From Phallusia mammillata (lineage: Eukaryota): DNA of 64,000 nt. Where the stretch lies: positions 22,878,001 through 22,942,000 of the forward strand of contig OZ281495.1 in NCBI GenBank assembly GCA_965637545.1, in the 5' to 3' direction. The notes under the pieces were generated by a model. It was given only the letters and a program-made list of their open reading frames with translations, did no database searches and had not been told where the DNA came from. A program made the translations under genes and the position numbers. Positions 1 to 64,000 of this stretch are shown here, in pieces (position 1 is the stretch's first letter; each line of letters opens with the position of its first letter).

Positions 1-76
1 TATAGATTCAGAGTAAGAAGCATATGATTTATGAAGTTGGTACTTTTACATCTGTACCAAATGTATTAAATTTTAG

Positions 77-3000
77 GTATGAAACTGATGCAAAAGATGG
101 GTTACAAGGTCGGCAAGGGACTTGGAAAGGGAAATCAGGGTATTGTTAATCCCATTGAAGCACACAAACGGGTGAGGAAGGTTGGGCTTGGAGCAGCAGG
201 CACAGAAAGAACCAAACAGTCTCTTATTCATTTTCCGACACAAGATTCTGAAGATGAGGAGGATGAAGAATTTAAAGTAAGTTTCGTTAACACTTTCAGT
301 GTGGCCAGCAATCACACAAACATGCGCTCAGTGCAGACTTTTGTTAATTGTTTTAATTATTGCACACAATTGCATTGTCCTGTCTGCTGCAAGGCCTCAA
401 CACTATCAATAACGAATTACAATGGAAGTAATGTTACAACTTATGCACTGGAAAACTTCTAGACAATAATTTACTGCTTTAAATTTAACTTGTGCGAACA
501 TTTATACATTATAACTACCTCAAGCCTTTGCAAGTAAAGTTGCCTTTGTTACATTGTAATGAAACAAGACTCCATTCATATAATCAAGTTTAATGCGCGC
601 CAACCGTTGCCCAAGGCATGCGCCGATCACACATTTTATGGTGTGGGCTGTCTCTACGTACATTAACAGACAGCCGCCTTTTTGATCAAAAACTTTTGAC
701 TTAAATTTAAGTCAATCCGCACTCTTCGCAAAACGTCTTTGGACATAGATATGGTCAACCGCATTAAAAGTGTTAAAATTATATTTTACCTCCTTTTTAA
801 AATATCTATTAATGTCCAAAAACACTGTATTCAAAAGGAAATAAAAGGCGTTTGATTTTGGAATTGTTTTGTGCTTGACCTAAAATTATGTTTAGTCGGA
901 GTTACAACAGTGGAGAAAGGGTGATGAGCCAAAACAAAAGAAACCAAAATACAAATACAAGACAATTGAAGAACTTAAGAAAAGCGGGAAAACAGCAAGA
1001 AAAAGAAAAGAAGCATCCCCTGAGCCCACAACTGCCCCAACCAGTGGTTTAGCAAATGTAAAAGTAATTGATATGACTGGAAAGGAGAAGAAAGTCTTTT
1101 CGGGGTAAGATTAGATAAAGTTAAACTAATAATTTAGGGATAATTGAAAAGTTTTGTTTGTTTGAACAAAGTTTACATTCTTTACAGGCCTGACCAAAAT
1201 AGTATAAATTTTCTCTTACTTCAAGTCTGATGCTTTGTCCGGGGTTGTATAGCTAGTCGTGCTTTGTCTAATGCTTCTAATGGTTAGATTCAAGGTTTCA
1301 TTTGAGAAATGAATACTTTATTTGAATAGTTGAAATACAAAAAATGCATTTAATCAGTATGCCATTTTCAGCATTCATCTATATTTGAATGTTGTGTTCT
1401 ACAATGCTTATTTTACAGTTATCATGCAATTGCTGGAAGAGTTGCTGCAGGATCCGATGTTGAGAGTGATGTGGAAGCAGAGGAAAGAGAGGATCGATCA
1501 GGAATCTTTTCATGTCCTGAGCTCCTTCACAACCTTGATACTTTGATTGAAGAAACTGAACAAAAGATACTATCTGTATTTACCTTCACCTTTTTATTAT
1601 GAATTGCAAACAAGTTAAAGTTTTTGCACCTAATTTCATCTGCTCGTAACTGTGCTTATTTTTCTTACTGTATCAGGTGGATAGACAGAAGCAATATGAA
1701 GATGATAGATCGGTCGGTCTTGAACATCAGCGCACCAAACTTGAGGAAACTTTGGAGAAAGAGGCAGATGAAATAAATCGTGTTGAGGTAAAGTTTTTTG
1801 TAATAGTTACTTACAAAAAAATCGCCCAGCTTGTTGCTTGGTAGATAAAGACTATAATATACCTTATGTCTATTTGTTGAAGGTTCATGAAAAACATTAA
1901 GTCATTAATCCTTAAGATTTTAAGATACATATATTTTGCCTTAACAGCATTATCAGTATCTTCTTCGAGTAAAACCTAATGTTTGTCATGAACTTTAATC
2001 AATTTGAAAAAGTTGTGTAGTTGTTCCTGGTATCTTTAACATAGTTTTCCCGAGTTCTGTGTCTTTAGTTTTCTGTACATTTAGACTGTTTTGAGAACTA
2101 TTCAACTTTGTGAGGAAAGATTAACCACAGAAGGCAACAATGAAGATTTACTTGATCATTTTGCCGAAGTAATTGCTGAGCTGCAGGTATATTGTTTAAA
2201 GCCAAATTTATATGCTAATAAAATTTTTAATATGTGATTTCGTGAATAAATCCATTTCTGTCTTCCAGGAAAAGTACTTTGCAGAATATAGGATGTTCGA
2301 GCTTTCCGACCTAGCAAGGGTAATGGTATATCCTTTACTACAAAAATATTTTGCGAAGTAAGCCACAGTGAATTGTTGTGTCTTTGTCTCTTTATCATTG
2401 GAGCTGCCACCTATGCAATAGCTTGTACAAAGGTTGCATAATGTGTCAGAAATTATTACACAAGAATAAAAAAAAATTGTCCACAAATTCAGAACTACAA
2501 TGTTTCAAAAAGTGCAAATTCAAACTTCTTGGGGCAAGTTATTAACATGTTAAATTTTGTGTTTAGTTGGAATCCACTGAAAGATCCACGTTTTGGAATC
2601 AGCGAAATGAAACGATGGAAGTTATTGTTCGAACTTGACAAATCTGCATATGCTGTGCAGGTATGCAACCTAATTTTTTTGATATAAGCTGTTAAGAAAC
2701 CCTTTTCATCAAATGTTTTAGTTTTTGTTTACCTGGCCAAACCCTTACAAAATAGTTTTTCTCAATAAGGCCTGGACTATTTTATTGCAATGCTAGGCAA
2801 CATTTCAGGTTTTGTTTGTTACTAACGACCGCCAGTGTGAGCTAGAGAGTTACAATAATGTGCAGATAGCTACCTATGTCTACTGAGGTAGTAATATTTT
2901 CTTTTCCAAAAAATATTTTCTTAAAATTTATCCATACCAAAATTGTCTTTATATCCTAGGTTCTGAAATTGAAATCAACGACCGCCGATACAAATAGTTT

Positions 3001-6000
3001 AGTATAAATTTGTATCGCATAGTGTTGCAGGTTGTGTATAATGTTTGCATACACATGCTGCACATACTGAAATGTAAATTGCATTCGTATCACTTAAGGT
3101 GTCAAATTATATATTTTAGAATGTAAGTGAGGATACGGATGTTTACCAACACATGATGTGGGATGTGTGGATGCCATTTGTCCGGACAGCTCTTCTCTCA
3201 TGGGATCCTCATGATTGCGAACCCATGTTAAATTTGATCGAGCAATGGATGCCATTCTTGCCATCTTGGATGCTGGAAAATGTCCTTAACCAACTGGTCG
3301 ATATTTTTTACCTATCTGCGATTTTGCAATAAATTTGTGTACTACGTGTTGAGCTACATAAGGGCCTTTTTAAACGCTATTCGGTACTTATCAAATGTCA
3401 ATTTTGTTTGTATTATCGACCTAGTGATTAAATACCTTTTTAAATTGGTAACTAAACTACCTTTAATGTTTAAACATCATTAACATCAACTTTAGCTTAA
3501 TTTTGCACTTGATTTTTTACAATAGGTGCTACCCCGTTTGCAACAGGAAGTGGATAGGTGGAACCCCTTAACCGATCCGGTTCCTCTCCATTCATGGATC
3601 CACCCGTGGTTGCCACACATGCACGAGAGGCTCGAATCACTGTAAGATGCGGACGGTAACTTTCTACCCCCATTCGAAAACGCCTCGGTCTGTTCAAACA
3701 GTTGAACGGTCCGAGGCGGTTATCAATTCCGAACTGCAAAAACAAAATTCTCAAACGTATCACTGAAATGTTGTCCATTTTCAATGTTACAAAATTTTTA
3801 TTCGTCCACACTTTGGCTAAAAACGTTGTAAATGAATACAACCAAAACAGACATTCATGACTAATCACAGCTATTTAACACTATTTATAAAAAGCCAACA
3901 TTTGAACTAACTTAAATATCGTTTACACATCAATGATGTATGTATGATTAAATCATAATACCGAAAACGAGTGTGTTGTATGGAGTATGACTGTGTAGTA
4001 TAAACTTTTTGTTTGTTTTCCCATGTGACAGGTATGGACCAATCAGACATAAACTTGCAACAGCTCTGCAGATGTGGCACCCACGTGACCCGTCCGCCCG
4101 AATCATTCTGGAACCGTGGCAGAAGGTTTTTTCGCGTGGAAGTTGGGATGCCTTCATCATCAAAACAATCCTGCCTAAGCTCGGTAAAGCTTTTAAATAC
4201 TCACATGCAAAACTGCCCTGTATATTGATATGTGCAACAGACAGTTGTGCCAAGATATGACTTTCACGATGCAACACCGCAGAGTTTGTAGTGTAGGCCA
4301 GTATTTTCTAGCTAACGTTTTGCTGCTCGAAAAATCGTAAATAGACTGCTCTAATTTCTTATCGGGTAGTTTGTCGTACTGGCCTAGGATGACGCCAAAA
4401 TGAAGCAAAAACAATACAACAATTTTGTGTCAAAAATTTTTGCCTTTTTGAAAACACCGTTAAACCTTTTTTTAGACTATTCAAGTCCAACACTTAGACT
4501 TAAGTTTGCCTAAAATTTAGAAATGTGTAGTACTTGGTCGAATAGTTTTGTACTTTGGATCGTCAAGTTTTGCTTGATTCTGCGTTGTAATTTCATATTC
4601 TGAACATGCGTAAAAAATCCATTTAGCCACTGTGTCTCACACTGCCCTCTTTTCCTCAGCAAAATGCCTCCAAGAATTTGTGGTGGATCCGAGAAAACAG
4701 GATTTACAAGATTTCGAATGTGTGGTGGCATGGGAGGTGAGTGATTGTTATTCTCAGTCCACAATATTTGCAACGACTTTACCCGTCTTTTTAAGGGTTT
4801 AATCCCCCTACCCAGCCTTGTTACTTTGTTGGAAAAACATTTCTTTTCTAAATGGCTCCAAGCGCTCAGCGTTTGGCTGAACGGGAACGCCGACTTTGAC
4901 GAGGTCACCAAGTGGTACACAGGATGGAAGTCAATGTTTTCGGAAGAACTGAGTGCCAATTCATTTGTTAAAGTATGTGCAATAGAGTTGGTTAAACTGA
5001 TGTACAGCATTTTTATTTCAAAAATGCGACTGGTGGCGCTATTGTCATATGGTGCAGGTATATGACTGCAAACAAAATTTGTAAAATCGACACACGACTG
5101 TTACATAGCGGTCTTCTGGTTTGTAAATTAAGTTCACCGGCTGAAGATATGTAACTACAGATGGAACAAACCGTACGTGTGGTCGAATTAATCCTGCGTG
5201 ATCAATTTTTCCTGGCAGGCAATGGTATTAAGCAAATGTTTTAAGTCTACTTGTCGTGTAAAAGTCTGAACGCTTGTTGACTTTTTGTGTCATGTCATCA
5301 CGTGGGCAATAAGTCATTTGATGGGATACTGGGCCAAATAAAAGTTTTTAGGTTTCTGCCTATGACTCATGTGTAGGCACATTTTAATTACCATGTATTC
5401 AATATGTTTTACACAACACAGATGGAACCGGCGTTTAAAATGTGCATGCTACAACGCATACTAAAATAAAAATTCACTTCTACTATAATGCGAAACATGA
5501 TTACTGTAATTGACGATTTCAATACGGGTCACAGGACAGGTTCAAACAGGCGTTGAAAATGATGAATCGTGCGGTGGAAGGCTTCAAGCAGGAACCGACC
5601 GAATATGAACAACCGGAAGCACCACAAGAGGTGAAAAGTGTAAAGTGTACAATTGCGCGACCTTATTACTGCGCTGCAACCCTTTTGTACATGATAGCAG
5701 ATCGCATGACGTAGCTTTATTTTGTCCATACGTCATGACCTATAATCGCAACTTACGTCTATAAAAAGGTAAACATATCACGTACTTTATGGACCGGGTT
5801 TCGGATTAAGGATTTAAATCATTTCATTGTTTTGTGCTGTCATTGTTTGTTTGATGCTATAATGTAATCGGATTTGCCGGGTGACTTCGGTAACGGTCTG
5901 TAAGCATAGATTACACCTCACAATTTAAAATTTAGGAATGATTTAAGCCGATTTGGGACTATTTGTTCTGCATTTATATTACGAAATAGCTGGGGGGGGG

Positions 6001-6702
6001 TCAGAATTGGTTCATTGGCTTTAAAATAACTTTTGTTCCTAATGCTTGTAAAACTGAAATAAAGATTCACTACAAGCTAAATTTAGAGCGTGTGTGCACT
6101 ACGTAAGACTGGTGGCCCAAGCCTAGCCCTTCATTGGTTTGCTAACACAAACAGTAGTCTTTCACCTGTCCCGTAACGAGATCTTTTTTAGCTGCGCACT
6201 AAAACTTTGCGTTACCTCTAAAAAGCATGTGCTTGAACTTGCGGCATACGACTAGATTTACAAATGCCAGCGTCTCTATTTTAGGCATACACCAAAAATT
6301 TGGATTTTTTCTAGCAGTTCGAATGCTTGTCACAAAAGCCTAATTTTGTAGTTTATGTATGTGTATGTGGTCGTTGACCAATCAGACATGCTTAGGCCAA
6401 GCGTGATCGGACAGAACACGTTTGCAGTTTGAATTACAATAAACAATTTGACCTTATCGTTGTAGGACTATCGATATCAACGTACTGCCCCTGCGTCATC
6501 CGTGCCTTCAAGTTTCAAAGATCTTGTTCAAATGCGTGCAGAGGAACGGGGAATGCTCTTCATGCCCTTGCCAAAGAACAGAGACGGTCAGACGCTTTAT
6601 CGTCTTGGCGAACACGTTGTCTACATCGACAAAGGCGTTATCTTTCAGAAGGCCGGTGATGCTTACCTTCCCGTGTCGCTGCAGGATATGCTTGAACAAT
6701 AG
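77..6702 (+). CDS. TFIP11: Tuftelin-interacting protein 11 (G-patch spliceosome disassembly factor), 5'-partial, multi-exon
   Basis: Exons joined at GT-AG sites: 77-276, 896-1104, 1419-1575, 1677-1787, 2085-2186, 2269-2357, 2567-2660, 3121-3296, 3526-3641, 4032-4183, 4660-4736, 4796-4972, 5535-5630, 6466-6702. G-patch [25 protein letters not shown]; GCFC-region motifs [36 protein letters not shown]; C-terminal [12 protein letters not shown]...[10 protein letters not shown]. Confidence 0.95.
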
Positions 6703-7392
6703 AAATCATGTTACTGCTATTTGCCGCTTGATGGCGTCGAAGAGCTGTAAGTATATTGTTCAGGTGTTTGCGACACAAGCAGATGCAATGCCGGCGGAGG
6801 AACTCATCCCGTTTGGAAATAACGCGCCGTTGTTATGTTTAATGTCATTAAAGTTTTCGACTTGCTTGCAGATGGCCGTATGTTTGAATCTCAAGTCATG
6901 ATGTAAGAGAGAGTAAACATCTCAAACAACCGTTTGTCTAATGAAGCAAAAAATGCAGCTGTGGTGGTTTCGAAATGCGATAGTTTCGAAGGGCTGATGC
7001 AAAGCGAATTCCGTGACCGAGAGTACTGTAATTTTGTGACCAAATTTTATGACAATACATCAGTGAATACTTTTGCCTTTTTATTGCTTGACGAAATATT
7101 GCATCTTTTTTGAAAAATATCGTATTTATGACGTACACGTCGGGCCGGGTGCGTGTTCGGGCTTCAGTTTCAACAAAACGGGCTTGATTCGGGCCTGACT
7201 TCACACTTCGTTGTTTCCGAATTTTGATATACTTTCTGGCGTTGTCTTTTCAATAGAGTTTGAATAGGTCTGTGTTCGGGCCCAATTTCATTCCCACTTA
7301 CAACTTTGATACGGATTTGCGGCTAAACCTATCACATTCGATCATGCTACACGCCGATGCCACGTGCCCGGCCGCAGGTTTATGTTGTAGAT

Positions 7393-7653
7393 CAGTGATT
7401 CTCAAACTTATATGGATCGCGTACCACTAAACCCCGTTTGAATGGATAGACCAAGAAATAGGCCCCTTTTCTCAACCTGACCAGCATATTTAGCAATTTT
7501 AAAATAATGTCCAAAACAAGAGTTTCGCCCAAACCAGGGCCGATCAGTTGGGTCAGTTGAGTTGCAATTTTAAATCGGACTTAATAGCTATAGCAGAAAA
7601 CTACTCGCGTACCACCTAAAAAGTTCTAGCGTACCACAGTTTGAGAACCACTG
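7393..7653. mobile_element. hAT (Charlie-like) MITE, 261 bp
   Basis: TIRs CAGTG(A/G)TTCTCAAACT at both ends; perfect 8-bp TSD TTGTAGAT at 7385-7392 and 7654-7661. Confidence 0.9.
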
Positions 7654-8516
7654 TTGTAGATCAATCGATACAATCGGCGGACGCGAAAAACAAGTGCTTC
7701 TGTACGATTGGCAGTCATTGTGAGTATTGCTCACCCATGTTGCAGCGTAGGAAACAAATAAAGGCGCGTGCGTCAACTGCTCGGCGCATAAAGCGTCGCG
7801 GTTGATCACGACAATGACCAAACCTTCCCGTAAACCCTTGTTTAACTGCCAACAAAGCACCTGTTGGGCAAGGGGAGCCGGTTTCCTTTTGTGGCCGCAG
7901 CGTCTCCGCTTTAAATACTCAGTTCTCACCACTCTGCGCCGGCACTCAGGAAGCGCACAAACTGCTGCAACGAGCTGCCTGGCATTTTTAAACGAAGTTG
8001 GCTTAGTTTTATACGCTACATGACGCTTTGACGTCATTACAAACCAATTCGGGTGGCAGACTTCACAAAAGCCAGCTGCTGTAACTATTTTTCTTGCTTC
8101 TTTTGTTAATTACACATACGTTTCTACTTACACAGACGGACGTAGAATTGCACTTCTATGACCTGAACTTGATGTTCTGCCAGGGTAACCTTTTATGTTT
8201 AAGGATTACTTTTATAGACATGATTTTGACAACTTGTTAGCTGTCAAATACGGTGATATGTTTGATTTTTTTGAAAAATCTAGTAGTTATTTAACAAACG
8301 CATTGGAAACTCCACACGAAGGCGGCAAGTTGCATGTCTGGCTCAACAGGCCTGACTTCACACTCGGCATAATTTAATGCCTCAAATTCACCATATTCCA
8401 ATGCTTTGTTTCAAGAAAAAGCGTCGGGTTACCGGCTTGTAATGACAAGTCCAGTTCTCTTACAACTCTGACTGAAGCAGGTATGTGACTGATAAAAATA
8501 CTTGTAGAAGTTTAAA

Positions 8517-8522
8517 TTTATT
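8517..8522 (-). terminator. Candidate polyadenylation signal of the EMID1/COL26A1-like gene
   Basis: AATAAA on the minus strand about 630 nt downstream of the predicted stop at 9151. Confidence 0.35.
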
Positions 8523-9150
8523 GCGTGGTGTTTCGTTCCATCCGATGCGATTGGTTGCGAAACTGAGGTGAAAAAAAAACGGTAAACAGCAACGTCGAGG
8601 TGCGTGAAAAAACAGATGTTCGTCCATGTGTTTTATGCTGAGGAGCAGAAGATAGCGGATTGTGAAACAATACGAGCTGCGGGTGGTAAAAAATGTTGGA
8701 CAAGGCACGCTTAAACATCGTCTAAATCACAACAAAAAAGGCACAATAGAACTTCGCGCAAGATCAGGTATGGCGTGATGCAATGCGATAAACGAGATCC
8801 AAAAGATCAAGACAATAGAAAACAACTACGGAGAAAATCGCCGGAACACGTAGAACATCGACGTAGAAAGAAAAGTGCACTTGCAAGAGCATAACTGAAC
8901 GCACAAGGCATGTAACATTAAATAAAAAGGAAAAGAATAGCAACCAGTAGGTGAACATAAAGGTACGTCTGCGGGACGCTATGGAACAATGGCAAGGATG
9001 ATTTTTTTTTCTTTGATCCGCGAGTGCGACCACAAATGAAACTTGGTCGTCCGCGGCACGAAACTGTTGGTTGTGCTGTCATGGCGGGGCTCGCAACACC
9101 GCCGACGACGGGTGGTTAGGTTTGCGTTTTACGCGACGTTTAGTCTTTGG

Positions 9151-12100
9151 TTACTGGCCACCCGGCGTTTCATCATTTTCTACACCAACAAAGTCCTGCA
9201 AAAATAAATGACAACTCGGTGAAGTTTGTAAAATGCAATTTGCCAAATTATGTGCAGCAGTAAACTAAGGCACTCGTTGATATTTTGCTTAATTGATAAC
9301 AATAGTGTATGCATCCAATGAAACTAATAGATAAAACCAAAAAATTACTTCTGCATCTGTATAGGCTACATTATATGGAATCCTGACATACCGTTGTAGG
9401 CGTTTCGACAGGTGAGCTGGTGTTGTCGTTACTGAATAAACCCGGAAGGTCGCTATTAAATCCGTGATTGATGAGATCGGGAACAACCACTTCTTCAATC
9501 TCACCTGTTCCAAGAATGCAAATTAGTGAGAAACCAAAATCTGTAATTAGCTCAATGATTGGTCCACTAAGCAAGGTATAAACTTAGTCAAAAACGTTGA
9601 CTGTGCAAAGGGTCACACGTGCAATTAGCCGGTGGTGACATACATGTTAGTGTAACAGCACCCCGGCTTAAACATTTCTTTGCCCAAATTTAACAACTTT
9701 TCGATTCTAAACTAGGCGCGTAACTTTGCAAGTGCATCGATGATCGACTATCTTACCTCCCGAGTGGTCGTCGGGTGGCATAAGGTTATTTAAAAACTGG
9801 TGCTCCAAGAAAACGATTCGCGATTGCAGCGATGCGATCGTGTTCTTCATTTCCAGAAATTCTGCAGGGCTCAATGCCTGTGAAGTGAAACATACAGGTG
9901 GTCCATGCGCAAACAGTAAACAAGTGGTACAAGGTGACCTCAACATAAAGTATCCGCGCTATTTCGAAAATGAACCCCATAATACAAACTGGCGTGCTAT
10001 TATGGGATATAAGTAATAAACCCATGTGGAGCATTTCCATGCTTTGGTGCTTGGTGCTGTTTTTTTTTACCAGGTAGCCATTTGTCGTTGTTGGAAGGAG
10101 ACTTCTCCTTATTGGCCTTCAGCTTGTTCGCATTCAGTTCCAGGCTGCTCAGTCGATTGCGCACGTCCGTAATGACGATGTGCATACGACTGAAGTATTC
10201 TGATGTCTCAGTCACTTTACGGTCGAGCTTTTGAAGGCGTCGACTCACGCTCTTACACCGACATTTCAGTTTTAGTTTTTCCCCACAAATGTTAAACACT
10301 ACACTTACATAGGAACAAGATACTCACCGCGCCTAATGTAGCTTCCTTGTTTTCTTTGCTCTACAAAAAATATCAATTATGTCGATACTGGATGTTTTGT
10401 GGCCTATTAAAAGGCATCAAAGGGATGTTATCAATCTACATTACTTTTTCAAACGCTTTCGAAAGAACTGACAGTTATATCAATGAATATATTCATGCAA
10501 TTTAATTAATCGAAACCGCATGCAATGAAGAAGTAATCCTGCTTACCTTTCGACCTGGTGGTCCTCGTGGTCCTCGGGGACCCTACAATCAATACAAAGC
10601 AAATATTGTCATAAACATGAATCAGTACAAGCATTCCAAAGCACATGCAACAAGGATCACTGAAATTTGGTAATAAGGTGACTGCAAGGTTATGTGTTAT
10701 TGAAGGGGCAGGGCTGATGACATCCAATAGCAGCTTGCCTGATATTTGCTAAAGGCAATTCAACTTTCCTTCGTAGCAAGTTGTCGAAACCAAAGAAACA
10801 AATGTTATAATTACCCTTTTTCCGGTCCCGGGACGGCCACGGGGCCCTCTTGCTCCTCGCGCACCCTTTTCACCTTTAGCTCCTGGAGGTCCGATAGTTG
10901 TTTCGGGCCGACTTTCAATATGAGGCAAGATCTCCGACAAATCTTGTCCTGACAATTTATTTCAACAGTGTCATTATGGTCGGGCCACGGGATTCTCATG
11001 GACCATGTAAAAACATGTTTGAAAATGTTGTACTCGTTCAATAAACGATATCCCAAAATGGCATCAAGATCAATAGTCTATTTGTGTTTGCTTTCTATAA
11101 CTGATTTTATTTTTAGGATTTATTAAATCCTATTCCAAATCGTATTTGTTCCGCAAGCAAGGAATAAATGTTCTTCCATGTGTTATGTCATTTACTCATC
11201 TCTCCCCCACCATGGATGAACACGGTATTGTTTACATGCGAGTAAATTGACGAATCGGCCCAAAAAAGCCTACAAGATAAGTTACTTTTCCTGGAAATAG
11301 TGCCTTATTTAAATGTTACCACTCTTCTGTAGCTAAACTTGTAGTTTGAGATGGCATGCCTACGTGTCCTAAATACCACGTCCCTGTCACTCCATGATTT
11401 CAAACAGGCGAAAAGCAAAACGCGGTACGTCAAATCCTTACCGCAAACTCAAAGCGTCGATTGATGGAATACATGCAAAGTGTCGGGCGCACCCTTTACA
11501 CAACAACACTGAAATACATCAGACTCACCCTGAAGGTCGCTCTCCAGTGTGATAGTGAAGTTGAAGCCGTCGCCACCACAAGCCTTCTTGCATTCCTCGC
11601 CCGTCTCAAAGTTGTTGTCGTTGCCGCGACAACCGCCGTATACGAACACGGAGCAGAGATTCGTCCTCTGATCAAAGAAGTATCTGTAGAGCCCGGCCTT
11701 GCATGGACCTTCTTGTAGAGGCAGGGAACACTTGAGATTCGGACCGGGTGCACCGTCGGCTGCAAAACCACAAATATGGTAGGCAAGGTAGTATTTAAGA
11801 GCTTTCAGAAGACCATTGAAAGATTTAAACATAAATAATCACACGTAGGCTATTCCATTTTGAGAATTCCTTTATAAATGTGAAACCAGTATTATCAAGA
11901 TATTATTTTAATTCCTTACCGGATCCACTTGATGTCAATCCACTAGCCGCGCGGTTCCGTGGAGGGTAAACAATACTGGGGACTCCCCCACACACGCTCA
12001 CACATTCTTCAGCTTCTTCGAAGTTGTTTGCGTTTCCTTGACAACCGCCGTACACAAAGATTTGGCATTTGTCGGTTTCCGGATTGTAGTAAAAGTGCTG

Positions 12101-15100
12101 TAAGGAACCTTTGCAAGGACCCTTTTTCTTCGGCAGCAAACAGCGAGCGGGCAAATTTTTTGTTACTAAGATGAAAAACAAATAGAAGTTAACAGCTCGC
12201 GCCTAAATCTTGCCCCAAGTTGATACATTTCGCCACGAAAACCCTTTCAGAGTTAAAAAAACCTTTCTATCACTTTATAAGTCCTTTCGAAGAATGTGAT
12301 TCTGTTTCACACAAAGATACTCGGTTAAGACACTCATTATTTTTCCTTACCTTTGTTTGGGGTTTCGTACACAGGCTCTCCACCACCACAAGTGTCCCGG
12401 CAGCCCCAAGGAGTGTGAAACCGATTCGCATTTCCCTGGCAACCACCATAGTTAAAAAGCTTGCATCGGTCCTCCGCACTGTCGTAGTAGAACCGTGGCA
12501 TCAATGCTTTGCAAGGACCCTCTCTTCGAGGGAACCGACATTTGTATGGCAAGTTGCGCCTTTCGCTCTCTAGATGAACACGGCAAGGCTTGTTACACAG
12601 ACAACGAACTGAACAAAATAAGGATGATTTGCAAATGTTCAGGCAAAATGATTCATTCCATGGTACCCTTGTGATTAACTTGCAATGACATAAAAGAAGG
12701 AACATGTTAGAATGGCTTTCATGCATGTTTAAATGTAGTCCAAACTCAAACTTCGGCAACGAGCGTGTAAGTCAGTTAGCTCAACTTTATGACCACCCAC
12801 ATCATTGCACAGATGTGGCGCATGGCTGTGAGCGACGGTTAAGTATGGGATGCAGCAACCACAGGTCGTGACGTCATACCGATTGACGTCGGCTCTCTAG
12901 TTGATCTGACTGACACGCCGTTTTGCATGAATTCTCCTTTGCAGACTTGCGTGCAAATGCTGGCGTTGGGAAATCGGTTGGTACTGCCTTGGCAACCGCC
13001 GTAGGTAAACTGAAGGCACTTGCCGATTCCGGCGTCGTAGTAAAAGCTCGCTTCAGTGTCATTGCATGGTCGCGGCTCGACCGAGTCGAAGCAGCGAGCG
13101 GGGATCGTGGACGCTGCGTGCCAGAGCGTCGTCAGTTATTATCGTAATGACGTTTGACACTTATACCATATTTCCGCTAACTCAAAACACACCCAGGTCT
13201 TATATGTCGATCACCAAAGTTAGGCAGAATGTAGCAAGCGGCCTCTAGGCTAATTCGGTTAAAGGTGCAGTTTGGACGTGACCACCTATTAATCACAACA
13301 CTATCACTTACCAATCGGGGTAGTCTGTGGTGGATATTCGGGATCGCACATCTGCTGGCATTGTGCTGGGGTTTCGAAATTGTTTGCATTTCCCTCACAT
13401 CCTCCGTATGTAAATAACTCACACGCCTGTGTGTGCTGATTGAAGTGATACTTGGGGAAGCGACCACGACAAGGTCCAGAATCCCGTGGTAGCAAGCAAA
13501 CTGTTTCGGAACCTTAACACACCGATATAATGTTTCAGAATGTTGCTCCAAAAAGCGTCAATGCAGTATATCAGTTGTTCCTATTTCTCTTTTGTGTGTT
13601 TTAGAGCGCAATACAGCGTTTTAAATGGATGTCACCGTTTGCCCATGAATATTGTTCATTTGCACCAGTGTTTTAAACTATATCGACAAAGCATTGGGGG
13701 GCAACCATATCGTTCTTAGGCTACCACATGTATCTAATAGGCTTGGGTAAAATTGACAGCAATCAAAAATCGCCAAGTAGAAATCTGTGCAGCATAACAT
13801 AAACGATGCGTTCCATGCGTGTTAGGTTGGAAACTTAATATTTCCTTTGCGACGTGACGGGAGCAAGAGGCGAGTTGCAATCGGGTTCAAGTGCTGATCA
13901 ATCAGCTTTGCCCGAACCGAGCGCCAAACATTCCGAAGTTAAGTGTTGCAGATTAAACTAATGCAACAAATGCAAGAAACGCTTATTGCTTGCCCATGTA
14001 AATTGCCTCAAGAGATAACAGTGTCGCCATGTACGAGCGACTTCAGACGTTGAAAACAGGTTGCATACTTTTCATACAGACGGGACGTTCATACCACAAA
14101 GGTCAAGAGGATGACAAACGGTGCACCATAACTTTTGTTTACAATGTTTTGAACAATAAGAGTGTTCGCTTTGCAAGTTAGTCTTCAGTACGAGTTTAAA
14201 ACTATATGTTTAAACAACTTTGTCAAAACCAGATATTTATGTTATAGAACGCGCTTGTTCGTATTTGCGTGTGGTCGGTTTACAGATAATCCTGAGCCTG
14301 CACCACTGAGCCATAAAAAGCTTTTAGGCTTATACGTACGGAATCAAATGGCCAAGCATAAACTTTTGCCAAAATTATAGTCATATCTTCCCACGTGACA
14401 TTACGGTACTCACCAGTTGGGGCAACTCTCACAATCACTGGGCATCCGAGAGGATCAAACGATCTTCTAAACCGGGATGAGGATGGCTCGTTGTCGTATC
14501 CCTCGTAACCTACGTACGTGTAGTCGTCGTATTCGTCTAATGATGTTGTGGTGGTGGCCGTTGTCGTGACAACCGTTTCACTTGATCCATCATCTTCGTC
14601 CCCACTCTCAGCACTTCCCTCTGCAAAAACGCGTTTTTATGTATTGATATGTAATGAAACTCATATAATAGGTTGCAGACTTCTAAGGAGTTATTATTGT
14701 ATCATTTTCTCAAATTTTATGTTCAATTAAATATTAAACAGAGTTTTAACCAGGGAGTCGAACCGCTTGTCATATGGGTTCAGGTTCGGTTCGGGTTCAC
14801 TTGGTTTTGTTTTTAAGGGTTCGGGTTCAGGTCCGGTTTTTAAAAATGTATATTTTCGGGTTCGGGTTTTGTTCCGGTTTGGGCAAGTTATCCGGTCCGA
14901 ACCGGTTTGCGGTTTTTAAACCTGTTCAAATGTTTCAGTTCAATTCTACCCATCATCTACTTGGCCTTATCAAACTCCAAAATAATTTTGACCGTGTGCT
15001 GTTATTTTTGACACGCCCTATATGTGTTATCTCGCGTATTCTTCAGTGCGCTGTTTTGAACAAAAAAATCATAAAATATAAAACAGACTGCATTTTTTTA

Positions 15101-18100
15101 CTGGTTCGGTTCCGGTTCGGGTCCAACGCCAAACAAAATATAGGTTTCAACTCCGGTTCGGGTTTTTAGAAAATCGTAAATAGCGGTTCGGGAAATTATC
15201 CGCTCAAACCGGTTCGCGGGTTCGGGTTCAGTTCCGGTTCGACTCCCTGGTTTTAACTGCTGTTTTTTTTTCATCATGTCTTAAGACTTAAATGATGTTC
15301 CAGGTGACGACACTTGTAATATGGAAACGTCCAAATGCCTATTAGTAAATAACATTTTGCTTCCCTGCGTATTCTGGGTACTTATACTATGCTGACTTTG
15401 ATTTTAGTTTTTTTTAAATGGTGTGTCATATCACTTGAAACACAATCTATTTTCAGTCTATTAGAAAGCGGTACCTTTATCTTCAGACTCAATCTGATGT
15501 GCACAGCATACTTCGCAACAATATCCCTCCGGCTTGTATTTGTATTTGCACGAGTTCAAGGATGGGCAAAGAATTTCAAAACAGATCGTCTCGCCATCAA
15601 GACAAAGGCATTCTTCGCAATTGGCCACTTTCCATAGGTCACCCTCGGCGTATACTTGACCATTGCTTATGCATGTATTCGATCCTGTTTGGCATAGCAT
15701 AAAAATAACATATTATTATTTTTTAATATTAACTGCATGCAAATATTGAGACACAATATTTGCTTTTTCTCAAGTGACAATTATCAAATAATACACAGCA
15801 AACGATTAATTACCTACAATTGAAGCAAAAACACGCGGTACAATTGTGACACCTTGCTACTCATGCTGCTACAACAAATCTGACCACTCAACAAATTACT
15901 TGCATGCTATGGCCAAATTTTTTTACTCAACTAATCACAAAAAACACTTTGTAACTGAATTCACACAAACAATGGGCTCGATGATGTTGCGTCGTCCCAT
16001 TAAAGGAGTACAGCACCGGCAAACACACCAATTAGAAAGCCACACTGAATACACCCAAATAATACATGCATTGTATAAATTTGCGACATTGACTTTTGAG
16101 CCTTTAATGGAAAATGGTGTATAAAGCATTGAATCATTGGGTGCTAAACAATGATTGCAAATTATTACATGAGTACGTGAAGCAGATTACATTGGGCAGT
16201 ACTGAATTATACGCCTTGGGAGACTGTGCCGCAGAAATACGCCTGGCAATGATGTGGTTGACACCTACCGCATGCAAAAACACACTACGAGAGTGAAGCG
16301 TACCAAAGAAGTGACTCAATTACACCGAACCTACACATGCACTGACAGATGAGTGTTCCTGATTATAATTGCATCATGAGGATTACTAAAGCGACGGTGA
16401 GCAATTATGGGTGGCAAACATTGCTTTTGAACACACGACTACAAGCAGTTTCACCACATTCCGGTTCCAGCCGATCTCTTTGCAGCGTTGGCCGCCGCAG
16501 AAATGTTTTAATCGTTATGCGGACACAAAATCTGTTTAAGCCGCTGTTGAACAGTTCGAGTTTCAGCGTACATCTTGTGTGAGCCTTCTGCAAAGAGGTC
16601 AGGCGGTGCCGTGTACGTGTGAGTCCACCAATCAGCTACCCGGGCACACACCACGCACATCTACAGGCGGTTCTGGAAAGCCAGACTCACCACAGGCCGA
16701 AAACACGACGTTGTCAATAGAGACGGACACCAGAGCGCCCGGTCCTGCCCTCGCCTCGAAAATGGCCTGGAAAGGTCGATTGTATTCGGGCAACGGGACA
16801 GTACCCCGCTCCCACGCGTCAGTGCCGTTGGATGTTATGTTAAGCACTGGTATCCGGTAACCAGAATTGCATGACAGGAGGTAAATCAGTAGACAGGGAC
16901 GTTCAGTTCTGCGTCCGCGAATGAGGTATCGAAACGTCATGCAGATGCCCTTTAAAGGGTTGACAAAGAAGGGACTTGAAACTGTGGCCACCGAATGATT
17001 TTCGATGTCTGAGGTAGTTGGATGAAAAGTAAGGAAGAAGTTGACGGAGGAGGTGCTGTTGCTCGCTAATCGAGAAGCGTTTTTGTCTTCGTGCAACGAC
17101 AGATCGTCATCGTCAGTCTCATCAACTAAATTGGCCGCAGGGTCGTCGCGGCGGTTCAGAAGTGGCTCAGAGTCGATGACCCAGCCTGACGAACCGGGCG
17201 GTCGACTGCTTGGTTCGAAGAGACACAGCGTGCCACCTTTCCGTTTTGTCTCGTTTGTAGCGTCGTAGTGACGATCGTCTCGCTTCCTTCGACGACCGGG
17301 CAGCGAGAGGACGTTCTCCTCGTCGAAGTCGCAGCTTATATCCATTATAAAACGCTTCCACAGGAGGCTGGCGCAAAAATCGACGGTGGCCGGACCTTCG
17401 GTGGCCCCACCTAGGCCGCTGAGTGGATCCGTACCCATCTCTGTGTAACGCGACGCGCATAAAGAAAAACGATTTTCCCGGTAATACGAAAGTTACAAAC
17501 ATACCGCTAGGGTGTCAATCTAAAACCAGCCTTAATCAGTCATATCATTACTTCTTATTTTAACCCTTTACTCGATAAATGTCAACTGCAAATGGATTCG
17601 AGGAAAAACTAAATATTTGACAATAGAAGGGACGCCAAGTGATCAAATGGACAAATCAAACACCACCACCGACTTAACGTAAGACTCGTGGTTTATAAAG
17701 GTTGTTTTGTTTCACAAACAAAAGCTCAGGAGGTTGTTTATCCGCATAGTGGCACTGTTCAATTGTCCTCTATTTCGGTCCCGCCAATGAGGCGTCATTA
17801 ATAACGTTGTGTATTCAACTCGTACGTATAGCTATTGAAGACACTGAGTGGATTTTTCTCTCGCCTTAACGATTGACAAAATGTCAAAGCAACTGCATCA
17901 AACACAATGAATTTTTACGAGTGTTCGAAACAAAGAAAGCCTTTGTTGGCCTCAAAAGATTTACGACGCAACGTGCTTGCACATAGTAAGCGAAAGGCAA
18001 AAACTCGCAGTAAATGCGACCAACACTGCTCAGACGATTTCCACAGCTATTTCCACCGCATTTGAGGCCTCAACATGCAGTTGGACTAAATGGTTAGAGC

Positions 18101-21100
18101 GGGAGAAACTTACCGTTTGTAGTTGACTCAGTGTTGTTTGTTTCTGCAGTACGAGAACAATCGCAAACACCTGGAGAACCCGGAGGACCTGGTGGTCCTT
18201 GCAATCCTGCTGGGCCTCTTTCTCCAGCTACACCCGAAATGTTAACCGGAGTGCCCGGCTCGCCCTTAGGCCCAGCCAAACCAGTCATTCCTTTCTCGCC
18301 TACACAAGACAAAGTTAAGTGACCGTATGTGGCATAAACAAACTGTTTGAATTTTTTACCTTTCTCACCCGGATTACCGTCAACTCCATCATTTCCGGGA
18401 GTTCCAGCAATTCCAGGTTCACCTGTTAAAAACGTGACTTTAGTATTGGACTCTCATGTAAAAGAAAACACTTTCAGTACCTTTTGGGCCAATGCCACCT
18501 ATGTCTCCTTTCATTCCCCTCAAGCCAGCTTCTCCTGGAGGTCCTGGTTCTCCCATAAGGCCTTGGGGTCCAGGCAAACCGTTCATACCCGGAAATCCGT
18601 GCTTACCAATACCTCCTATTTCACCCTTGTGGCCCTTCATTCCAGGAACACCAGGTGGCCCCATGAGGCCATGGGCACCATCACTTCCATTTACTCCTGG
18701 TTCGCCTTTTGGTCCCCGTAAGCCCACAGGCCCCTGCGGACCAACAGGACCGGCCGGAGGGACAGAAACCGATACTAATGCTCCTTCGCTCCCAAGCCTC
18801 CTGCCTGCCGCTTGAATGTTTATGACCTAAAAATGCATTATTATTCAATTAGTTAGGGTGTTTTTAAAAGACACGTAAATATTAAATCATCAGAAAAGTG
18901 CTTGATAACACATTTTACATTTCTAAAATATTCGACTTAAGATTTGTTTGCAGCAAGAGCACTAAAATCTAATGCAAACACGCTTTGAATGACGGCGTTC
19001 ACAAAAGCTAATTGATCAAGTGTTTGTAGTTCGTGCCAAATTCGCCACTTAGCCTCGACTGTTATGTTTGTCTTCACTCGCATAATAATGGCAAACACCA
19101 CTGCCAGTTCATGCCGTGTATCATATGCTAAAAACTACCGAAAAATTCGACAAAAAGAAGGTCGCCACCTAAGGCCAACAGAGTTCAATTATATTCTCGA
19201 TGAATATGTTTGTTTACACAAGTTTAAACGTCATTCAAAAATGCGGCTAACATCGATCATGTTCATATACGTGTTCACCAACTCTGAGGAGAATATTTTT
19301 CTCACCTGCTGCGATAAATCGTCAATGCGCTGGTTCAGCTGCTCCACCTTAGAACAGTTGTAGCACACTAGAAAACAGAAAATGCGTGATAATACAGTGC
19401 AACAATGTCAAGGTTAAAGTTTTCACAACGCTTTGATTGTTGCTGCTTCCTGCAAATTAGTTGGTCGTGCGGTCTGGTGGTTTTAGATTAAATATTTGGT
19501 TTGTTGGCCTACAAGCATTTCCGAGAAGAAACCCAGCCAAACCGCACCTGTTCCGTTGTAAGGTTGATTAGCGCCGGGCGGGCTTGCGTACCATCTCGCC
19601 ACCCAAGCATGTCTAACGTGTGTTTGGGGTTTGAGCGGGTGCCCAACAACTTGGCTATCTAGTCTAACCTAAATCCCCAACAAGTATGCGGTTTCCTTGA
19701 CCTTTAATCTTGCGTGTGGACACATTAGTATTATTTCGATCGTCCTTTAGCTAAATATACTCGTTAGGTAATATTCGGAAGTTTACAGTGCGTATTCAAG
19801 TATAGGATAGCCAACAAAACAAATAGCTGCTTTCAGGCCACATAGTGCTCTGCTGGCACAACAAATATATGCCAGGCACACCTGGTTGCGTATTTGTATT
19901 CGCGTATATTGACCTTCTTCGATAAGTTTACGAAACTGACATAAACTTTTGCAATCGATTGACAGTGTATTATGAACTATTGGCAATAGACAAGCACATC
20001 CAGATCAAAGTATCCAAGCCCCACCAAAACACAACAAGCGTCGAGAAGCAACGGCGGATATCGGCTCGTTGAAATCCAGCACGAAGCTCATAAGCCAGAC
20101 CGCAAAACACAGATTGGCTTCATTCAAATACAGGGGAACCCGCTCAAACCTTGCCACACCTTAACTTTGTATTCATGGCCTTGTCCGGAGTGACAACTAA
20201 AAGCAGTCTTCCAGCGTTGAAATGTAGGGCTACAGGCGCGATTACCACGATCGAAGTTGTTATTACGCGAGCGTGTAACCTTGTGATTTTTTCAGGCTCG
20301 AGAGACATTGGCGGTCAGTCGAGCGACCTAGACTGATTGAAAGACGGCGGTTGGTTTCCAGCACCCGCAGCGATTGAACTTTTGTGACAGCAGTGAGTAT
20401 ACATACCCGTCTACCTGAACGGTGTGTCACTTGCTTGCGACAATATGTGGTACCGTTAATGGTAACAAAATCAACATTATAAAATCGCGTTTTGAAGCTC
20501 TATGATTTCGTTTAGAGTTCCTACACGATTGCGATACCCCGTGTTGAAGGGCATCGGGGTGCATCTTGCTCATGGAAATCCTTGACTTTTTGCAAACAGC
20601 GCGTTGTTTCCGATTACCCCAGGACGCTTGCTATTTATAACTTAGCTTCGCCAATCAAATATTCGCTGCGTTTTGATAGCTTACACAGCCTCGGCAATCA
20701 ATCGTACACAAACCGCCTTGCAGACTGTTAAGTGAATTATCGCCACAGACGCCACCGTGATTAGGGTAAACTAATGTGAAGAGTAGGTTACTCTAGTTCG
20801 AGTGTGTATCGGCCAAAGATAAACCTCCTTTCAGCACACAAGCCGTATTAAATCTATTAACCATTGTCGATCTATTGGAATTAACGAAAGTTTATAAAGG
20901 TTGGCGGTTTCTGCTCCAGTATTTGATGCGGCAAGGTATTAAAAGGCTTATACCGTTCTCGCAATTTTCTCCGGAAAATCCTGGACAACATCTCCACTCG
21001 TCAGTCGACAGTTCTTGCATACGCATAGCGTATTTGCGACGTTTGGCTATGACGTAACTAAAAGCAAAGCACAAGTTTAGTGACGTACGCAGGCGTAGTA

Positions 21101-24100
21101 GGGCCATGGTCAGGAACACGATGAAAGACAAGGGCCCCAGGGAGCAAAGGCGGGCAAGCCCATTACTGCATCTTACTTAAGGGAATACTTCTTACTAAAC
21201 GAACCGATGATAGATGTGATTAGGATAACTAAACCTTGGCTAAATACATTACAGGCGAAGTGATGTCGCGGCAAAACGTACGTTGTCACTGTTTTATGTC
21301 TTTAACGAAAGTTCTGGAATCAGTACAAGCGAAATGCTTGTGCAACTGGGCCCCGGTTTAGGCACTAAGGCACTACCACACTCGGTTGTTGCCCACGGGA
21401 TTTAAGCTGGAGGGAATGATTTCAACTTACCTCACTTTGGGGTTGCAATACAAAGCTGACCACGGACAATGCGATACAACCCTTTTTAGGTAGGTCTGTG
21501 ACCCGTTCACATATCGTTGTGGGACGAGCTTTGTGGTGGGATAGGCACAATATCGACCAGTATATATGGTTCTTTTGTCAGCTGTACGCGGCACAAGTTC
21601 AAGATTCGGCGACGTAGAAGTACTGCAACGAGCAAAATGTTTACCTGTTTTGCATTGCGAAATGTGAATTGATACAAAATAAAACAATTAGTGTTTTTTG
21701 AGCATTCGTGTTGTGGAGAGTAAAATAGTTCGTTCCATATTTCAAAATCACGTTCCGGTTGTAAGTTAGAACATAAATTTGGTGCAATGTAATTGGAAAC
21801 GTAAGATATTGTAAAGTTGACAGGAATAGTTTTCGTGCTGGTGCAAAGTGGGTTTATTAAACCAGGGGTAAAGAAACTGAATCAACCTTCCGACTACTTT
21901 AATTTTATGGCTTTTTGAAAAGCGTCTGTATATCCCCTTATTATCGAGTAGGCTATTTATTCATTACACGGAATATTTTTCCATGTTACCTAGGATAAAT
22001 TATATGATTATACTTAATGCTATGTTTCCTGAATTTGATTACAATGTAAGGATTTTCTCGTACTGACATAACTTATGGCATATTGTTAATTTGAAATCTG
22101 GGAATCATGCCTCCAACGTTTATTGGAGAAGTAAGGCAAGATGCACTTAATCACACTCATAGCTTTATCATGCAACATAACAAAATTATACACATGCAGC
22201 AAACCAAAAGCATCAAAAACATGATCAACTGTATTGTGAGTAATGTTTAAATGTTTATTCACAGATTATGGGTTGACAAATGTGTAAAACATGCTGGGCG
22301 TACCTTGCCCTATTATTGCCAGATTTGGAACGCCTACGCGTGTACAGGCTAGTAGAGTAACTTCCGTATGAACTGTATCTGAGGCAAAACACATGAAATG
22401 TAAACGTATCAGCCATAGCAGAACACAAACATAAAACACAAGGCATCATTAGATTACAAAAGCCGATATTAGCACGCTGCTAAACAATAAGAGCATGCAA
22501 ATTGTAAACAAGCCGCACAACCCACATGTATTTGTTCATTGGAAGCTTATGTGAAAGTATTTGTGCTACCAGTTAGATCCATTGGTTATTTCCCGTGTTA
22601 GGCGGCAAATGCCAAACTTTTTCAGCTGACAATCGCGTTGTTCGTCGAATCGTCAAAAGTCGGAAGCGAGTTAGCGCGTCAAATCGTGGTCGTGTGGGTT
22701 CGTTAACTGACGTCAAAAGCAAGACGTCATAGCGTCTGATGCATATGACAAGCGAATGTTGGTAGGTGTTTGTCAAATGCAATCCATGTGATGTAATATT
22801 TATGACACCTGCTTTAAATCCACTTTGGTGCAAAGGATGTATCGCTTACATACAAATCACATACTCAACAGCTTCCTCTAACTCACGCCTCGGTCGATTC
22901 AACAGCACGCAAGCAGTCTTTAAAAATAAACTTCCCCATACATTTGAAGTGTTTTTAAATGTCAGGCCTGCAAACTTTAAAGGTCGACTGACTCACTTTC
23001 ATGTGCATTTTCAACGTTATCGCAAAAAGTCCAAAGCAGTAGCCCCGAATAAATACTTTGTGGGTGGTGGGAGTTTTTATGAAGACAGAACGACCGCTCT
23101 CGCCGGAAGGTCAACAAAACGGGAATGCCGCGCTCGTAAATCTAGCAAGCGCTTCTTTAACTCCACTACACTACTGGGTGAAAAGTAGCCCCATACTTCA
23201 AGAGAGGACTTGGCGTTCAGTTAAAAAAAATTTAAAATAAAAAAAAGAGCAAAAAATTTACCCTTGTTAAAGGACGGGCTATAAGCCTGAGATCCTAGAA
23301 ATAATACCACATTTGGGGGCACCTAAATCCGTTAATATAGTTAATAGACCATGTTGGCAACACATTAAGGGCACTTTCATGTATTTGGTTTCGTAATTAG
23401 GCACGACGATCCCTAATCGATTTACAAATCCCGAAGTTTATTAACGGGCTTCCTCCTTTTTATCGGAAAGAAAAAGTCAAACGATTGAGTTATTTATGAA
23501 TGAAGTGCGAGTGTTACGGCCTTGTTTCCTCTCGTCCGTTTCCCACACCATTTAATGACCTGTTCGCGATGAATTCAAAGCAAAGCGAAGTGCGTTTCCG
23601 GAGCGACCAAATACCCTTGCTCGCTTTCTCAATGACAGACCATTCCATTCATGAAGGATATTTTTAATTTTCAGGCACGGATTTTAATGCTGAACGCAGC
23701 TCTTTAAAGGGAATGGTTCGACACCGCTAGGAGTGTGAGCCAGTTGTTGATTCACGTCTCAAGTGAAGTCTCAACAAGACCGTACAAGTGCTTTTCTGGC
23801 AGCGGTGAAACACGGCTGTCTAAAGTTTGCCAAACGTTAGAACTTGTAATCAAATTTGCTTTACTTTTCCACTATGTTTAACAAGGTCAGGTATATTTGC
23901 TGAATCGAAAGTTCGAACCTCAACATAGCACACCGCACCTTTGTAAACGCTTTATCAAAGTTTGGGCATAAAAGGTAAATTTACGCTGCAGCATCTTCGA
24001 CCGCAATCTACACCGATTCAAAGAATACGTGGGAAGTTCGCTGAGTTCCCTTATATGTGACCAAACTTCAAAAGACCCCTTTCATTTTTGTCCAAAAGCT

Positions 24101-25524
24101 TTGCGGCGACGCTTTCAATTAAACCGCAAAGGTATTTTGATTTTATCTCATTCGCTTTTGTGGAGCAAACGCACACAGCCGGCGGACTACGGACTCGGAG
24201 AGGTAAAGGAAAACAGTACGAAGATTTGAGTGGCGGACGAGAAAATGTCTTTGGTGAAGTTTAGGTCTGACGCACGACACTTTCCGCTTATCACTGCGGA
24301 TCCTTCAAATAAATTGACAGCTTGCTCAAGAAGGCCGCGTTGTGGCCGAATCGGAAACCGACTTAACACCCTCGAGGTGCAACGCCCAATGAATCGAAGC
24401 ACTTAAAGTAAAATCCTAATTGCGGACGGATCACCGTTCGGCGACGGTCAACATCCCGAGTATAATCCTCCGTTTGGTGACTACACCATTTCTGAAGACA
24501 ACTTATTTCCGATTTCGCCAGCTAATCGCATTTGCTGCGATGGGACAACAAAACGCTCGTTACCGCAGTTGCCTTGGGCCGCTTGCGATCGAACGATATG
24601 AGACGATCGTCATTTATTTACCTCCCAAACAGCGACGACATGCACCTATTTGCGAAGCTGTGCACAAAGTATAGCAATCATAGTGATTTGCTCACAAAGT
24701 GTTCATACATTGATCACTGCACTCAGTGGATTGATTCATGAGTATTTGAGATCAGCATTTGGGTGATCGAAAACCCCAGGCAATGAATTTCAGAACTCTC
24801 AACTTGTAAAGATGGTATCTCAGGGCTATGTACTTCGTGGTTAATAGAGCATCCGCTATGCATACCATTTTCTGGGCTAATTCGTTTAATCTTTCTGCTG
24901 ATACGATTTTATACACAGCTGCAGTGTAAGTTGACTCATTCAGTTTTGCGGGAAATTTAATACAGACGACTTTAGAAAACCCGGTTAAGTGTTGCCGAAG
25001 TTTGGTGCAGAATTGCCCAGCTTTATCGCACCCTTGCTCTAAAACCCTAACCACCACAGCATTGCGCTGAGATAACAAAGTTGTATGCACTCAAAGGGCG
25101 CAATTGCTTCCATGAAAGAGGAAAATGAAGGGATCTATCTTTAATGAGATCTCACTTTCTGTTTGAAGTTTCGCATGAATGAAGATTATCCGGCCAATGT
25201 TTATTTAGATTTCGCGACTCGTCGATGTCGGGCGCCGTGAGCACAATAACTTTTCGGCAGCGTTTAGCAAAACAGCTTAGCTAAATACATCATATGCCAC
25301 AAATAGCAACAAAGAATTACTGTATATTAAGTACAAAGCCATTCTTTATGGGCACTACGTGTATATATGGAAATAAAGTATAAAAGTGAAACTAGCGATG
25401 CGTCATACCTGTTATTTCGGCGAGCTTGTCGTCTTGTCCTTTTGGCAGAAAATGCAGAGTCAATATTAGCTGCAACCAACAGTGTAGCGAAAACCAACAT
25501 GCAAGTCGTCCGTGAGAAGTTCAT
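9151..25524 (-). CDS. EMID1/COL26A1-like secreted multidomain collagen: signal peptide-EMI-CxNC coiled coil-collagen-MAM-VWC-acidic linker-5 Kunitz-collagen-coiled coils
   Basis: Minus-strand exons: 25409-25524 (signal peptide MNFSRTTCMLVFATLLVAA), 22304-22378, 21431-21622 and 20954-21057 (EMI, ending EWRCCPGFSGENC), 19306-19367 (VCYNCSKVEQLNQRIDDL), 18481-18826, 18360-18422, 18114-18299 (Gly-X-Y), 16691-17440 (MAM), 15475-15684 (VWC), 14414-14620, 13312-13512, 12880-13113, 12351-12569, 11920-12165, 11529-11759 (five Kunitz), 10815-10948, 10547-10582 (Gly-X-Y), 10328-10360, 10071-10251, possible micro-exon 9939-9958, 9757-9877 (IASLQSRIVFLEHQF), 9392-9504, 9151-9195. Splice phases are compatible throughout except at the 10071/9877 junction. 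Automated annotation might split this into two genes. Confidence 0.8.
9757..10948 (-). other. Second collagen segment and C-terminal coiled coils of the EMID1/COL26A1-like gene
   Basis: GPPGAKGEKGARGARGPRGRPG, GPRGPRGPPGRK, heptad-like VSRRLQKLDRKV...VRNRLSSLE and IASLQSRIVFLEH, which resembles the LAERVLILE motif of vertebrate COL26A1/EMID1. Confidence 0.75.
11529..13512 (-). other. Array of five Kunitz/BPTI domain exons
   Basis: Each exon has six Cys with the FxYGGCxG pattern. Reactive-site segments in transcript order: GPCRGRF, RPCNDTE, GPCKALM, GPCKGSL, GPCKAGL. The second domain (12880-13113) is absent from the ORF track. Confidence 0.92.
14751..15249. mobile_element. hAT-type MITE, 499 bp, intronic
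   Basis: TIR CAGGGAGTCGAACC...GGTTCGACTCCCTG; perfect 8-bp TSD GTTTTAAC (14743-14750 and 15250-15257); many subterminal (C)GGTTC repeats. Confidence 0.92.
15475..15684 (-). other. VWC (chordin-type cysteine-rich) domain exon
   Basis: CISNGQVYAEGDLWKVANCEECLCLDGETICFEILCPSLNSC...GYCCEVC; phase 1-1 exon. Confidence 0.9.
16691..17440 (-). other. MAM domain exon with long acidic/basic insertions
   Basis: ISCDFDEE start, CMTFRY, WERGTVPL, FQAIFEA, VSIDNVVFSAC end; 750-nt phase 1-1 exon. Confidence 0.85.
18114..18826 (-). other. First collagen (Gly-X-Y) segment
   Basis: Three exons of continuous Gly-X-Y, ending GPPGPPGSPGVCDC. Confidence 0.92.
20954..21622 (-). other. EMI domain exons
   Basis: GRYCAYPTTKLVPQRYVNGSQTYLKRVVSHCPWSALYCNPKVSY...EWRCCPGFSGENC fits the EMI consensus (C...NGS...C.W...C...WRCCPG(Y/F)xGxxC). 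Confidence 0.88.
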
Positions 25525-27013
25525 GACTATGACCTTGCCAGCGTTCCACGCAATATAAAATCCGGCCTTTCTGACAGTCAGCAAATACCAGTGATCGAAG
25601 CCCAGGAACTCTTATCAATCTTACCAGCGACCGGAACAAATGAACTCTGAAACTTCGAAAGGTGTAGGTTACGCCCTCGGCAACTTGCACGCCGCGCAGC
25701 CGCCGGTGACTTGGAAACACCGCCGTTCGGGTTTCAAAGGCCCGTTCAACTGATTTCCGTGCCTTTCGTTCTTTCTGTGGTGTGCGATTCACAATTCTGA
25801 GCCTGGAACTATTACTAGACCAGTCAAACCACACGAGCACAAATCTAGTGACCTGTCTTTGCCAAGTAGCTCCTCTCTCTTTTTCTCTGTTTCTCCATTC
25901 ACAAGTCTTTTGTTAAGCCTTCTTTACCACTCTCTTTTTTGATAAGCTTTAAAAGTTTCGCGCCAGCCTTTTGAGTCAACAAGGGCCCTGTTTGCTGTTT
26001 GGCGGAAACTTAAAATAATACATCGGCGCAGTGTCAAAGCGACTGAATATATTTTTGCATGTTCTTTCACCTACTCCTAGTCGATAAAACGCAACCAACT
26101 CACAAACTCAATCAGTTCAAATGATAAACAGCGTCACACTGCCGACTACGCGCTTTATCAACCAAACGTCGTATATATGTTTGCCATGAGTAAATATTTT
26201 ACTAATCGAAGCTGCAGTTTCATATAAGTTGTATGAACAGTTGACGGGAATACACCTAGTTCAGCCACTGTCATGTTGAGCTGACTGAATTGAAACTGAC
26301 TTATCCCACGACCCGTCAACCGATTACGACCCGACACAGCTACCTTTTTTTACTTGTCTGATCGCATGGACTTGAGGCAGCAGTAGTTCAAACTCAAAAA
26401 GCAAATCAGAGGTTGACGAATTTCTTGGCAAGTCGCTGGCCAAGACAGTCCTTGGTAGTATATTTCTCCCAACTGTTTGGTACAAAAAATCCATGTCAGT
26501 CCACAGAGTCGACCCAATATAGCTTTTGTAGGTTTGTGGTCAAATTTAACAATCCTTGGAGTTCTACATTCTATATGCTTAATTGTTCGCCTATCTTAAC
26601 TTAATTATTCTTTGCCTAATTTTTCTGAAACCGAACATTTGTTATTCGTGCTTGTCTGCCTGATGGCGAGTTCGTGGTGATTCAACCGACGTTGCGTAAC
26701 TGCCAAACACAAATACTACTCATTTCCGCACTGACTTTCTACATTTAACACAGGATATTGAGAATTCGACCCAGAAGACTGGAGTAACAGGTGGAGGCGT
26801 AGGTATCTGCATAGCGTTCTGTTCGTGACTACAAACTCGCTGACAACACAATGTAGCTTTGCGAGGTTTTCTATTTGTTTTGTGTATAGTTCTTGCTCCC
26901 TAATTCTACATTAAAAAAGTGAAAATGTTTTGAACAAAAATTGCATTTACAAAACGCCAAATTCACAAGGATTTTGAAAGCATCCATTTACTTCAACCTT
27001 ATTGCCATCAGTG

Positions 27014-27497
27014 GGCCTGTTTACATGCACAATTTTACTCGGGTAAGTTTACTCGGTAAAATTTACCCTGCTTTTATTTAAAAGAAATAAACAAATTTAG
27101 GTAAATTGCAGGATAACACTTGACAACTTTAACCGGTTAAGTTTGGTGGGTAAAATTTAAAACCTATACCGGGTAAATTTTACCGAATGATTTTTCACGC
27201 AGACTGTGGATTTACATGGAGCAATGATTTTCAAAAACTTGTCAGTGACTTTAACGACTGACAAACGCCATTGATTTCGCCTTGTCAGAATAACTCTATG
27301 ACAAAAAGGTTGTGTTGTTTTATTACAGTTAAAAGTTTGAATACCTAGACAAAACGCAATAGACGAAAGGGCTAAAAATGTTTTTGTATCTTTAAAACAG
27401 AAGAATACATGAAAGAAGAAAGTGATTCAGGAAGTACCACCGCTAACTTAAATTCCGCGAGTGAATCTTGAAATTTTCCCGCTCATGTGAACAGGCT
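27014..27497. mobile_element. PIF/Harbinger-like MITE
   Basis: Imperfect TIRs GGCCTGTTTACATG / CATGTGAACAGGCT; internal GGTAAA(A)TTTACC repeats; no clean TSD. Confidence 0.55.
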
Positions 27498-30400
27498 TAA
27501 TTGGGATGTATTCACCAAAGTTCAGTGGAGGAAAATTAAATGTTGTTGGGATGAATGTGCATTAATACTGAATCTTTCCTATTAAAGTTTCCCAGTGTAT
27601 TATATTTTATTTGGTAGGGATACGCGCTACGCAGTTTATGGATTAATAAGCCCACCACGCAAGTGTGAAATAAAGTTCATGGTGGTAATTCATTCACAGA
27701 ATATCGCTTTGATTTGCACGATTTTTCCACATAAGGCTTTGTGATTTGCTATTGCGACAAAAAGTTATTTTGAAACGCAACGCATGCGCGCGACCTGCAT
27801 TTTAATTTTGCGGAAGGTCACGAAGCAGGTGCGTAATGCGTCAGTTTTTCCCTTGAAGTTTCCAATCTTCACTCGCATTTGCATTTGTCCCTTTCCCCAT
27901 ACATTCCCTTGGTGACGTCATTAATGGGGAGGAAGGCTTCCTGACGCGACGGGGTGACGATGTCATAACAAGTCGAACCCATCCGGGAAAACTTCAGAAA
28001 GCTGGTACTTCCTTTGTGAGTTCGGTGCTTTTGTAGGCTGATATGAGCAAGAAATTCTCGGAATAAAGAAGTTTGCCCTACGCGGCAAATGTGATGATTC
28101 AGCTTTGGCCTATGTCCTTCACCGTTTACTGCAACCATTTGGTGAACTAACTACAATGAAACGTAAACTGTTATCTGCGATGGCAACGTTCTTATTCTCC
28201 ACATGTCCTGCAAGGTCTGACATTTCTCCTTAGGTTCATGACGTATGCACTAACTATGGCACGTTACGCATACGAAGATTATGGCAACGAAAACATCACA
28301 ACTCCCAGGACATTCATTGATCGCTTATTCGTGAAGAAATAACTGATTTATTTATCTCCCGCCCACCCACATATATCTGACTGCGTTTGTAGCGGTGTGG
28401 TAACGTGCACATTGGTGTTTTATTATTGGTTGCTTAACCCTTTTGAGTGGGTTCAATACGGTGGTTTAGGCAAACAACAGCCGGTAAGAAGAAAATCTTG
28501 CATTACGAATTAATAAAGCGTTCGTCATTTGTCAGTCTGTTCTAAAGTCGTGAAATTTTCTTGGGTTTATCTTTTTGATAAAAAATGCTGTTTAAAGGAA
28601 AGTGGGAACTACTTATATCGCAATGTAAGATAAAAGCTTCGTTCTTCCTTTTATTTTAAATCATTTTTGCTCTACGTTTGTTTTAAGTATTCTGCTCTAC
28701 TTATTTTGCTCTCTAGCGACGTAAGTGTCTTTTAAATGTTTGTAAGGGGTTGGAGGCAATTTTGATAAAAACTTAGTAAACCAAAACCAGGAGCTATTGA
28801 CTTTTGCATAATTTAAATATTTTACATAGTTTAGTCTAAGCAGTCTGAAACAAACATACAAAAGCCTAGACAAAAAGGGAATTGCATTCAGATTTGGTGT
28901 CCGGCAAAGAGAATTGTTGTTGACATGGAAACAGTAAGAGTAAAAGACTTCGTTGGTTTCAACTGTATTTTACTGCAATTTCCAAATCGATTAAATATGC
29001 TGGGCGCAAAGAACATATGTTGGTGAACGTGAGATTGATTAATTAATATAGCCAATTCCACGTAAAATCCGATTTAGGCATTTGTAGCCTTGGATTGAAC
29101 AAAGCGACGAAGCGGAAAAGGGGACATACAAAACCACTGGTACTGTTGTCTATTGTCACTTTAAACCAAAACTATGTACACTCGGTCTTTTTTGGTTTGA
29201 CATGAATGAAACCTTTGTATTGTTGTATCGTATAAGTATAAGTTTCATTTATGTAGGTATTTGTTTAAAGTTGTTTGATTTGACCCAATCTATTGTGGCA
29301 ATGCGACTAGCCAACCCAATTGAGTGGATCGTCTTAATACTTAATTATAGTTTAATATAATACAGATCTACGGATAGTAATGTCCAAACATTATATTTTA
29401 AAAAATAGAAAAGTCATTTTTATAAAACTAGGACGCATTTTATCTTTTCGTTGCGTGGTCTGAACTGCAGTTGTTGACAAAAACGCACATCTATATTTCA
29501 CATATCAAAGTTGTGTTTGTACACTTTTGAATTATACCCACATACTATTGGTTTTTGACTTTTCAATATTGTCCCAGAAAAAATAATCCAAAGCCCCAAA
29601 AGTTCAGAAATGAGTCTAACTGGTGAATAAGGCAATTTATTTCACTAAAAATTATCATTTATATGTGGTTTACGTTTGCAAAGTTATTGAGACTTGGCAT
29701 TGTGCTAGTGGTTTTCAATATTCAGCATGCAGGAGGAATCAGTGATGTAACGTAAAAATACATCGCAAGCTCGATTATTTGCGTTCTGGGACAGCTGCGT
29801 GTTTTTGACGGATTGTTTCATTTCAGCCAACTGATCATTCATCGCAGTGTCAAATGCACCTGAATCTAAACGAACCTCCAAAACAAATGGAAAAAACAGC
29901 ATTATAGCAAGCCTCCGCAGCCATGACCATTTTGGTCGATTTACGCGCTTGGCAAAGAAGTCAATATCTTTCTGTCGAATCCACCTGTGTACAATTACAA
30001 CACACCAAATCGATATACATGGCCTATTAGGTAAGTACCAACGCGAACTCTATTCTACCAAGTTGGGACGTTTTTTTACGGACATTAGAATCTACCCAAA
30101 CCTAAATTTGCACTGTTATGTTTATCTTGTTACCCAACAACTTTTAGTTTTTGTGTGAAAAAGAAGAAAACAAGGCGTGCTTGGTGGGCAAAATAACCAA
30201 ATGAGACCTTATGCAAAAACTGTGACAAATATGAAATTATTGGCATAGTACAGCTTAGCAGTCATCACGGTTGAATTTTTTTGAAACAGAAGACGTCAGC
30301 ACAAATCAAAAAAAGTCCCTACCAAACATCATAAATGGAAATATCTTAAGTTAATGTTGCTAACATTTTAAAGGCATGTATGATATAGACTTTTAAATAC

Positions 30401-30705
30401 ACAAAAACTGCACAATCTTGTACAATTTATTTAGTCGCATTGTGAAATGTAAAACTCCTCTTGAAAAAATGAAACGCGAAATGCACCAGTATGCCGTTTA
30501 TTCACAGTTGTTTTACAGCATTTTTAAATAGCATCAAACACCGACATAAAGCAACAGCAATAGGTCGCGAAGCAAAGAAACAAAACATCATTAACAATCA
30601 AGAAGACCCCGAAACGACAAAAAAGAAACAAAGTGTTTGTTTGTATACAAGAAAAGGTGGATGCGTTTCGGGCAGGCCAACTGAGACAAGTGATCTAATT
30701 ATTCG

Positions 30706-32927
30706 TTACATGTCCCTTGGTTCTTGGTCCAAGCGTTCGAGCACACAACGAAGCATTTCTGGGCCGAGCAGTCCACTTTCTGCAAATATAAATCAAATAT
30801 AGGAAAAAGTGGTTCGATAACAGTCATACGTTGCTGCTTACATGCTTTAGGCAAATTAAGAAAGTCCGAATTATTTTTGTAATGAATGTCATTTTCGACA
30901 CTTGATTAGACAATGTCCCACCAGGCGATCGATGATTGCACAAATCAGCAATCGAATATTAATACACAATTTAATCGTTCGATTCTGTGATGTCAATGCG
31001 CTTATGGTGTCCTTTTATGTGCCGCAAGGGTTAGTGGGTCGAATGTGTCTTACGTAACGTGGCGTATCTTGTGATGGCGGTTGTAAAGGATCGACAAAAT
31101 CATCCATACTTGTCAGTTGGAGATCTTTGCATTTTACCACGGCTAACCCCATGGGGCTGGGCGTTCCGGTCAAATTTGTCAAGTCGACTCAACATCGTTT
31201 GAGGTTCGACAAAAGGATATTGGTCGAAGCCAGAGATTTGAAGCATGTCAACTTACATTAATAATTAATTTTGGGACACCCTAGTCGGCTGCAATTACTA
31301 GACGCAAACCCCGATTGCGTAACAGAAACATGTTTTTGTTTAGCTTATATATTTTGGCCGCGTTATATCTGTCGGATACCGTTATTAAATACTTCGCAAA
31401 GCCGGGGAAAAACTTCTCCTCGCGGCTAATAAGTAAACTGATTTGGTGATTTAATTTTGTTTACTATCTTTTTTGTGTGTTTTGTGGTACATTTTTTTTT
31501 CAACACACAAGCACAACGGAACAAATGCCATACTATATGCTCTTATTTCTCCCGAATTGGATCCCGGCAGTGCAAAATTTCCGTGGGCATGTAAGCCTAA
31601 TATGCTACATCGAACAGTACGAGGTTCGGTACTTAACACTCTCTCCTACCTCTCAGCTTTAGGAACTGAACGAAATCAGAAACCAAGTCATCGGTTTTGA
31701 TCACTCCGCTCCACCCCTCGCCGACCTTTACGCCTGAAAATAACAGAAGGATGAGTCACCACGGCATCACAGGCGATGGGGCTCACATCAAAATCCACTT
31801 ACCCATATCGTCGTCTCCTCGTTTATTGAACAACTTTTGCAGGGCACCTGGTAATGGAAGTGATATTAATTAGTAGCGTATGGTATAGCTACGATCTTGT
31901 CGATGCGTGTCAACCTTTATTAATCCAGTGCAATAATTAAAATTTAATTTTTGTTATATAATTATTTTCTTACCCAATCCTCCGTTATACCCCACGCTGT
32001 TTAGAGTCCATCCTCCTTGTCCGCGAAAACGTTTGGCATTCATACGTTCTACGGCCTATAATAAAACAATGCGGGTAATTTGCAATACTGAAAAACGGTA
32101 TTTTTGTAAAACATTTTTTTAAACATTTTTTTTGTTATTTTAAATTCTCCCACATAGCATTTAAATGTCACTGGAACCACAGCGTTCATTTGCACTTTCC
32201 GCGTTCAATACTTATAAAGTTCACAGCAAAGCATGCTACAAGCGGATAGCGAGTTATGCAAGGTCCATTGCTCGTTGTGCCGCTAATTTGCAGCATCCAA
32301 ATTAAGAGGATGAGCCAAAGCCTTGGGATTACACTGACAAACAAATTACTCAAATTTATCATCCGCATTTTTTACTTCAATTTTTTTTCCCCTTTTGATA
32401 GCTATTTAGGACATCAGATATAAATGACATCTTGCCAAAGTTTGACTTTGCCAAAGTTTAGAGTGTAGGTCGGCATTGGGAAATATTTACGTATCAAATA
32501 ACTCAACCTCACTCTCTACTCCACAAAATCCCCTTAGCCGAAATACCAAGAGTAAATCGTGAAAAATTGTCCAAATGGCATTTTGCTACATTTAAAGTTT
32601 ACAATATAAAAAATTTGGAAATAAAAACCATCCACAAACACAGTGCTTTACCAGACCAACAATGTAAAAAATACTGTCGTGAGAGTTGCAAATCTTTCAT
32701 CAACCGTAAGACAGTACGTATAGGTTTCAGAAAATATTTTTCGGATCCAAATTTTAAGAAAACATTTATGCCCATGTTGTGGCAAAATTGTAGTGCAGAT
32801 GGCATACTCTGATCAGGTGTGCATAAATTAAAGCATTTCACCTTACCTCTGATTTTGATGAAAGCATAAGTGTCATAAGGATGACAAAGCAAACTGTGGC
32901 GGTTGAAAGAGATGTACATGAAGCCAT
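30706..32927 (-). CDS. GALP: Galanin/galanin-like peptide (GALP) neuropeptide precursor, 121 aa
   Basis: Exons 32847-32927, 31974-32055, 31803-31847, 31650-31733, 30706-30779 give MASCTSLSTATVCFVILMTLMLSSKSEAVERMNAKR-FRGQGGWTLNSVGYNGGLGALQKLFN-KR-GDDDMGVKVGEGWSGVIKTDDLVSDFVQFLKLRESGLLGPEMLRCVLERLDQEPRDM*. It has a signal peptide, the GWTLNS galanin core, flanking KR sites and a GMAP-like FLKLRESG motif. Confidence 0.93.
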
Positions 32928-35900
32928 TGCGAGCGCTAAAACAACGTAAAGTTAGTATAATACTGATAGTATAGATATAAGTTATAAGTCCTTTTTAAAT
33001 AAAAAAAAAACTCCGTCCAGTTTAAAACCCAACTTATCTAATGTTAGCTTAAAAAAAAAAAAAAATGAAAACGTTCTCACCTTTAGTTGTTTGTTTAGCC
33101 TTTAAAAAAACTGTTCTTGTCAATGCTGAATGCAGTTACTGCTGACGTATCTCGATTTACAGTGACTTGTACCTTGATACGCGAAGCTTTTAAAGCCAGT
33201 ACTCAGTCTTTTTTCATAACCTTTGTCGAAAAAGGCAAATAATGGCATTTGATTCTTGCGTGCTGGGAATTGACGCGCTTCGTTATGCACACTGTAATTG
33301 TTCTCGTGAACCTTTAGATTACACACAAACCCATTGTAAACCTATTAAGACGGTGGCGAGAATAACGAAGATTGACGTTCCGCTATGGACATTGTGTGAC
33401 ATTCGTTATAGGTTTAATTGATTTTCCGTTTCCATCAAGGTACGTGTACCTCGAAGGGGAGGATTTATACATGACAACAGGTTTGAATTGTAACAAAAAC
33501 ACTGCGGGTGGAAATTAATGACCTTCACCTTGTCAAGGTCTTGCTGTTAAGCAGATTGGCAAATAGAAGTGACCTATTTTAATGGTTTTGTTTTATTTTT
33601 AAGCATGGGGTGTATAGGGTGCGAGGTATTGAGTTTGTTTTGATAAAGGTCAGTAGATTCGTTTTTGTTTTAGGGGAAAAGCATGTAATTTAACTTGGCA
33701 CGTACAAGCCTTTGACTTCGAACCGACATGTCATAAACGATCCACCTAATTTTGTGTTGAAAATGCCAACAAGTCAAGGATATAAAAAATTGACATTATA
33801 TACGGCCCTGACAGCACATTAAAGGATTTATAATGATAATTTTATTTAATGCATGGTAAAAAAACACATAAATTCGAGTTTGACAAACAAACGTTTTCCA
33901 ACCTTTAGTTTAAATTTCGCATCGCCAATTCGGTCAAACGTCTAGCCAAAGTAAATGTGGTGGTGTGTTGACAAAATATTTATGATGGTGGGCGAGTTTT
34001 ACCGTAAAATTGTCAGTTGTTTTTTAACTACCTTATCTCCGACGCACAGGCGGGGGGCGAGAAATTTTCGTGACATGCTGTTAAAAATCAGTAGAGCGGC
34101 ATCCTGCACAGTCAATTATTTATTTATTGTTTAGCTGCTTCCCGAACATTGTCACGATGACACCATGTGTGTCTAATTTCACGCAGAGAACCTGTCTTCC
34201 GCTTCGTTGCTGTTTCCCGAAATCTTTACACATAAACCTTGTACAGAAGATGGGCAGCGTCCTTGAGTGAACCGCACAAACATTCCCTTCCCCGCCCTGG
34301 GTATCGCCTCTATTTGCTCGAAGCATATGTGATTTCGATCTGTTCTATTTGTGGTGTCCGCACGCGCAAGCAATATATTATTTTCACCAGCACCTGCGTA
34401 CAAACGTCCTTGAAACGAAAGGGCATCTGCAAATTTGCTGCCCTGTTTCCGTTTTTGTTTAGTCAAGCCAATTACACGTCATATATTATTTTATGTAACC
34501 TACACTAGTTGCCGAGAAAAACACCATGCGTAAGCCTCGGCAAAGCTCCAAAATTTATGAAAAAATTAACATTGCTCATTAGGTTTGTGATTCAAAAATA
34601 TGTTGCCAACAAAATCAAACGGTTGGTTGTAATTTGTGTTGAATTCCAGCTAAAATACTTGTTTCATTTGCTGAACCACCGAATAAAAAGCGGTTAGGCC
34701 TAACCACTAACGGTTTAGTAACTTCGCTTAGTTTTATTTTAAGCACAAAACTAAAATAAATTTTAGGTCAGATAAAAAATGTACAGCCTAATGGGACCTT
34801 GTTAACTAATTTTCCCTTGCTTTTTCAATCCGTTACTGGGTAAGTTATAATTTCCTTCACACGTCCTGAGTGTATCAAGGCCGGATGGCATGATTGTGCC
34901 ACATTTGCAGGGTTTTAACATTTAACGTGCATAAAAGTCAATCAATAATTCGCGCCTGGAGAATTAACCATTCAGTTAGAGACAAAGTGGAACATCAATG
35001 GCGGCATTTCAATCGACTGCTGACGAAATGCAATGTGTTTAAATGTAGATTGGGTAAATTCTTTTTGTGTGTTTAATCAATGTTGTAATTGGTTGTCTAC
35101 TAAGCACTTAATCAGTTCGATTTTTTGATTATTGGAAATACAAAACACAAAGCGTATTTAATTTGCGCCAGTTAACAGTAACAAATTGATTTTGGTACCT
35201 ATATTGTACGGTGCGAATATATTAACCGGCTGTGCGCCTTTTGGGAAACAGTATATCATTATCAGTTGGTTGTATTTCCAATTATCGACACCTTTAAGTA
35301 ACATTTTCATGATGTCAAGAGAAAATATTTAAAGTTTGCTTTAAAGTCAGATTGACTAGTGGTTTACCCCACTGAAAATGTTGCTTATTTGGACAAGTCA
35401 CACATACATTACAAATATGCATTATTAACAATATGTTTGCTAAATTGCCGACGTTTAGAATGTCATTGAAGGGCAATTTGTCTTGTCGGGCCTTAATCAG
35501 GGTTCATTGGTTTCCCATAGGACTTTGGTGGCGTTAGAAACTATTCCCTAAGACGCAATTGTTGACATTATCTCTACGACATCGATATTTCCGTCCCAGT
35601 GTTTTAAATAGTTTACACAAAGCTTAATTCTGTAAAACTGGAATGCTTTTGAAACCTTAATCTATCATAAACATTACGTAAGAATTTACAGCATTTGCAA
35701 ACGGTAGATTGAAGGATAGTTTTAATTTTCTTCCAACTACAGTAGATTTGTGAAAAGTATTTTGTTAATTCAATTTCAGTTTTTTTTAATTCGTGTGCCA
35801 AAGGCGCTGCTTCACACATCACGCTGATAACGTCAGTTGTAATTTTGCTGTTGGTAATCTTTATTTAAAAGGAAAATGAGTTTGCGGTTCGATTGGCTAC

Positions 35901-37416
35901 TTTTGTTTTACGAGATTGGTTTCAAACCAGTTACAGTATGGCTGCAGCGCGTTCAGCCATTATCCACCAGGTGTGCCCGCTACTTTTCGTTTTAACGTTG
36001 CGCGTAGCTGTTTACGGCTTGATGGTTGTTTTAGTCACTAAAAGTGCAATTGTGTCTCTATGTTGTTTGTCACCAAGCGAAATAAACCCAACTCAAGTTC
36101 ACCAGACAAAATCTACTGCATACCTCTCGCGGTGTTTTTTATTTCAGACAGCGGCCATTTTTTACCCAATTAGCCTAATGAAAAATATCCATCTGAAGCC
36201 ATCTGTCGGAGGTAAACTAAAATACGTTGCTTGTCATTGAGGCAATACAAACACCGGATTTAGAAACTGATTTGTTTGATCGATTACGAAATAAGATGCA
36301 ATTAACTCCGTATAACTCATTTTTTCTGACAAATTATAGCAATATTGGACCATACGTGTGCTCAATAATAATTAGGAGCCACATATGCTACCGTATCCTC
36401 ACCAAAAACGTGCTTTTTAAATGTAAAATATTGCTTTGCTAAGTTTGTCGACTATTTTGAGGTTCAGACTTTTTCTTGGTATTTCGTAATTCACATCTTA
36501 AAACTTTTAAAAACAGCCTTGATGTTTTCAGCGATAATTTACCTAAGTGGGTCCAATATTTTTTGACTAATTACTCACTTGACATTTTCACCACTTCCAA
36601 TATCTACAGTATAAGCTAAACTGAACAAAGCTAAATCAAATGCAATCTTATATTGACAAGAAAGTAATTTCCAGAACTATATAATATTTTTTCAAAATAC
36701 GCACAAACATATATTCACTTTCCTAGAGTTTTAATAATTTTTTTCCTCATGAGGAATTTCTTAAAGATTGGAATTCGGAAAACACTGCTTTTGGTTTGAC
36801 CTTTGTGAAACGCATTGTATTAATCCTGGTGCATTTGGACTGCTATAAAAATACGGTTCCAACATTTTTATTCATAATGTTGTACAAATGAGCTACAAAA
36901 ATATCCGATAACAACAGTTGAAAAACATGTTAATGTTAAGACCAGAACTTCAAAAAAAGCAGTATTACATTTTTAAGTAACGCATTTTAGTCTTGGCCTA
37001 CCAGAACATAAAAGTATGATATTGAAATACAGTTTGGCAAGAACTGTGACCCATATGTTTTGAACATGCACTTTTCATCGTTCTTTAGTGTTAAGTGAGG
37101 TACTAAAATGTTACCCAGAAAAGTGGGTGAGGAGGTTGTTAGGTTTCATTGGTTCTCAACCCTGGTATAATGCTGTACAGTGTTTAACTGTTCAGGAAAT
37201 GGATCAGGACAACAGTCCCCTGAGAAATGCAAAGTATTTGGAACCACCGTCCTGGGTTCGACACATTTTCTGTTGTTACTAGACATATTTTGTTCTTGCC
37301 ACATCATAGAGTCCAGTATTTTTAAATGATTCACACACAAGGACAACAATCATCATTTAGTCAAAAGCAGTTGGATGAAAAGGTAAAGAAATAAAATAAA
37401 TAAAACATTAACTCCA

Positions 37417-38415
37417 TTACTCTGTCCGCAACCTTTTGATTGCTGGGTCAGTTGGTGTTGCAGACCTCTTCATTGAAAAATCATCTAAATGCATAAAAAT
37501 ATCAGTAAGATGCACAACAAACAACCAATATAACATGAGATTAGTACACACTTTCTTTTGTGACAGTAGTGGTGATGGTGGTTGGAAAGTCTGAACTATT
37601 GCTGTTTTGACAATACATAGAATCTCTGGATTTTTCATCTTGCCAAGTTGAGGTTGAATCCATAGAACTTTCATCCAAGTCTGCAGGACTTGGTGCCGAT
37701 GATGGGGTGGATGCACTGGTGCGATCTATTTTATTAAATTGGTAAATACATCACATTCCAGTGTAAAGTATAGAAATATAAGTTTCATACTTGATGGATC
37801 AGATGAGTTCTCCAGTGACCCAGTTGTGTTTATGGGATTTGTTTTTATAGTAGAATCATTTTGTGTTTTGTCTGTATCTTTTCTCCATGTAATATCTGCT
37901 GTTACATCAGTTGTTGTTAAAAAGTATTTTTGCCATTGTTCAGGACCCAGTAATTAACAGCAAATTTAAAAGTTGCATCATTTTTGCAGAAAAATGGATT
38001 GTGGAAATATTATTTTTTCAAGTTAAGAAGGAAATTCTAATGGGAAATAATTTTTAACTACAAAACTGCTGCAAATCTAAACATGTTAAAACTGGTGTAA
38101 TGATGTTAATAGCAGTTTTTGTTCATAACTGTGATGATTAACATAACAATACCTGATTGACTGGATTCCTTTACAACTGTTTCCTTAGTTTCCATAACAG
38201 GAACCCATTTGTAAATACGAAGAGAAGAATCGGCCAATGAAACCCATTTTTTCTCCCTGTTTAACAACTTGTTTAAAATAATTTATCTAAGGTAATGTAG
38301 GGAAATCAAAACTAACAAACCATTTTCTGACTTTTTCCAAAACTGTCATTGCCCGTTTGATATCATCCTTTGCCCTACTTCTTGTTTCAGCCCGAGACGA
38401 GCGACTTGAAGACAT
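37417..38415 (-). CDS. BCL7: BCL7 family protein (BAF/SWI-SNF subunit)
   Basis: Exons 38321-38415, 38153-38256, 37791-37895 (or 37898, NAGNAG), 37552-37725, 37417-37484. N-terminus [52 protein letters not shown] is the diagnostic BCL7 motif; basic C-terminus PAIKRLRTE*. Confidence 0.93.
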
Positions 38416-38529
38416 TTTTATATGTATTGCTTTTGCAAATAGTACTACTATTATAGTAGAATGAAGAATAGAATTACAGGATCAACAAACTTCTGTACAT
38501 TTTTCTGAAACAGCCACAAACAAAAGGCT

Positions 38530-38630
38530 TTGCCGGCAGATGCTGTCGCGTGTCGCGCAACATGCGCAGGTCATGTCGCGCACGGTTGTCGCTAGACGTA
38601 ACATGCGCATTGCGCAGGTCATGTCATTTG
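38530..38630 (-). promoter_or_regulatory. Probable BCL7 promoter with duplicated TGCGCA-rich (NRF1-like) elements
   Basis: Local GC/CpG-rich patch 120-210 nt upstream of the BCL7 ATG, with two copies of TGCGCAGGTCATGTC, each preceded by ACATGCGCA or an overlapping form of it. Confidence 0.45.
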
Positions 38631-38754
38631 TTTTGGTAAATTATCACTAACATGAAACGAACTTAGCGTTCTCTGTACATAACACCAACTCGTTATTATG
38701 TTCACGTTTTTGTTTGGAACAGTACACTTAAGAGTGTTTTGGAAAGACATAAAT

Positions 38755-38820
38755 TAGTGTTTCTCAACCTCCAATCGCGTCCCCAATAGGGTCGACATTC
38801 AGTTTTAAGAGGGTCGCGAA
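38755..38820. mobile_element. Left-end fragment of a Charlie-like hAT MITE
   Basis: TAGTGTTTCTCAACC...GGGTCGCG, similar to the ends of 40912-41571; no right end found. Confidence 0.4.
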
Positions 38821-38973
38821 GGTTCATTACGACTTGACGTAAGAAAACATTCATGCCTTCGTTCAGCCGAGACTTATTTTACATTCTTATGACAAGAATT
38901 TTCAAAGAATCAATAAAGAAACAACGTTCTTACTTTTGGAGGAAATCCATCAACCTACGAAGAGAGATATAGC

Positions 38974-39352
38974 CAGGGTTGCCATCGACTTGAAACCAAA
39001 AATAAGGACAACCGAAAAATTAAATTTCATACGAAACAAAACAAACGTTTTTGAACAAATCTTTGCATTTATACGATCCGTGGCATATCATATGCAATAT
39101 TTGGGCAGAAACAATCAGTTTCAGTCACTTTTTGTTCGTAGAAAATACTTCGTGCATCGCACAACAGCTCAGGTCTAGGTTTACTTTCATTTGTAGCAGG
39201 AATTTAACCGGTAATTGTTGAAAATAAGACAAAAGAAGGACTCAGGTCAAAAATAAGGACAAATCTTAGAAATAAGGACAATAAACTTTTCTAAGACAGA
39301 GCCTTTCAAAATAAGGACAAATCTTAGAAATAAGGACGGTATGGCAACCCTG
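38974..39352. mobile_element. hAT-type MITE, 379 bp
   Basis: TIR CAGGGTTGCCA...TGGCAACCCTG; perfect 8-bp TSD GATATAGC (38966-38973 and 39353-39360); subterminal AAATAAGGAC repeats. Confidence 0.92.
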
Positions 39353-39829
39353 GATATAGCCATTAAAACTGACGACGACATGGTTGAATTCAAAAGTTTT
39401 ACTGCCACATGGGATACTGTAAATCCTGCTTACATAGATGAAGTGAGATATATTCTTACTTAGATTTAGCATAACAGGTTATCAAAAACCCTTCGAAATC
39501 AATATTTTCTTTAAATCCTTCTGTTGCGATGAAGACTTTTGAAACGCTTTTGATTCAGGACCGATTGAAGGAATAACTTTCGCTACAATCACCAAAGTGA
39601 TTCCCAACTGGTGTTCCTTTCCTCATCAAAATCAGTCGACAAATTGTGTTCAACGATAGGTATATTTGTTGACTGATTCTGATAGCAGAAAAATCCACGT
39701 ATAATCAGTGATCGTCGACGTATGATGTCTACTCTCTGCGAGAAAAATCCTGTAATAAAAACTAAGTTACAATCTTGTCTATTTTTTTTTATACTCGGTG
39801 ACCTTGTTTCAATCCTTTAGGTTCCACTC

Positions 39830-39930
39830 GGTTGGACAAAGTTTCTTGCTCAAGGAAATACCGAAACGTAATTCAAGTTAAATCCAGACCTTGTTAACAC
39901 AAGGCGGTTTCACTAACCACTCGGCCCTGC
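39830..39930 (-). mobile_element. Degenerate tRNA-derived SINE fragment
   Basis: The minus strand shows an A-box-like GGCCGAGTGGTTAG followed by CCTTGAGCAAGAAACTT, a motif typical of deuterostome SINE cores; the B-box is degraded. Confidence 0.4.
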
Positions 39931-40911
39931 CTGATATCAAATTGTAAATTGGGATTGTATACGTGTATTAAAAATTGTCGAACGGTCAAAAGCATACAGG
40001 CGCCAAACACGGATCCATTTGGACCAAGGTGGGCCGTGAGTTCTATGCTTTTCAAAAAATATTCTGACCGATAAGAACCATGTAACGAACAGAATTAATT
40101 TTGTCACAAATGAGTTGTTAGAAGTTATATCACTTTTAAGACGTCGTTGGGCAACATTGGAATTCAAGCAGTGTAGGGTGGTGAAAAAGTACAGCAGTGT
40201 TTTGCGAAGAGCGGTACAGGCACTGCTAGCGCCTCCAAACCGGGTGTTACGCCAGCCACATAATAAACAAGTTTAGTATTTGAAAACTGAATTATGCGAA
40301 TACAGTCCAACATTTGTTCTAAGTGGCTCCACCGGGGCCATAGAATAGATTATATGGTGACTCTGCCTCCACCGAAAGAACAACAACTGACTACAGTTTC
40401 AACCAAAAAGTACTACTACGTTAAATAGGCGACGCGCTGTAAACAAAATTACATTGAATGTAAGAATCACTTGAATAATGATTTGACTGTCCAAATGAGT
40501 GGATTACTAATTTAAGTTAATTTATGCTTTCCGTAGTAAAAATAGTTTTAACCACCCTTTCGAATCACGAATGTAAGACGATGAAAGTCGTATCAAGAGT
40601 AGCCTAGGCTATGGGCCACTCAGGCGTAATGTCTAATGTGGCACAGCATTCACATGGAAAAACTGAAACCATATTTTCTGTTTGTTTATGATGTCTTTAG
40701 AAACGTCTTCCAAGAGCTAAACTGTAACAGTTGTAGACTAAACACGTATTTACCTCGCAAGCTATGCGAACTTTAGTAAGTGCACAAGACTGAAGCGCCT
40801 TGGCAAATTTCCCAATTTACTTAAAATGATGTGCTGTCTACGAAAGTCCGTCTCACACCATGTTTACAATTCACATGTGAGTGTAAATATGTAGCCTGTA
40901 GTTAGCTTTAG

Positions 40912-41571
40912 CAGTGTTTCCAAACCTATGGGTCGCGACCCAAAGTTGGGTTGCTTGTTTCTGTGACAATAATAGGATTTACTATTTGATTACGTTTCGT
41001 AGCTTTATTTTTCCCCAAGGATTTATATCAGGGTTCTTCAGCGGGGGCGATCCACCGAAGGGATGTTGGTGACAGTTTTTAAATGTCGGGGCGATCTCAA
41101 CATTACTGATTGTAAATATATAAACTTGTCAAAACGGTGAAACTCCGCTAACTTGATCCGACAAGCAGATTTTTTTCGTTTTGTGAAGGGGCACATTAGC
41201 TTAAACATGCTGGTCTTTGAATATATTGTGTTCACTGGCAATTATTTGTGCTTTGTCACAGAAAAACTTTGTTTAATCTATGTAACAAGCCTTCCCTTAA
41301 ACTTGTTCCACTTTCACACTTCCCATAGGCCTAATAGCGCTTCCCAAACTGTGAAGTATTTGTATTTCATTTGGTAAATATAGTGTAATTTGATGTTGAA
41401 TGTATAGGATTCTCCTCTATTGAGTAATGCCCCATTGTTTTCAACAAAAGAAGTGTTGTTTGCTCACAATCACAACGAAAACAGTAACGCATGTCTATGG
41501 GTCGCAGGAAACCACAAAACAAAAATTTTAGGAATTATTTGGGTCGCGTCAAAAAAGATTTGGAACCACTG
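40912..41571. mobile_element. Charlie-like hAT MITE inserted downstream of HEX copy C
   Basis: Ends CAGTGTTTCCAAACC...GGGTCGCG and GGGTCGCG...TTTGGAACCACTG; degenerate TSD AGCTTTAG/AGTTATAG; empty orthologous site at about 46441-46470 in the paralogous HEX B flank. Confidence 0.8.
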
Positions 41572-41837
41572 AGTTATAGCATTGAGGCTCAATAACACAA
41601 CTGATTACATCATATAGCAAACAGATGATGCAAAATTACAAACTGTGTGTCTTAAAATTGATAAAAAATCAGTAAGGACAATTACACATGACCGTTGTGC
41701 ATATTAAGTATGTAAGAATATTACAAAGTGCTCCATCAAGTAAAACAATTTTCCCTTTAGGATAAAGGGTTATTGCAAGGTAAATGACAGTGAAAAGCAA
41801 CGAAAATCAGTTGATATGAAAAATGTTAGGTTTCATG

Positions 41838-44800
41838 TTAAATGTTATTCCATTCATGAGTACAATACCCAGTATGAAGTGGTTCTGCAGGTATGCCCCT
41901 CCTAAACAACAATGTAGAGCATAAAATATATTGAGGAATTTTCTTACACATCCTTTGTAACTTACCGAACCATTCTGCAACGATGCTCATGAAGTCTAGG
42001 TGTAGCTTCCTCAACATCATTGACATCTTCAGCACTCCATAGACGCTCTGCTACTGCACTTGCTCTGGGCCTAAATATATAAGTTGTGTACAAAAATACA
42101 AACATTTCAAAACACAATAAATTTTAGACGAACCACAGCCTTGGAGTCACATTGGTACCATCCACATACTCTCCCCATAAACATGCTTCACCACCAATTA
42201 GTAACTGCTTTTGTGCATCAGTTCCTAAAATAAAACAGAAGTTTAGGATTTGTTTTTTCGAGAATGCTACACAGAAATATTTAAAAGTACATAACAATAG
42301 TGATTATATAATCAGACTGGTCCACTTGGGGGTTTAAGAGGTGAAAATGGACAATTCCTTTGTAAAGGTAGAACATTTTTATGAATAACTTACATTGCAC
42401 CAAACAACAAAGCATGAAACTCCTAGCTCATATACTTTAGTCAGCACAGCCGTTTAAAAAAAATACATTTTGAGGGCCTGTAAACCGCTGGGTCATTCGG
42501 GGTCAAACTTCAGGAGGATCAAAAACTAAGATCTGTGTAAAGTCGAATAAATTTAAGGCACTCTTTCTTGACCAAACGAGTACAACAAACCAGCGTTAGA
42601 GAAAAAAATACATACTAAAACAATATGTGTCCCCTTCAGAAAAGGGGACCCATAAAAAACCCACCATTAAAATTGGATGGCTCGTATAAATAATATTTAT
42701 GCCAGTCTTCTCCAGTGGAAATGCGACTGAGATACCATGGAGCAGCAAGTAAGACTCGATAACCTTTTGCTGTCACTTTGGCTAGCTCTTCATCTGGCTT
42801 GTTGTCTTTCCACACTTCAACCACTGTGTTATTTTTGATCTTTTTTAAACAAATAGATTGTATTTGACAAATAGAGTTATAAAACAAACTGTCACATGAT
42901 AATCATCATAGCAATATATTTTTAAAATATGATAAGAAATGCAACTACAACATACCTTTACTCCGTTGTCTATCACTTCTTGCCAAACAATATAGCTGTA
43001 TCCAACACTGGCAGATATGTCCAGAATTTGCTGGATGTAGACAGACTCCAGTGTTGCATAGTCACCTGTGATGTTCTGCGCTGCCATCCACTTTGTAATG
43101 TCTGGATTGGACTTCCTGCAAAATATTACATGCACATAAGCCAAAAACATCTCTTTGCAGACATTTGGTCAAAACTTACCAGCAATTAAAACTGACTTCA
43201 TCACCACCAAGATGAATGTACTGATCATGAAATACACTTTTTACTTCCGTAAACAAACCCTCAATAAAAGTGTAAGTAGAATTCACAGTTGGGTCAATTG
43301 GACCAAAAGTGCCATCTGGTTTTCCATCTGTTTTGTGGTGTTGGAATTAAAACACAACTGTGGCTTGTACAAGTTTTATTTGACATTTTTTATCAATTAA
43401 CTAGAATAGTGGTTTTCCTATATATTGTGAGTTTATATATACTACATCATATTTAACGATGTATCACATATACCATTTACTATATTTATAATGGATATAT
43501 ATTTGGCACCTACATTTCATTGGGTCCCTATTCCTGGCACTTTATAACATAATTGTTTCTGCAAGCAAAATCTAATTCGTCCCCACAGATATGCATATGC
43601 GATTTGGTAACAGTGGAAATAGGGTACAATCATTGTTAGATATTTACCAATTTACTATACACATCATTTGATCTACACATATGATTGTTTTTTCAAGCAA
43701 AAACCCATGGGTCCCCACACGCGTGTTTGTGTGGATTTATGGTAAACAAACATTCTGGTTATTTTTAGATTCTTAAGAAAAAACTTAACCAACTTTAGCC
43801 TTAACCCAACTTGAAAAGGTTTGTATTCTTTTTGCATCATTATAGTCATATAATTACAAAAAACAGTAAATAAGAACAGGAAAAATACTTTCAATTTAAT
43901 CTCATGCTTTGACCTTGACTTCAGGGAAGGGGGCCCATAATAATAGGTTGGATTGGTGTTATTTTGGTTAATGTTTCATAGAAGTAGTTCATATTGAGTT
44001 TTCTTTTCAAAGTGCATCATGAACTGTGAACCTGGCTTATATTTTACTGAATGCAGCATTTACTGTCACATGATACCAAACGTTTGCACAATAAACCTAC
44101 TGGAATAACATGGTGTCAGGAGACCGGCTTGACCTTTACCCCATGACCGGGAATGTCCTGGTGTGTCGAATTCAGGAACTACTCTGATTCCCCTCAACCG
44201 ACCAAACTCTATTACTGCAGCAACATTTTCAGGGGTGTATATGTGAGTAGATGGATTGTATGCACCCTGCAAAGGAAACTGTTATTTATGACAATTCATT
44301 TTGTTAAACTGGGTTACAAAACTTCACCTGGACAGTGAGAATTTAAAACACATTGTTACATTTTAAACACAAATAGAAGTTTGGGTGAACACAAAATGTT
44401 TGATGTTGTTTTGAACCACAATCTTCTTCCACAAAATGCCATACCTTGTTACTTAAATCAGGGTATGTTCTGCTCACAAATGGAAAAGATTGATCATCAA
44501 CTATGTGCCAATGAAACACATTAATCTTGTTGTAAGCCATTGCTTCCTTCCAATAATAAACGATAAAGACACTGACAGCATTTAAATATAAAATTACACA
44601 CAATATACCAAATTCTGTAAAATAGCTTTCATTGGTAGATAGTGCCTAGAAGTATCCAGCAAAATACCACGGTGAGCATATCTTGGAAAATCCAAGATGC
44701 TTGTTTTATTCATGAGGACCTAGAGATTTGAAAGTTTATCAATAATTATTTTGCACAGAAATTAAAAAATGACTGAGGTACAATACCTGATTGGTATCAG

Positions 44801-45538
44801 TTTGCCACAACAGTTGCGAAAATGTTTCCAATCCTGTAAAGCAATACAAATAATGATTACAAAACACAATGCAAGTTTATCATGCATACCTCGTAGAACA
44901 CCCCAAACAGATTGAGCAGTAAGTAGTGCACTATCACCAATCTCCAATGAGTCTAACAAAAGGAAGTGTGCAATGTTAAGAGCAACATATTTCTAAAAAC
45001 AAGACTTACAGCTTTCATTCATATGAAGTGAGGGATATTCTTCACAGGCAGACATAAGATTTACAGTTAAAGTTGTCAGAGATGGTACTGCTCTAGGTCT
45101 GTTAAGGGCAGGAATTCCAAATAGAGAAAACAATCAAACAAACATGTAACTTGTCCTCACCTAAATCGAAGCTTTAACTGTGATGCAGTGTCGTATATCA
45201 GCATCTCATATCGTTTAAAAGCCTCTTCTGTCAAGTCGCACTTGTAGGATGTAGAAGCATATGTGAAGGCAAACTTTTGTACTGCCACTTCGTACACCTG
45301 GAGATTGTAAAATGATGACAATCATAGAAACAATAAATACAGTATAAATGAAACTGACCATAGGTGATAATGTTTGCATTTGTGGTTTAGGCCATACACT
45401 TCCAGGGCTTGTATCGCCAAGCAGTGGTATAAGACGCCCAAGTGCAGAATAATCATCATCAGAAATTTCACTAGGTTGTCTGTTGGCATTAACAGCTAAT
45501 ACCATGACAGCCAAAAAGAATAACACATGAAACCGCAT
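41838..45538 (-). CDS. HEX: Beta-hexosaminidase (GH20, HEXA/HEXB family), tandem copy C, 14 exons, intact
   Basis: Signal peptide [18 protein letters not shown]; [29 protein letters not shown], catalytic [50 protein letters not shown]. All 14 exons traced in frame. Confidence 0.95.
42326..42655 (+). mobile_element. Helentron-associated (HINE-like) element, 5'-truncated, in HEX C intron 11
   Basis: 3' end CAATATGTG subterminal repeat, GTCCCC...GGGGAC hairpin, CCATAA; absent from the same intron of HEX B. Confidence 0.6.
43382..43944 (+). mobile_element. HINE-like element in HEX C intron 8
   Basis: Starts AACTAGAATAGTGG and ends CTTCAGGGAAGGGGGCCCATAA, matching the ends of 46992-47900; absent from HEX B intron 8. 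Confidence 0.6.
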
Positions 45539-45887
45539 TTTACACTACACTATTGATTTAACCTGAAAGCATCATTCACTGTAAAGCCACAAACCATGAT
45601 ATCCATAATATAGTTCAAGATTTAATAATGTTGTATGTGTCACAGCTAATGTAGAGACTGGGCATATATACTCAGCTTGGTCAAGCATACAATTTCCAAA
45701 AAAAACTTATAACAGTTTAATATCATATCTTTACATATACTTTTATCGAATTGATAAAAAGCGCAATTAAATTAGGCAAAGGTAAATTTCATGTCATGAC
45801 ACATTTCACATTCTCTAATCGATAGCTTCTCCTGTTGTTAAACCTCTAGATTTTCTGCTGAGGGTTTACTTGCATTGGTCTGTCATT

Positions 45888-46205
45888 TTATACCTTGCAT
45901 AAAATTCCACTGTAAATAATGAAAAAACAAAAAAACAATTGGATACTTTGTTGCAGCATTGAGCTTTGCTCCTGGTCAAACACTCCAGCCATAGCCGCTC
46001 CAATAATATGAAGGTAAACTTGTTCCTGCTCAATGGTTTTCTCCCTAACTTTTCTAACTTTAAGATGTTGGGGTTTCCCAAGTTGTTTAGGGAAGTACTT
46101 GGTTCTGTCACGAGCACATGACACTAATGATTTATGGTTCTGTGTAATGTATGTAGCATCGACATGACAATTTCGAATCTTTTTGGATTGCAGCATACAA
46201 TTCAA
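45888..46205 (-). other. Unassigned ORF in the duplicated spacer between HEX B and HEX C
   Basis: 105-aa ORF containing EQEQVYLHIIGAAMAGVFDQE; the homologous copy at about 50630-51120 has a stop and an indel. Confidence 0.3.
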
Positions 46206-46715
46206 AGCACCACCCTACCAGTTGCATATATGCATGTGTTTTATAGCATTTGACAACATTGATTTCCGGCAGTTTTAAAATGTAAGGAACACCTCAGGAA
46301 ATAGGCTATTCATGTAACCTAGCCTGCATAACAACGAAGCACAGACTATGCAGTTATTTTTTGTTTTGTAGGTTTTTAGATGCTGGATTTTGATAAGCCA
46401 GTCATGTTTTATTCTGTTTATTTGAAAAAAATATGCATTAGCCTGCAGCTAGCTATGACATTGAGGCTCAATAAAGCAACTGATTGCATCATATAGAAAA
46501 CAGGTGATGCAAAATTACAAACTATGTGTTATAAAGTTGATAAACAATCAATAAAGATTATTACACATGACTATTGTGCATATCAAGCATGTAAGATTAA
46601 TACAAAATTGCTCCATCAAGTAAAACAATTTTTCCCTTTAGGATAAGGGTTGCAACATAAATGACAGTGAAGAAACAACATAAATCAATTATTATGAAAA
46701 ATGTTAAGTTTCATG

Positions 46716-49700
46716 TTAAATGTTTTTCCATTCATGGGTGCAATAACCAGGACGAAGTGGCTCTGCAGGTATGCCCCTCCTAAACAACAATGTAGAGCAT
46801 AAAATATACTGCTGAATTTTCTTACAAATTCTTTGTAACTTACCGAATCATTCTGCAACGATGTTGATTAAGTCTAGGTGTAGCCTCTTCGACATCATTG
46901 ACATCTTCAGCACTCCATAGGCGTTCTGCTACTGCACTTGCTCTGGGCCTAAATATATGGATTGTGTACAAAAATACAAACATTCAAAAAAAACTAGAAG
47001 AGTGGCTTAGCACATATTGCCCTTGCATATACACAATAACCTTTTTTAAAACATTAATATATTTCCCACACTCATTTTATATTGGGTCCCATATCATCCA
47101 CTGTCTTTTATAACCATGGTTGGCTAGTGGGGTAAATGTTGGGGCAACAGGGTTGAACATAACAATCGACAACTTTAAATAGCACACCCCATAAGCTGTC
47201 CAAATTTCATCCAATTCCAACATTGTTTAAAAAATTCACCCTTTCTAGGGGGCTATTGGGGAGTAAATATTGGGGCTACAGGGTTAAACACAACAATTGT
47301 CACCTATAAATGACAAATTCTATAAGCTGTCATTTCTGACACCGTTTAAAAAACTCACCCATTTTAGGGGGTTAGTGGAGTAACTGATGGGGTTCAACAC
47401 CCAAAAGTATATAAATAACCACAATGATCCAATCAACAATCATGTAAAATTTTATCCAAATCGAACAATGTTTAAAATTCTGACCACTAGAGGTGTTAGG
47501 TTATTAGCAACATTCGTTAACAATTCTACTGTCATGGGGCTGTTAATAACCCTCCGACTGGCAAGTGCAAAAACGTCCACCAAGTACTGCACAAACACGA
47601 GTACCATATGTTCAGTTGCCTTTATTATTCTATTACACTACAGAAATCTTTGGTTTGTGGTGTGCAGCAACATACAAAAACGTTTTACACTTTGGGGTCT
47701 AGCGAGTAAATACTGAGGTTATAGAGTCAACCGAAGCAGATGGCACATCTGCATAATTATATCTACCATCTGTTAAAATTTCATCCAAATCCACCATAGA
47801 TTTCATGCCAAAAGTACATGGACAAACTTCAACGGAGAAACAAGAAGAAAAAAACTAAGTAAATTCAAGATGTGTCCCCTTCAGGGAAGGGGACCCATAA
47901 TAAACTTTAAACAAACCACAGCCTTGGAGTCACATTGGTACCATCCACATACTCTCCCCACAAACATGCTTCACCACCCATTAGCAACTGCTTTTGTGCG
48001 TCAGTTCCTAAGATAAAAAAAGATGTTTAGGATTTGTGTTTTCAGGAATGCTATACAGAAATATTTTAAATTGTATATTGATGATCACACTGGTCCACAA
48101 GTTTGGTTGGAACACATTTAAAAAAATAAATAAAAACCCACCATTAAAATTAGATGGCTCGTATAAATAATATTTTTGCCAGTCTTCCCCAGTCGAAATA
48201 TAATCCAGATACCATGGAGCAGCAAGTAAAGCTCTATAACCTTTTGCTGTCACTTTGGCTAGCTCTTCATCTGGCTTGTTGTTGATCCACACCTCAACCA
48301 CTGTGTCATTTTTGACCTTTTTTGACAAATAGTTTTTTTTGGTAAATAGAGTCATGAAACAAACTGTCACATGAAAATCATCATAGCAACGAATTTTAAA
48401 ACTGTGACAAAAAATGAACACATTGCAAACCTTCACTCCATTGTCTATCACTTCTTGCCAAACAATATAGCTGTATCCAACACTAGCCGATATATCCAGA
48501 ATTTGCTGGATGTAGACAGACTCCAATGTTGCATAGTCACCTGTGATGTTCTGCAGTGCCATCCACTTTGTAATATCTGGATTGGACTTCCTGCAAAATG
48601 TTACATGGATGTGAACCGAACACAGCTCATCTTTTTGAAGATATGTGTACAAGACTTACCAGCAATTAAAACTGACTTCATCACCACCAAGATGAATGTA
48701 CTGGTCATGAAATACACTTTTTACTTCAGTAAACAAACCCTCAACAAAAGTGTAAGTAGAATTTACAGTTGGGTCAATTGGGCCAAAAGTGCCATCTGGT
48801 TTTCCATCTGTTTTGCAGTGTTTGAATTAATACACTTAACCATGGCTTGCACAAGTTTTATTAGGTTGGATTTGCGTTACTTTGGATAATGTTTGTTTTA
48901 AGTAGTTTATATTGTGTCTTAATTTCTTTTCAATGTGCATGAACGGTGAACCTGGCTAATATTTTACCAAATGCAGCATTTACTGTCACATGATACCAAA
49001 CGTTTGCACAATAAACCTACTGGAATAACATGGTGTCAGGAGACCAGATTGACCTTTACCCCATGACTGGGAATGTCCTGGTGTGTCAAATTCAGGAACT
49101 ACTCTGATTCCCCTCAACCGACCAAACTCAATTATTTCAGCAACATTTTCAGGGGTGTATATGTGAGTAGATGGATTGTATGCACCCTGCAAAGGAAACT
49201 CTATTTATAACACTTGGGTTTTTGTTTTCTGCCATTTAGTTATCTTATTGTTGAACTAGTTCACAAAACCAAACCTGAACTGTCAGAATTAAAAACATAC
49301 TGTTAGAAGCTTGGGTGACACAACACATAAAATGTTAATGCATTTTCAAACTACAATCTTATTCTTTAGAATGCCATACCTTGCCACTTAAATCTGGGTA
49401 TGTTCTGCTAACAAATGGAAAAGATTGATCATCAACTATGTGCCAATGAAACACATTAATCTTGTTGTAAGCCATTGCTTCCTGCATAATATAAATAAAA
49501 AAGTTACCAATGGTATTTAAATACAAAAATTACACACAATATACCAAATTGTGCAAAATAGCTTCCATTGGTAGGTAGTGTCTAGATGAATCCAGCAAAA
49601 TACCACGGTGAGCATATCTTGGAAAGTCCAAGATGCTTGTTTTATTCATTAGGACCTGTCAGAGATTTGAGAATTTAGCATCTTTCAATATTAAAAAATC

Positions 49701-50472
49701 TGATGGAGAATACCTGATTGGTATCAGTTTGCCACATCAGTTGTGAAAATGTTTCCAATCCTGCAAAGCAACATTAATGATGATTACAAAAAAACAATGC
49801 AAGTTTATCATGCATACCTCGTAGAACACCCCAAACAGATGGAGCAGTAAGTAGTGCACTATCACCAATCTCCAATGAGTCTGTTAAAAAGCAGTGTGCA
49901 ATGTTATGAGCAACATATTTCAAAAATCTAAAAACAAGACTTACAGCTTTCATTCATATGAAGTGAGGGATATTCTTCACAGGCAGACATAAGATTTACA
50001 GTTAAAGTTGTCAGAGATGGTACTGCTCTAGGTCTGTTAAGGGCAGGAATTCCAAATAGAGAAAACAATCAAACAAACAAATAGGTTGTTCCTACCTAAA
50101 TTGAAGCTTTAACTGTGATGCAGTGTTGTATATCAGCATCTCATATCGTTTAAAAGCCTCTTCTGTCAAGTCGCACTTGTGGGATGTAGAAGCATATGTG
50201 AAGACAAACTTTTGTACTGCAACTTCATACACCTGGAGATTAAAAAATGATGACATACATAGAAACAATAAAACAGTACAAATGAAGCTGACCATAGGTG
50301 ATGATGTTTGCATTTGTGGTTTAGGCCATACACTTCCAGGGCTTGTATCTCCCAGAAGTGGTATTTCATTCCCAAGTGCAGAATAACTATCATCAGAAAA
50401 TTGACCAGGTTGTCTGTTAGCATTAACAGCTAACACCATGACAGCCAAACAGAATAACACATGAAACTGCAT
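46716..50472 (-). CDS. HEX: Beta-hexosaminidase (GH20), tandem copy B, 14 exons, intact
   Basis: Signal peptide [18 protein letters not shown]; [11 protein letters not shown], catalytic [25 protein letters not shown]-terminus [21 protein letters not shown]. Closely similar to copy C. Confidence 0.95.
46992..47900 (+). mobile_element. Helentron-associated (HINE/pearl-like) element with internal tandem repeats, HEX B intron 12
   Basis: 5' AACTAGAAGAG; subterminal inverted repeat CACATATTG (47011) versus CAAGATGTG (about 47866); perfect 9-bp hairpin GTCCCCTTC-AGG-GAAGGGGAC (47874-47894); internal repeats of about 130 bp; inserted in an A/T run; absent from HEX C intron 12. Confidence 0.75.
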
Positions 50473-50629
50473 TTTACACTATTGATTTAACCTGAAACAA
50501 CATTTAGAGTAAAGCTCCAAATATGATGCCCATTATGTAGTTTAAGATTTTAATAATTTTACATGTGTAACAGCTTACAGTTTATACAAGCATACAATTT
50601 ATACATAAACTTACAAAGGTTTAATGTCA

Positions 50630-51120
50630 CATCTTTACAAATACTTTGACCAAGTTATTAAAAAACGCATATACATTAGGTATATTTTAGTATCCGTAGG
50701 TTTGCGTTTCATATTCTTTAATCCATAGTTTCTTCTGTATCTCCTGCTTAACTTCTGGATTTTCTGCTCTGGCTTTACTTGATGCACACGGTCTGTCATT
50801 TTATAGCTTGCATAAAATTCCACTGTAAATAAAAAAAGCGATAGGATACTTTATTGCAGCAGTTAGTTGTGCTCGTGGTCAAACACTCCAACCGTAGCTG
50901 CGCCAATAATATGAAGATAAACTTGTTCCTGCTCAAAGTTTTTCTCCCTAACTTTTGTTCTGTGACTTTACGTTGTTGGGGTTTCCCCCTAAGTACTGTC
51001 TTATCAAAGAATACGGATGAGTATACTACGGTCAGTCGGTCATATTAATGGTTTATGGTTTTGTGTAATTTACGTAGCATCTGCATGACAATTTCGATAG
51101 TTTTTGGATTGCAGCATACA
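50630..51120 (-). pseudogene. Disrupted copy of the spacer ORF between HEX A and HEX B
   Basis: Homologous to 45840-46205 (EQEQVYLHIIGAATVGVFDHE) but with an early TAA and a 1-nt indel. Confidence 0.3.
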
Positions 51121-51746
51121 ATTCAAAGCATCACCCCACCAGTTGCATATATGCATGCGTTTTATAGCATTTCATAACATTGATTTCCGGCAGCTTTAAA
51201 ATGTAAGGAAACACGTTACGAAGTGGGCTATTAATGTAGTCTAGCCCTAGCCTACCTAACAACAGAGAACAGCATATGCGGTTAATTTGACGCTAGACTT
51301 TGGAAAGTCGGTAATGTTTTATTCTGTTTATTTGTGAAAGCAACTTTTCAGCCTTCTGGATTGCTTATAAATTTAAGAAAAAGCAATAACTAGCTTGTTT
51401 TGAACTGCGAAAATCACGAACATACAACTTATGGACAAAATTTGAAAGTCTGCAGAAAAACTTTAAAGTTCATGTCAGAAGAAATAACAGAACTGTACAT
51501 TGAACGTGTAGGACTTGATTGCGTAACTGGAAAAGTTGCTTTGCATATTCAACAATCAATAATGACAAAATCAAAAAGTAATAATGAAGGAAATCAAAAA
51601 GCAATGCATGATTTTCAATAAGATACGCTGACTGCAGTTTAAACACAGTGAGCAATTACATTAGCTAGAATGTCAAAAGAATCATACAGAATGTATTGGT
51701 ATATATGATGCAATGAAGGCTCTTGACTTTGTCCTGTCGAACTAGA

Positions 51747-54700
51747 CTAATAGTTTTTCCATTCATGAGGACAAAATCCGATGTATAGTGGCTGCGCCGG
51801 TATTCCACGTCTAAATAGTAACATAGTATGTATTAAGGATAAATTTCCGAAGTCGCACAGGCAAGTTTATTTATTTTTACCGGATCATTCTACATCGTTG
51901 CTGATCCAGCCTTGGATAAGCAGCATCGACATCATTGACCGATTCAGCACTCCAAAGGCGCTCGGCTACAGCACTTGCTCTCGGCCTATGTGTATAATGT
52001 GGTTGAACCGACATACAGGCAATTGACACAGTAATGTAAAACCAAATACAAAAATCAAAATGGTTGAAAACTGAAATAGGAAACGAAACTTTTTAAAAGT
52101 CCTTTTAATAACTTTAACGAAGGACTTATACTAAACTACAAGTTCAATTCTTTTTGTCAACCAATTCAAAAAGTGTTTTTGAGTTCAAAACAGTCTCAGT
52201 TACATTTCTCTGCCTTTTAAACAAAATATTTTTTCATAACGCCGAATATAGAAACGTTAATCCAAAGGGTCTTTAATTACAGCGAGTTTAATTAATTACG
52301 ATGATATGTATTTTTGTAACACTACTTTTTCAGTGGCGTTTAAAATCCACATAAATGCAAATACTAACCACAAGCGCGGTGAAAGATTGGTAGCATCTAC
52401 ATATTCACCCCAAATGCAAGCTTCTCCACCCATCACAAGTGCCTTCTGTTCAGCAGTGCCTAAATTCATTTCACAGATATTTTAACCATGAACAAATGAA
52501 ACATTTCAAGTTTTGTAGTTTACCGTTAAAGTTGGACGGATCGTATTGGTAATATTTATGCCAATCTTGTCCGTACGATATAATGTTGAGATACCAGGGA
52601 GCGGACACAATTGCTCTCAAACCCATTGCAGTTACTTTCGCTACCTCCTGATCTGGATGGTTGTTTTTCCAAACTTCGACAACGGTGTCGCTTTGGACCT
52701 ATGTCGACAAAACGAACAAAAAATAGTCGTAGGTCAAAATAAATCCTTTAAAATACGATTTTCAGATAAAGTAAGGTAAACTGAAGAAGTAGTAATACAT
52801 ACGACCTGTCATTCCAAAGTTTGTTTTTAAATACATTGAGCACATAAATAATGCAGTATTAATATAAAACAGATTGTTGATCTTTCAGTGAAATTAAAAC
52901 TGCCGGTACCTTTACACCATTGTCGATCACTTCCTGCCAAACTATGTAACTGTATCCAATGGTTTCGGATATGTCAATCACGTTTTGAATGTAAACTTGT
53001 TCTAGTTTGCTGTAGTCTCCAGTGATGTTCTTATCGGACATCCATTTGGTAATGTTTGGGTTTGATTGCCTGTGTGCAAAAAAATGTCCCAAACACTTTC
53101 AACACTGATAAGTACAAGTTAAAGTACGAACCAGCAGTTAAACTGGACTTCGTCACCACCCAGATGAATGTAGTTGTCGTGAAACACTTGCTTCACGTCT
53201 CCAAATAGGTTTTTTACAAAGGTGTAGGTTGAGTTCAATGTAGGGTTAATTGGACCAAAAGTTCCATCTGGTTTGCCGTCTAACAACATCGACACCATTG
53301 AATAGCCACCTACGCCTCTTTGTTACGTTTAGTACATACTTGAGTAGCAAGGAGTAAGGAGTCCTGGCTGTCCCTTGCCCCATGAAGTCGAATGGCCCGG
53401 AGAATCGAACTCGGGGATTACCCTGATACCACGCAAACGCGCAAATTCGATCACTGCTGCAATGTCTTCGCGCGTGTAAATATGTGTACGGTCGTCGTAA
53501 GCTCCCTGGTAATACAATGTTGATTTGATCGAGTGCTGACTTTAACAAGCCTGTTTATATTAAGTCGCAGTGCAACAACAACCACTGCTGAAAATGGCAA
53601 CTGGCTGATTAATTTTTGTTTGTTTACACAGAATTGGTAAACTATACATGGTGACGCCCATTTAGTTTCCTGTTTGGTGACAACAATTTAACTAGCCTCT
53701 AATGATTTTATTTTCCTGTTAGTCATTTACAATGTTGTGACAGAGTGCATTATATTTTACTGATATATTTAAAGATGGATAAATCGTTAGCATTACTTTC
53801 CAATCCAAAGGCCCATTATAGAAATTATCGACAAATATGTTTGCCCTTACCTTTATACTGAGATCAGGATAGACATCACTAACATAGGGAAAAGACTGGT
53901 CATCAACAATGTGCCAGTGCAACACATTAAATTTGTTATAAGACATGGCATCCTAAATAAAAAAGAAACACTGGTGTTTACCACACGGCCATTTACCAAA
54001 TAATGTTTTTTTAAACATTTTTATTTGTACTTACAAATACGAAACTAATCCATTACATAGGTGTTGCCAAATACATCAAAAAACCTCAGAACTGTACCAC
54101 ATACATTACACTTTTTTCACTCATTTAATTAAGACAGCTTGTGGTAGGGTTTATAGTATATTTTTTAGAATTGTTAAATTTAGTCTTTTTTTCTAAAAAA
54201 TAGAAAATGCTAGCTATACATGCAGCTGCATGAAACACCAATTTTGTTACCAAAACTTTGAAAATCATGTTTCTATAATTTACATGTTTAGTAATATTTT
54301 ACAACCTACCAAGGTTTGCAAAATAGCATTCAATGGAAGATAATGCCTTGCAGTGTCAATCATAACTCCACGAAAGGCATATCTTGGGTAGTCAATTATG
54401 TTGGTTTTGTTAACCACAACCTATAAACATTACATATCCAATTAAAACAATGTTTAACATCACTTACAAAAAATATAATTTGCATTTTTGTACCTGATTA
54501 GAATCTGAGGCCCACAACAATTGGGAAAAAGTCTCAAGACCTGAAAACCCAAACTATTACAAAGAATTCAAGACTTTACTGGCACATAAGGATCAACAAC
54601 AACATACCTCTGAGTATTCCCCACACAGTGTCAGAAGTCAAACTAGCTTTATCTGCCACATCCAAAGCATCTAAGAGATAAAATCAAATGAAAAACATAA

Positions 54701-55699
54701 GTCAAGAACCTCAATTTTATGATTATTCGAGTGAAAACTACTTACAACTTTCTTTCATGTGGTCACTAGGATAGTCTTCACATGGTGACATCAGATCAAC
54801 TTCCAAAGTTTTGATTGATGCTACATCTCTGGGACTGTAAAAAATATGGTAAAATTAAAATACAATTCAAATGCCACGAACTGCAAATTGGCAAGAGAAA
54901 AAATTGTAACATAATGACAGTAACGGCCATAACCAAATGTTTGCCAAACAATTATCTTTAGCCAAAAAAATCTCTGCTCAGTGAAAAAGTCATTTTTGAC
55001 CAATGTTTTGCAAACTAAAAATAGTACAGAAACTTACAAGTATTTAAGTTTAATGGTGGCAACATTGTTGTAAATTAATGTTTCATATCGTTTAAAAGCT
55101 TCTGTGAGAAGGTCACATTTGTGGGATGTTGAAGAGTAGACAAACTGAAAAGCCTCTGCAACCACAGCATATGTCTGCATATGCAATAAACATGTTATAC
55201 ATTAACTAAAACACACCAATATTTACTGTATTTGTGTAGCTATTAACACTGTTTCTCTTTTAAAAATTTAAAATGCACGTCATTGTGGTAGCCCAATGAT
55301 TTAGCAAATGTTGCAGTAAACATTACTATAACAATTACCAAAAAATTTTTACCTTGTCATACATTCAAAATGTGTAAAAGTTTATTTAATAGTGCTATGT
55401 TTTTAAAAACATTAAATGATAAACTACAACATTTACTTCAATCAGTATTGCATATTGACAACAACAAAATTTGAGAAAAATTTTAACATAGGACATTTAA
55501 CAGCAAACAAGGAAATGTAATAAAAATGTATCATGCTTCACACCTGAGTTGTTGATGAATAATGTTGTGGTTGGGGCCAAACTGAACCAGGGCTTCCCAA
55601 TTCCCTCACATTGATTTCAACTTTTTCTCCTTTAATTTGTGAGTTTGCATTGGCACCAACACAAAAAAGAAACAAACTGAATAAAGCAACAGATTTCAT
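51747..55699 (-). CDS. HEX: Beta-hexosaminidase (GH20), tandem copy A, 14 exons, 537 aa
   Basis: Exon 1 55544-55699 [18 protein letters not shown]; [21 protein letters not shown], catalytic [45 protein letters not shown]. The most divergent of the three copies. From memory it matches the published Phallusia mammillata hexosaminidase. Confidence 0.96.
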
Positions 55700-55726
55700 C
55701 TTGTAATTTTACTAAAAGTCTTTCCT

Positions 55727-56188
55727 GGAAAAATATAAACCTGATTAAACAAGTTATCGTTTATTATACCATTAAGATTGTAAGAAAAAAGTAAACCATT
55801 TCTTTAACTTGCAATTGCGCATCTGCAGTCCGAACATCTGCTAGGACCCAAGAAATAAAGTTAATCACATGACAAAATGACGTCAACCAAATCATCACAA
55901 GTGTAGTGTATTCAAATACGCATACTATCGGCAACATCATACCATCGGCAAGTTGTTAAAAATTATTGAATAGCAAACACTTTTGTATAATTTTTTGGAA
56001 AAGATCAGTTTAACAAACTGTATCATCATATTTATCAGTAATGTTGACAAATAACAATAGCAGTCATGCTTCAGTTGTTTCAAACATGTTTGTAACAAAT
56101 TGATACATGACTCAGCATTATTGGTAGCAAATCGTTCTGCAAGTCGCAAATCTTCTGCTTTAGCGTGTAGAACTGTAGATTTTACCAG
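55727..56188. promoter_or_regulatory. Probable bidirectional promoter shared by HEX A (-) and GDPD1 copy 1 (+)
   Basis: The divergent ATGs are under 500 nt apart (55699 and 56196). The spacer contains TCACATGA (M-box/CLEAR-like, about 55865) and TGACGTCA (CRE, about 55879). Confidence 0.55.
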
Positions 56189-56195
56189 CTTAAAC

Positions 56196-57684
56196 ATGAG
56201 CTTGAGTGCCGGAGCGACGGCTGGCTACGCAATCCTTGGCAGTTTCGGTGCTTACGCATTAACTTCCATCGTACTTCTCAATTTTCCGACTATTCTTCAC
56301 AGGAAAAAGAAGCGCAATTTTTACTGTTCCCATATTAGTCACCGCGGGGGTAAGATTAATCTAAACAAGTGTATGCACACGTTGTTCAAATTATTGTATG
56401 TTACACACTTTAGGTGCAGCAGAGCGACTTGAAAACACAATGTCAGCCTTCAAAAAGTAAATATACTGACAGAAGATGTCAATGTTTACAACTCATATGT
56501 TTGGCTTAACTTTTTTAGTTAAAAACTATTTACAGTGCTGTTGAATCTGGATGTCAGATGATAGAACTGGACGTACACCTAACTAAGGATAAAGTTGTTG
56601 TTGTTTCTCATGATGAAAACCTAAAACGATGTTGCGATATGGATGAGAAAATATCAGACCTAAATTTTAAGGTTTTGTACATTATGAATGCTTTGTTTCT
56701 CTCTCCATTTTTGTAAGTATTATGATTAAGTGTCCCATCAAATGTTTGTTTTAGGAATTGCCAAAGTTAAAAGATACTTTGCAAGCAGTTTTTTACAACA
56801 ATCAAACTTGTCATAACTTTGGTGAAAAGCAACACATTCCCAGTTTAGAGGAAGTTTTTGAACAATTTCCAGAAACTCCAATTAACGTTGATGTCAAGGA
56901 TGATGACAATGTTCTTATAGCTGAGGTGTTTTGTGCAAAACTGATATGTTTATTTTTACCACACAAGAAGTTGTGTAGAAATAACAATTAAATTTTTATT
57001 TTTAGACTGACAAGCTGATCAAAAAGTACAAAAGGGAAAATCTCACTGTTTGGTGTAATTTTCGTGATGTTGTTGTAGATAAGCTACAAAAATTTGTATG
57101 TACAAACAATAACATTTGGATCTTTATCCCTAAACACCTTCAATAATTTTGTTCCCAGAATCCAGAAGTTCCGGTTGCCTTTTCAATGAAGCGAGTTGCA
57201 TTGCTGTATGTTTGGTTTTACACTGGATTGTTACCATTTATTCCACTCAAAGAGTCATTCTTGGAAATTCCACATCCCAACTGCCTAAATCGGTAGTTGC
57301 ATTCTTTGTTCCAATAAATGTTCACTGATCTCAAACTTAAACTTTTAGAATAAACTTTGCTCTTACCGCCAATCAAAAGCGACTGGTTTCAATTGGTTCA
57401 TATTTCGCACGCAGTCGGATTTTGATCAATCATTTGAAAGCTCGTGGAATACCGGTAAAGATATTGCATAACTGCAGCACATTTGGTATCATTGATTAAT
57501 ACTGCAGCCATCACTGTAATTGCAGACTTACTTTTGGGTTTTAAATGAAGAAGAAGATTTTAAAGCAGCTTTTGAACTTGGTGCAGAAGGTGTTATGACT
57601 GATTGTCCCACAAAGTTGTCAGCATGGTTGGATGAAAATCCACAGTACTGGATTGGAAGAAGAAATGAAAATGAAATTGATTGA
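56196..57684 (+). CDS. GDPD1: GDPD1/GDPD3-like lysophospholipase D (glycerophosphodiester phosphodiesterase), copy 1
   Basis: N-terminal TM segment, ISHRGG, ENTM, MIELDVHLTKD, SHDENL, PSLEEVF, INVDVK, YTGLLPFIP, WVLNEEEDF, GVMTDCPTKL; compact GT-AG introns; stop TGA at 57682-57684. Confidence 0.93.
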
Positions 57685-57970
57685 TGGTTTGTGTTTAAAT
57701 GTAAAAATGAATGTTCATGAAATGCCACTGCATCTATATGTGTATCTGAAGTAATTTAAGCCTTTTTTTCAGGAATTTGTCAAAGCAACGCCAATGTACT
57801 AAAGATTTCAAATCATGAAGTGTTTACATGTTAAATTTTTAGCTTACTTTAAAGCCTTTTGCGTGGTTCAAAACATGTGGTCTTGTCTGTTTTTATATTT
57901 TTTTATATGTACAGCTCTTTTCTTGTAGTTTAAGCTTTGCTGTTTATTGCAAAAGCAATCAAGACCGAAA

Positions 57971-58098
57971 GGAAACCATCACTGATTTACCCCACAGTTT
58001 ACAACATTTTAAAATTACCTCACTAACTATTTTTGTCAGGAAACCATCACTAATTTACCCCCCTGATCACAACATTTACAACTACCTCACTAACTATA
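57971..58098. repeat. Two-copy tandem repeat of about 68 bp
   Basis: GGAAACCATCACT(G/A)ATTTACCCC...TACCTCACTAACTAT at 57971 and 58039. Confidence 0.7.
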
Positions 58099-58517
58099 AC
58101 ATCATTTTTAAATACTCCCCTTTGTTTTGGTCACATACTTCTTGACACAACATACATAGTATCACGTTATGGTAATGGGGCACAATACCATTTATTTGCT
58201 GCCTAAACTGTTTGTAAGTTCCAATTGTAACAATTGATGTTGTGCACAATACCACAAGCTGTTCTTTTTTATAAATTGTAATAATATTGTTATTAATGAC
58301 TGATTGCTAAAAAAATCTGTTTTACGTTTGATATGTTGATTTGGTATGCTGTATATATTGCACATAGATTTTTTGGCTTTATGAGTTTGTAACATGCCAA
58401 AGAGATAAATCGTGCAAGTTTCTTTGTCTCATATTTTTTTGCCCTGACGTGCTGTGTTACATTACAGTTAAAGATGCTGGATCACTCATATCACAGGAGT
58501 CTATCTAACGTAAAGTG

Positions 58518-58729
58518 TAGAGCTACTAACACAGAAACTCACAACGCGCCGTATGCGAATTTCAGATAAGTGGCGCAACGGAGCATAGGCGTTTACGATG
58601 ACAATAATTCCTGAAATAGCAAACTGCGGGCTCGGCAAATATTGTCACCCTAAACGCCTATGCTCCGTTGCGCCACGTATCAAAAATTCCAAAACCGGCG
58701 TGTTATGAGTTCCTGTGTTAGAAGCTCTA
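58518..58729. mobile_element. Near-palindromic MITE with long TIRs, TA-flanked
   Basis: TAGAGCTACTAACACAGAAACTCACAACGCGCCG... pairs with ...CGGCGTGTTATGAGTTCCTGTGTTAGAAGCTCTA; the inner arm GTGGCGCAACGGAGCATAGGCGTTTA is perfectly inverted. Confidence 0.8.
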
Positions 58730-59941
58730 ACAGCGTGAAGCATGCAAAACTAGCTTATATCGTATATACTTTGTAAATCCATATAATCGTATGAGCTTCA
58801 TAATGCGTATATTGCATCTCGACTCCCCAAAGTCCGTCAATTAAAAAATACCTACCTCAGATAAATACCCAAATAACGCAAATGCTGACGATCCGAATTA
58901 CAACACTCGTTTATGTCATATGTTTGATTCGTTAATGTTTGATAAGTTCAAAGATGGTTTGATTGATTGTTTAACGCCGCTGTGTGCGACAAACATCTCC
59001 ATAGTCATTAACCAAGCGTGTCTACATTAAAACGGGCATTTGTTATTGAGCTGCGGACATTAGGTAGTTGTAATTCGAAAAGCCTTTGCCGCCATCGTTT
59101 TACACCGAAACACCTTTTTTCAAGCGTACACGATAACACTTTGAAGATAAATATTTCAACACCATTAGGTAAAGTGTAGTTTTTGCTGATACAAAACAGT
59201 TTGTATCAAAATGTAAACAAACTTGCGAATACCAATTTTCACGGCATTTCGTTTAAAAGGGGACAGAAAATGCGGAAAAGCGTACAACTGTGTCGGTCAT
59301 GCTTTCACCAAGCGAAATTAACTCAACTCATACTACTGACGTAACGATTCGAGAATGCAATGCCCAGGCAGACCCATGTCAATGACGTTGAGGAGGCTTT
59401 AAAATTTGTGTTTATGAAAAAAAGAAAAGTGTTTTTTTAAATTTGAAAAAAATCTACCCAACAATAGTCGTGGAATGATACAAAGCTAATGCCACGACAA
59501 CATAGTTAAGATCTGCATGTAACGATGTAATTTTTTTGTGCTCTGGCAGCAAATAAATAATTCAAGACTGCTGTACAGGCAATATTGGACGTTATCAAAC
59601 CTGTACGTTCACTATCTTTAAAAATCAATATATTTTTGAGCAAAAGCGAAAAGAAACTCTTATCCTGTTGACATTCATCAGTTTTATTAAGGCAAACCAC
59701 CTAATGTCATACTCATACTTCAGAGTACTGAAGCATAGCAAAGTCAAACAGGCACCATTTCGACTGAGCAAAGCAAACAGTCGGTTGTCCTTTCAGATGC
59801 GCGTACTTGTCGGTTAAGTTAAAGTGACAAAGCAATTCAATCTAAAGGCGTTTATGTCGATCAGGGTTTTTGGCTGTAAAACAAATCTATCTTTGTTTTT
59901 GCTGAAACTAGCGGTAACCAACGTGTGAAACCAGATACAGA

Positions 59942-62515
59942 ATGACTTTGAGTGTCGGGGCAACGGTTGGTTATGCAATTTTAGGCACATTCGGTGCCTA
60001 TGCAGTAACTTCTGTGTTGCTGCTTAACTGTCCTACTATTGTCCACAAAAAGAAAAAGCGCAGTTTTTACTGTGCTCATATCAGCCATCGTGGAGGTATG
60101 TCTTGTCAGTAGATTGTGTGAGCCTATATTCTACTACAGCAATGTGATTACTGATAACCATTTCAGGTGCTGCTGAGAGACTTGAAAACACAATGGATGC
60201 ATATAATCAGTAAGTTAAATGCAGGCCTACTCTAAATGGGTATATTTTTAGATGCAAACTGAACACTTTAATTTAGGCGTTAAACACACACTTTGCCGTA
60301 TTTCGATTCAAGTCGCTTTCGATTGAATGGGTTACAGTGTGATCCATTTGTGCAGTGTCATTCTTATTTGCGATCAGTCAAGCGGCAAGACCGTGTGGAA
60401 CTGCTATACTTAAACCAATACACAGGCCCAAGTAAACAGTTTATTTATCTTTAGGAATACACCTTAACTTCGCATGCTTAATGGTTTAACTTCGGACCTT
60501 TGTGGTACCGAGTAAATGCACTGCATAACCTGTTTTAATTTTTTTGCAACTTCGTATACATCCAACAATTAACTTATTTAGTTTGCAAGTTTCATTTAAT
60601 CGTTGAAAATATTTCCGCCCGTGTGTTGATTTCTACTGCAGTCGGTTGCCAAGTGCACATTCGAAAGGCTATTACATCAACACCTATAGGTAATGTTTTA
60701 TTGGATTTATTTAAACACATAACCGTTTTAGTGGAAACGTTCTGTAAACTGACAGCTTTATCAAGCTCATAAATGTTTTTTTGGAATTTCCCAACTACAT
60801 CCGTCTCATATTATAGGATTTTTCCAACGTGCACGCGAAAACTGAGATTCAAGCGGGCTCTATATTTTAGATTAGCAATAATAACCGGCCCGAATCCAAT
60901 AAATTATTTGGAGTTCTTGTTGTAACTCGGCTCCTCTTTTACATATTCATTCTTGAAAGTGAGTGTGTGTTTCGTTACGTGCAGTGCCGTTGAAGTTGGA
61001 AGTCAAATGCTTGAACTCGACGTTCACTTAACTAAAGACAAAGTCGTTGTCGTTTCTCACGATGAAGACCTAGAGCGTTGTTGTGGTGTTGAAGCCAAAA
61101 TACCTGATCTGAATTTTGAAGTAAGGTGTTTTTTCTAAAAAAGTTATCTTTTGACAACCAAGTTACTTGCCCTCTCAGGAACTGCCCAAACTAAAGGAAT
61201 CCCTAAAAATAACGTTCTATGGTAGTCATACCTGTCTTAACACTGGCGAGAAAAAAAGTATTCCAACCCTTGAAGAAGTTTTCAAAACCTTTCCTAATAC
61301 ACCAATAAACCTTGATGTCAAAGGGGAACAGGAAGATCTTATTTTTGAGGTACTAGCCTATTTTAAACATGTTTTCTGCATAGATCTGTAGCACTGTGAC
61401 AAATTGTATTCTAATGTGAACGGTTTTTGTTTACAATAGCATTCTGTGTTTAGACTGTGGAATTGGTCCAGAAGTACCAAAGAGAAAAGATCACTGTCTG
61501 GGGTAACTTTCGTAGTTCCACAGTAGAGAGATTGCACAAATTGGTAAGAAAGGACATTATTCGGTTTCGCAAGTACTTACAATGCCCATGCTTTTAGAAT
61601 CCCGAAGTCCCCATCATGTTTTCAATCAAAAAGGTCATATTGGCGTATGTTTGGTTTTACACTGGATTGCTCCCATTCATACCACTTGAAGAGTCATTTT
61701 TCGAGATCCCACATCCTAACAGCTTTAAACGGTATTTTGTTTTTGGTTGGATAGCCTACACCATGGGGCGTGCAACATACGGCCCGCGTTAGTAGTTTAC
61801 GTGGCCCGCGCTGCTGTCTTCTATTAGCTCATTGTTTGATAGTTTTTACTGTTCCTAGGAAGTTGTTAATTGCACTGTATTATTGGCATCAAATCATTTG
61901 TAACATTGTATCACAAAATAAAGTTTACATTAAGGTCTCTATAGAAAACTAGTTTTTTTGACGGACCCCTAAAACCAACCCACGGACCCTTGATTTGCAG
62001 GTTGGGAATCACTCCAATAAATGATTTTTTTCACCAAAATGTTTGTGTCGGTTTATTAAATGGCCCTCAGCTAAATTAAAAATACAAATTGTGCCCCATT
62101 GCGATAAACAGCACGCCCTTCGCCTTCACCCTATCATACCATTAATGTACAACGAAGAGAATATTTTGTTCTATTTTCAGAGTGAGATTTAATTTTACCG
62201 CAAATCAAAAGAGGCTCTTGTCAATGGCTTCCTTTTTGCTGAGGAGTCGAATTTTATTCAAACATTTAAAAGCTCGTGGAATAGCGGTAAATCAAAGTAT
62301 TGCTTTCATTTTATTTCACATCTTTTAATATATTTTATACTTGTCAATTATAGACATATTTATGGGTTTTAAACGAAGAAGAAGATTTTAAAGATGCCTT
62401 TGAACTTGGTGCAGAAGGTGTTATGACTGATTGTCCAACCAAGTTATCAACATGGCTAAATGAAAATCCGCAATATTGGATAGGAAAAAGAAACGTTGAA
62501 GAACAATTGTCGTAA
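59942..62515 (+). CDS. GDPD1: GDPD1/GDPD3-like lysophospholipase D, copy 2
   Basis: MTLSVGATVGYAILGTFGAYAVTS..., ISHRGG, MLELDVHLTKD, SHDEDL, PTLEEVF, INLDVK, YTGLLPFIP, GVMTDCPTKL; same intron positions as copy 1; stop TAA at 62513-62515. Confidence 0.93.
61762..62121. mobile_element. hAT-type MITE (with a nested hAT end fragment) in a GDPD1 copy 2 intron
   Basis: Ends CATGGGGCGTGC / GCACGCCC, CGGCCCGCG subterminal motifs, TSD GCCTACAC/GCCTTCAC (7 of 8); the matching intron of copy 1 is only about 55 nt. Confidence 0.65.
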
Positions 62516-63743
62516 CTTTTTTAAGTGCCCCACCTGTTTAAAATGCACCCCTGCCTGATATTTTGTATCAAGTTATATTGTAAGATGTGTTCTTTTGTAC
62601 CAGTACGAAGTTCATTTGTTGCAATTAGTGCGCTACCTTCAGTATACAAATTCACTTCGTTTTATGTGTCACGTTTTACCGCTCCTTTGTTCAAAATACT
62701 GTGACTCAATTGATTGTTGGCTGACTTTACCTGTGGGATTGACTCTACAAGTTAAGTCAGGTAAAGGGTTAAACACTAAAACTGGCGGTTTTAACGCACT
62801 TTTTGAGATTTTGTTTGTTGTCTTTAGTCGCAGTTGTTGCTTGTGATTTTTGCGAACGTAGGTTTTCATGCAATTAGGCAGTGTATCTTGAGTTAAAATT
62901 GACAAAGCCGCATACAATTCTCTACGATTGCTGTGATTAATTATGCCCACCAAAGTTTTGAATAAAGTTTACGAAACCTCGTTACCATAAATACGCTTTT
63001 AACTTGTCCTATCATAATATTTATGGTTTATACCGCAAACTTTAGACTGTAGTTGACTATACACTTGCTTGTTTTGCAATGCACTGTTGGTTTTTGGCTT
63101 TTACTGCATTCAATTTTATCGTAATCGACCATTAATTGTGCACACACTTAAAAATTCGCTTGCATTTTTTTGCACACCCGGCCGAAAATAACTACCGCGA
63201 GACGTCGGTAGAGATTATTATAGTGCATCTTTTGAAGGTGGTGCCGAAACTTAGACTTGGTTTGCCGAACTCATTGACATTTGCACTTTGCAGTAGCAAC
63301 CTGTTTTGTATTTATGTTTCTTAAAACTTTTAGCAGTTGGGTTAAGGCCTATCAAGTCAGAAAGCTTGACAAATTTCATTGTTTATGTTTTTTAGTGCAT
63401 CAAAAGGTTTTACAGGAAACTTATTAATTATTATTGTTTGCTTTTCAAAAAACAATTTTAGTAGTACTCCAAAACCAACATAACGTACAGTAGATTTTTT
63501 AAATAGTGCATTGCGATAAGTTGCCAAATATGTCGATATTATGCCGATCTAGCACCAAAGTTGTGCGCGGGGTACGTTTATGTTTCTATTCTTAGGTCGC
63601 AACAGTACAATTCTAAATTGGCGCCTTTACATAATTGATGTCTAATAGATTTACATTCTGCTATTCGCAAGTTGTTTCATGACAAGCGGATACTCAGCAA
63701 CACACAGTTTTGTTTTCAACTGTGGCAAAACTCGCACCGTGAC

Positions 63744-63892
63744 CTACATCGTACTGAGAAGGGTGCTTCCGCCCACTCTTTGCAGCGGCAGCGCAGGCGT
63801 GATCGCACTTTCTAGTTCAGAGGACACGGAACAGCTGACCCAAAAGACAAGCTCCTGTCGACGAGTCACGCTCTGGTGCGCACGATAAGTAG
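63744..63892 (-). CDS. Probable 3' exon of an unidentified minus-strand gene continuing beyond the window
   Basis: Donor GTAAGT at 63993-63998 and a good acceptor TTCTATTGTCCCTAG at 63893. The reading frame cannot be fixed without upstream sequence. Confidence 0.35.
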
Positions 63893-64000
63893 CTAGGGAC
63901 AATAGAACGAAAACGCAACGGCGGGCGGCACACGCCCACGCTCTGGACGCGAATACGTGGGTTGTGCGCAAGGGTTCTTCATTCAGGTGTTTACTTACGC

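What the first reader, a model, noticed from the sequence alone, without database searches (positions are those of the whole stretch)
9151..25524. Chimeric EMID1/COL26A1-like collagen with an exon-shuffled MAM-VWC-5xKunitz cassette
Both ends match vertebrate EMID1/COL26A1: signal peptide, EMI, CxNC coiled coil, two collagen segments and a C-terminal LAERVLILE-like coiled coil. The short linker between the two collagen segments is replaced here by about 700 aa of MAM, VWC, an acidic linker and five Kunitz domains. All eight inserted exons are symmetric phase 1-1 (750, 210, 207, 201, 234, 219, 246, 231 nt), the signature of exon shuffling, and each could be skipped without a frameshift. I know of no described protein with this architecture. 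A trimeric matrix protein displaying up to 15 Kunitz domains plus potential BMP-binding VWC could be a tunicate-specific protease-inhibitory ECM scaffold (tunic, notochord sheath or adhesive organ).
Basis: partly seen in the sequence, partly recalled or inferred. Interest (0 to 1): 0.85.

Follow-up and report, generated by a model that had tools for sequence, protein, structure and literature searches.

The report
Collagen gene with protease-inhibitor cassette
A probable sea-squirt gene encodes a secreted EMI-domain collagen whose two collagen stretches are separated by a 766-residue insert of one MAM, one VWC and five Kunitz protease-inhibitor modules; the same layout is kept in at least three other species and matches no named protein, so it is a real but moderately surprising new variant of a known matrix-protein family.

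Summary
On the minus strand, 21 GT-AG exons from 25524 to 9151 give one open reading frame of 1326 residues. Its order is signal peptide, EMI, CxNC coil, collagen (51 Gly-X-Y triplets), a CxC knot, MAM, VWC, an acidic linker, five Kunitz domains, a short second collagen, a coiled coil and a C-terminal motif.

Pfam confirms each domain, and a predicted structure confirms the MAM fold.

The new evidence is comparative. Contigs from other species show the same exons, order, strand and junction phases. Two carry the whole gene, with 11 and 4 Kunitz exons. One of these gives a continuous spliced frame from the first collagen exon to the C-terminal motif exon.

In the window, the intron ahead of the MAM exon holds no start codon with a signal peptide, and the last Kunitz exon ends in a conserved donor with no stop. 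One gene is therefore much more likely than a nested second gene.

No named or full-length protein with this MAM type turned up in 1.84 billion representatives, and no paper describes the layout.

Not tested: transcripts, sequence-level kinship with vertebrate EMID1/COL26A1, and function. Verdict: a new variant of a known kind, of moderate interest.

The parts
25409..25524 (-). Exon 1: start codon and signal peptide, followed by a basic stretch; ends in phase 2
   Evidence: First ATG of the open segment, a hydrophobic core and a GT donor. Signal-peptide call is by eye.
21431..21622 (-). Exon 2: first half of the EMI domain (three Cys)
   Evidence: Phase 2-2, strong splice sites. tblastn matches in L001, L002 and L004 at 50-67% identity. 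No Pfam hit on its own.
20954..21057 (-). Exon 3: second half of the EMI domain with the WRCCPG motif
   Evidence: Pfam EMI E 1.5e-4, profile positions 43-69 of 69. Conserved in L001, L002 and L004.
19306..19367 (-). Exon 4: CxNC motif and short coil
   Evidence: Phase 1-0. The same exon with CxNC and a QQ|gt end is present in L001, L002 and L004.
18481..18826 (-). Exon 5: first collagen exon
   Evidence: Pfam Collagen E 5.6e-15; Gly-X-Y run.
18360..18422 (-). Exon 6: 63-nt collagen exon, phase 1-1
18114..18299 (-). Exon 7: end of collagen 1, a CxC motif and a Ser/Thr-rich tail; phase-1 donor
   Evidence: The Gly-x-CxC motif and a phase-1 donor are conserved in L001, L002, L004 and L006.
16691..17440 (-). 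Exon 8: MAM domain with two disordered inserts; the first insert carries an RRRKR furin-like site
   Evidence: Pfam MAM E 1.5e-14. AlphaFold2 core pLDDT 80-90 and Foldseek top hits are all MAM domains. Ten orthologous exon ORFs. Phase 1-1 in five species.
15475..15684 (-). Exon 9: VWC domain with CxxCxC and CCxxC motifs
   Evidence: Pfam VWC E 1.5e-12. Nearest solved chains are the collagen II VWC (1u5m, 5nir) and then NELL2. Conserved in L001, L002 and L004.
14414..14620 (-). Exon 10: acidic, Thr- and Tyr-rich linker with an RFRR site and a lone Cys
   Evidence: No Pfam family. Acidic orthologous exons with a lone Cys in L001, L002 and L004.
13312..13512 (-). Exon 11: Kunitz 1, P1 Arg
   Evidence: Pfam Kunitz_BPTI E 1.1e-21. 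Orthologue is first in the array of every species.
12880..13113 (-). Exon 12: Kunitz 2, P1 Asn inside an N-D-T sequon; the most divergent copy
   Evidence: Pfam E 2.3e-13. 29-41% identity to the other four. By eye, the Kunitz sequences show no counterpart in species B or C.
12351..12569 (-). Exon 13: Kunitz 3, P1 Lys
   Evidence: Pfam E 6e-18. By eye, the sequences pair it with Kunitz 9 of species B and Kunitz 2 of species C.
11920..12165 (-). Exon 14: Kunitz 4, P1 Lys
   Evidence: Pfam E 2.3e-21. By eye, the sequences pair it with Kunitz 10 of species B and Kunitz 3 of species C.
11529..11759 (-). Exon 15: Kunitz 5, P1 Lys, with a conserved GGDG-F/Y-NFT tail that runs into a phase-1 donor
   Evidence: Pfam E 4.2e-20. 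Nearest solved chains are SmCI, boophilin, TFPI, bikunin and BPTI. The tail is conserved in species B and C; the phase-1 donor was confirmed in species B.
10815..10948 (-). Exon 16: linker plus eight Gly-X-Y triplets (collagen 2a), phase 1 to 0
   Evidence: An exon with the same phases at the same place in species B.
10547..10582 (-). Exon 17: 36-nt collagen exon (collagen 2b), phase 0-0
   Evidence: Counterpart collagen exons in species B and C.
10071..10251 (-). Exon 18: about 60-residue coiled-coil exon; the donor after W-L-x-G is conserved; the acceptor is uncertain (10251 or 10227)
   Evidence: conserved in species B (37%, E 8e-6) and in species C.
9757..9861 (-). Exon 19: C-terminal motif (SR-I-V/L-F-LE), phase 1-1
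   Evidence: conserved in species B and C.
9392..9504 (-). Exon 20: acidic, Pro/Ser-rich tail (tentative)
   Evidence: Good splice sites and the right phases. Only a compositional resemblance in species B.
9151..9195 (-). Exon 21: last 14 codons and the stop (tentative)
   Evidence: Strong acceptor, phase 0, stop ends at 9151.
10328..10360 (-). Possible extra 33-nt phase 0-0 micro-exon with strong splice sites; not in the main model
   Evidence: No comparative support.

Best explanation
This is one protein-coding gene on the minus strand, with 21 exons and about 1326 residues. It is an EMID/Emu-type collagen: signal peptide, EMI domain, CxNC coil, collagen, second collagen and C-terminal coiled-coil domain. 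Its inter-collagen linker holds a cassette of eight symmetric phase-1 exons. Shown: the exon model, the domain identities, the conservation of exon order, strand and junction phases in other species, and the change in Kunitz exon number between species. Inferred: the protein is secreted. The collagen and coiled-coil segments on both sides of the cassette zip three chains together, and the CxC motif after collagen 1 locks them with disulfides. The MAM-VWC-Kunitz segments would then loop out as three arms from a matrix-anchored stalk. Four of the five Kunitz domains have Arg or Lys at P1, so they most likely inhibit trypsin-like serine proteases. The collagen-II-like VWC may bind BMP/TGF-beta-type ligands. 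Furin-like sites in the MAM insert and in the acidic linker may allow processing into two trimeric halves.
For: One ORF with canonical splice sites over 21 exons. Domains confirmed by Pfam and the MAM fold by structure. The same exon order and strand appear in L001, L002/L003, L004/L008/L015 and partly in L006. The collagen-1 donor, MAM acceptor and MAM donor are phase 1 in four to five species. Species B gives a continuous spliced frame from collagen 1 through 11 Kunitz exons to the C-terminal motif, with consensus sites and every cassette exon phase 1-1. The window has no Met plus signal peptide plus phase-1 donor in the 673-nt intron before MAM, and the first-codon Met of the window's MAM exon is not conserved. 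The last Kunitz exon has a conserved tail; it ends in a phase-1 donor with no stop in the window and in species B. There is no AATAAA between 18114 and 17440. P1 residues are R, N, K, K, K. The VWC is closest to the collagen II VWC.
Against: There is no transcript evidence. No spliced long ORF containing this MAM exists in the 1.84-billion-protein library, so joining of collagen 1 to MAM and of Kunitz 5 to collagen 2 is inferred from phases and conservation only. The donor at 18114 and the acceptor at 10948 are also compatible with each other, so a cassette-less 560-residue isoform is possible. AATAAA signals lie 400-570 nt after the Kunitz 5 donor. The acceptor of the coiled-coil exon is weak and the last two exons lack comparative support. 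Trimerisation, inhibition, ligand binding and furin cleavage are all untested. The furin-like site in the MAM insert is absent from some orthologues.
Confidence: 0.7

Rival explanations
1. Alternative splicing dominates. The main product is a cassette-less EMID-like collagen of about 560 residues (18114 spliced to 10948). Some or all cassette exons are included only in particular tissues or stages, as happens with the single VWC exon of procollagen II.
For: All cassette exons and both flanking junctions are phase 1, so any subset can be skipped in frame. The VWC exon most resembles the collagen II VWC. That exon is known to be alternatively spliced (IIA/IIB), which is established knowledge and was not tested here.
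Against: Every cassette exon type is conserved as coding sequence in divergent species, so the long form must be made and selected for. Nothing here measures isoform ratios. This reading is compatible with the main explanation and does not exclude it.
Confidence: 0.2
2. There are two transcription units. A MAM-VWC-Kunitz gene is nested, on the same strand, in a large intron of an EMID-like collagen gene. It is perhaps expressed through SL trans-splicing onto the MAM acceptor, where an ATG is the first full codon in this species.
For: The window's MAM exon begins with ..ag|AG ATG... Other first-stage notes of this scan report an ascidian spliced leader elsewhere in the genome (unchecked). AATAAA signals follow the Kunitz 5 exon, and reading through its donor reaches a stop after 26 codons.
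Against: That Met is followed by no signal peptide, although every downstream domain is disulfide-rich and extracellular. It is absent at the same place in L001, L002 and L004. The window's upstream intron has no signal-peptide exon. The last Kunitz exon ends in a phase-1 donor right after a conserved tail; the tail is shared by three species and the donor was confirmed in two.
Confidence: 0.08
3. The cassette is decaying or non-functional exon debris, or an assembly chimera, and the open frame is fortuitous.
For: No expression data. The genome has no gene calls in the protein collections searched.
Against: No stop in 3981 nt over 21 exons. All 30 Kunitz cysteines are intact, and every Kunitz exon gives a full-length Pfam match. 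The same layout occurs in independent long-read and short-read assemblies of other species.
Confidence: 0.02

Closest known systems
EMID1 / EMID2 (Emu1 / Emu2; EMID2 = collagen XXVI alpha 1)
   Same: N-terminal EMI domain with seven Cys, two collagen stretches, a C-terminal non-collagen domain, and no long EMILIN-type coiled coil or gC1q. This is the architecture as defined in PMC13326518. From recall only, it also shares a CxNC motif after EMI and a hydrophobic ...R-V/I-L/V-I/F-LE motif near the C-terminus.
   Different: A 766-residue MAM-VWC-acidic-5xKunitz cassette lies between the collagen stretches. An extra 60-residue coiled-coil exon follows collagen 2. Sequence-level orthology to the vertebrate proteins was not tested.
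Collagens with a Kunitz module (collagen VI alpha 3, VII, XXVIII)
   Same: A collagen triple helix and a Kunitz/BPTI domain in one chain (established knowledge).
   Different: Those carry a single C-terminal Kunitz domain next to VWA/FN3 arrays and have no EMI domain. Here an array of 4-11 Kunitz domains sits internally between two triple-helical segments.
Procollagen IIA N-propeptide VWC (COL2A1 exon 2)
   Same: The VWC exon's best solved relatives are the collagen II VWC (1u5m E 1.2e-9, 5nir). It is a single-exon module of about 69 residues sitting in a collagen chain.
   Different: It is located inside the chain, after a MAM domain, and not in an N-propeptide. Ligand binding is untested.
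Multi-Kunitz inhibitors (TFPI, bikunin, boophilin, SmCI, papilin)
   Same: Tandem canonical six-Cys Kunitz domains, mostly with Arg or Lys at P1. These are the best PDB matches.
   Different: Those are soluble inhibitors or ADAMTS-like matrix proteins with no collagen, EMI or MAM.
MAM-domain proteins (meprins, neuropilins, RPTP mu/kappa, enteropeptidase)
   Same: MAM beta-sandwich fold.
   Different: Here the MAM has two long disordered inserts (residues 42-71 and 95-130 of the exon) and an extra N-terminal Cys-x3-LW segment, conserved only among the orthologues.

Membership tests
[quoted passage not shown] | N-terminal EMI domain (about 80 residues, seven conserved Cys) | tested here: met
   Pfam EMI on the second-half exon (E 1.5e-4, 22.9 bits, below the 25-bit cut-off because only half the domain was scanned). 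Seven Cys including WRCCPG in the spliced model. The two halves could not be scanned together.
[quoted passage not shown] | Two collagen stretches | tested here: met
   43+8 and 8+4 Gly-X-Y triplets. Pfam Collagen.
[quoted passage not shown] | Conserved Emu-type C-terminal domain | not testable with these tools
   A C-terminal motif is conserved among the orthologues. No vertebrate EMID1/EMID2 sequence could be fetched, and there is no Pfam model. The resemblance is from recall only.
[quoted passage not shown] | No gC1q and no other globular domain besides EMI | tested here: not met
   No C1q-like exon was recognised by eye among the minus-strand open segments downstream. However, MAM, VWC and five Kunitz domains are present. 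This makes it a variant and not a plain member.
Kunitz/BPTI serine-protease inhibitors | Six-Cys spacing and profile match | tested here: met
   All five exons match.
Kunitz/BPTI serine-protease inhibitors | Basic P1 residue after the second Cys, as expected for trypsin-like targets | tested here: met
   R, N, K, K, K: four of five are basic. Kunitz 2 has Asn in an N-glycosylation sequon.
Kunitz/BPTI serine-protease inhibitors | Measured protease inhibition | not testable with these tools
   Needs recombinant protein.
MAM domain | Profile match and beta-sandwich fold | tested here: met
   Pfam E 1.5e-14. Foldseek top hits are 8yt7, 7auw, 5l73 and 2c9a.
VWC (chordin-like cysteine-rich) domain | Profile match with CxxCxC and CCxxC motifs | tested here: met
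   Pfam E 1.5e-12 over the full 57-position profile. Both motifs are visible in the exon translation.

The most novel reading that the evidence does not exclude
This is a widespread, so far unannotated, probably tunicate-wide matrix collagen built as a processing-dependent two-part device. Furin-type cleavage in the MAM insert or the acidic linker would split it into an EMI-collagen-MAM-VWC trimer (matrix anchoring, BMP/TGF-beta capture) and a collagen- and coiled-coil-held trimeric Kunitz array (local protease shield). The Kunitz number would be tuned by tandem exon gain and loss (4, 5, 11) in line with each lineage's tunic or notochord-sheath biology.
Probability: 0.15. Interest if true: 0.65.

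Novelty: new variant of a known kind. Interest (0 to 1): 0.47.

Why it matters
If the long transcript is real, this is a clean and datable case of exon shuffling in a chordate matrix gene. Three modules with different origins, each encoded by phase 1-1 exons, were placed inside the non-collagen hinge of an EMI collagen. The Kunitz array then grew and shrank by tandem exon duplication. It would be, to my knowledge, the first collagen with an internal Kunitz array held between two trimerising segments. It would give a natural scaffold that displays many protease-inhibitor domains on the matrix. It also links an EMID-type protein to a VWC module; vertebrate EMID2 is reported to block TGF-beta maturation (PMC13326518). 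The gene is missing from named protein sets, so it is also an annotation gap. It does not open a long-standing question.

Tried and rejected
1. A full-length search was not possible. The spliced protein has no reference and was not typed in. The search for homologous proteins only sees proteins of 0.55-1.75 times the query length. No vertebrate EMID1/COL26A1 sequence could therefore be fetched, and sequence-level kinship is untested.
2. ESM Atlas look-ups with the C-terminal motif exon and the first EMI exon gave only low-score unrelated clusters.
3. Paper searches for the run, assembly and metagenome accessions of the orthologous contigs found nothing, so their host organisms stay unidentified.
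The tunicate assignment therefore rests on unchecked notes of this scan.
5. Tandem Repeats Finder and Rfam found nothing in 8-27 kb.
6. I considered a splice path from a phase-1 donor at 10555 to an acceptor at 10298, which would add a Cys-rich stretch before the coiled coil. I rejected it. The donor at 10547 is much stronger, and species B has a stop just upstream of its coiled-coil exon.
7. I considered skipping the coiled-coil ORF altogether. I rejected this because the ORF is conserved in species B and C.
8. Long multi-MAM proteins among the library hits were checked with Pfam and are unrelated architectures.


Full report
**What is there**

The window has no N runs. On the minus strand between 25524 and 9151 there is a chain of open segments that encode recognisable extracellular modules. 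I listed AG and GT sites with their phases around each segment and assembled a model. The result is 21 exons and 3981 nt. It gives one open reading frame of 1326 residues with a single stop, which ends at 9151.

The order along the protein is:
- signal peptide, with the ATG at 25524
- EMI domain, split over two exons
- a short exon with a CxNC motif
- collagen 1, with 43 + 8 Gly-X-Y triplets over three exons, ending in a CxC motif and a Ser/Thr-rich tail
- MAM
- VWC
- an acidic Thr/Tyr-rich linker
- five Kunitz domains
- collagen 2, with 8 + 4 triplets over two exons
- a coiled-coil exon of about 60 residues
- a C-terminal exon with a hydrophobic SR-I-V-F-LE motif
- two tentative short tail exons

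**Check of the observation**

The eight cassette exons are 750, 210, 207, 201, 234, 219, 246 and 231 nt. The donor before the cassette (18114) and the acceptor after it (10948) are also phase 1. Any subset of cassette exons could therefore be skipped in frame. Skipping all of them would leave a 560-residue protein.

Pfam gives:
- MAM, E 1.5e-14
- VWC, E 1.5e-12, over the whole profile
- Kunitz_BPTI for all five exons, E 2e-13 to 1e-21
- Collagen
- EMI for the second-half exon (profile positions 43-69 of 69, 22.9 bits, below the 25-bit cut-off because only half a domain could be scanned)

The acidic linker, the CxNC exon and the C-terminal exons match no Pfam family.

An AlphaFold2 model of the MAM exon, built on an alignment of ten orthologues, has a confident beta-sandwich core (pLDDT 80-90) and two disordered inserts. 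Its best Foldseek matches in the PDB are all MAM domains: insect SR-C, meprin beta, enteropeptidase, neuropilin-1 and RPTP mu.

**One gene or several: comparative evidence**

A profile-free HMMER search of 1.84 billion representatives with the MAM exon returned two kinds of hit. Some were long multi-MAM proteins at 23-28% identity, and the eight hits I checked with Pfam (three of them short orthologue ORFs) showed no EMI, collagen or Kunitz domain. The others were about ten exon-sized ORFs at 36-54% identity. These share the odd N-terminal segment (Cys-x3-LW ... SCDF) and end at the same Cys-Gly.

These ORFs come from metagenome or raw-read assemblies (ENA, JGI, Logan). None has a name or an accession in a curated source. 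A word-indexed search of 5.8 billion clusters added nothing closer.

I fetched the contigs and ran tblastn with the window model:
- Species A (L001, plus four further assemblies) carries EMI a, EMI b, the CxNC exon, collagen, MAM, VWC, the acidic linker and the first Kunitz, in the same order and on the same strand. All five contigs then end.
- Species B (L002/L003, a 930-kb contig) carries the whole series, with 11 Kunitz exons. These are followed by a linker exon, a collagen exon, the coiled-coil exon (37% identity, E 8e-6) and the C-terminal motif exon.
- Species C (L004/L008/L015, a 642-kb contig) carries the whole series with 4 Kunitz exons. An intron of about 7.5 kb that holds a DUF4817 ORF comes before the coiled-coil exon.
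- Species D (L006) shows collagen exons directly upstream of MAM.
- The CxNC exon is present in A, B and C.

Junction phases are conserved:
- The last collagen-1 exon ends, just after a Gly-x-CxC motif and a short tail, in a consensus phase-1 donor in A, B, C and D.
- The MAM exon has a phase-1 acceptor in five species and a Cys-Gly|gt phase-1 donor in four of them, as in the window.

For species B, a dynamic-programming chain was constrained only to match phases between neighbouring exons. It returned a continuous frame from collagen 1 to the C-terminal motif. Every intron had a consensus-like site and every cassette exon was phase 1-1.

**Against a nested, independent MAM-Kunitz gene**

- The 673-nt intron before the window's MAM exon holds no Met followed by a hydrophobic signal and a phase-1 donor. 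The scattered candidates in other species are not conserved.
- The Met that opens the window's MAM exon is followed by no signal peptide and is absent at that place in A, B and C.
- The last Kunitz exon carries a tail (GGDG-F/Y-NFT...) conserved in the window, B and C. In the window and in species B that tail runs straight into a phase-1 donor with no stop.
- There is no AATAAA between 18114 and 17440.

I therefore put about 0.8 on the long single transcript existing. No transcript was seen. No spliced long ORF with this MAM is in the libraries. A cassette-less isoform cannot be excluded.

**Anatomy worth noting**

- By eye, the Kunitz sequences suggest four ancestral domains shared across species: the first, two middle ones and the last with its tail. 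No tree or identity matrix between species was computed.
- The window's Kunitz 2 is the most divergent copy, at 29-41% identity to the others. Its P1 residue is Asn inside an N-D-T sequon. By eye it has no counterpart in B or C.
- Species B has seven near-identical extra copies, which points to recent tandem exon duplication.
- P1 residues are R, N, K, K, K in the window and mostly R or K elsewhere. This is the signature of inhibitors of trypsin-like proteases (established knowledge of BPTI-type inhibitors).
- The best solved relatives of Kunitz 5 are SmCI, boophilin, TFPI, bikunin and BPTI.
- The best solved relatives of the VWC exon are the collagen II VWC (1u5m, 5nir) and then NELL2. In COL2A1 that module is a single, alternatively spliced exon of about 69 residues (my knowledge, not tested). 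This fits a shuffled exon taken from a fibrillar collagen.
- The first MAM insert carries RRRKR. Similar basic clusters occur in several orthologues but not in all.
- The acidic linker carries RFRR (RRKR in species A) just before a conserved lone Cys.

**How it most likely works (inference)**

The protein is probably secreted. It would be trimerised by collagen 1 plus the CxC knot on one side of the cassette, and by collagen 2 plus the coiled coil on the other side. The cassette of each chain would then bulge out between two zipped segments. The EMI domain would tether or multimerise the molecule in the matrix, as in other EDEN proteins (PMC13326518). The arms would carry a MAM (adhesion or oligomerisation), a VWC (possible BMP/TGF-beta binding) and an array of serine-protease inhibitors. 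Cleavage at the furin-like sites could yield two separately trimeric products. None of this was tested.

**Comparison with what is known**

[quoted passage not shown] The flanks of this gene fit that description. I recognised no C1q exon downstream, by eye. I could not compare sequences with vertebrate EMID proteins, so orthology is unproven. The 'no other globular domain' criterion is plainly not met, which makes this a variant.

Collagens VI alpha 3, VII and XXVIII carry one C-terminal Kunitz domain (my knowledge). None has an internal array, an EMI domain or a MAM domain. Full-text searches for the domain combination, and for Kunitz plus EMI in ascidians, found no description.

**Organism**

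I could not identify the organism. Other first-stage notes of this scan report an exact ascidian spliced leader elsewhere in the genome (unchecked). The leader is not in this window or in the fetched loci. One orthologue cluster comes from Tara Oceans marine metagenomes, which suggests pelagic relatives. 'Tunicate-specific' therefore remains a conjecture. What can be said is that no annotated proteome in the library holds this MAM type in a long protein.

**Verdict**

The gene is real, conserved and unannotated. The architecture is a new variant of the EMID-type collagens, made by exon shuffling. It is of solid interest for matrix evolution and as a natural multivalent inhibitor scaffold. It is not categorically new, and its function is inferred only.

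Noticed in passing
L003:5100-13600 (species B, ENA ERZ21736675 contig ctg14291l): Eleven Kunitz exons. Seven are near-identical (CTLPKQTGPCRGRIEKFYYDSQTQQC...), which indicates recent tandem exon duplication. One copy has Ile at P1.
   Followed up: partly
L001, L011, L012, L013, L014 (species A): Five independent assemblies (ENA and JGI metagenome contigs) all end just after the first Kunitz exon. This would be expected if repeated Kunitz exons break short-read assemblies there.
   Followed up: no
window 18114-18180 (minus strand); L001:8690-8755; L002:7850-7913; L004:8630-8681; L006:495-566: A Gly-x-Cys-x-Cys motif directly after the last triplet of collagen 1 is conserved in five species. 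It is a likely inter-chain disulfide knot.
   Followed up: partly
window 17290-17330 (minus strand, inside the MAM exon): A furin-like RRRKR lies in a disordered insert between the first two MAM cysteines. Similar basic clusters occur in P0002, P0003, P0010 and P0015 but not in P0012 or P0019.
   Followed up: partly
window 10328-10360 (minus strand): A 33-nt open phase 0-0 segment with a strong acceptor and donor lies between the second collagen exon and the coiled-coil exon. It may be a micro-exon and has no comparative support.
   Followed up: no
L008:15095-15382 (same as L015:11241-11528): A DUF4817 (transposase-associated) ORF lies inside the long intron between collagen 2 and the coiled-coil exon of species C.
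   Followed up: no
L010 (ENA ERZ976226, Tara Oceans PRJEB4352); clusters of P0019 and P0040: Orthologous MAM exons recur in many small marine-metagenome contigs (7 and 6 members). This points to an abundant pelagic carrier, possibly a pelagic tunicate.
   Followed up: no
window 79-462 (plus strand): An ORF that, by eye, looks like a G-patch motif followed by an acidic stretch. It is probably an exon of a neighbouring gene on the other strand.
   Followed up: no
window 13000-13093 (minus strand, Kunitz 2): The P1 position is Asn within an N-D-T glycosylation sequon, so this domain is probably not a canonical inhibitor.
   Followed up: no

Follow-up and report, generated by a model that had tools for sequence, protein, structure and literature searches.

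In human beta-hexosaminidase, residues N423-R424 of the alpha subunit and D452-L453 of the beta subunit set the use of anionic substrates (PMC3587417; PMC4774620), the published rule on which a sequence-only reading of the present locus had correctly drawn. R424 ion-pairs with 6-sulfate or sialic acid and D452 repels such groups (PMC3587417; PMC4774620), HexB D426 is listed as a sialic-acid/MUGS site (PMC3587417, Table 1), and in Hex dimers each subunit helps to complete the active site of its partner (PMC3587417). Anionic-substrate binding has been moved onto the beta scaffold in the engineered hybrids H1 and H2, which carry D452N and L453R, with D426E added in H2 (PMC3587417). The human alpha/beta split underlies Tay-Sachs and Sandhoff disease and guides the engineering of single-subunit replacement enzymes.

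For Phallusia mammillata, a beta-hexosaminidase of eggs and sperm (CAD57204) is reportedly described by Koyanagi and Honegger (2003) and Godknecht and Honegger (1991). Ciona Hex1 and Hex2 were described by Intra et al. 2008, and ascidian hexosaminidases have been tied to sperm-egg binding and the polyspermy block (PMC2492878). Vertebrate genes have 14 exons, with exon sizes conserved in a Ciona gene, and the HEXA/HEXB duplication has been placed after the tunicate split, leaving tunicates outside alpha plus beta (PMC2492878). The searchable papers on ascidian hexosaminidases mention neither a third copy nor the pocket dipeptide.

A three-gene hexosaminidase array

The window analyzed here, a 64-kb stretch of P. 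mammillata DNA, contains three hexosaminidase genes, A, B and C, all intact and arranged head-to-tail on the minus strand. The array had been placed at positions 41838-55699, and our gene models end exactly at these limits: C stops with the codon at 41838-41840, and A begins with the ATG at 55697-55699. Gene A (51747..55699, 537 aa, pocket K-N ... N-I), modelled by spliced alignment to full-length homologues, terminates in a TAG at 51747-51749 and has GT-AG boundaries at 13/13 introns. Gene B (46716..50472, 543 aa, pocket I-N ... D-Y) is defined by a gene model and spliced RNA contigs, and gene C (41838..45538, 543 aa, pocket K-D ... S-R) by a gene model and RNA contigs; both again have GT-AG at all introns. 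Each of the three has 14 exons, the chordate gene structure, with exons 5-7 measuring 47, 111 and 102 nt and exons 11-13 measuring 175, 91 and 105 nt.

Matches to PF00728 inside the array reach 110.5 bits (cut-off 22.3), and the three proteins share 44-53% identity over ~520 residues with full-length proteins that contain both PF14845 and PF00728. In ungapped phmmer alignments of exons 7, 9, 11 and 12 to 3LMY, equivalents of the catalytic or substrate-binding HexB residues D240, D354, E355, W424, Y450, W489 and E491 are present in C, and A and B carry the same catalytic motifs. By sequence, A, B and C are GH20 beta-N-acetylhexosaminidases of the lysosomal type (HexA/HexB clade). Hydrophobic N-termini are visible in the predicted proteins, and secretory or lysosomal targeting is putative.

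These three are the only HexA/B-type loci in the 240-Mb genome, and the array, as modelled here, accounts for every lysosomal-type (HexA/HexB-type) GH20 gene of the organism. Gene models of the other two GH20 loci of the genome are distant and chitobiase-like, and fall outside this group. A tblastn search found no extra hidden copy of exon 11 in the 64-kb window. If the genome is that of P. mammillata, the cloned cDNA CAD57204 would be one of A, B or C. The count of Phallusia-type hexosaminidase genes rises to three.

Charge differences in two pocket patches of exon 11

Both patches that distinguish the human subunits map to the 175-nt exon 11, located on the minus strand at 42665..42839 in C, 48142..48316 in B (signature VWI...WYLDY) and 52524..52698 in A (WYLNI). 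In a phmmer comparison with PDB chains, exon 11 of C aligns without gaps to HexB 414-468 of 3LMY, so that its S-R dipeptide falls on D452-L453, bearing out the proposed equivalence to the human positions. In 5BRO, an engineered alpha-like chain and the best PDB match to this exon, the same dipeptide falls on N-R. All three dipeptides read as previously noted: N-I in A (AAC ATT, 52582..52587), D-Y in B (codons 437-438, GAT TAT, 48200..48205) and S-R in C (codons 437-438, AGT CGC, 42723..42728), the last corresponding to HexA N423-R424.

The residue following the VW motif also differs, as had been pointed out, being Ile in B and Lys in C, and so does the next residue, Asn in B and Asp in C. These are codons 410-411, which read ATC AAC in B (48281..48286) and AAA GAC in C (42804..42809) and occupy the position of HexB K425-D426, adjoining the active-site W424. 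Across the four pocket positions the net charge is -1 in B (I-N, D-Y) and +1 in C (K-D, S-R), a gain of +2. C (S437-R438) thus places a basic side chain where HexA has R424, and its residue at the site of N423 is not acidic. At the position of HexA E394 (HexB D426), C has Asp, which is beta-like yet acidic like Glu, and B has Asn.

B and C are young duplicates that remain constrained

Between B and C there are 100 differences in 1632 nt of coding sequence (6.1%; 94% identical) and 40 in 543 residues of protein. This 93% amino acid identity and their position as sisters in our tree (100/98) agree with the earlier description of the two as recent, highly similar duplicates. Between the dipeptide codons, 5 of 6 bases differ, again as first noted, against 6.1% over the whole coding sequence (P about 0.003): when 100 differences were placed at random in 20000 trials, at least 5 fell within an adjacent codon pair in 0.3%. 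Codons 35-36, which belong to the variable N-terminal region, contain a second 5-of-6-base cluster, and such clusters can therefore arise in unconstrained sequence too.

Exon 11, with 19 of 175 nt differing, is one of the two least identical exons, the other being exon 14. Polarized replacements are about equal overall (16 in B, 16-17 in C), and within the 58 codons of exon 11 they number 7 in the C lineage (positions 400, 403, 410, 411, 428, 437 and 438) vs 1 in the B lineage. The binomial probability of this clustering in C is 0.001-0.005, for a test that was picked after seeing the data. With a B/C dN/dS of 0.24, and no value above 1 either gene-wide or in any exon, both copies remain under purifying selection.

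Exons of B and C are 89-100% identical, exon 3 being the same in both, and short introns are 74-92% identical. Intron divergence is uneven: introns 1-4 and 12-13 differ by ~10%, introns 5-10 by 21-26%. The duplication is probably harder to date as a result of gene conversion. Each copy carries its own repeat insertion: intron 12 of B (46949..47916, minus strand) is 968 nt long vs 63 nt in C, and intron 8 of C (43328..44100, minus strand) is 773 nt vs 213 nt in B. RNA contig depth over intron 12 of B is very high with many loose ends, the pattern that a dispersed repeat would give. The duplication also takes in the upstream spacer of each gene, in register (families D12 and D15). From these comparisons, C is identified as a young tandem copy of B.

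Both copies are transcribed

We compared RNA assembly contigs with parts of B and C over 42600-48400. Runs X1 and X7 contain full-length spliced contigs (2190 and 1877 nt) that match exons 11-14 of B with 0-1 mismatches, and run X10 contains a shorter spliced contig that also matches B; the splicing of introns 11-13 agrees exactly with the gene model. For C, one contig of run X2 joins exon 12 to exon 11 (42664-42788) with 0 mismatches, and a second covers exon 10 with 1 mismatch. Unambiguous C contigs come from this one run, and words of C in the RNA assemblies reach at best 0.15, vs about 0.44 expected for a full mRNA. Both copies are thus transcribed, B broadly and C weakly. Expression of C, on which the original proposal depended, is borne out, though weakly, by the mismatch-free splice junction; together with this, the intact reading frame and the low dN/dS show that C is not a dead copy.

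Distribution of the dipeptide among animals

Our tree places all tunicate-like sequences, including B and C, in one clade apart from vertebrates (100/99), in agreement with the published placement of tunicates (PMC2492878) and with the lineage-specific duplication that had been predicted. In this tree, built without bona fide tetrapod HEXA, C is sister to B within the tunicate-only clade rather than an ortholog of vertebrate HEXA, and an AU test rejects grouping C with the basic-type genes of other tunicates (p 0.0017).

The nearest relative of A, an NI-type gene of sp2 carried by another ascidian-like contig, is 77% identical to A and joins it in the tree (99/94); the WYLNI of A is common to P0270/L020 from another species. 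The tree identifies A (NI type) as an older paralog with an ortholog in another ascidian-like species. In the DY-type gene of sp2, introns are as long as 9 kb, and an upstream walk for an NI neighbor reaches the end of the contig first. The VWI...WYLDY of B recurs in DY-type genes on two ascidian-like contigs (L014 and L025/L026); on this distribution, the B signature, in which Ile follows the active-site Trp and Asp-Tyr follows the active-site Tyr, is conserved in ascidians.

Using the full-length homologue P0104 as query, we collected 120 mostly named metazoan homologues, with no named tunicate among them; an 88-aa open frame around exon 11 of C retrieved 2 proteins only. Among the 120, the dipeptide is NY in 58 and DY in 34, NR occurs in fish only, and SR occurs once, in an unnamed sequence, so Arg at the second site is rare and derived. 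This second position also takes Y, L, I, H, G and D among animals. Relatives matching exon 11 are mostly unnamed ORF fragments, for which the labels sp2-sp6 derive from sample accessions and the tree. Arg or Lys at the second dipeptide site also turns up, paired with a Lys after VW, in contigs of other tunicates and in teleost exon 11b. The NR or SK genes concerned lie on other tunicate-like contigs, one of them in a tandem array, and are marked by an insertion of one to two residues after VWK that C lacks.

A predicted shift of C toward anionic substrates

Because an Asp at the first position repels anionic substrates in the human enzymes and an Arg at the second ion-pairs with them, C is predicted to accept anionic HexNAc. 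The changes in C coincide with both patches that line the pocket around the sugar 6-position, I-N to K-D beside the Trp and D-Y to S-R beside the Tyr. C would accept anionic HexNAc, for example 6-sulfo-GlcNAc or the ends of sulfated glycosaminoglycans, that B would handle poorly, and B would stay the main enzyme for neutral substrates. The convergence would be confined to the charged pocket and would exclude ganglioside/GM2-activator handling. We consider this division of labor, a partial convergent copy of the alpha/beta split, somewhat probable. A shift of C toward anionic substrates is well motivated by the pocket substitutions, and the pair is likely to be an independent re-invention of the human HexA/HexB split. 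Two features point against an anionic preference: the first position in C is Ser rather than the Asn of human alpha, and the HexB D426 position holds Asp.

The same observations might be explained if C were a young, redundant copy, drifting because constraint on it is somewhat relaxed, with S-R and K-D tolerated, or produced by one complex mutation, and charge preference unshifted. Such drift would fit the weak expression of C, a dN/dS below 1 everywhere, the overall equality of derived replacements (16 each in B and C), the second 5-of-6-base cluster in the unconstrained N-terminal region and the natural variability of the second dipeptide position. However, the positions that changed are the experimentally defined determinants in human Hex (PMC3587417), 7 of the 16-17 derived changes in C fall within one exon of 58 codons, and the path from DY to SR takes four non-synonymous steps and one synonymous step. 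Furthermore, Arg or Lys is rare in invertebrates yet recurs with the post-VW Lys in other tunicates and in teleost exon 11b, which points to selection for the combination. We regard drift as possible, if rather unlikely.

The exon-11 changes may instead serve something other than anion binding, such as a preference for particular neutral glycans or aglycones, a different pH optimum, or altered subunit pairing in B/C homo- or heterodimers. Partner subunits do contribute to Hex active sites (PMC3587417), and the position of the dimer-interface residue HexB Y456 (PMC2492878) is Thr in B and C and Tyr in A. Ascidian hexosaminidases are moreover implicated in sperm binding and the polyspermy block (PMC2492878), so the natural substrates may be egg-coat GlcNAc glycans. 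The Thr is common to B and C, however, and thus does not set the two apart, as the charge changes at the anion pocket do. An alternative function of this kind therefore seems unlikely.

Uneven intron divergence and the identity of exon 3 suggest conversion tracts, which raises a third explanation, that C is an old basic-type (R/K) tunicate paralog nearly overwritten by gene conversion from B, with selection sparing the pocket residues. The NR or SK genes on other tunicate-like contigs, including the one in a tandem array, would be its relatives. Against this, exon 11 of C is B-like outside the 7 derived sites and lacks the insertion after VWK, the AU test opposes the grouping, though conversion would bias that test, and even the most divergent B/C introns are far more similar than expected across tunicate orders. 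We consider such an origin very unlikely. Finally, ascidians are highly heterozygous and the two coding sequences are 94% identical, yet B and C are extremely unlikely to be two haplotypes of one gene misplaced in tandem by the assembler, an artifact already doubted in the sequence-only reading, given a contiguous window sequence with no N, spacers duplicated in register, intron divergence up to 26%, distinct repeat insertions, each several hundred bases long, in the two copies, the presence of both forms in one RNA run, and the recovery in DNA runs of 0.74-0.80 of the sampled words of the stretch.

Returning to the predicted charge shift in C, a broader form of it, which we hold only tentatively and with less confidence than the B/C reading itself, is that an exon-11 charge switch arose repeatedly and independently in chordates, through more than one kind of genetic change. 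The coupled switch would comprise Ile or Lys after the active-site Trp together with Asp-Tyr versus Asn/Ser-Arg/Lys after the active-site Tyr. One route would be whole-gene duplication, as in vertebrate HEXA/HEXB, ascidian B/C and the NR/SK genes of other tunicates; the other would be tandem duplication of exon 11 with mutually exclusive splicing, as in teleost hexb-like genes and one tunicate contig. If true, a neutral/anionic pair of active sites would be a recurrent selective requirement and exon 11 a portable specificity cassette.

With 40 residues between them and pocket differences at engineered positions, B and C offer a compact test of which substitutions suffice for anion acceptance. 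The pair may also show how a switch from a beta-type to an anion-accepting enzyme evolves, as the intermediates NY, NH and NR occur in nature. A, B and C are also candidate sources of the activities that the fertilization literature describes as bound to sperm or released by eggs.

Comparison with known hexosaminidases

The array shares with human HEXA/HEXB (HexA, HexB, HexS) the GH20 family, the fold, the 14-exon layout and all catalytic residues checked. As in the human pair, one paralog is acidic at the dipeptide (D-Y in B, D-L in HexB) and one basic (S-R in C, N-R in alpha). The ascidian pair differs in its origin from a separate, recent tandem duplication inside tunicates and in its similarity, 93% identity between B and C as compared with about 60% between alpha and beta. 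Unlike human alpha, C has Ser at the Asn423 position and lacks the alpha-specific three-residue insert after VW (the IPV398 insert; 58 vs 55 residues aligned). The equivalent of the alpha GSEP283 loop is NGKPDG in A, B and C alike and gives no sign of adaptation to the GM2 activator. As C has neither of these alpha-type GM2-activator-binding loops, its parallel with alpha is limited to the charged pocket.

Among earlier ascidian descriptions, Phallusia CAD57204 and Ciona Hex1/Hex2 are members of the A/B/C clade; these comprised one Phallusia and two Ciona genes, in contrast to the three genes found here. Teleost hexb-like genes have two tandem versions of exon 11, VWI...WYLDY and VWK...WYLNR, that differ as B and C do, although in database protein models these appear to be alternative exons of one gene and not two genes. 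Compared with the engineered hybrids H1/H2 and HexM (PDB 5BRO), which also import GM2-activator loops or a dimer interface, C has S/R and K/D instead of N/R and E. In effect, C may be regarded as a natural version of these enzymes on the B scaffold, altered at the same three or four positions.

A tandem array of three HexA/HexB-type genes

The window is AT-rich (~35% GC) and free of Ns, and in a six-frame reading, open stretches resembling hexosaminidase fall into three sets on its minus strand. We modelled these with a purpose-written protein-to-genome spliced aligner, using as queries full-length homologues from an exhaustive HMMER search seeded with exon 11 of gene C. The resulting tandem β-hexosaminidase (GH20) genes, A (55699-51747, 537 aa), B (50472-46716, 543 aa) and C (45538-41838, 543 aa), all lie on the minus strand and each have 14 exons, with GT-AG boundaries at every intron and starts and stops confirmed by direct inspection. 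The interval proposed by the sequence-only reading, 41838-55699, ends exactly at the C stop and the A start.

Searched with Pfam PF00728, the whole genome yielded this array and two other GH20 loci, G000:C2:8487742-8497534 (+) and G000:C1:10784458-10788728 (-) (L016-L019). When modelled, these proved divergent members of a bacterial chitobiase-like animal subfamily with HLHLTDDE(A/G)WR motifs, unrelated to the array. Because the remaining PF00728 loci are so distant, the organism has no HexA/HexB-type genes other than A, B and C.

B and C carry opposite charge at the anion pocket

Codons read directly show that the dipeptide following WYL in exon 11 is N-I in A (52582-52587, minus strand), D-Y in B (48200-48205, minus; GAT TAT) and S-R in C (42723-42728, minus; AGT CGC). 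This agrees with the sequence-only reading, including its count of five differing bases out of six between B and C. Over the whole coding sequence, 100 of 1632 bases and 40 residues distinguish B from C; when these differences were placed at random, an adjacent codon pair with five of them arose in 0.3% of trials. A second such 5/6-base cluster occurs at codons 35-36 (50365-50370 in B, 45431-45436 in C; N-E versus R-L), within a variable, poorly conserved N-terminal region past the signal peptide where A is gapped.

Exon 11 of C aligns without gaps to HexB residues 414-468 (3LMY), placing its W at W424, its Y at Y450 and S-R at D452-L453; among PDB chains it is closest to 5BRO, an engineered alpha-like chain that has N-R at the dipeptide. 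Equivalents of the catalytic D354/E355, W489/E491 and D240 are present as well. The difference noted after the VW motif, I in B and K in C, is also real and falls at HexB K425, such that I410-N411 of B and K410-D411 of C align to K425-D426. Beta D426, D452 and L453 are listed as the positions exchanged for alpha residues with the aim of conferring sialic-acid and MUGS binding (PMC3587417); alpha R424 ion-pairs with 6-sulfate or sialic acid, and beta D452 repels them (PMC3587417, PMC4774620). Over the four pocket positions, net charge is -1 in B (I,N,D,Y), +1 in C (K,D,S,R) and +1 in A (K,N,N,I).

Extrapolating from the human and engineered enzymes, we predict that C tolerates, or prefers, HexNAc substrates that are 6-sulfated or otherwise anionic and that B rejects them. 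We consider a real shift of C toward anionic substrates slightly more likely than not, ahead of the other explanations considered here.

At the position of HexB Y456, a dimer-interface tyrosine (PMC2492878), B (48191-48193) and C (42714-42716) both encode Thr and A (52573-52575) encodes Tyr; T, G or L occupies this position in other tunicate-like genes. A and B/C may have diverged at the dimer interface.

The pocket changes are derived in C

The B signature, VWI...WYLDY, is shared by DY-type genes of two other ascidian-like sources (L014 and L025/L026), so B keeps the ancestral state of the lineage and the K, D, S and R of C are derived. Polarizing the 40 B/C differences with outgroups assigned 16 changes to each lineage. 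Within exon 11, however, C has seven replacements (positions 400, 403, 410, 411, 428, 437 and 438) versus one in B, a clustering that, in a post hoc test, gives a binomial P of 0.001-0.005 and a Fisher's P of 0.04-0.22, the ranges reflecting alternative scorings of position 410. Five steps separate GAT TAT from AGT CGC, four of them non-synonymous and one synonymous. The residues could plausibly have passed from D through N to S and from Y through H to R, and the intermediates NY, NH and NR are each seen in other animals.

Both genes are constrained, with an overall B/C dN/dS of 0.24 and an exon-11 value of 0.29, and show no formal signal of positive selection. The replacements in C might have accumulated by neutral drift, an account that we consider less likely. 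That they instead serve a different functional role appears rather improbable.

Independent origins of the B/C split and of basic dipeptides

In a maximum-likelihood tree of 41 proteins, which included fish and frog and did not contain a true tetrapod HEXA, B and C are sisters (100/98) on short, equal branches (0.034 and 0.035). A joins an NI-type gene of another ascidian-like species (99/94), and the ten tunicate-like sequences all group together (100/99) to the exclusion of fish and frog. In a published analysis, tunicate genes branch as the sister group of vertebrate alpha plus beta, with the HEXA/HEXB duplication postdating the tunicate split (PMC2492878). Together, these placements indicate that B and C split in ascidians independently of the vertebrate duplication, as the sequence-only reading had anticipated.

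Basic residues at the dipeptide also occur elsewhere. Contigs grouping with the window genes encode NR (L011, L023) or SK (L024), and their genes have a one- to two-residue insertion past VWK that C does not share. Joining C to these NR/SK genes is rejected by the AU test (p 0.0017), and basic residues at this site therefore arose more than once within tunicates. We assign very little probability to C being an old paralogue overwritten by conversion.

In a set of 120 full-length metazoan homologues, of which many are named (rotifers, molluscs, annelids, a brachiopod, arthropods, echinoderms, a hemichordate, amphioxus, fish and frog), the dipeptide is NY in 58 and DY in 34; NR is confined to fish and SR to one protein. 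This SR protein, P0246 (532 aa, Logan assembly), is a full-length Hex that reads WYLSR and branches among DY-type proteins of a non-chordate group in the tree; it may be a further independent origin of Arg at the dipeptide.

Teleost hexb-like models P0216, P0221, P0241 and P0242 (594-600 aa) contain two consecutive versions of exon 11, VWI...WYLDY followed by VWK...WYLNR, and P0236 and P0266 (Conger conger) are identical save for exon 11, where each carries a different one of the two. From sequence, these look like mutually exclusive exons that would let a single gene switch between beta-like and alpha-like pockets; hexb has been listed among differentially spliced genes in a fish study (PMC8933327). 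A tunicate-like 1.97-Mb contig (ENA ERZ25067590, ctg30447_50x_l) has two tandem Hex genes, the upstream one SK-type (L024:1097-11753) and the second with exon 11 present as an NR-like and an NY-like copy (L027:10616-10792 and L027:10826-11002). The 33 nt between these copies leave too little room for splicing one to the other, and each copy shows an apparent 1-base frameshift that long-read error or decay could explain.

B and C are distinct, expressed duplicates

B and C exons are 89-100% identical, with no difference in exon 3, and the two genes also share their introns and upstream spacer. Large insertions lie in different introns (968 nt in B intron 12, 773 nt in C intron 8). Intron divergence is uneven, at ~10% for introns 1-4, 21-26% for introns 5-10 and 8-14% for introns 12-13. 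This pattern, together with the identical exon 3, suggests gene conversion at both gene ends, in which case the duplication is somewhat older than the 94% coding identity implies. An assembly artefact in which B and C are uncollapsed alleles, a concern of the sequence-only reading, is not borne out and has almost no probability.

Sixteen small public runs from four studies of the same organism contain 0.15-0.21 of sampled words from the B+C stretch, approximately the expectation for the exons of one gene. We aligned RNA contigs from four of these runs to window positions 42600-48400. Full-length spliced contigs cover B exons 11-14 with 0-1 mismatches in runs X1 and X7, a shorter spliced contig is present in X10, and introns 11, 12 and 13 are spliced out precisely where the gene model places them. 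For C, one X2 contig joins exon 12 to C exon 11 without mismatch over 125 bases including 42723-42728, and a second covers C exon 10 with one mismatch. C is thus transcribed and spliced, contrary to the possibility that it is silent. With C alone as query, no RNA-like run contains more than 0.15 of its words, compared to 0.44 expected for a full mRNA. Expression of B is broad, and that of C is weak or restricted in the available samples.

In the RNA assemblies, the two intronic insertions behave like transcribed repeats. Contig depth is very high over them (47142-47877 in B intron 12, 43376-43763 in C intron 8), and a joint consisting of a 734-base skip with 9 other letters between recurs in three runs. 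This signal probably comes from transcribed copies of a dispersed element sited elsewhere.

Comparison with known hexosaminidases

The sequence-level predictions of aligned positions, independent origin and intact, expressed copies have held, and to these we add a second change at a known anion-binding site and the concentration of C's changes in exon 11. A shift of C toward anionic substrates could plausibly be tied to the sulfated glycans of tunic or egg coat, or to the N-acetylglucosaminidases that sperm carry and eggs release in ascidian fertilization (PMC2492878). In the full-text literature, we found no paper on a third ascidian copy, the tunicate dipeptide or an alternative exon 11 in fish.

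Unlike the human alpha subunit, C lacks the alpha-specific GM2-activator loops, and the parallel is therefore limited to the charged pocket. The GH20 family and its dipeptide switch are already known; what appears to be new is the independent natural recurrence of these residue changes in a 93%-identical gene pair.
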